Shown: positions 1-64,000 of the stretch, in pieces
Layout of the letters: every line of letters starts with the position of its first letter
Position numbering within the stretch: position 1 is the first letter of the stretch
Source: Gekko japonicus
Lineage: Eukaryota
Length of the DNA stretch: 64,000 nucleotides
Direction: 5' to 3'
Assembly: GCF_001447785.1 (NCBI RefSeq)
Contig: NW_015177041.1
Span: 159,916 to 223,915 of the forward strand
The notes under the pieces: model-generated
Told to the model about the DNA's origin: nothing
Databases searched by the model: none
Seen by the model: only the letters and a program-made list of their open reading frames with translations
Made by a program: the position numbers and the translations under genes

Positions 1-389
1 GAAGAGGCAGAAAAGGGTGCAGGACCCGCCAGAGTGGTATACGATTTTAGAGACAGAAAGCCGAAGTAAAGGCAGAAGGACTTGGAAAATGGCCTTTTGA
101 AGCGAAGAATAAGAAGATGATCAGAGATTTCTCTCATAACAACTAATAAAATAACATATAAATAGTGAATTGTTATAAGCAAGAACTCTACAAGTATATT
201 GTGACATTAACACTTATGGTACTAACATTTTTACTAACAGTGAAAAGATCTCCTCTTGGGGTTTTAGTTTAGTGTGGTTTGCTTTCCTTTATCCTTAGTT
301 GTAGTCCCTTTCCTAATATTTCTTTGTAGCTTTTGTAGTATTTGCAAAATAAAAAATATCCCTCCGGGGATTTTAAAAAAAGAAAAGAA

Positions 390-860
390 AACCTCCCAAG
401 GAGGAGAGCCCACCACCTCCTGAGGAAGCCTGTTCCACTGAGGAACCCCTCTAACTGTCAGGACGTTCTTCCTAATGTTTAGCCGAACTCTTTTGATTTA
501 ATTTCAACCCGTTGGTTCTGGTCCGACCTTCTGGGGCAACAGAAAACAGCTCTGTACCATCCTCTACATGAGAGCCCTTCAAGTCCTTGAAGATGGTTAT
601 CATATCACCTCTCAGCCATCTCCTCTCCAGGCTCCTCTCTCAGTCATCTCCTCCCAATTTAGTATCATCTGAAAATTTAATGAGCATTCCCTCTATTCTT
701 TTATCCAAATCACTTCAGACACTCCACTGGTCACTGCTCTCCAAGAAGATGAGGAACACCATCCACAAGCACTCTTTGGGTGCGATGGGTCAACCAGTTA
801 CAGATCCACCTAACAGTCATAGGATCCAAACAACATTTTTCCAATTTGCCTGCCGTGCCA
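390..860 (-). mobile_element. CR1 LINE fragments
   Basis: Typical CR1 3' region. The minus-strand translation LEKCCLDPMTVRWICNWLTHRTQRVLVDG is CR1 reverse transcriptase-like. Confidence 0.8.
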
Positions 861-1498
861 GGCAAAACTTGGGCAGAGCCGGACCCAAAGGTGTCTTGAG
901 CCTGGGGCTGAATCCTTGAGGCCTGTGCCTTGTGCTGCTGCAGCCCAGGACAGAACAGCGCTCCGTGCACAGCACAGGTGCCCCAGGCAAGCCAGCCGCG
1001 TGTCTCTGTGTGCGTGCGTGTTCAGGAGGCATTTCCCTCACCTTTTGGAGGTCCTCCCATTGACAGATGTCAGAACCAGCTGGGATATTCATCTAAGGCA
1101 GGTATGTCCAACAGGTAGATCGCAATCTACCAGTAGATCGCGGAGGGGTCAGAGGTAGATCACCAGCCCCACTTGGTCTCCTGGTTTACTGGACAGGTGT
1201 TTGGGATTCCCTGAGACTGGCCCTCACGCAATATTCACCCAACTTCAAAAAGCTGGTGGATGAAATGCAGGCTCAGGCGTCTCACTAATGAACAAGAACG
1301 AAGTTTTAAAGATTGCGCAAGACCAGCCTGGATCAATACTTGACCTACATTTAACACGAATAACTCTGATTAAAAGTTAAAGAAAGTTATTGAGACAGTT
1401 AAAGAAAGTTATAACTTAATAAAAAACAAAAAATGTTTGCAGTTCTTTCTGGATCTTCGTCTCTCTGTTTTGTTTTTGCTTATTTTGCTTACCAGTAA

Positions 1499-1848
1499 AG
1501 GAGCTGCGGTGGCTCAAGTGGTTAAGATGCTGAACTGCAGGCTGTGGAAGGTTGGTAGTTCAGCAGTTCGAGACCTGAGTGTGCTGCATGACGGAGTGAG
1601 CTCCCGTCTCTAGTTCCAGCTCCTGCCAACCTAGCAGTTCGAAAGCAAGAAATTGCAAGTAGATAAATAGGTGCCACTTCGGTGGGAAGGTAACAGCGTT
1701 CTGTGCGCCTTGGGGTCTAGTCATGCCAGCCACATGACCACAGGGAAGTCTTCAGACAGCGCTGGCTCTTCGGCTTTGAAACGGAGATGAGCACCGCAAC
1801 CCTAGAGTCGGATTTGACTGGCTTTCGAGCAAGGGAACCTTTACCTTT
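1499..1848 (+). mobile_element. Sauria SINE (Squam1), near full length
   Basis: tRNA-like head GGAGCTGCGGTGGCTCAAGTGGTTAAG, conserved core GCCAACCTAGCAGTTCGAAAGC and (ACCTTT)n tail. Confidence 0.85.
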
Positions 1849-3379
1849 AAATGACAGAAGGTGCATTATAAATGGGGGGGGGGCCCTGGTGGAACCCAAC
1901 TTTAGTGGGTTAAAATCTAAGTTGAAAATTTATTTTCATGGTGGTACACCACCGGCACTTTTGTCCGGAAAAAAAAGATCACTACCTGTTCGAAGTTGGA
2001 CATGCCTGATCTAAGGGAGCAAAGACAACCACCATCTCCCTTCCTTTGCCAACAATGAAGGTCCTGTTCTTTCACCCCAAGTCAGTAGCAACCCACAACA
2101 GCCCAGTGTGGGGAGGCCAAGATGGTTCTTTTGACTGAGATTGCTTATGGCCCACCTCTCTAGTGGAGACTCAAGGCAGATTACAGAGTAAAGAGGGGGG
2201 TGGGGGAATGGGATGTGATAAGACATCTAGCCAGTAATGCAGCATGTCATGGTGGAGCATCGCTGGAAAGGCGGCTGCACAGATATGTGGCTTCCAGGCC
2301 ATGGAGGGCTTTACCAGTGATAATCAGGCCTTTGCTGGGAAGCTGGTAATGGATTGGCAGCCATTGCCAATGGCATGACTGCAGGGTGAGTGCAGCATGC
2401 ATGTCCTGCTTAGCATCCCCAAGTAGCCAAGCTGGTGCATTCTGAGCCAACCAGAGTTCCCAAGTTGACTTTAAGGGATTGCAAGGAGTCTAGCCTTGAG
2501 GTAATCCCAGCACAGAAGCACAGGGCCACATCAGCTGAGTCAAGGTAGGCTAAATTAAGCGAGTAGAGTGCTTCTTTTGTGGTGGCATTAGGTTCCTTCT
2601 TCAGCTGCAGTGTGCAATGAGCTATTTCTCTTCATGTTCCAGAGTCCCATGGAACATGAGGAATGTGTCTTTTCTTTTACCCAGGAAACGCAGGCCTCCC
2701 CCAGGATTTTGTCATTTGGGGGGGCATGTAAATAAACCAGGGGGCACCGATGTCACAAAATAAAATTTTAAAAACCTCACTTCTGCAGCATTCACACTCC
2801 GCTTGCCTAAGTGGGGAGGCAAGTCGCACTTGGGGAAGAGGTGGTGGTGGGGAGTCTTCTGGGCCGCCCAGAGAGCTGGGGTGGGGGCCTTGGCAGGAAA
2901 TTGGGGGGAGGCCCCAAAATGCCCCACTGTAGCTACGGGCCTGGTCTCCCCCCACTCCCCCCTTAGAATTCCTTGGGCTTACCACCCAGACAAAAACAGC
3001 TTCTAGAGGAGATTCAAACAGTGCCTGCTGGCTACCAAGCCCCGGTGGAAAAGGTCTCTGGCAGAATCTCCACTTTTCCTCCTGGAATTGCAAAACCCCT
3101 CGATCAGGATCATGTCCAACTGGGCAGGCCTCCTAAAGCCCAGGGCTTCCCGGTGCTGTCAGGGTGCTCCAAACCCAAATCTTCGCGGTTTTCACAGGGC
3201 GACACCTGAACTCCATCCCCAAATCCAGGGCTTGGTGGTGTCGCTCCTGGGCGAAGCTGCAGAGATCCAAGAGCCGGATGCCAGCGACTTTTGCAAGGGG
3301 GGCATCCCCCGTTATTTCATGGGGCAACTTGAGAGCAGAGGCAGGCGATGACGCAGATCACACAGCGGGCCCCCTCCCC

Positions 3380-4142
3380 CCAGGTCCGGACTGCTAGGCC
3401 ACCACTGCTCGGCAAGGGGCCGACGGGGGAAAGGGCACCGAACACCAGGCGCCCGGCTCGCGCGCTCTACTCCGGGGGCGCTTCCCGAGCTGGGCCCCTT
3501 CGGGCAGGGCGAAGGCCCAAGCGCCCAGGGGCAGGCCCTTCCTCCGGCCGGGCCTTAAAGGTGCGAGGCCGGCAGGAAGCGGCCCCTGCCCCGCGGAGCT
3601 TGCGCGCAGCGGGCCGATGGAACTGCGCCTGCGGAACGCGGCCTTTTGGGCCAGCCTGCCCCGACGGCGCGGACCTGCCTCGGCCCTGAACGGCGACCGC
3701 TCGCCTGCAGGTGGGGCCGCGCCCAGCGACCCTGGGGCCTCGGGACCCGTGCAGCCGGGGGGTGGGGGTGGCCCCGAGCCCAAGCTCCTGAGTCTCCGGG
3801 CAGCCCCGGGCCCCTCTGCTGCCCTCGGCGGCCGGGCGGGCGGGGAAGGGGGCGAGAGGAGCTTGAGGGCCCCCTTGGCCGGCGCCCGGCCCCGAGGTTG
3901 CCTCCGCGAGCCCAGCCTGCCGTCGGGAAGAGGCGCGCCCCTCGCCCAGCGACGCCGCCCAGGTACGTAAGGCGGCGGCCGAGCCTCGCCGGCGGGGTCT
4001 CCTCTTGGCTGGGAGCTGCCTCTGCCCCGGAGCCTCCCCCCTCCGACCCGCCTCCTCCTCTCCCGTCCCAACAGGGCCCCCCGCCGGAGGAGCGTGCCGG
4101 CCCGGAGGGCGCCCCCAGGCCCGCCGGCCGGCGGGGAAGGGG
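3380..4142. promoter_or_regulatory. CpG island over FOXR1 5' end
   Basis: High CpG density around the ATG at 3617. Confidence 0.75.
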
Positions 4143-5468
4143 NNNNNNNNNNNNNNNNNNNNNNNNNNNNNNNNNNNNNNNNNNNNNNNNNNNNNNNNNN
4201 NNNNNNNNNNNNNNNNNNNNNNNNNNNNNNNNNNNNNNNNNNNNNNNNNNNNNNNNNNNNNNNNNNNNNNNNNNNNNNNNNNNNNNNNNNNNNNNNNNNN
4301 NNNNNNNNNNNNNNNNNNNNNNNNNNNNNNNNNNNNNNNNNNNNNNNNNNNNNNNNNNNNNNNNNNNNNNNNNNNNNNNNNNNNNNNNNNNNNNNNNNNN
4401 NNNNNNNNNNNNNNNNNNNNNNNNNNNNNNNNNNNNNNNNNNNNNNNNNNNNNNNNNNNNNNNNNNNNNNNNNNNNNNNNNNNNNNNNNNNNNNNNNNNN
4501 NNNNNNNNNNNNNNNNNNNNNNNNNNNNNNNNNNNNNNNNNNNNNNNNNNNNNNNNNNNNNNNNNNNNNNNNNNNNNNNNNNNNNNNNNNNNNNNNNNNN
4601 NNNNNNNNNNNNNNNNNNNNNNNNNNNNNNNNNNNNNNNNNNNNNNNNNNNNNNNNNNNNNNNNNNNNNNNNNNNNNNNNNNNNNNNNNNNNNNNNNNNN
4701 NNNNNNNNNNNNNNNNNNNNNNNNNNNNNNNNNNNNNNNNNNNNNNNNNNNNNNNNNNNNNNNNNNNNNNNNNNNNNNNNNNNNNNNNNNNNNNNNNNNN
4801 NNNNNNNNNNNNNNNNNNNNNNNNNNNNNNNNNNNNNNNNNNNNNNNNNNNNNNNNNNNNNNNCAGGAGCTTTGCCAGTGAGCTCCCGCTCTGGTCTCTC
4901 TTCCCTTCCCGGCAGGCACCACTTCCCCTTCTTCCGCACGGCTCCTGAGGGCTGGAAGAACACCATCCGCCACAACCTGTGCTTCAGCAGCAGCTTCCAG
5001 AAGACCGCAGAGTTTGTGTGCCTCGAAGGGAACCGCAAGTCCCGCCTGTGGAAGCTGACCCCCGAGGGGCGCCGCAAGCTCCGGGAGGAGGTGCAGGCCC
5101 TGTCTGAGGCCCAGCGGGGACTGCTGCACCAGAGCATGGACAGCCCAGGTAGGCAGGCAGGCAGGCAGGCAGGGAGCCTCTCGCGTCCAAAGGCAGGGGA
5201 GGGGGAAGGAGGCGAGCCTCTGAGGGGCTTGAACCACCAGGGGACCCGAGTCACAACTCCCCTGGGAGGTAGGCCAGGCAGCAAGCTCCCACGGCAGAGT
5301 GGGCATCTGAACCTGGATTTCCCAGAGGCCCAGTCCCGCCACCAAAGGGACCTGCCTTCAAGGAAGGGGCCCTCTCCAGGCCGAGGGGCATCCCTGACTC
5401 AGGGCCCTCTTCTGTTCTCTTTGCCCCCCCTCCTCCCAGAACTGATGAGGTCTCTCTTTGGGCTTTGA
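3617..5468 (+). CDS. FOXR1: Forkhead box R1 (FoxN5/FOXR1); middle exons fall in the N-gap 4143-4863
   Basis: ATG at 3617 gives MELRLRNAAFWASL, similar to the FoxR-family N-terminus (human FOXR2 MDLKLKDCEFWYSL). The first donor is uncertain (after 3710 or after 3962). Exon 4916-5148 encodes the forkhead C-terminal half HHFPFFRTAPEGWKNTIRHNLCF...LWKLTPEG. The last exon 5440-5468 encodes ELMRSLFGL* (human DVMPFLFDL*). AG/GT sites are canonical and the position upstream of CENATAC is syntenic. Confidence 0.9.
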
Positions 5469-6327
5469 TCCTGCCCCCACTCGTTCCCCGTGGGAATACG
5501 GAGGATGCGGACTCCTCCGCCAGGACAGGAAGAAGAGCCTCTGCTTGAGAAGAGCCAGGAGGAGCAGAGCCCACAGCTGGCCTCCTCCCGAGTGAGATAC
5601 TTTGCTTCCCGAGTGAGATACTTCGGGGAGCAAAGAACACGGTGTTGGTGTTTTCAGCTGCAGGATGCAAGGCTGCTGCATCACTGCCCATGCAGTGCTC
5701 TGTCTTCTGCAGGATGAGGAGGAGGGGTGGGCAACCACGGGACGTGGCCAGGAGGTTCCTGCTCGTTGTTGCTCCTGCAGGCAGCCTGGGAGCCGGTGGT
5801 GGGGTAGGTGGTGGTGGTGGTGGGGGCTTCTTGACCATGTTCTGTTTGAAGGTCCTTTGAAGTAAAAATGTGCAGTGAGCTCTGTGTGTGTGTGGCCTTT
5901 CCCCCCCAGAGTGTTCAGGGAATAAACCCAGATCGGCACCAGAAGTACTTTCAAATCCCAGCCACTGGGCCCCTTTTCACACTCCAGTGTGGTTCTTTTT
6001 ACCCCGCCAGGGTCTCAGACCCAACAGAAGAAGAGGGGGTTGCTCAGCTGCAGTTCTCTCATTTTAGTGGCCTTATTCCCCCCACCCCCCGCAGTCACGT
6101 TTCCTTTAATGGGAAGCTATAGACTGCTTGTGGGGGCTCCCCTCCACTTGACTCTGAGGGCACCCCGTGGGAGCAAGCTGACCCGCAAAGAGACGAGTGA
6201 CAAGAGTGCCGATTGGGGGAAATGGGAGATGGCGGAAGACCCCATTGGATATGAGGGGAGCCGGGCATGCCAGCTGACTTGCACGGGCTTCAGTGAAACA
6301 CACGGGAGCAGATTATTTCTCATGGGC

Positions 6328-6935
6328 ATCCTTAAGCAACTCCTCAGCCACAATAATACAACATCTAACTTGAACATGGACACTGGTACTCGAGCTAAAC
6401 CCAGATGCCAACATTGCTGCCACAGACGCCCAGACAACACAGTCACTGGACCCGACAACATCAACACCACCACCTCAGGAACATTCACTTGCACCTCTTC
6501 TAAGTGTGCATATGCCACTAAATGCCAACAGTGCCCTTCAGTTCTCTGTATAGAACAAACAGGTCAAACCCTACACCAAAGGATAAATGGACACAAATCT
6601 GACATCAAGAATCACAAAACTGAGAAACCTGTAGGAGAACATTTTAGCCTCCTGGGGCACTCAGTGGGGTAGCTGTTTTATTGCAAAGGAATTTCAGAAA
6701 CAGACTGGAAGGGGAGACCGCTGAATCAGACGTTATTACAGAATTTCACAGGATGGGCGGGATACAAGTATGAAAAATAAATAAATACATGTAGGACAAT
6801 GGATGCCCCCCCTGGGCTTAACAGAGATATTGGTTTCTTACTACGCTAGATCACTCAGTTCTCACTTATACCCAGAATGAAACATTGTTGTTCTTAAAAG
6901 TGCCAGCGGGCTCAAACTTCCTTCTCACATCTGTT
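6328..6935 (+). mobile_element. Penelope-like element, degenerate GIY-YIG endonuclease end plus pLTR remnant
   Basis: Translation KPRCQHC..GTFTCTSSKCAYATKCQQCPSVLCIEQTGQTLHQRINGHKSDIKNHKTEKPVGEHFSL matches the Penelope GIY-YIG domain pattern. Confidence 0.85.
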
Positions 6936-8585
6936 TGTTATCTGTGTGCCAATTTGCTGCTGTCCACAAGTCTTCTTGCTCAGTTACTTCTGCACCTGGA
7001 CTCTGAGCAGCCCTTCGCGGCAACTAAACCCCCCCCCCCCCCCTCACAGGCAATGGCTGAGGAAGCCTTGTTTCCAGGTCTCTGAGGAAGTGCGCATGCC
7101 CACGAAAAGCCTGTCCCCCCCCAGAACGGCACTCGGAGGTGCCCCATCCNNNNNNNNNNNNNNNNNNNNNNNNNNNNNNNNNNNNNNNNNNNNNNNNNNN
7201 NNNNNNNNNNNNNNNNNNNNNNNNNNNNNNNNNNNNNNNNNNNNNNNNNNNNNNNNNNNNNNNNNNNNNNNNNNNNNNNNNNNNNNNNNNNNNNNNNNNN
7301 NNNNNNNNNNNNNNNNNNNNNNNNNNNNNNNNNNNNNNNNNNNNNNNNNNNNNNNNNNNNNNNNNNNNNNNNNNNNNNNNNNNNNNNNNNNNNNNNNNNN
7401 NNNNNNNNNNNNNNNNNNNNNNNNNNNNNNNNNNNNNNNNNNNNNNNNNNNNNNNNNNNNNNNNNNNNNNNNNNNNNNNNNNNNNNNNNNNNNNNNNNNN
7501 NNNNNNNNNNNNNNNNNNNNNNNNNNNNNNNNNNNNNNNNNNNNNNNNNNNNNNNNNNNNNNNNNNNNNNNNNNNNNNNNNNNNNNNNNNNNNNNNNNNN
7601 NNNNNNNNNNNNNNNNNNNNNNNNNNNNNNNNNNNNNNNNNNNNNNNNNNNNNNNNNNNNNNNNNNNNNNNNNNNNNNNNNNNNNNNGAGGGGGGAGGGA
7701 GCCCGAGCTTGGATCTCGGGGGTGGGGGTGGGGGTGGGCTCCCCTGGTGGTTGGAGACCCGCTTAATGAGGGGGGAGAAAAGTAAGAGCCCACCTCTTGT
7801 AAGTAGATACAATGATGATACCTGCCACGAAAGTCAACACCACTCAGGGCAGGAATATTGGCTTGATCCGGCAGATGGGATGGAGCCTTAGAGGTCAAAA
7901 GGTTATCGTGGAGGGAAAAAGGTAACCAACCGTGCTATGGCCTGGGACGGAACCATCCCTGATTGAATCACCCCAGAGACTGCCTGGGCTCCTCCGACCA
8001 CAAGAACAGTAGCCTGCCAGGACTCTGAAAGTAACCCATCTGGTGGTAATGGCATGGAAATAGCCTGTCAAAGGGAGTGGCATATGCCCTTTAACCAGAG
8101 CTGAGGCGTCTGGAGTCTTGTCTTGCTGCCGCTGGAATCACAGATGAAGTAGAGCTGATCACTAGGCTCGTGGTCTGTTCATCCATGGAACCCCCACTAT
8201 TTAACAGACAGTGGGGAGCGGTTGCTGATGGGTGCCTCAGGATGGCCTTTGTCTGTATTCCCAGCCAGGCGCCTGGTCCCCAGGCTCTTCTGCTTTCACT
8301 GCAGTTTGGGAAGGTCATCCATCCTAACTGGATCTGGAAGAGGGCCACTCAGGACCCTTCAGGGGTGTCAGGCTGGCGACAGGGGATGAATGTTGTCCCA
8401 TCCGTGACTCACCTTTCAGTAAAGCCATTTCTGAGATCCATTCCAACAACTAATTTAGTATATTTTACTACATTTCTATCTCACTTTTCTCCCCAATGGG
8501 GATACAAAGTGAACACCTGAAGGTGCCTCATACCAAATCAGTATGTGCAGCTAAAGCAGTCTTCTGGTCGGTCTTCTTTTTCAAG

Positions 8586-11500
8586 CCCTGAACACAAGAA
8601 AGCAGTTGGTACGTTCTGGTGGGAGAACAAAGCAAACCCCAACCTGAAGTGCCAGTTCCTGATTTCTTCTGAGGATTATGAGCTGTGAGTAGACCCCTTC
8701 GTCAGCAGCGTGATGGTTGCTGCGTGGCAGTTCCTTTGCTAGCTCAAACTGCAGCTCTTGGCCAGAAGGAGCTTGTCTGAAAGCAAGCACGGGTGTGTCT
8801 CGGCTGCTCTACTTACGGTGCACCCAGGCTGGCAGGACTCATGTGGAGCGAGGCAGGGTAAGGGGGGGGGGGGGGGGGCCCCCCCGCCCCTAGCCTCTTG
8901 CACCTGTCCTTTCCGCCATGCCAGGGGCTCCAAGAAGAACTTGCCTTGTTCAGAGACCAGCAGTATTGCCGCCCTGCATGGTGTACAGTAGAGACTGCAG
9001 AAGTCCTGGGTCTTTGTAGCACCACAAACCCATGCCTTGGATTTTATTCCAGCTTCAAGACGTCCCTCACCAAAGCGCTGGATGCTTACGAAGAAAGCAA
9101 GGATGGAGTCATTCAGCAGGCGAGTGTGATGCTGGGAAGGGCGAGAGCAGGGCCCCTGGGGTGCTCTTTTGTCTCGTGGTCTGATGGTGTCTTCTGCCCT
9201 CTCTAATTACAGATGGCCGCTCATATCCGAAAGGTGGAACAGAGCCGACAGGAAGTGGTGCAGGCCATCTTAGAGGTTTGTGTGCCCAGGATGCCAGGGG
9301 GCAGTATCCACTATCGTAGTCACAGTCCTACTTGTGGCCTCCCTCCCCGTTTGTCTGTCTGTTCCTCGGCTGGCGACCTCACCTCGTGTGTTGGCTAGAA
9401 GGTGTCCAGTGTGAACCCAGCCCCACCCACCTGAGGGATCTCACTTGGCTTCCTGCCTGTGGCCTTTCTGGCCCCTCCCCATGGGGGAGCTCTTCAGGCT
9501 GACAGAGAGAGGACAGGCCTCAATGTAAGCGGGCCCCTTTGGGCAGTGCTCTGTGGCTCTCAGATGGCTCGTAGAACCATTGATGGTGTGGATTAAATGT
9601 CTCTTCCCTCAGTGTAGGTCTTTTGCTTTGTTGACAAACACCAGAACTGCCCAGCTAAGTAACTCTCCTTCCCATGCTGCCCAGACCCATCACGTCAGGA
9701 TGGATGGATGGCGTGTGTGCACGCGCCTCTGCTTAAGGGGATTGGGCTGTTTTGGGGATCACTCCTGCCTTTCTTATTGTGAGGGGTTGTACTCGGTGTA
9801 CTCTTTTTTGCTGGGACCTGGTGGAATCCCTTCCTGCAAACTTGACTCCTGTTTCTTGGAACAAGCATTTGTTTTTCCTGAATCAAACTCAGCCACAGAC
9901 GGAGACAGAGCTGTGCCAGGGAGTTGCTGTTGTCAAGACCTGTACAAGTACCCAAAGGTAAGAGGCTTATTTCAGGTGGTTAGCTGTGGCATTGCCTTCA
10001 ACACCTTGATGCTACCAGACACCAGCAGTAGTAGTTTTCTGCTCCTTTCTGGACAAGATGGGTCTTTGTAATGCCAGCTAGCCCCAAGCTGGGTTGAGAT
10101 TCTCCTGTGCTCCAGTGACTTCTCCTGTGTTCCAGTGACTTCTCCCTTGCCGTGGAAGACAGTGCACAACCAGGCCCAAGCAGGAGTGCCACCTCTGCCA
10201 GAGAACAGCTTGAATCTCCGTGTAGTAACATGCCTGAGCTAGATTGGCAGGAAGCAAGGCAGTCCTTAACGTTTATTGGCCACCAGGTAAGTGCGGCCAG
10301 AATCCTGCAGACGCTTCAAGTCCCTGTAGCATGAATGGCACTTGACCCCAGGAGCTAGTTTGCAGTGTTGTCTCTTAATTCATTAAGGAAGTGACACTAG
10401 AGCAGGGATGTTCTACCTGCAGCCTGCTTCTCTTTGGGAAATGGCATTGCACAAATGATTAGCAGAACGGTACTCTGACTGAAGCATGCACATGCTGTCT
10501 TGATTTGCAGCTGCCTCTGTATTATGCCTGCCAGCTTCTCTGATTTTTCACTTTTTTTGAAATACAGGAAACAAAAGGGACAGGCAATGTGCATACAGGT
10601 ATGTCTGAAGATTTGCTCGTTTTTCTTACTGCCTGAAAAAATTCTGAACATATTTTAAACCAGTGGGTATCTCTAGATGTTTAGTGCCAGCGCCTGGTTG
10701 AAACTGAATCCTGACAGCAGACCCTTAGAGCCCTGGGGTTGCACTGGACCCGGCATTATGGCTGGAGGAGCAAGCTAGCGCAGCTACCACAAAGGGGGGG
10801 AAAAAGGCCCTTCAGATCAGCTTGGAATGTCCCGTTGGTGCAGAACACTACCACAGTAAAGTTACACACATCACAGACATTTTACACTCCCTCTGTTGGT
10901 TACTGATTAGTTACTGGGTTCATTTCAGTGTTCTGGGTGTCACCTGCAATGCTTTCGGAAGGTACTACCCTGCCAATGTGGAACTGTCTGTCTTGGGAGC
11001 TCAGGAAGGCATTTTTATCAAGGCAGTAAAAATGAAGCATAATAGAACATCTCAGGAGGTTGCTCTTGCAAAGGAACAGGAAGGATGATAGTTTATTGTG
11101 TATATCACCTTTTTACTACACTATTTTCTACTTCTGTTGACCCACCTGCTTTCTGCATTATGGTATGTTGTGCCTTAGACAATTTTTGTCGGCCTTGTTC
11201 TTCAGTTTTGTAATTCAAGTCCTATTGCCGGTTGGTGTAGTGGTTAAGTGCGCGGACTCTAATCTGGGAGAACCGGGTTTGATTCCCCACTACTCCTGGC
11301 TGGCTGATCTTGGGCAAGCCGTAGTTCTGACAAGAGCTGTCCTTGAAAAAGAGCCGTTTCTGTCAAGAGCTCTCTCGGCCCCACCTGCCTCACAGGGTGT
11401 CTGTTGCGGGGAGGGGAAGGGGTTTGTAAGCCGCTCTGAGACACCTTTGGGTAGTGAACAGCGGGGTATAAATCCACTCTCTTCTTTATGCCATCTGATT

Positions 11501-12325
11501 GTTTTGTTTTTTGCATCTATAATCTACCTAGAGGTCCAGTGAAGGCAGGCAAATAAAGCAAAAATAAGCAAACCTATTCCTGTTCTCATCCTCAGGAGCC
11601 AAACCCCCCTGGTTGCTGGAAGAGGAAGGAGAGAAAAACACAGGGCAAATTGGACCTTCGTATGAAGAATTTCTCAAGGAAAGTAAGTGGTGATTTGGGT
11701 AGTGGAGAGGGGACACGCTGGACGCCAGATACCTGAATATGGTATCTCTTTTCTTCCCACAGAAGAGAAGCAGAAGCTGAAGAAGCTCCCACCTGATCGG
11801 GTTGGGGCCAACTTTGATCACACCTCTCAGACAGGAGAAGGCTGGCTTCCCTCCTTTGGACGGGTATGGAACCACGGCAGGAGGTGGCAGTCCAGGTACA
11901 GTTCTGGTCACTACTGACTGCAGAGTAGTCGGTAACTATCTTTTCTTTGAATATAGCCATTCTGTTGTAATGTCAGCTAAGAATGGTTTGCCGATTTCAA
12001 CCAGTACACTATTCCAGATATGTGACACTATGTGACCATTTTTGGGTTCTTGCTTATAAAAGTTCATCAAAATACATTTAATTTCAGGCTGCCCCAAGAC
12101 TCCCATCTTGATAGAATACACCTCTAATATTTGGCTAGAGCATCTCAGTAGCTGATATATTATGCTCCAGTTACCAGGGCGTGAAGGATTTTTAATTGAT
12201 GTTGGGGGTTCAGACAATGGCCTGCTGCTTAATTTCATGGTGATGCTTTCTCTAGGCACCAGTTCAAAGCTGAAGCAGGACAGGAAAAGCCAAAAATGAA
12301 GAAGAGGAAACTGCCTGATTGCTGA
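8586..12325 (+). CDS. CENATAC: CENATAC/CCDC84, minor-spliceosome AT-AC splicing factor; 5' exons missing, probably in gap 7150-7687
   Basis: Exons 8586-8684 ([16 protein letters not shown]), 9053-9119, 9213-9275 ([16 protein letters not shown]), 9893-9957, 10136-10286 (PELDW..LTFIGHQ), 10568-10598 (GNVHTG), 11596-11682 ([15 protein letters not shown]), 11763-11895 ([35 protein letters not shown]) and 12256-12325 (HQFK..stop). All phases are compatible. Confidence 0.95.
11231..11485 (+). mobile_element. tRNA-derived squamate SINE (Squam3-like)
   Basis: A/B-box head TTGGTGTAGTGGTTAAG...GGTTTGATTCCCC and tail GCGGGGTATAAATCC. Related copies at 34880-35155(-) and 39552-39825(-). Confidence 0.75.
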
Positions 12326-13057
12326 TGAAAAGTTGAGCCTGTGGTATTTGTAAAGTACCAGGAAAGGTGTCAGTGTGCACTATATTGGGTATGCCTGGTA
12401 TAGTCTAATGTATGTCAAATACTAGGTTGGAAAGGGTTGCTGGGAGGGAGATTAAAAAAATTATCCTACCCTCTCTCTCTGCGCAACTAACCTTGAATAT
12501 GTGACTTGAGTAGATGCCATTTTGCTTGCTAGTTCCCTCCTTTTCCTACCAGTGCTTGTCTCAGTGTGGGCACACTGGTATTTTCCCTCCCATGGAATTT
12601 ATATATAGATATAAAATCCAGCATCTGAGTAAAAGCGTGCTTTTTGTCTATTTATATTAAAACCATAAAAATGTATTCTGTGTCCTTATTGAAGTACTTT
12701 TCAGAGCAAAGGTGCGAATAGGAACAGAAAAGCTTCCTTTTCCCGAGCTTCTCTGTGCGACCCCACATTCTGTACTAGGGAGCAGCCTTAGCCCCATACA
12801 CTTTGAGTGCTGACCCTGACTGAACAGAAAAGCAGCAAACACAAAACACAGCTTGATGTGATAGATCTTTTTAAACACCACCAGTCTGAAAAGTTCAATT
12901 ATTTTATTTTTATGAACATACACAAGAATTTAAGCATCACTTCTGATCCTGTAAAGCAAACAGAGAACTAATGAGAACCATATTGTCCTGCTTCGCCAGA
13001 ATCCCAACAAGCCATCAGGTACATAAGAATCTGGGCACACCAAAGCGTCTCACCTTC

Positions 13058-17100
<4,043 letters not shown>

Positions 17101-17439
17101 TCCTCTTCCTCCTCGGCTCTCCTGTGGTTCCTTCCCTTAGGGATCAAATTTGTCGTGCTCGCCGACCCACGGCAGGCAGGGATTGACTCCCTCTTACGCA
17201 AGATCTATGAGATTTACTCGGACTTTGCTCTCAAGAACCCTTTCTACTCCTTGGAGATGCCAATCAGGTACAGCTTTCTTACTCTTACACCTGTGTGGAG
17301 CCATGCAAGGCCACCCCCCCAGCCAGAATCTATGAGTGTGTGTGTGCACGCACAGTATTCGTCAGGTTCTTGCCTTGAAAAACTCAATGGAAGTTTGGAG
17401 TTATGAGAATGATTGGGGGTGGGGGGGCAGCTAGAGACC

Positions 17440-17845
17440 AAGAAGCCCTGTGAGGAAAGGTTGAGAGACTTGGAAATGTTTAGTCTGGAGAAGAGGAGGC
17501 TGAGGGGGGGGGGGACATGATGGCTCTCTTGAAGTCTTTGAAAGGCTGTCACTTGGAGGAGGGCAGGGAGCTGTTCCTGTTGGCAGCAGAGGAGAGGACT
17601 CGCAAGAATGGGTTCAAATTAAGGGGGGAAAGGTACCGGCTGGATCTTAGGAAAAACTTTTTGACAGTCAGAGTTGTGCCACAGTGGAATCAGCAGCCTA
17701 AGGAGGTGGTGAGCTCCCCCTCCCAGGCCGTCTTTAAGCAGTGTCTGGACAAACCCTTGTCAGGGGTACTCTAGCCTGATCCTGCACTGAGTAGGGGGTT
17801 GGACTAGATGGACTTTATGGCCCCTTCCAATTCTGATTCTATGGT
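17440..17845 (+). mobile_element. CR1 LINE 3' end
   Basis: ERLRDLEMFSLEKRRLRG..RYRLDLRKNFLTVRVVPQWN followed by an ATTCT/ATTCTATG tail. Confidence 0.88.
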
Positions 17846-19358
17846 GGTTTTTGCACCAAAATTAGCCTTTTCCCCAGTGCCAGGACCACAGAGCTGCCAC
17901 GAGCAGTGGTCCTGCGAAGGAAAGCAAACAAGCAAGGTCAAGCTGTGCTGAGATGTTCTTGATCGATCGTTACAAGAGGCTCCTTCTCCCCCTGCAATGG
18001 CTATTCCTGCTCAACTAATGTTAAATCCTGGCATGTAGCTGAAGCCCAAGTAGTGGTGCTTCCATTAGAAATTCTCTCCTAAGAGAATGGAGCAGGGAAC
18101 TTGAGTTATTACTAGGGAGTAGCTGGGCTAGGTCAAATCACTTCCTGGGGCTCGCTTGCTTACATATACATGTGGCTGTGTGCGCTTCTCCTTAAGATTG
18201 TAAGATGGTCCAGAATTTCTGCCTTTTGATGTTTCAGATGTGAACTCTTTGATCAGCACCTGAAGCTGGCACTGGAAGTAGCAGAGAAAGCAGGACCATT
18301 TGGACCGGGCCTATAGGACGGATTTTTCCCATTTCAGCCTCTCAACGGATCCTTTCCAGTGGCGACTGGGCCGGAAAGATTCCCTGGCAGGTTGTGTTCC
18401 TTGCTCTTCTCCACATGGGCTTTTCAGCTAAGATCACCATTGATGAAGATGGTCAGGAGGAAGCTATGAGCTTAACTCAATCACTTCCTAGGGCTGCCTT
18501 GTATATTTGTGTGTGTGTGTATATATATGTGCATGTGGCTGTTACAGTGTGTACTTCTCCTTATGGCTGTAGCCTTGTGTAAATAAAGCATTTCAGACAG
18601 AAGCTTGAATTGTGAGCTTACATGGGACTCACAGGGCTTAGCTGAAGTGGTGGAGGGTTGAGTATTTTGAAGGGAGCGCACTGCACAGAACTGGAAGCTT
18701 CTGTCGCACCGTTTATTTTAGTCAGTGGATACTTCATTACAGTGAATTGATTTGGAGCCATCTCCACTCTCATTGCAAGATGTTCTCCAAACAGCAGCTG
18801 CAAAACTGCTGGGTGCTGCATTGTTTCACTACCAAGGAGAAGGGCGATAGTAGTTTTGCTTGTGCAAATATCCCGCAGGTGTAGCCTTCATACATTTTCC
18901 TGGGCCTAGACATTTCTGGCAATCCTTTCCTAAGCCCAATCACATTTCTCTGAAGCACACAGGCAGTCTCAGAAGACAGACATGTCACTTTGGGAGACAA
19001 GGTAGCATTGCAGTGAGTGAGTCCGTCCTTCCTTCCTTCCCCGCTGTTCACGCAGCTTGCAGGTGGGGCAGGGTGCAGTTCTGCTCACCTGCCACCATTC
19101 AAACAGTGAAGAGAGAGAAGGCAGTGTGTGTGGGGGGGGCTGGTTCTGGGTCACCAACGGCGCTGCCACGTCTTGGCTTGGCTACTGTCGGTTAATCAGG
19201 TCCGCCCAGGATGAGTGGCTTGAGCCACCAGGGCACAGTGGGGCTTTGCCAGGTATTTCAGGAGACGGCCAAAGCCTGCAGCCCCCAAGCTGGCTTCTGC
19301 CCTGCCTGTCCTGTGGGGGTAGCGAGAAGATCCTCCGCAGCGGTGTCACTCCCGGGCT

Positions 19359-24363
<5,005 letters not shown>

Positions 24364-24397
24364 GGCGGTGCGGGAGCTGTCTCTCCTGGCTGGGCCC

Positions 24398-24433
24398 CGG
24401 AGGAGGAGGAGGAGGAGGAGGAGGAGGAGGAGG
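24398..24433. repeat. (GGA)n/(CCT)n microsatellite in the SLC37A4 5' UTR
   Basis: About 12 units, 35-70 nt upstream of the ATG. Confidence 0.9.
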
Positions 24434-24807
24434 CTTCCCAGCAGTCCTGCTCTGCCAACTCTGCAGCTGTCGCTGACCTGGAGGGGGGGGGGAGGGGAGG
24501 GGGGNNNNNNNNNNNNNNNNNNNNNNNNNNNNNNNNNNNNNNNNNNNNNNNNNNNNNNNNNNNNNNNNNNNNNNNNNNNNNNNNNNNNNNNNNNNNNNNN
24601 NNNNNNNNNNNNNNNNNNNNNNNNNNNNNNNNNNNNNNNNNNNNNNNNNNNNNNNNNNNNNNNNNNNNNNNNNNNNNNNNNNNNNNNNNNNNNNNNNNNN
24701 NNNNNNNNNNNNNNNNNNNNNNNNNNNNNNNNNNNNNNNNNNNNNNNNNNNNNNNNNNNNNNNNNNNNNNNNNNNNNNNNNNNNNNNNNNNNNNNNNNNN
24801 NNNNNNN

Positions 24808-25440
24808 GCGATAGGGTGCCCAGCCTCCAGGTGGGGCCTGGAGATCTCCCGCTGGCAGCGGGGGGGGGAAGGCTCCCTCGCGCGCGCCCGGACGGGGCCT
24901 CCCCTCCAGCCGAGTCTCCCGTGTGTCTCCCTGGAGGGCCCGGGGCGCTCCGACGCACGCTCCGCTCAGAGGAAGCAGCCGCTGAAACGGCGCCCCCCTC
25001 CCGCCCCACCGAAGCCGCCGCCCACCTAAGAGGCGCCTCCGCGCAACCTCAACCCGGCCGGGCAGCGCCACGGAGAGGCCAGCGACGAGCGCAGGCCGGG
25101 AGAGCGCGCTTGGCTTGGCGGCCAGAAGGCGCCGGGCGGGGCCCCCGCAAGCTCGCGGACGGCGGTAGGCCGGGGGGGGGGACCGCCCAGCAGGGACCCG
25201 CCAGACCCAGCCAGCCAGCCAGCCCGCCCTCCTCCCCGCCGAGCCCCGGGACGCGCCCTTCCCCCTCCGACCAGGCGGGGGAGCCCACGAGCCGCCCCGG
25301 CGCAGCCAGGCCACATGGCCGCGGACTCCGCCCCCCCCGCCGGACCCGGAAGGCGCCCCCCGCTCCCGCCCCTCCCCCGCCGCCAGGGGGCGCGCTGGGC
25401 GACTGAGGCAGAGGCGAGGCAGGCGGTAGAAAAGCACGTC
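24808..25440. promoter_or_regulatory. CpG island / SLC37A4 promoter
   Basis: CpG-rich with GC boxes (CCGCCC). It lies upstream of the SLC37A4 ATG exon and abuts the likely HYOU1 polyA signal (25449-25444). Confidence 0.75.
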
Positions 25441-27227
25441 GGTTTTATTGGAACCATTTTCTTTACAGAAGGAAACGAATCAACCAAAAACCAAGCCCCC
25501 CCCCCCGGAATGAGAGCCAGGGCAGGGAGGAAGGAAGGGAGGGAGGGCAGCTGGTGGGCTCTCTGCTGCCCCCTCCCCTCCCGAGGAGGGGGGGTGGAGA
25601 CACACTATGGGAAACCCCACACAGGTGGTCCCAGAGGGTGGGGGCACCCTCCTCCCACACCCAAATACTTTTCAGGGAACCCAGGATTTTACATTCAAGG
25701 TCCATGTGCTCTCCTGTCACAGTAGAACGCGCCACGCACTGGCCGGCACTGAGGTATGCAGACAACAAAGGCCCCACTTCCCGTATGGCCCGCGACGCCA
25801 TGCCCAGGTCCCCCGTCCCCCCGGGCTTAGACAGTGCTCTTTGCAGCCACCAACAGCATGAACCGTCTCAAACAATGGCAGGAGAAAGGCGCCGTGCACA
25901 GCTGTCCCCACAGAACTGAAGGGGATGGGTTGGCTCCTACTGTGTCCCAGCCGGGCTAACGCCTGCCCGCCTCCAGCACCTCCACATCCACCCCAAGCAC
26001 CCAGGCAACAGAAGGCCAAACACTGCAGCATGAGACGAAGGCGTCTTACAAGTGATGTGGCAAAAGTATCAGAGCTGCTCAACGGGCTGAGGAGGGGCTG
26101 AGGAAGGACTCCGGGCCTGATCCAAGGCAGGCAGAAAGCGGTGGCTGAGGCTGTGCACCTGCCCAAACCAGCAGGGTCCAATTTGTGTTTTGCCTCCAGT
26201 TAAATCCTTGGGCAGACCGCCTGTTGTCTCTGCTGCTGGAAAGCGGAGCCTCAAGGCCCTCTTCGGCCAGATGCAGATCACCCACTCTTGATCTGCTCAC
26301 GAGCTGAAGGGGTGTCCGGGAAGGCTAAGCCATTCAGCAGAAGGGGCACATACATGCACAGGAGAGGGCAGACTTTGTCAGGAAAACCTCGTCGGGGTGC
26401 CCAGGTTCTCATGGTACATGAGCAAACCCTGGCGCTGCCTTCCCACAGTAACAAGGAATGCTAGCGGAAGTTCACTGCCAAGAGCGCCGGCTGTGCTGGA
26501 GAGCAAAACAAGAGACAGCACTCAAGGACAGCGTGTGACTCAATCCCACTGAAGCAGAGGGCAGATACAGCAAGGCCTGCTTGTGTTACCACAGAAGAAA
26601 TGGAAAGGGCCTCACCAGCTCCTCCAAAGTAACCAAACTTTGCCAGGACAAGTGGACAAAAAGAGGAAGGCTGCGGCAGAGCGAACACTTGCCAGGCTCC
26701 TGGGCAGGCACTTTAGGGCCTTCGTTTCGTAGCGTGACTGTCAGTTTCAAGGAGCCACTTCCGTCAGGTGCCACTGCTCTTTCATTAGTTTTATGTTGTA
26801 CGGAGAAATGGCATCAACTTCCCTACCCTAAGATAAAGCTACAGCTGGAGGTTTCAAGTTGTTTCCATTTAAAAGGAGCTAACACACACTATTCCTTGCA
26901 GGATGAGGCCTGGCACAGAGTACTAGTACCTAAAACAGTTTGACGGGCAGCAAGTGGTGCGAGTGCTGCAGGAGTGCTGCAGAACACAGCCGGGGAGTGG
27001 GGGTGGCCAGCAGGGAACTCAGTGTCATCCCTAATACAGGAAACAGAGACAAGACAACAGACACCAAAAATAGCAACCAGGAAATCCCCAACAGCAGGTG
27101 GGGGAAAGACATACAGCTCTATTGCATTCTGCTTTCAGCCTGCCATTATCCACCAACCAGGTCCCTTAAGAAAACAACGGAGTTAACTGCAAATAAATAG
27201 ACATCGACAAACGGGATTTCAGAACTG

Positions 27228-45256
<18,029 letters not shown>

Positions 45257-45779
45257 CCTGGCGGCGGGGGCGGCGTCCTGCGGGAGAAGCGAGAGGGAGC
45301 TTGAAGGGGGTGGGGGGGGGGAGAAGAGCCGCGGCGGCGGAGCACCAGGCCCCAGCCAGGGGAACCGGACCCGGCCCCGACCCCCGCCACCCCCCCCCCC
45401 CCGCCGGNNNNNNNNNNNNNNNNNNNNNNNNNNNNNNNNNNNNNNNNNNNNNNNNNNNNNNNNNNNNNNNNNNNNNNNNNNNNNNNNNNNNNNNNNNNNN
45501 NNNNNNNNNNNNNNNNNNNNNNNNNNNNNNNNNNNNNNNNNNNNNNNNNNNNNNNNNNNNNNNNNNNNNNNNNNNNNNNNNNNNNNNNNNNNNNNNNNNN
45601 NNNNNNNNNNNNNNNNNNNNNNNNNNNNNNNNNNNNNNNNGGCCCCGAGCGAGGGGAAGGAAGGGGGCGGGGCGCCGCCGGTCGCGACGCTGCCCAAGGG
45701 CGCCTCTGGGCATGCGCGGCCGCCCGCCGCAGCCCTCCTCGGCCGCCCCACTACAACGACCGTCATCCCGCGCGCCGCG

Positions 45780-45789
45780 GTCACATGAC
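45780..45789 (+). promoter_or_regulatory. CLEAR/M-box-like E-box (GTCACATGAC) in the HYOU1/VPS11 divergent promoter
   Basis: One mismatch to the CLEAR consensus GTCACGTGAC, 21 nt upstream of the VPS11 ATG. An NRF1-like GCATGCGC lies near 45710. Confidence 0.6.
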
Positions 45790-45810
45790 TGCTCCCCGGG
45801 GCCCGGCAAG

Positions 45811-48800
45811 ATGGCTGCCTACCTGCAGTGGCGGCGCTTCGCCTTCTTCGACCGGGAGACGGTGAAGGAGCGCGCGGGGCTCGATGGCAGCGGCGGCAAC
45901 GTCCTGCTCCTGCCGCCGGGGATCGCGGTCTGCGACTCGGGCCGGGGCAGTCTGGTCTTCGGGGATATCCTTGGGGCGGCGCTGCGGTGGCTGAGAGAAG
46001 GGCCGGGTCGGAAGGTGGTGCTCTAGGAAGGCTGCGGCGGCGCCTGCGGGGCAGCCCGACCGCGCTTGGACGCGGGGCTTCGGACGGGCGGGCTCGCCTT
46101 CCAAGGCGGCTTAGAGTGCCGGGCTAGGGAGACTCGCACTCCCAACTCACGAAGCTCGCACGGTGGCGGGGGGGACCTTGGTCTCTAGCCACGCTCTGTT
46201 AAAGCAGCCTACTGTGCAGGGCTGATGTGATGGCCCCGTTGAGTGGGGAAGGGGACACATGTTTGCTGCCCTGGGATGGTGGGAGAGAGGGAAGGGTAGG
46301 CATGGGGTGGGGGCTGCTTCTTGACAGCTGCTTCTCTGTAATCCCGAGAGGCCCTTAACGGAAACCCACATATGGAAGGCCAGATATGGTTCCTGCCGCG
46401 CTCCCTGGAACTCAGCAGCTTTCAAGCTTATAAACTGAGAGTGACTCACCTGTATCAGTTGAAGCAGCACAGTATCCTGGTTTCTGTTGGGGAGGATGAA
46501 GAAGGCATTAATCCTTTGGTAAGTTGGGCAGTGCAGGGAGTCTCTTCCTGATTGAACAGATGCTTTAGTGATCCTTGCTGTTGTGGGGGAGGAGCCTAGC
46601 TGCAAACAACAGTGCAAGTATGGTGGTGGTGTGGCTGGAGTTGGATGTGAGACCCACTTCTGTCATTGAATTTGCAGGATATCTTTGGGTCAGTCACACA
46701 TGCTCGGTTTAACCTACCTCACGGGTTATTCTAGGGGTAAAAGGCAGATGCCATCCTGAGGTTTTTGGAGGAAGGATTGGGTAAAAGTGAACTCAGTGGG
46801 TAGGTAAACTTCATTCTGCTGTTCTATCAGGAGGAGCAAAGAACTTTTTTTTGACAGCAGCAGTTAGCTTTTAGTGCAACAGAATTACTCTAGAGGAGCG
46901 CGCTTTCCCTAAATAAGTCTCCTTGTGATGATATGCAGGTCAAAGTCTGGAATCTAGAGAAACGTGATGGTGGGAATCCTCTGTGTACTAGGATATTCCC
47001 TGCAATACCAGGCAACAAGCCCACAGTTGTGTCCTGTCTCACAGTCCATGAGAATCTGAACTTCATGGCTATCGGTAAGTGGAAGCAAGGCCAGTGCTGC
47101 TGCTGCTGGATATGCAAGCAGAACGGAAAGATATGGTAATCAGCTTTAGAACAGTGCTTCAGCTTTCCATGTTGATGCAATTGAACTTTTAGTCTGTTTT
47201 CTACTAGTAGAGAGCACCAGATGTTCTAGGGTTGCCATGAGAATTCGGTACCCCTTTGCTTCCTTTGGTTTCACAGATGGGAGTGTTGTGCTTACAAAGG
47301 GTGACATAACACGAGATCGGCACAGTAAGACTCAGACCCTCCATGAAGGTAGCTATCCAGTTACTGGCCTTGCCTTCCGCCAGTCTGGCAAAACAACTCA
47401 TCTGTTTGTTGCTACCACTGAGAGCATCCAGGTACACTGTTGGGGGTGACTGGGAGAGGGATCAAGACGGAACAGCCTGGCCCAACCACTATCCCAGCTA
47501 GTGAGTTTCATCATTGCCTTTGTCTGGTTGACTTTCCAGTGCTACACGCTTTCTGTGAAGGATTATCCGCGGCAAGAATTGGATACCCGCGGCTGTGGGC
47601 TGCGCTGCTCTACACTGAGTGACCCCTCCCAGGACCTCCAGTTTATCGTAGCAGGGGATGAGTGTGTGTATCTTTATCAGCCTGATGAGCGTGGGCCATG
47701 TTTTGCTTTTGAGGGGCAGAAGCTTATTGCCCACTGGTATCGGGGCTATCTTGTCATTGTGTCCAAGGACCGGAAGACCTCTCCAAAGTAAGGACACACT
47801 TGTTTGTTTGGGATTTGTTCTACTGTGTGTTTCTGGATTGGGATGGAGAGGGGCCTTCTAATTGTCATTCGGTTCTCATTGAGTGCAGAACTAAGCAGAA
47901 AGCAGTAAAAACTGGTGGGGAATTTTTTTTTGGCTTTCTGCCACTTGTGCAAAAACAGCAGTGCTACGTCTCCTGTGTGTGCTGGATGGATTCTACACCA
48001 GTGATCCCAAGAAGATGGCTATTGATATGGGGCCTGCCCCAGCATAACTTTCTCGTGTGGTGTCCTGTTGACGGTCATTGGGCAAGCTGGTGTCCCAAAA
48101 GCATCTGCAGGGAGGCATTGTAAATAGTAAATATTTGGAGACAAAATGGTAACATTTAGCCTCTTGCTCAGGGTAAAAGAGGAGAGCGCAAAAGTGGGCT
48201 TGAAGCTCAACATCAAAAAAACTAAGATCATGGCATCCGGTCCCATCACTCCTTGGGAAGTAGACGGGGAAGTCGTGGAAGTAGTGACAGACTTCACGTT
48301 CCTGGGATCCCAGATCACCGCAGACTGTGACAGCAGCCATGAAATTAAAAGACGTTTGCTCCTTGGGAGGAAAGAGATGGCGAACCTAAACAGCATGATA
48401 AAAAGTAGAGACATCACCCTGCCAACAAAAATACACATGGTCCAAGCAATGGTATTCCCAGTAGTCATGTATGGCTGCGAGAGTTGGACTATAAGGAAGG
48501 CTGAGCGCCGAAGAATAGATTCTTTTGAACTATGGTGCTGGAGAAGACTCTTGAGAGTCCCTTGGACTGCAAGAAGGTCAAATCAGTCAATCCTAAAAGA
48601 AATCAAACCTGACTGTTCCCTGGAAGGCCAGATAATGAAATTGATGCTCAAATACTTTGGCCACCAAATGAGAAGGGAGCACTCACTGGAGAAGACCCTG
48701 ATGCTGGGAAAGATTGAAGGTCAAAGAAGACGGAGACGGCAAAGGATGAGATGGTTAGACAGTGTCATAGATGCAACAAACATGAAATTCAGCAAACTTC

Positions 48801-51800
48801 AGAGGACGGCGGAAGACCGGAAGGCCTGGCGGGAGCTGGTCCATGGGGTCGCGAAGAGTCGGACTCGACTGTGCGACTGAACAACAACAACAACAACTAT
48901 TTTTGGGGGGCCCTTGAAAAAAAAACCCTTCAAACTCTTATGAATTTCCCCCCTTTTGGAGTGAGTGAAATGCTTTGAAGGACGGGGTGTCACTCAAAAT
49001 GTTTAGTAGGAACATTTTTATATAAGACAAGCTGAAGGAATGGATTATGATGATTCTTATGTGTACTGTAAGCATTTGCAACATTTTAAAGAATACACTG
49101 AAATTTCAACAATTTTGACAACAATCAATATGCTATGTGTTTAATAATGTACTATTAATGCATTAATGTCCTATGTAATGTAATAACATAGTATTAGAAA
49201 ACTGAATATTTTCAGTGTTAAAAAGTTTAATAAGATTCCAGCATGGTAGTCCTACCTATTGTGATGGTATTAGAGAGTTTCTGTCGAAATATTATTCAAG
49301 AGGGCTTTTCTTTGTAGGCAATAGAGTTGCACTCTGCTCAAGGTTTTATTTTTTATCTCTGATATTCAGGGATATTTTATCTCTGAAAATGGGGTCTCTA
49401 CTGCTGGTCATTAAGACTAGGAGTGCCTGATAAATGAAATAGAATTTACATGTTTCAGTAATAGTAACAATCATACAACTTATAAGGGCAACTTGCCATC
49501 ACAACATGCAGTAGCAATGAGATCTGTAAATCAAGACACTGAAGGCAAGAAGGCACAACTAGGCACAGCACAGGTGGTGGATGTAAGGGGTGGGGATTAT
49601 GCAGGGAGTAACAACTTGTGGGAGTGGGGAACTGCTAGGTTAGATGTGAAATCTCTGTCTATGGAGTGTCTAGATTTCCCATCTGTGAGCAGAAGGCTGC
49701 TGCATTTGCCTGGAAATTGTGAGGTTAGTAGACCTGAGAATTACTCAGGTGATGCGTATGGACAGTTGTTCCCTCACTTCCATGCCGTGGGAGTGCATGA
49801 AATGTGGTCGGGGGGGGGGGGGGGTGGGGGAGAGAAATCCAGGGAGACTCTCCCTCGCTCTTGTTCGTCTGTGTTTCCAGGTCTGACTTTGCTGGTGGTG
49901 ACCCACAAAACTCTGACAAGCAAATCCTGAACGTTTATGACCTCAGCAACAAGTTCATCGCTTACAGCTCCGTCTTTGACGATGTGGTGGACGTCCTGGC
50001 CGAGTGGGGATGCCTGTATGTGCTGACTAGAGATGGAAAGCTCCATGCGTTGCAGGAGAAGGATACGCAGACCAAGTTGGAGGCAAGGGGGCTTGTGGCA
50101 AATGTCTCTCTGAGGCTGGTGGGGGTCTGGGCCAAGGCCTTGCTGCTTCTGGCAGGAGCTGTGGGTCAGGACCTCCATTCAGAGGCCTGGCACCCAGCTC
50201 CCCACCAGGAGTCATAAAGCCGTTTGGCTTCTGTCTCTGGCAAGCCATCTGAATCAACAGTTTCTTTTCACATTCAACAGATGCTCTTCAAGAAGAACCT
50301 GTTTGAAATGGCCATTAACTTGGCCAGGAGCCACCACCTAGACAGCGATGGGTTGTCCGAGATCTTCCGCCAGTATGGTGACCATTTGTACAACAAAGGC
50401 AACCACGATGGGGCCATTCAGCAGTATATCCGGTAGGCAAGGGGCAGAGGAGCCCGGCAGAGTTCGGCTCTCTGTCTGAGCTGCCCTGCCACCTTTCTCG
50501 CAGGGTTCCTCTTGCATCCTTTCCTGTGCAGCGATACTAGGGGAGCATTGCCTGAAAAGAAAACGAGTCATGCAAAAGTGCGCTTTGCAAGTTTACCCGG
50601 CAGATGAATCAAAACTGTACTTGGCTTCCCCCCCCCCCCTACGTGGGTGCTCTGGGGTACGGTGGAGTGGAGAGAGCATGGGCAGGGAGACCCGTAGCTT
50701 GCCTCTGAAGGGAGTGGGGCCGTGGCGCAGTAGGGGGAGCACGTGCTCTGCATGCAGAGGAGCCGGCTATTCAGTTCGTGGCATCTCTTGTCTTGTCTTG
50801 TTTTTTAAAATCAGGTTTCCAGTGGTTTTAAGACCTCTGCCCAAGGCCCTTAAGAACCACTGCTTGTCACTGTGTGTGGGGAGCTCCCTAAGGAGAATGA
50901 ACACTACAGGGGTCTGCCAGATCTGACAAGTGCAGGTTTTGATACGCAGCCTTCATTTGTCACGCCATGACTGCAGACTATTTGGGTACCGTGTGAGGGG
51001 GGTGCGAGGCGCTGTGGCTGCTCTGCTGCCTCCCGAGTCCCCTCTGGCCTCCGCAGGCACCGCCTCAGAGGGATCCTAAGGAGACACCTTTCTCCCCAGG
51101 ACCATCGGGAAGCTAGAGCCGTCCTACGTGATCCGCAAATTCTTGGATGCTCAGCGGATACACAACCTGACGGCCTACTTGCAGACCCTCCACCTGCAGT
51201 CCCTGGCCAACGCCGACCACACCACGCTCCTGCTGAAAAGCTGAAAGACGTTGCCAAGCTGGAGGAGTTCATCAAGGTGCGATGGGGCAGGGGTGCCAGG
51301 GCTGCTGTCCCAAAGCTCTTGGGGCTCGCTGGGTGTAGGACTCTTGTGTAGACTAGGAGTCTCTTGGGGAAACCTCTTGGGGGCCATCTCCTGCAGGACC
51401 GCGCCGGCTTTGGCTCAGGCAGTTGGGAAGCCTTGCCCCTTCCCTTTGTGAGGTTCTGAATCTGAAAGGGGAGTGGGGTGGCTGGTGAGGGGGAGGCAAG
51501 CCCAAGGCATTCATGCTGACGGGACTGCGGCCCTAGTGGCATTCTGCTCCAGACACCAAGGAGGCGTGCGTGTGGGGGTGGTCCACAGTCCCATGGAAGT
51601 GAGTTGCCGCGTCTTGCTCCACAGACAAGTGAGAGCGAGGTGCACTTTGACGTGGAGACAGCCATCAAGGTGCTGCGCCAGGCCGGCTGTTATTCCCATG
51701 CGGTGTACTTGGCTGAGAAGCACGCCCACCACGAGTGGTATCTGAAGATCCAGCTGGAAGACATCAAGGTGAGGAGCCGCCGCCTTGCCTGCAGCATCAG

Positions 51801-54800
51801 TCCTTTTGCCACTCCTGAGGAAATGTCTCAGCTGGGGGCAGATGGCCATATTCTTCTGCTAGGCCCTGTGGTTATCCAAACTGGGCATGAAGCCCATTGG
51901 ATCCCATCTGCAGGGACATGAGCTTGCTTGGCTCAGGGGTGGGCACCTCACAGGCCTTCACTGCTTGCTCAGTTAGCCTTTTCCAACTTCCTTTTTGATT
52001 TTTTTAAAAAAATTCTGGAGCTCAAGGCTGAAGTTAGCAGGTCTTCTAAAAGGACGGCTAAACCCCTATTGCTTTCATCTCCTCCTGGGCTGGATCCCAT
52101 AAAAGGACTGGGTCAATACCTGGTTATGCAAGAGCAGTGGCAGGATTGCTGCTTAGTTTGACCCCTGCCCCCAGGTGGTGGGCAGCTGCTTGGGAACTTG
52201 CTCAGTTGCTGTAGGGTTAAATCCTCTTGTGAGACAAAGCATCACCACGAAGCCCCCCCCCCCACAGAACTACCAGGAGGCCCTGCACTACATTGGCAGG
52301 CTGCCCTTTGAGCAGGCCGAGAGCAACATGAAGCGCTACGGCAAGATCCTCATGCATCACGTCCCCAACGAGACCACCGAGCTGCTGAAGGTCCTGTGCA
52401 CCGCCTGTCGTCCAGCGGGGAATTGCGAGGGCCCGCCAGTGCCCGAAGGGCGGAAGGTACACCCGAGCTTGGAGGGGAGCAGCCAGGGCAAGGGGTCGCC
52501 TCGTGATCGTGCAGCTGATGACTGTGAGGAGGAAGTGGGGAGAAGGGAGGAGCAGAGGGCCACGGGCACGGAGGGACTGGAACACAGTTTGTCTGCCGAG
52601 TGGGCGAGCTAGGCTGCAGGACGGGCCTTCGGTGTATGGGGGCAGCAGGCAGCCTGGCACAGAACGCTGGCATGTGAAGCTCCCTGGATCTTCCTTGCTG
52701 GCAGGCAGCTGTCCAGGGCATCAGCCTGGCTCTTCTCATCCTCCTCGCTGATGCCGCAGTCCCTTATTGTGGCTGTCGTCAGTGCGGGTCCTGTGATCCT
52801 CTGCATAGCCCTTTTGGCAGTCCTATTTCACTAGTAGAAAATTGGGCTAGACGTGACCCACTGTCCCTGGAGGCCTTCAGGGCTGAAGCCACTTTGCCAG
52901 GCTGCGGGCAGATATTTCTAGGGTAGTCTCCGGTGCAGGTTGTTCTTCTGATGTGTCCCAGCCGCCGCCTTCCCTGCTTGCTTCGCAGGCCAGCCCAGAG
53001 GAGTTCATTCCCATTTTTGCCAACAACTCCCGGGAGCTGCGAGCCTTCCTCGAGCACATGTCCGAGGTGCAGCCTGACTCTCCGCAGGGGGTGTACGACA
53101 CGCTGCTGGAGCTCCGCCTCCAGAACTGGGACCACGAGCAGGACCCAAAGGTACGTCTGTGCCTCAAGAGGTTCAGGTGCCCAGTGGGGCTTGGCAGGCT
53201 TCTTTGGGGGACCGATCTTGCAGCATCCCTTCATGTATCGGTGGATGTGGTGGCCACCTTGAATACATGAAGCTGCCCTTGGTCCAGCAAGGTCAGTATT
53301 GTCCACTCGGACTGGCAGCAGCTCTCCAGGGTCTCAGGCCTTTCACATCACCTCCTGTCCGTCAGGCAGAGAAAAGTCTTTCACATCGCCCACTTGCCAC
53401 ATCCTTTCTTAACTGGAGATGCTGCCAGTGATTGAACCTGGGACCTTCTTGGCCCTGGGACCTTTTGTGTGCCAAGCAGGTGTTCTTCCACCACTCCAAA
53501 ACCAGCTTCTCAACAGCACACGTGAACACACAGAGAGCTGCCTTCTACTGAATCAGACCCTTGGTCCATCACAGTCTGCACTGTCTGCTCAGACTGGCAG
53601 CAGCTCTCCAGGGTCTGGGTTGGAGTTCTTGCGTATTACCTCCTGCCTGGTCCTTTTTAACTGGAGAGGGTGGTGTACCTGGTTTTAAAGTCTTTTTAAG
53701 CCACCTTCTCACCCAAATTAGAGCCCCTAAGACAGTAAATAATGAAACCATTAAATGATGATAAACACCCATAGATTTGTTTACATTTTATTTATGATTA
53801 CAATATTTACGCTTCACCTTTCTTTGTGGTTCAAGGCAGCTTATAATAGATTTTTAAAAGTTCTTGTTAAAGCCAGAAGATGACACACCCCAAATCTCTC
53901 CCCACCTTAAGTGTGTGTGAGAGAAACAATGACATGAATGGGAGGAAGGGTCAATGAGAATCAATGAAGGAATGCCAGACAAAGCAAAAGGGTTCACCTT
54001 CTGGCAGAGGACAGTGATAGAAGGTGTGAAAGACGAATCTTCCCGAGGAGCGAATTCTGTAGTTTTGGTGCCACAACGGAGAAGGCCCATTCTGGGTTGC
54101 TACCCATCCCGCGTCAAGGAGCAGGGGCAACTGAAGCAGAGCCTCCCAAGGTGACCGATAGTGGTCAGGTAGGTAAACATGGGAGTAGGCAGTCCTTAAT
54201 GTATGAAGGCCTCAATCCATACTGGGCTTTGAAGGTAAGGGCCGAGCACCTTGAACTGTGCCTGGAAGCAAATCAGGAGCCAGCATAAGTGGTACAAAAC
54301 TGGGACAACAGGGTTCCTACAACCCACTCCAGCCAGGATCCCGGCTGCAGGACTTGGCACCCGTTGTAGATTCTGGATTCTCTTCAAGGGCCAGCTCCAA
54401 GCAGAACACATTGCAGTAGCCTAATCTGGATGTTCAGGCCGAGCCAGACCACTGATCCATCTAGCTCAGCATGGTCTACTCTGACTGGCAGCATCTCGTC
54501 AGGTTTCAGGCATGGCGAAGTGTCGCCCCAGGAGTGGGACCAGGCCCGGGACTGTCTGTGTCTCAGGCAGATGCTCCACGGCTGAGCCTGGTGTTCCCTT
54601 CCCTACCCTCTCCTGATGCTTTTGTGGCTTTGGGCTCCTGGCAGGTGAAGGAGAAACGGCACAACGAAGCCATTTCCCTGCTGAAGAGCGGCAGGTTCCG
54701 AAGTGCCTTCGACAAGGCTCTAGTCCTCTGCCAGATGCACGGCTTCAAGGACGGCGTCTTGTACCTCTACGAGCAGGGCAAGCTGTGAGTGCAGAGAGGC

Positions 54801-57800
54801 ACGGGGGTAGCGGCGGCCGCCCTCTTCCTGTCTGGGGAGGGGCAGGCTGAGGGGCGTGCCTAGGGGTGTGGGGAGGAAGGAGCCGGGCAGGGTGGGGTCC
54901 CCACTGGGGTCCCTCGCATCCGGAGGCCTGGATCTCTTCACCGGCCCTCTCCCCTTGTCCAGGTTCCAGCAGATCATGCACTACCACATGCAGAACGAGC
55001 AGTATAGGAAGGTGGTGGAGGTCTGTGAGCTGTACGGAGACCAAGAGCCTTCCCTGTGGGAACAAGCCCTGGGCTACTTCGCCCACAAGGAGGAGGACTG
55101 CAAGGAATACATCACGGCCGTGCTCAAGCACATCGAGACCAAGAACCTCATGCCCCCCCTGCTTGGTGAGAGGAATGGGCTTCGGGGGCAGGCCCCCTGA
55201 TTCTGGGAGGGGGCACGCGGGGGCTCCTTGGCCCCGAGGGGAGCTTCTGCAGGGGCGGAGCGGGAAATGATAAACGGGCTGCAGGCAGAATGGCAGCTGC
55301 AATTCGAGGCAAGGCTTGGCCCTCTGGTCTCTCCCTTCCCGGGAAGGAGCTGCCTGCCCAGCCCTGCTGGGATCAGCAGCCCAGAGAGGCCTCCTGCCTA
55401 GCCGGGGGGGGGGAGGGGCTGTCTAGGACTGCCCTGTTCTGATGGCTCGGGGTGGGTCGCTGTGCTGACCAGACGGAAATCCCCCGCAACATGTTGGTGG
55501 CACGCTGGCCACTGAGGATCAGCCCAGACGCTTCTGGGTCGGGATCGACCTTGAAAGGACTGGTCCCCTACAGCCGAACCCCCTCTTGAGGGGTTGGATT
55601 CTGGTGCCCCACAGCAGATAGACCAGGAGGTGCCCTTCCAGAAAGTTCTGTGCCACGGCCCTGAAAGCCAGGCCCGGCTGCCCGTGACACATGAGAGCAG
55701 CCTGGGGGGAAGTCACAGGAGACCCAGGTCAGGCCCAGGGGTGTGGGCCTGCCTTTCACTGGCTTGCAGTTGTGTAGGTCTGTGAGGCTTGGGCTCCCAC
55801 GGGCAGCAGGGAGGCTCCGCGGTCTGCCTGCAAGCCTCAAGCAGGCGCCTCGGACTGTGTTCCCCCCCCCCGTCGTCTCTCTCAGTTGTGCAGACCCTGG
55901 CCCACAACTCTACAGCCACCCTGTCAGTCATCAAGGACTACCTGGTCAGCAAGCTGCAGAAGCAGAGCCGCCAGATTGAGCAGGATGAACAGAAGATCCA
56001 GAAGTACCGGGAGGAGACCAAGCGGATACGCAAGGAGATCGAGGAGCTGAAAAACAGGTAGCCGCAGCCCCGCCGGGTTCGCTCTGGCTTGGGGCCTTGG
56101 CCTCAGGTCAGAGGGAATGCAACAAAAAACGGGAACACGAATCCAACCCAAAGATTGAAGTAGGTACCATGCAGGTTGAGCAGGACCAATATTAAAAATG
56201 AATTAAATAAAATTAATTTCTTGTACAGTGCGCTTAAAATACAAATTAAAAACTTAGGCCTTGAATATAGCTCCTAGATAGAAACTACTAGACCAAGTAG
56301 TCCTCAGTGGTTTTAACCTGTATTTGAAGTGAACCTGTACAATAAATTGATTTATTTTGATTAATTTTTAACATTGTTCCTGCTCAGCCTTTGCGGTACG
56401 TAACTTTGGTCAGAGGGAGACATTCCTGCCCAATGCTTCCCTACATCCAGCCTTACTTGGTGTAGTGATGCTCGCAATCCAGTTTCTTGGATGGGGCTCA
56501 GATGTTTGTTCGGAAAAGGCATAAGAACATAAGAAGAGCCCAGCTGGATTAGACCAATAGTCCATTCAGTCTTGTCTCACATATTGGCCAACTAGTTCCT
56601 CTGGAGCTCCAGCTATGGGGCACAGAGGCCGAGGTCTTCATAAGAACATAAGAAGAGCCCTGCTGGATCAGACCAGTGAGGGTCCATCTAGTCCACCATC
56701 CTGTCTCATGCAGTGGCCGACTAGTTCCTCTAAAGGGCCAACAACAGAGCATAGAGGCCAAAGCCTTCTCCTGATGTTGCCTCCTGGTGCTGGGATTCAG
56801 AGGTTCCCCCCAGTCACAATAGCTAGTAGCCACTAACCGACCTGTCCTCCATGAATCTAACTAATCCCCTTTTAAAGCTGTTTATTCCTGTGGCTATCAC
56901 TACATCCTCTGGGCAGCACTTTTTCACTCTGTGTAAAGTAGTGCTTCCTTTTGTCTGTCCTGAACCTACTGCCCATCAGTTGCATTGGATGCCCTCAAGT
57001 TCTAGTATTTTGGGAGAGGGGGGAAAAGTTCTTTGTCAACTCTTTACCCCATGTATAATTTTATAAACTTCTATCATACCCTCCCTTAGTTGTCTCTTTT
57101 CTTAACTGAAAAGTCCCAGAGACTCTTCAGCCTTTCCTCCTAGGGAAGGTGCTGCAATCCCATAGTCACCTCGATTGCCCTCCTCTAAACTTTTCCCAGC
57201 TCTGCAATGTCCTTCTGGGGATAGGACGCCCAGAACTGCACACAGTATTCCAAATGAGGCTGCACCATTTGCCTTCCTTAAGAGCTCTGAGGCACACGCC
57301 CATCAGGACCTCCCTGGCTGCTGTGGCAAGGGCTGCTGTGGGTGCCCACCGGCTGCGTGCGGCCTGTTCCCCCGGCTCACCCGGTGTGCCTCCCTCCCTC
57401 CCTCAGCCCCAAGATCTTCCAGAAGACCAAGTGCAGCATCTGCACGAGTGCGCTGGAGCTGCCCTCGGTGCACTTCCTCTGCAGCCACTCCTTCCACCAG
57501 CACTGCTTTGAGAGCTACTCGGAGAGCGGCTCGGAGTGCCCGACCTGCCTGCCGGAGAACCGCAAGGTGATGGACATGATCCGGGCCCAGGAGCAGAAGC
57601 GGGACTTGCACGACCAGTTCCAGCTCCAGGTGGGGCCCTGCCCCACCCCCCGGGGTGGGGGTGGGGTGGGAAGAGAGCCCCCCCCAGGGCTCCCCCCCCT
57701 TCTCCTCCCCCCTGCTCAGGGCCTTCCCTCTCTTGCTCTCGCAGCTCAAGTGCTCCAACGACGGCTTCTCGGTGGTGGCGGACCACTTCGGGCGCGGCGT

Positions 57801-57908
57801 CTTCAACAAGCTCACGCTGGTCACCGACCTCCCCGCGGGCCGCTCCGCCGCCGGGCTCGAGGCCGGCCTGCAGCGGGACTTGCTCATCCACGCCAAGCGG
57901 AGCACCTA

Positions 57909-57909
<1 letters not shown>
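45811..57909 (+). CDS. VPS11: VPS11 core subunit of CORVET/HOPS, 16 exons; apparent frameshift in exon 8 in this assembly
   Basis: Begins MAAYLQWRRFAFFD. Exons 45811-45964, 46370-46518, 46939-47074, 47268/47277-47431, 47540-47787, 49881-50082, 50281-50432, 51100-51276, 51625-51768, 52268-52456, 52989-53150, 54645-54784, 54963-55165, 55886-56057, 57407-57629 (RING: CSIC..HFLCSHSFHQHC..CPTC) and 57745-57909. Confidence 0.96.
45965..46369 (+). other. VPS11: U12-type AT-AC intron (VPS11 intron 1)
   Basis: Donor ATATCCTT, branch site CCTTAAC at 46353-46359 and AC acceptor at 46368-46369. Splicing restores FG-D-MEGQIWFLPR. Confidence 0.95.
48157..48897 (+). mobile_element. Bov-B (RTE clade) LINE, 5'-truncated with uninterrupted ORF end, in VPS11 intron 5
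   Basis: VKEESAKVGLKLNIKKTKIMASGPIT..HEIKRRLLLGRK..VFPVVMYGCESWTIRKAERRRID.FELWCWRRLLRVPWTARRSNQSILKEI..VHGVAKSRTRLCD* followed by a (CAA)n tail. Confidence 0.95.
53260..53670 (-). mobile_element. Fragments of a squamate tRNA-derived SINE (Squam2-like)
   Basis: Two diverged copies of GAAGCTGCC..CTGAATCAGACC.TTGGTCCA..GACTGGCAGCAGCTCTCCAGGGTCT, plus a B-box-like ATTGAACCTGGGACC. Confidence 0.6.
56163..56400. mobile_element. MITE-like element with ~88-bp imperfect terminal inverted repeats and TA flanks
   Basis: The arm at 56164-~56252 is the reverse complement of ~56310-56399. TA dinucleotides lie at 56161-2 and 56401-2. Confidence 0.7.
56520..57270 (-). mobile_element. CR1 LINE 3' end with duplicated tail
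   Basis: (CATAAGAA)n tails at 56520 and 56639, and the CAGAACTGCACACAGTATTCCAA RT C-terminal region. Confidence 0.85.
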
Positions 57910-58005
<96 letters not shown>

Positions 58006-59254
58006 NNNNNNNNNNNNNNNNNNNNNNNNNNNNNNNNNNNNNNNNNNNNNNNNNNNNNNNNNNNNNNNNNNNNNNNNNNNNNNNNNNNNNNNNNNNNNNN
58101 NNNNNNNNNNNNNNNNNNNNNNNNNNNNNNNNNNNNNNNNNNNNNNNNNNNNNNNNNNNNNNNNNNNNNNNNNNNNNNNNNNNNNNNNNNNNNNNNNNNN
58201 NNNNNNNNNNNNNNNNNNNNNNNNNNNNNNNNNNNNNNNNNNNNNNNNNNNNNNNNNNNNNNNNNNNNNNNNNNNNNNNNNNNNNNNNNNNNNNNNNNNN
58301 NNNNNNNNNNNNNNNNNNNNNNNNNNNNNNNNNNNNNNNNNNNNNNNNNNNNNNNNNNNNNNNNNNNNNNNNNNNNNNNNNNNNNNNNNNNNNNNNNNNN
58401 NNNNNNNNNNNNNNNNNNNNNNNNNNNNNNNNNNNNNNNNNNNNNNNNNNNNNNNNNNNNNNNNNNNNNNNNNNNNNNNNNNNNNNNNNNNNNNNNNNNN
58501 NNNNNNNNNNNNNNNNNNNNNNNNNNNNNNNNNNNNNNNNNNNNNNNNNNNNNNNNNNNNNNNNNNNNNNNNNNNNNNNNNNNNNNNNNNNNNNNNNNNN
58601 NNNNNNNNNNNNNNNNNNNNNNNNNNNNNNNNNNNNNNNNNNNNNNNNNNNNNNNNNNNNNNNNNNNNNNNNNNNNNNNNNNNNNNNNNNNNNNNNNNNN
58701 NNNNNNNNNNNNNNNNNNNNNNNNNNNNNNNNNNNNNNNNNNNNNNNNNNNNNNNNNNNNNTCGGCCGGGGCTCGAACCGGGGGGGGGGGGGCGTCTGCG
58801 TGCCAAGCTGAGGCTCTGCCGCTGAGCCGCCGCCCCTCCTCCAACGCCTTGGCTCCCAGTGCCTGGCTAGGCGTTGCAACCTGCTGCGCAGCCCACCTTT
58901 CCCTTCGGCTGGGCTCACCCCACACTCCCCTCCCCTCCCGCCCTCCGTTTTATTCCCACCACAGCCCCGTGAAGCGGGCTAGGCTGAGTGAGGGGGTGAG
59001 CTCCCCCCCCCCCTCAGCCGCCAAGCAGCAGCCGGGCGCACTCTTGCCAAGGAGGCTCCAGGCGGATGATCCTGCACTGAGCAGGGAGGGTGGGTGTTTG
59101 AGTGTTGGGCGAGACGGCCTGTGTGGCCCCTTCCGGCTCTCTGGTTCTGTCAGTCTCTGTGGTGAGCCCTTGAACCTGGATCTTCCAGATCTCCATCTGA
59201 CCTGCTAACCATTCTGACACAACACTGAATTAGTAATGTAGTATTACTAAATAC

Positions 59255-59515
59255 AGCTTCAAGAGGGAATTAGATAAGCGTATGGAGCAGAGGTCCCTCA
59301 GTGGCTCTTAGCCACAAGGTATAGATAGGAACTCTCGGTCTGGGGCAAGGGATGCCCTGTATTCTTGGTGCTTGGGGGGGGCACAATGGGAGGGCTTCTA
59401 GTGTCCTGGCCCCACTGGTGGACCTCCTGATGGCACCTGGTATTTTTGGCCACTATGTGACACAGAGTGTTGGGCTGGAGGGGCCATTGGCCTGATCCAA
59501 CACTGGCTTCTCTTA
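59255..59515 (+). mobile_element. CR1 3' UTR fragment
   Basis: Close similarity to 27718-27975 and 35740-36000. Confidence 0.8.
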
Positions 59516-60194
59516 GGTCCTTAATTGTTACACAATTTATGTACATTAAAAAAAAAGTCATGACAATACTGTCTGTGTTCAAAGTACAAAAGGGTTTCTT
59601 TCCTTCAGTGCACCCCCAGGTAGGAAAAGTCCTCAGATTTTTTTCCTGCTTTGCATTTTGAGTGTCTGGGGCCCTGCTTGTAGAGCCTCCCTTCCTCTGT
59701 GTCATGCCCCAGATGGCTCAAAATCTGTACACCCCTGAATCTTGGATGCACGAGTACTTATTCCAAGGAAGTGTTGCTGTTGGAAATGTTACAGGCCACA
59801 GGCAGTGCAGGCTGAAGCAGACGGCCAGGTCGATGGCCACTGAGTGAGGAAGCAGGGGTGTGTGTGCTTGTGTGTTGTGCCATTTGACTCCCCCCCCATA
59901 TGTGGGTAAAATGACTCTTGTTCACTTGCAAAAATGGCCCCATTGTGAGCTGCCTGAGCGTAGAAGGGGGTGCCTCCTCTTACCACATTTTCCCTAGAAC
60001 AATTTCTTTCTGTGCAGAACCTGGGCAGCTCCTTCCTCGCAGTGCCTGCAGCTGCGCTTCCTTCCAGGCCCAGCCCCTTTAGACCTCCCGCCTCTTCCTT
60101 ATCTCTGGCCCCGCAGGGTGCCTCATTTTGCAAAGAGAGAGGCTCCTGATCAGACACGGGTCAAGTCGCTGGCAAAGACCTCGCAGAGCTGGAG

Positions 60195-60215
60195 ATGGCA
60201 GACGGGCCCAGCCAG
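60195..60215 (+). CDS. HMBS: Candidate upstream coding segment of HMBS (MADGPSQ) in putative exon 60117-60215
   Basis: gagATGg context, a CAG|GTAATG phase-0 donor in frame with exon 61545, and a polypyrimidine tract plus CAG at 60091-60116. Confidence 0.5.
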
Positions 60216-60639
60216 GTAATGGGGGAGGAGAGCCGGAAACCCTGCTTGCCCGCAGGAGTGCTCTGGGAGTCTGCTGCCCGGCACTGTCTGACGGCTGCCT
60301 CCCTTATTATCAGGAGACTCAGTGGCGGAGGCTGGAGTCTCCCCCCGCCGCACGTGTGCACTGCTTTGTCCTCTTTAGGGCCATGGCTTTGCAGCAAGAT
60401 GCCAGGCTCCCCACTAACCCTGATCCCTCTGCAGGAAGGGCTTCCTAGGCCTTCCCTCTGGCCACCAGCTTGTGGCCTCCATTGCTGGGTTTCATCCATG
60501 GGTGGCTGTGGTGCAGATGAGCGGGCTGGGCACACTCAGCGCCTTTCACGTCTTTGAGTCTGTGTTGGAGAGAAGGGCAGAGTGTCATTCAGCTGCGTGG
60601 CGGTGGGCATTGTGGTGGAGCCTAAGGACAGCCCAGGGA

Positions 60640-61000
60640 GGGTCCACCTAGTCCAGCATCCTCTCACCCGATGGCCAACCTGTTCCTCTGGACAGCCAAC
60701 AAGAGGGCAGAGAGGCCGAGGCCTTCCCCTGACATCATCTCCAGGCTCTGGAATTCAGAGGTTGAGCGACTCCGAAGGTGGAGGTTCCCCTCAGTCATCA
60801 TGGCTGGTAGCCACTGATAGGCCAATCCTCCATCAATCGATCTAATCCCCTTTGCAAGCTGTTTATTCCTAGGGCCCTCACACATCCTGCGGCAGCGAAC
60901 TCCACGTTTTAACTAGCATTTCCTTTTGTCTGTCCTGAACCTGCTGCCCATCAGCTTCCTTCGATGCCCCGGAGTTCTAGTCTTTTGAGGGGGGAGAAAA
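60640..61000 (-). mobile_element. CR1 3' fragment
   Basis: Similar to 56670-57030. Confidence 0.75.
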
Positions 61001-61544
61001 ATTTCAAGAGCCTCGGACTCGGGAGGCTTGACTTTGAATTTCCGCTCTGCTGGGAGGCCAGGGGCAGCCAGCTTCCCTCTCGGGCTTGTTGCCAGGATTA
61101 AACGGAGGGAGGGAGGGAGGCCTGCGGCTGGGGGCTGCCTGCAGAGGGGTCAGAACGAGCCCGGGATGGACCCGGAGGTGGAGAGTAGAGCAGGGGACCC
61201 AAAGGAAGGGCTCTGCTGCCAGCAGCTTGGACAGGGAAGCAGGGGGGGGGGGGGGGGGGGGGGATGATCACTTTACGCCATTCAGTTGCCTGTCTGGAGC
61301 CTAAGGGAACCACTGGTGCATCACTAGGGCTCATCTCTGAATGGCGTGAGGCTGCCAAATGTGCCCTTGGTGGGTCGATCCGTGCTGAACCTTCCCAGGT
61401 TCCCTCTTTCTGTCCCTGTTGGTCACACAGTCCGTCTCTCGCACGCACTATGGGCACTGGTCCTGACAAGCGTGCCCTTGTATGCAAGAGTTTGTGGAGA
61501 CCGAAGTTTCGTTTCTTGAAATAACTGGAGGCAAACCTTTGCAG

Positions 61545-63424
61545 GAGGAAAATGGCTTGAAAAGCCACACGATCCGCGTGGGAACCAGGAAGAGCCAGGT
61601 GAAGCCAACCCCCACCCCCACCCTGGCTGAAGAAAAGTCTCTCCATCAGCCTCCCCTGCAGAATCCCAAGAAACGTGCTCGAAGACGGGGGTGGGGTGGG
61701 GTGGGGTGGCCGGCTTGGGAAGGAGATAATGGCCTCCCGCCCACCCTTGTGGTGGATTGCAGCTAATCTCCACCTGCCAGCTGCCCCTTCTGGAGGGGCC
61801 TAGCCCGGGGCAGGCCCAGCTCCACTTCCCTGGCACCTGCTGCAGGGGGGCTCTCCCTGTCTGACTGCTGGGTGTCTGTGGAGGGAGCAGCAGGGCCCAG
61901 GCTGATGTCTCTCCGTGTGTCCCGGGGGAGGCCACGGCTGCTCCTCCAAGGGGGCCCCCTGGCGGCTGGCCACTCTGTCTGCACTGGAGGCAGCTTCCGA
62001 TGTTCTCTGACCCTTCCTCTCCCCTTGTTTGGAACGGCAGCTGGCCCGGATCCAGACGGACAGCGTGGTGCAGATGCTGCAGGAGCGCCACCCCCACCTC
62101 TGCTTCGAGATTGGTGAGTGCCTGGGGCCCCGGACGGGAGCAGCCAAGCCCCAGTGAGCTCGGGGGTGGGGTGGGGGGAAGGGAGCGGCATAGGCATTCC
62201 TCCGGGCACCAGCACAACCCGTGGCGCGCTGGCCTGATGTGTGACTGACTGGGCCCTTGCTCTGCTGCCCCGCAGAGGGTTCTGGGGAAAGCGGGCGGTG
62301 GCTGGACAGGAGAGTCCCCTCCCCACGTGATCCAGGCCCTCCCCACCATACCGTCTCCTGTATCCAAACTGCTGGTGCTGGAGTGACACCCCCCCCCCAC
62401 ATTCCCCATGTGTTTGAACAGTTGCCATGTCGACCACTGGAGACCGGATCCTGGACACAGCTCTCTCCAAGGTAAGCCCCGCCCCCTCTGCCCCCCTTGA
62501 CTGTGGCTGGCTCCCGCAGAGGAGTCCTCCTTGCCTCTGACGGATGGCCTCTTTCCACCCCACCCCCCTTAGATTGGAGAGAAGAGCCTCTTTACCAAGG
62601 AGCTGGAAAATGCCCTGGAGAGAAACGAGTGAGTGCCCTTGTGGGCTGGCCTGAATTTTGCCCTGCAGGTGTCACTGGTGGAGCTGGCACTCACCGGGGG
62701 GGCTTCTTTGGTGCTGGCCTCTTGCCAGGCAGTGGGTGCCTGCAGAGCCAGGGCCGGCTGTCTTGAAACAAAGCCCGTGGCATGCATGGCAGGGGGGGAG
62801 GGAGAGGGCATGACAGAGCAGGGCCAAAGAGCCCAGCATTCCCGCTCAGTGTGCCCTTTCAGAGGGGTGTGTGAGCATTTTCACAACAATCCTGAAAAGT
62901 AGGCCACACTGAGAATGATTTGCTCAGGGCTGCCTGGGCTCTGTTGCAATCCTGCCGCCTCCGGTTTGGATTCACCGGTCTGGCATTTGCGGCTCCCTGC
63001 CCACTTTCTGTGGTGCTCTGGTTTCAGGGTTGACCTGGTGGTTCACTCGCTGAAGGACCTGCCCACGACCCTGCCCCCAGGATTCACCATTGGTGCCGTC
63101 TGCAAGTGAGTGGGAGAGCCTTTGCGAGGTTCAGCCCGAGGGCGGGAGGGAGGGGAGCTTTGGCCAGCTGGTCTCCTCCCCTTCCCTCTGCTGCTGTGCA
63201 CGTGGGCGACTCGGGCAGGGCAGGGCAGGGCCCCTCCCACCAGAGCCTCAGATGCGCAGCGGGGCTGGGACTCTTTGGGCTGTGCAGGGGGAAGGCCAAG
63301 GGAGCCCTGCTGCCACTCAGCTGACCTGTTTCATGGCTCTGTGCAGGAGAGAGAACCCCCATGATGCCGTCGTCTTTCACCCCAAGTACTCTGGGAAAAC
63401 TCTCGACAGCCTCCCTGACAAGAG
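61545..63424 (+). CDS. HMBS: Hydroxymethylbilane synthase (porphobilinogen deaminase), partial; continues beyond the window
   Basis: Exons 61545-61598 ([13 protein letters not shown]), 62041-62113 ([10 protein letters not shown]), 62422-62471 ([16 protein letters not shown]), 62573-62628 ([12 protein letters not shown]), 63028-63105 ([13 protein letters not shown]) and 63347-63424 ([13 protein letters not shown]). Confidence 0.97.
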
Positions 63425-63659
63425 GTGAGTTTGCTGCTTAGCCCCCTCTCAGCTGCATATTCTCTGCTTGCTACAAGAAGACATGCTGGTTTGCCACTGC
63501 AGACAATCTTTCTGGAGCCTGGGAGTATCGTCCCAAACCTTCAGAAGAACCTGCTGGATCACAGCAGTGGCCTGTCTCCTCCAGCATTCTATGTTGCACC
63601 GTGGCCAACCATTTGCCCCGCAGATCCAGACAAACTGGGCACAGAGAAGAGACAAACTG

Positions 63660-64000
63660 GGCATAAGAAGAGAAACCAATGTTGGATCAGGCCATCCGGT
63701 CCAACACTCTGTCACACAGTGGCCAAAAATACCAGGTATTTTGGTGGAATTAGCCATGAATCTGGCTAATTCCCTTTTACAGCTTTCTATGCTTGTGGTC
63801 ATCGCTAGTTTCACTGACATTCCCTTTTTATCTGTCCAGAACCTATTTCTCAGCAGCTTCACGGCGTGCCCCAGAGTTCTAGTAGCTCCTTCTATACACT
63901 TTCTCCACCGCATGCATCATTTTACAAACCTCTCTCATGTCTCCCCTTAGCGATCTTTTTTTCTTGACTGAAAATTCCCAGTCTCTTTCGCCTTTCCTCA
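63660..64000 (-). mobile_element. CR1 3' fragment
   Basis: Minus-strand TLGHAVKLLRNRFWTDK plus a CATAAGAA tail. Confidence 0.75.

What the first reader, a model, noticed from the sequence alone, without database searches (positions are those of the whole stretch)
9276..9892. Candidate U2/U12 competing-donor feedback switch inside CENATAC, itself a minor-spliceosome factor
Seen: the productive donor after exon 9213-9275 is weak (GAG|GTTTGT). 28 nt downstream lies GCA|GTATCCAC (9304), a near match to the U12 5' site GTATCCTT. The shared acceptor (AG 9891-2) has no adjacent polypyrimidine tract (AATCAAACTCAG) but is preceded by TTCCTGAAT (9875-9883), close to the U12 branch consensus TTCCTTRAC and about 10 nt upstream. 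Splicing 9303->9893 adds 28 nt and shifts the frame. The shifted frame reads ..TAC CCA AAG|TGA, a stop at the first codon of the next exon with four junctions downstream, which predicts NMD. Known: CENATAC promotes minor-intron splicing, and the minor-spliceosome genes SNRNP48 and RNPC3 self-regulate through U11-binding elements. I recall a U12/U2 site switch reported for human CCDC84 in U4atac-mutant cells but cannot confirm it is this intron. Inference: high minor-spliceosome activity routes CENATAC mRNA to decay, a negative feedback loop that could be conserved in reptiles.
Basis: partly seen in the sequence, partly recalled or inferred. Interest (0 to 1): 0.72.

Follow-up and report, generated by a model that had tools for sequence, protein, structure and literature searches.

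The report
Known CENATAC minor-spliceosome feedback switch
This vertebrate's CENATAC gene carries the same pair of competing splice sites already published for the human gene, where the second site would give a cut-short, likely degraded message and so likely acts as feedback on minor splicing; RNA here shows the productive splice and strong intron retention, so this is a known, conserved element.

Summary
The intron is CENATAC (CCDC84) intron 5. Its U2 donor (9276), U12-like donor (9304), branch site (9875-9883) and shared acceptor (9892) match the human element: same 28-nt offset, 9 of 9 bases at the U12 donor, 26 of the last 27 intron bases. Cologne 2019 showed the U12-to-U2 switch in U4atac-mutant cells. 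De Wolf 2021 proposed the autoregulatory loop, with an alignment of 43 vertebrates including 3 reptiles and 1 lizard. The predicted U12 product stops at 10136-10138, 399 nt before the last junction. RNA of this species confirms the U2 junction (21, 2 and 0 reads in 3 raw-read runs). The U12 junction is not among the 15 joints shown; 37 were hidden, so it stays open. Intron 5 is strongly and selectively retained in 2 of 3 raw-read runs and in the 1 contig run. NMD and true self-feedback remain inferred, in humans too as far as the texts seen go. The scan's notes held no earlier CENATAC finding. Verdict: real, already known, low interest.

The parts
8586..8684 (+). CENATAC exon 3 (numbered by counting back from exon 9)
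   Evidence: Pfam CCDC84 PF14968 match, E 1.7e-6, profile 91-122; junction 8684->9053 in RNA
9053..9119 (+). exon 4, followed by a GC-AG intron
   Evidence: junction seen in all 4 runs laid; donor CAG|GCGAGT
9213..9275 (+). exon 5
   Evidence: RNA junctions on both sides; open frame
9276..9281 (+). U2-type donor of intron 5, productive
   Evidence: 6 of 9 matches to the U2 consensus (consensus recalled); junction 9275->9893 with 21 reads in X21, 2 in X22, 0 in X20
9276..9303 (+). 28-nt extension of exon 5 that would be added when the U12 donor is used; shifts the frame by +1
   Evidence: sequence; same 28-nt offset in human; its use is not shown in this species
9304..9311 (+). U12-type donor, off-consensus at +7 and +8
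   Evidence: identical to human from -2 to +7; 4 of 6 pairs to this genome's U11 at +4..+9, one of them G-U
9875..9883 (+). U12-type branch site TTCCTGAAT, likely branch A 9882
   Evidence: 9 of 9 identical to the human branch site; 9 of 10 pairs (8 Watson-Crick, 1 G-U) to this genome's U12 with the A bulged
9891..9892 (+). shared 3' splice site AG
   Evidence: used by the U2 junction in RNA; last 21 intron bases identical to human
9893..9957 (+). exon 6
   Evidence: RNA junctions
10136..10138 (+). TGA, premature stop of the predicted U12 isoform (first codon of exon 7)
9396..9398 (+). in-frame stop of the intron-5-retaining transcript
   Evidence: retention seen
10136..12325 (+). exons 7-11 (10136-10286, 10568-10598, 11596-11682, 11763-11895, 12256 to the stop at 12323-12325)
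   Evidence: all junctions in RNA; exon 10 matches PF14968 at E 5.5e-22; one match in the genome

Best explanation
This is intron 5 of CENATAC with the same two donors, branch site and shared acceptor as the published human element, and it likely works the same way: the major spliceosome uses the first donor to make full-length mRNA, while minor-spliceosome binding 28 nt downstream would divert transcripts into a frameshifted, likely degraded form or would stall them with the intron retained. Shown here: the sites, their identity with human, the productive U2 junction, selective retention of the intron in some samples, and the presence of U11 and U12 genes whose RNAs can pair with the sites. 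Shown in human cells by others: both donors are used, and U4atac mutation shifts use to the U2 donor (U12 share 0.62 to 0.14). Inferred: use of the U12 donor in this species, decay by NMD, and that the loop adjusts CENATAC protein to minor-spliceosome activity. Both minor sites depart from consensus in the same positions in human and here, which likely keeps the competition balanced.
For: Gene identity: Pfam CCDC84, one match in the genome. Intron number: the exon ending at 11682 closes with the same Glu codon plus one base as human exon 9 (c.803-805), so the intron at 9276 is intron 5. Human sites: donor, acceptor and branch sequences, 28-nt offset and PSI 0.62 to 0.14 in TALS fibroblasts, mean change -0.54 over 4 data sets. 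Published model and conservation in 43 vertebrates including 3 reptiles and 1 lizard. Dual-type acceptor bound by U2AF1. Human intron responsive in 7 of 9 minor-spliceosome perturbation sets. Plant orthologue TTL shows a comparable loop with reporter evidence. Pairing to this genome's U11 and U12. Stop 399 nt before the last junction.
Against: No 9303->9893 joint among the 15 joints shown (37 not shown). In X21, the cleanly spliced run, depth just past the U2 donor equals at most about two reads (about 42 letters in bin 9286-9416) against 21 U2 junction reads, far below the human U12 share. U11 pairing is weak, 4 of 6. The U12 isoform is abundant at steady state in human controls, which does not fit efficient NMD. 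In de Wolf's tables CENATAC depletion raised retention of this intron (PSI 0.15 to 0.36, padj 1.5e-4) but no significant alternative splicing was listed, U2 introns of the gene rose as well, and MVA-patient and ZRSR2-mutant cells showed no significant change in retention (padj 0.66 and 0.99). The human intron did not respond in the U12 and U4atac morpholino sets, and the mouse Ccdc84 minor-like intron responded in 1 of 6 U11-loss sets.
Confidence: 0.85

Rival explanations
1. Retention switch: in this species the U11/U12 complex binds the weak minor sites and blocks the U2 donor but rarely completes splicing, so the main unproductive product is a retained (perhaps nuclear) intron 5, often with intron 6, rather than a U12-spliced NMD target. 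This is a variant of the best explanation and can hold together with it.
For:: reads inside intron 5 at 9316 are 14, 0 and 14 in X20, X21, X22 against 0, 21 and 2 U2 junction reads; the X1 contig runs through the whole intron (depth 131) with no U2 joint. Intron 5 mean depth 17.4 and 10.8 in X20 and X22 against 0.96 and 1.58 in bins of introns 3, 7, 8 and 10 (the bins of the repeat were left out). Intron 6 is retained too (6 reads at 9980 against 1 and 5 junction reads in X20 and X22). The related RNPC3 loop works by nuclear retention.
Against: Only 3 raw-read runs from 1 study plus 1 contig run whose RNA status is a guess; tissue and library selection are unknown; 37 joints hidden; U12-spliced mRNA could be made and removed by NMD, which would leave the same picture. 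Human control retention is low (PSI 0.01 to 0.15).
Confidence: 0.3
2. The minor sites are conserved and used but serve as a general sensor or expression damper, not as self-feedback by CENATAC: the intron is GT-AG type, a class that depends little on CENATAC.
For: CENATAC mainly promotes AT-AN introns; the donor switch is documented for U4atac mutants, while the CENATAC-depletion and MVA tables list no significant alternative splicing in this intron.
Against: The intron is scored responsive at 24 h and 48 h of CENATAC depletion; the MVA patient shows raised expression of a mutant allele; the plant orthologue shows self-feedback.
Confidence: 0.3
3. The U12 sites here are a relic of a minor intron being converted to a major one and are no longer functional in this lineage.
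For: Off-consensus donor and branch site; classed only 'minor-like' in human and mouse; minor-to-major conversion is a recognised alternative reading of nested sites; no U12 joint shown.
Against: 26 of the last 27 intron bases and 9 of 9 donor bases are identical to human while the bases further upstream differ; the offset is the same non-triplet 28 nt; human cells use the site heavily.
Confidence: 0.05

Closest known systems
Human CENATAC/CCDC84 intron 5 competing U2/U12 donors (Cologne 2019 PMC6800510; de Wolf 2021 PMC8280824; review PMC8329584; PMC10853781)
   Same: Same gene, same intron, same order of donors, 28-nt offset, same branch site, near-identical acceptor, premature stop on the U12 path.
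   Different: The stop falls at the first codon of exon 7 here, in exon 6 in human. The U12 intron is 589 nt here, 627 nt in human. In the runs laid here retention dominates or the U2 splice is near-complete, whereas human controls show about 62% U12 use and little retention.
Arabidopsis TITAN LIKE (TTL) AT-AC intron feedback (bioRxiv 2025.02.25.639993; de Wolf Fig S10B)
   Same: A CENATAC-family gene in which minor splicing yields the unproductive mRNA.
   Different: There an AT-AC intron lies inside coding exon 3 and retention is the productive form; no competing U2 donor.
USSE feedback in SNRNP48 and RNPC3 (as described in review PMC8329584)
   Same: Minor-spliceosome activity routes the mRNA of one of its own proteins to an unproductive form.
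   Different: The USSE is a U11-binding enhancer that is not used as a donor and activates an upstream U2 acceptor; here a single U12 donor with its own branch site competes for a shared acceptor.
Dual-type 3' splice sites in DRAM2, PFDN5, KANSL2; MAPK12 case (PMC10853781, PMC8329584)
   Same: One acceptor spliced to either a U2 or a U12 donor.
   Different: Not minor-spliceosome genes; no feedback proposed in the passages seen.

Membership tests
CENATAC intron 5 U2/U12 switch (vertebrates) | host gene is CENATAC/CCDC84 | tested here: met
   PF14968 at E 5.5e-22 and 1.7e-6 for 2 of 5 exons scanned; the other 3 gave no family; one genomic match
CENATAC intron 5 U2/U12 switch (vertebrates) | the intron is intron 5 | tested here: met
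   counted back from the exon matching human exon 9; exons 1-2 were not found in the window and probably lie in the gap 7150-7687
CENATAC intron 5 U2/U12 switch (vertebrates) | upstream U2 donor gives full-length frame and is used | tested here: met
   open frame to 12325; 23 junction reads in 2 of 3 raw-read runs
CENATAC intron 5 U2/U12 switch (vertebrates) | downstream U12 donor at a frameshifting offset, with U12 branch site and shared acceptor | tested here: met
   28 nt as in human; sites identical to human
CENATAC intron 5 U2/U12 switch (vertebrates) | the U12 donor is used in vivo | tested here: inconclusive
   not among 15 joints shown, 37 hidden; X21 depth allows at most about two extension reads
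CENATAC intron 5 U2/U12 switch (vertebrates) | donor choice responds to minor-spliceosome activity | not testable with these tools
   shown for human only
U12-type GT-AG intron | donor and branch site can pair with the organism's U11 and U12 snRNAs; branch A about 10-15 nt from the acceptor (range recalled) | tested here: met
   U11 and U12 genes found; 4 of 6 and 9 of 10 pairs, branch A 10 nt upstream; the pairing registers are recalled
U12-type GT-AG intron | passes a U12 position-weight-matrix classifier | not tested
   no matrix on hand; the human sites score 0.82 (donor) and 0.87 (branch) in de Wolf's table and are 'minor-like' in PMC11347168
NMD-coupled unproductive splicing | stop more than 50-55 nt upstream of the last junction (rule recalled) | tested here: met
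   399 nt
NMD-coupled unproductive splicing | isoform rises when NMD is blocked | not testable with these tools
   no such data for this species; one search (CCDC84 + nonsense-mediated + U12) returned only the review, which says 'possibly'
USSE (SNRNP48, RNPC3) | U11-binding element not used as a donor, activating an upstream U2 acceptor | tested here: not met
   single GTATCC site paired with a downstream U12 branch site; the human orthologue is a used donor

The most novel reading that the evidence does not exclude
In this species the CENATAC switch works mainly as an all-or-none retention gate: the conserved weak minor sites hold intron 5 (and intron 6) unspliced in some tissues or conditions (14 retained against 0 spliced reads in one run) and release it fully in others (0 against 21), giving strong tissue- or condition-specific control of AT-AC intron splicing that the human cell data do not show.
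Probability: 0.2. Interest if true: 0.4.

Novelty: already known. Interest (0 to 1): 0.14.

Why it matters
It confirms, in one more vertebrate, a conserved feedback design by which the minor spliceosome would set the level of its AT-AC specificity factor, a disease gene for mosaic aneuploidy. Since an alignment including reptiles and a lizard is already in print, the added value is small. The one lead is the large sample-to-sample difference in intron 5 retention, which, if biological, would make CENATAC output tissue- or condition-dependent and would point to retention as an output not covered in the animal model as described in the passages seen.

Tried and rejected
Conservation across genomes could not be tested directly: the collection holds no relatives of this genome, so conservation rests on the human sites in a supplement and on a figure legend. 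De Wolf's Appendix PDF with Fig S9 was too large to read; the logos themselves were not seen. The run search listed no indexed holder on record as RNA: no RNA holder listed, no evidence either way; three 2026 raw-read runs added by species label were laid instead, with only about 3-12 in 100 of each run read. I laid 4 of the 22 runs listed. A repeat at about 11230-11490 swamped the joint table, so weakly supported joints are unseen and the U12 junction stays open. An ungapped best fit of the 9304 site to U11 gave 8 pairs in a shifted register; rejected because those U11 bases lie in a stem of the folded RNA. My first gene model missed the 31-nt exon and gave three downstream junctions; corrected. 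Motif counts in the window are at chance level, so motif presence alone is no evidence. Searches without result: autoregulation terms in de Wolf's readable supplements, Ccdc84 in the supplements of PMC6717393 (0 hits), CENATAC passages of PMC13049632, PMC11347168 main text and PMC11874965 (nothing on this switch), general searches (listings only; led to the preprint legend). Five reads beginning at 9892 in X22 fit neither donor and were not used. The local fold of 9240-9340 had no shuffle control and was not used. No protein homologue search, fold or complex job was run: none would change the verdict.

Full report
Observation. Every coordinate of the finding is in the sequence. Exon 9213-9275 ends at GAG|GTTTGT; GCA|GTATCCAC follows 28 nt later at 9304; TTCCTGAAT lies at 9875-9883; the acceptor AG is at 9891-9892. 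With the RNA-confirmed exon chain, the U2 path keeps the frame open to 12325, and the U12 path stops at 10136-10138 with four junctions 148, 179, 266 and 399 nt downstream; a transcript retaining intron 5 stops at 9396-9398. Neither motif is enriched in the window, so the case rests on placement and on conservation.

Gene and intron. Two of five exons scanned match Pfam CCDC84 (E 5.5e-22, 1.7e-6), and the exon 10 peptide has one match in the 2.49-Gb genome. The exon ending at 11682 closes with a Glu codon plus one base, as human exon 9 does (c.803-805), which makes the intron at 9276 intron 5. Exons 1-2 were not found and probably lie in the gap 7150-7687.

Comparison with human. De Wolf's supplementary tables list the human U12 intron (chr11:119011312-119011938, 627 nt) with its donor, acceptor and branch sequences. 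Compared by eye: 9 of 9 bases are identical from -2 to +7 of the U12 donor, the branch site is identical, the last 21 intron bases are identical and 26 of the last 27. Cologne's table puts the two human donors 28 nt apart (118881993 and 118882021). This is the orthologous element, with the same departures from consensus (donor +7, branch position 6). This genome has U11 (best 109.7 bits) and U12 (142.9 bits). In the recalled registers the 9304 site forms 4 of 6 pairs with U11, the 9276 site 3 of 6 scattered ones (two G-U), and the branch region 9 of 10 with U12.

What is in print. Cologne 2019 (PMC6800510; passages and supplement rows seen) found U12 use giving PTC transcripts and U2 use giving the full protein, about 65/35 in controls and 15/85 in U4atac-mutant cells, mean change -0.54 over 4 data sets. 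De Wolf 2021 (PMC8280824; passages, section 6 and supplement rows seen, Appendix not readable) calls the layout an autoregulatory circuit like those of 48K and 65K. Its preprint (passages seen) gives the legend of Fig S10: intron 5, PTC in exon 6, shared acceptor, 43 vertebrates with 3 reptiles, 1 lizard, 3 birds, 1 amphibian and 10 fish. The review PMC8329584 (passages and part 1 of section 7 seen) repeats this, calls NMD possible, and suggests the U12 branch region doubles as pyrimidine tract. PMC10853781 (section 16 seen) calls the acceptor dual-type and bound by U2AF1. PMC11347168 (passages and two supplement rows) scores the human intron 'minor-like' and responsive in 7 of 9 perturbation sets, and a mouse Ccdc84 intron in 1 of 6; I did not check that the mouse intron is the same one. 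The Arabidopsis TTL preprint (passages) reports a related loop with reporter support.

RNA of this species. Four of 22 listed runs were laid on 8500-12400: three raw-read runs of one study and one contig run whose RNA status is a guess. All eight junctions of the model appear. The U2 junction has 0, 21 and 2 reads in X20, X21, X22 and no contig in X1. The U12 junction is not among the 15 joints shown; 37 less supported joints were hidden, so its use is neither shown nor excluded. In X21 the depth in bin 9286-9416 amounts to about 24 and 18 letters by mate direction; 18 is what one read ending at 9303 would give, which is too little to call, and it caps the extension at about two reads against 21. 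The unexpected result is retention: 14, 0 and 14 reads at 9316; mean intron 5 depth 17.4, 0.12 and 10.8 against 0.96, 0 and 1.58 in bins of introns 3, 7, 8 and 10 (repeat bins left out); X1 has one contig through the whole intron. X21 differs from X20 and X22 (Fisher p 4e-10 and 2e-8 on read counts, single samples, no replicates). Intron 6 is retained in the same runs. Selectivity argues against DNA or general pre-mRNA carry-over, but tissue and library selection are unknown.

Mechanism. Most likely the U1 and U11/U12 machineries compete for donors 28 nt apart and share one acceptor whose T-rich branch region serves both. U2 splicing gives full-length CENATAC (shown). Minor-spliceosome engagement would give a +28-nt frameshifted mRNA lacking the conserved C-terminal motifs, or would stall the intron (use shown in human, inferred here). 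When minor activity falls, flux moves to the U2 donor and CENATAC would rise (shift shown in human U4atac mutants; protein effect inferred). Confidence 0.85 for the overall design. NMD as the sink is perhaps an even bet, given the high steady-state share of the U12 form in human cells. Self-feedback by CENATAC protein in particular is not established: depletion raised retention (0.15 to 0.36) along with U2 introns of the same gene, no significant donor switch was listed, and MVA and ZRSR2-mutant samples showed no significant retention change in those tables.

Novelty and score. Already known, including conservation in reptiles. Differences from human are the position of the stop (exon 7 against exon 6) and the retention pattern. 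The scan's own notes gave 8 other minor-intron findings and none on CENATAC; none moved the reading. Interest 0.14; the retention-gate reading has probability 0.2 and would merit 0.4.

Noticed in passing
window 9120-9212: Intron 4 is a GC-AG intron (CAG|GCGAGT); the junction is seen in all 4 runs laid (6, 23 and 13 reads and a contig).
   Followed up: partly
window 9958-10135: Intron 6 is retained together with intron 5 in X20, X22 and X1 (6 reads at 9980 against 1 and 5 junction reads; X1 depth 102 against 127) but little in X21 (2 against 39).
   Followed up: partly
window 10110-10149: A 20-nt tandem duplication gives two near-identical acceptors for exon 7 (10116 and 10136). Only 10136 is among the joints shown; the upstream one would frameshift the productive mRNA.
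   Followed up: partly
window 9893-9898: A second AG 6 nt into exon 6 is present in human too; its use would drop two codons in frame. Not among the joints shown.
   Followed up: no
window 10260-11646: Junctions around the 31-nt exon 8 have several times more reads than neighbouring junctions, and many molecules end at 11639 or 11646 in all three raw-read runs. Unexplained; may be a library or counting effect.
   Followed up: no
window 11230-11490: High-copy transcribed repeat in intron 8 (depth in the thousands). It looks like a squamate SINE, a resemblance recalled and not tested.
   Followed up: no
window about 4870-5200 and 16480-17270: Translations resemble a forkhead gene (FOXR1-like) upstream and TRAPPC4 downstream, the neighbours of human CCDC84; names and synteny are recalled, from no call.
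   Followed up: no
window 13735-14560: Broken reading frames resembling a LINE-type retrotransposon fragment (resemblance recalled).
   Followed up: no
L002 (G000:C14572:1197793-1197943): A second, weaker U11 match (70.3 bits), 151 nt long; variant or pseudogene.
   Followed up: no
window 9065, 9316, 9676: All reads covering these places differ from the assembly, so they are strain differences or assembly errors; none of the rows shown touches the splice signals (175 rows not shown).
   Followed up: no
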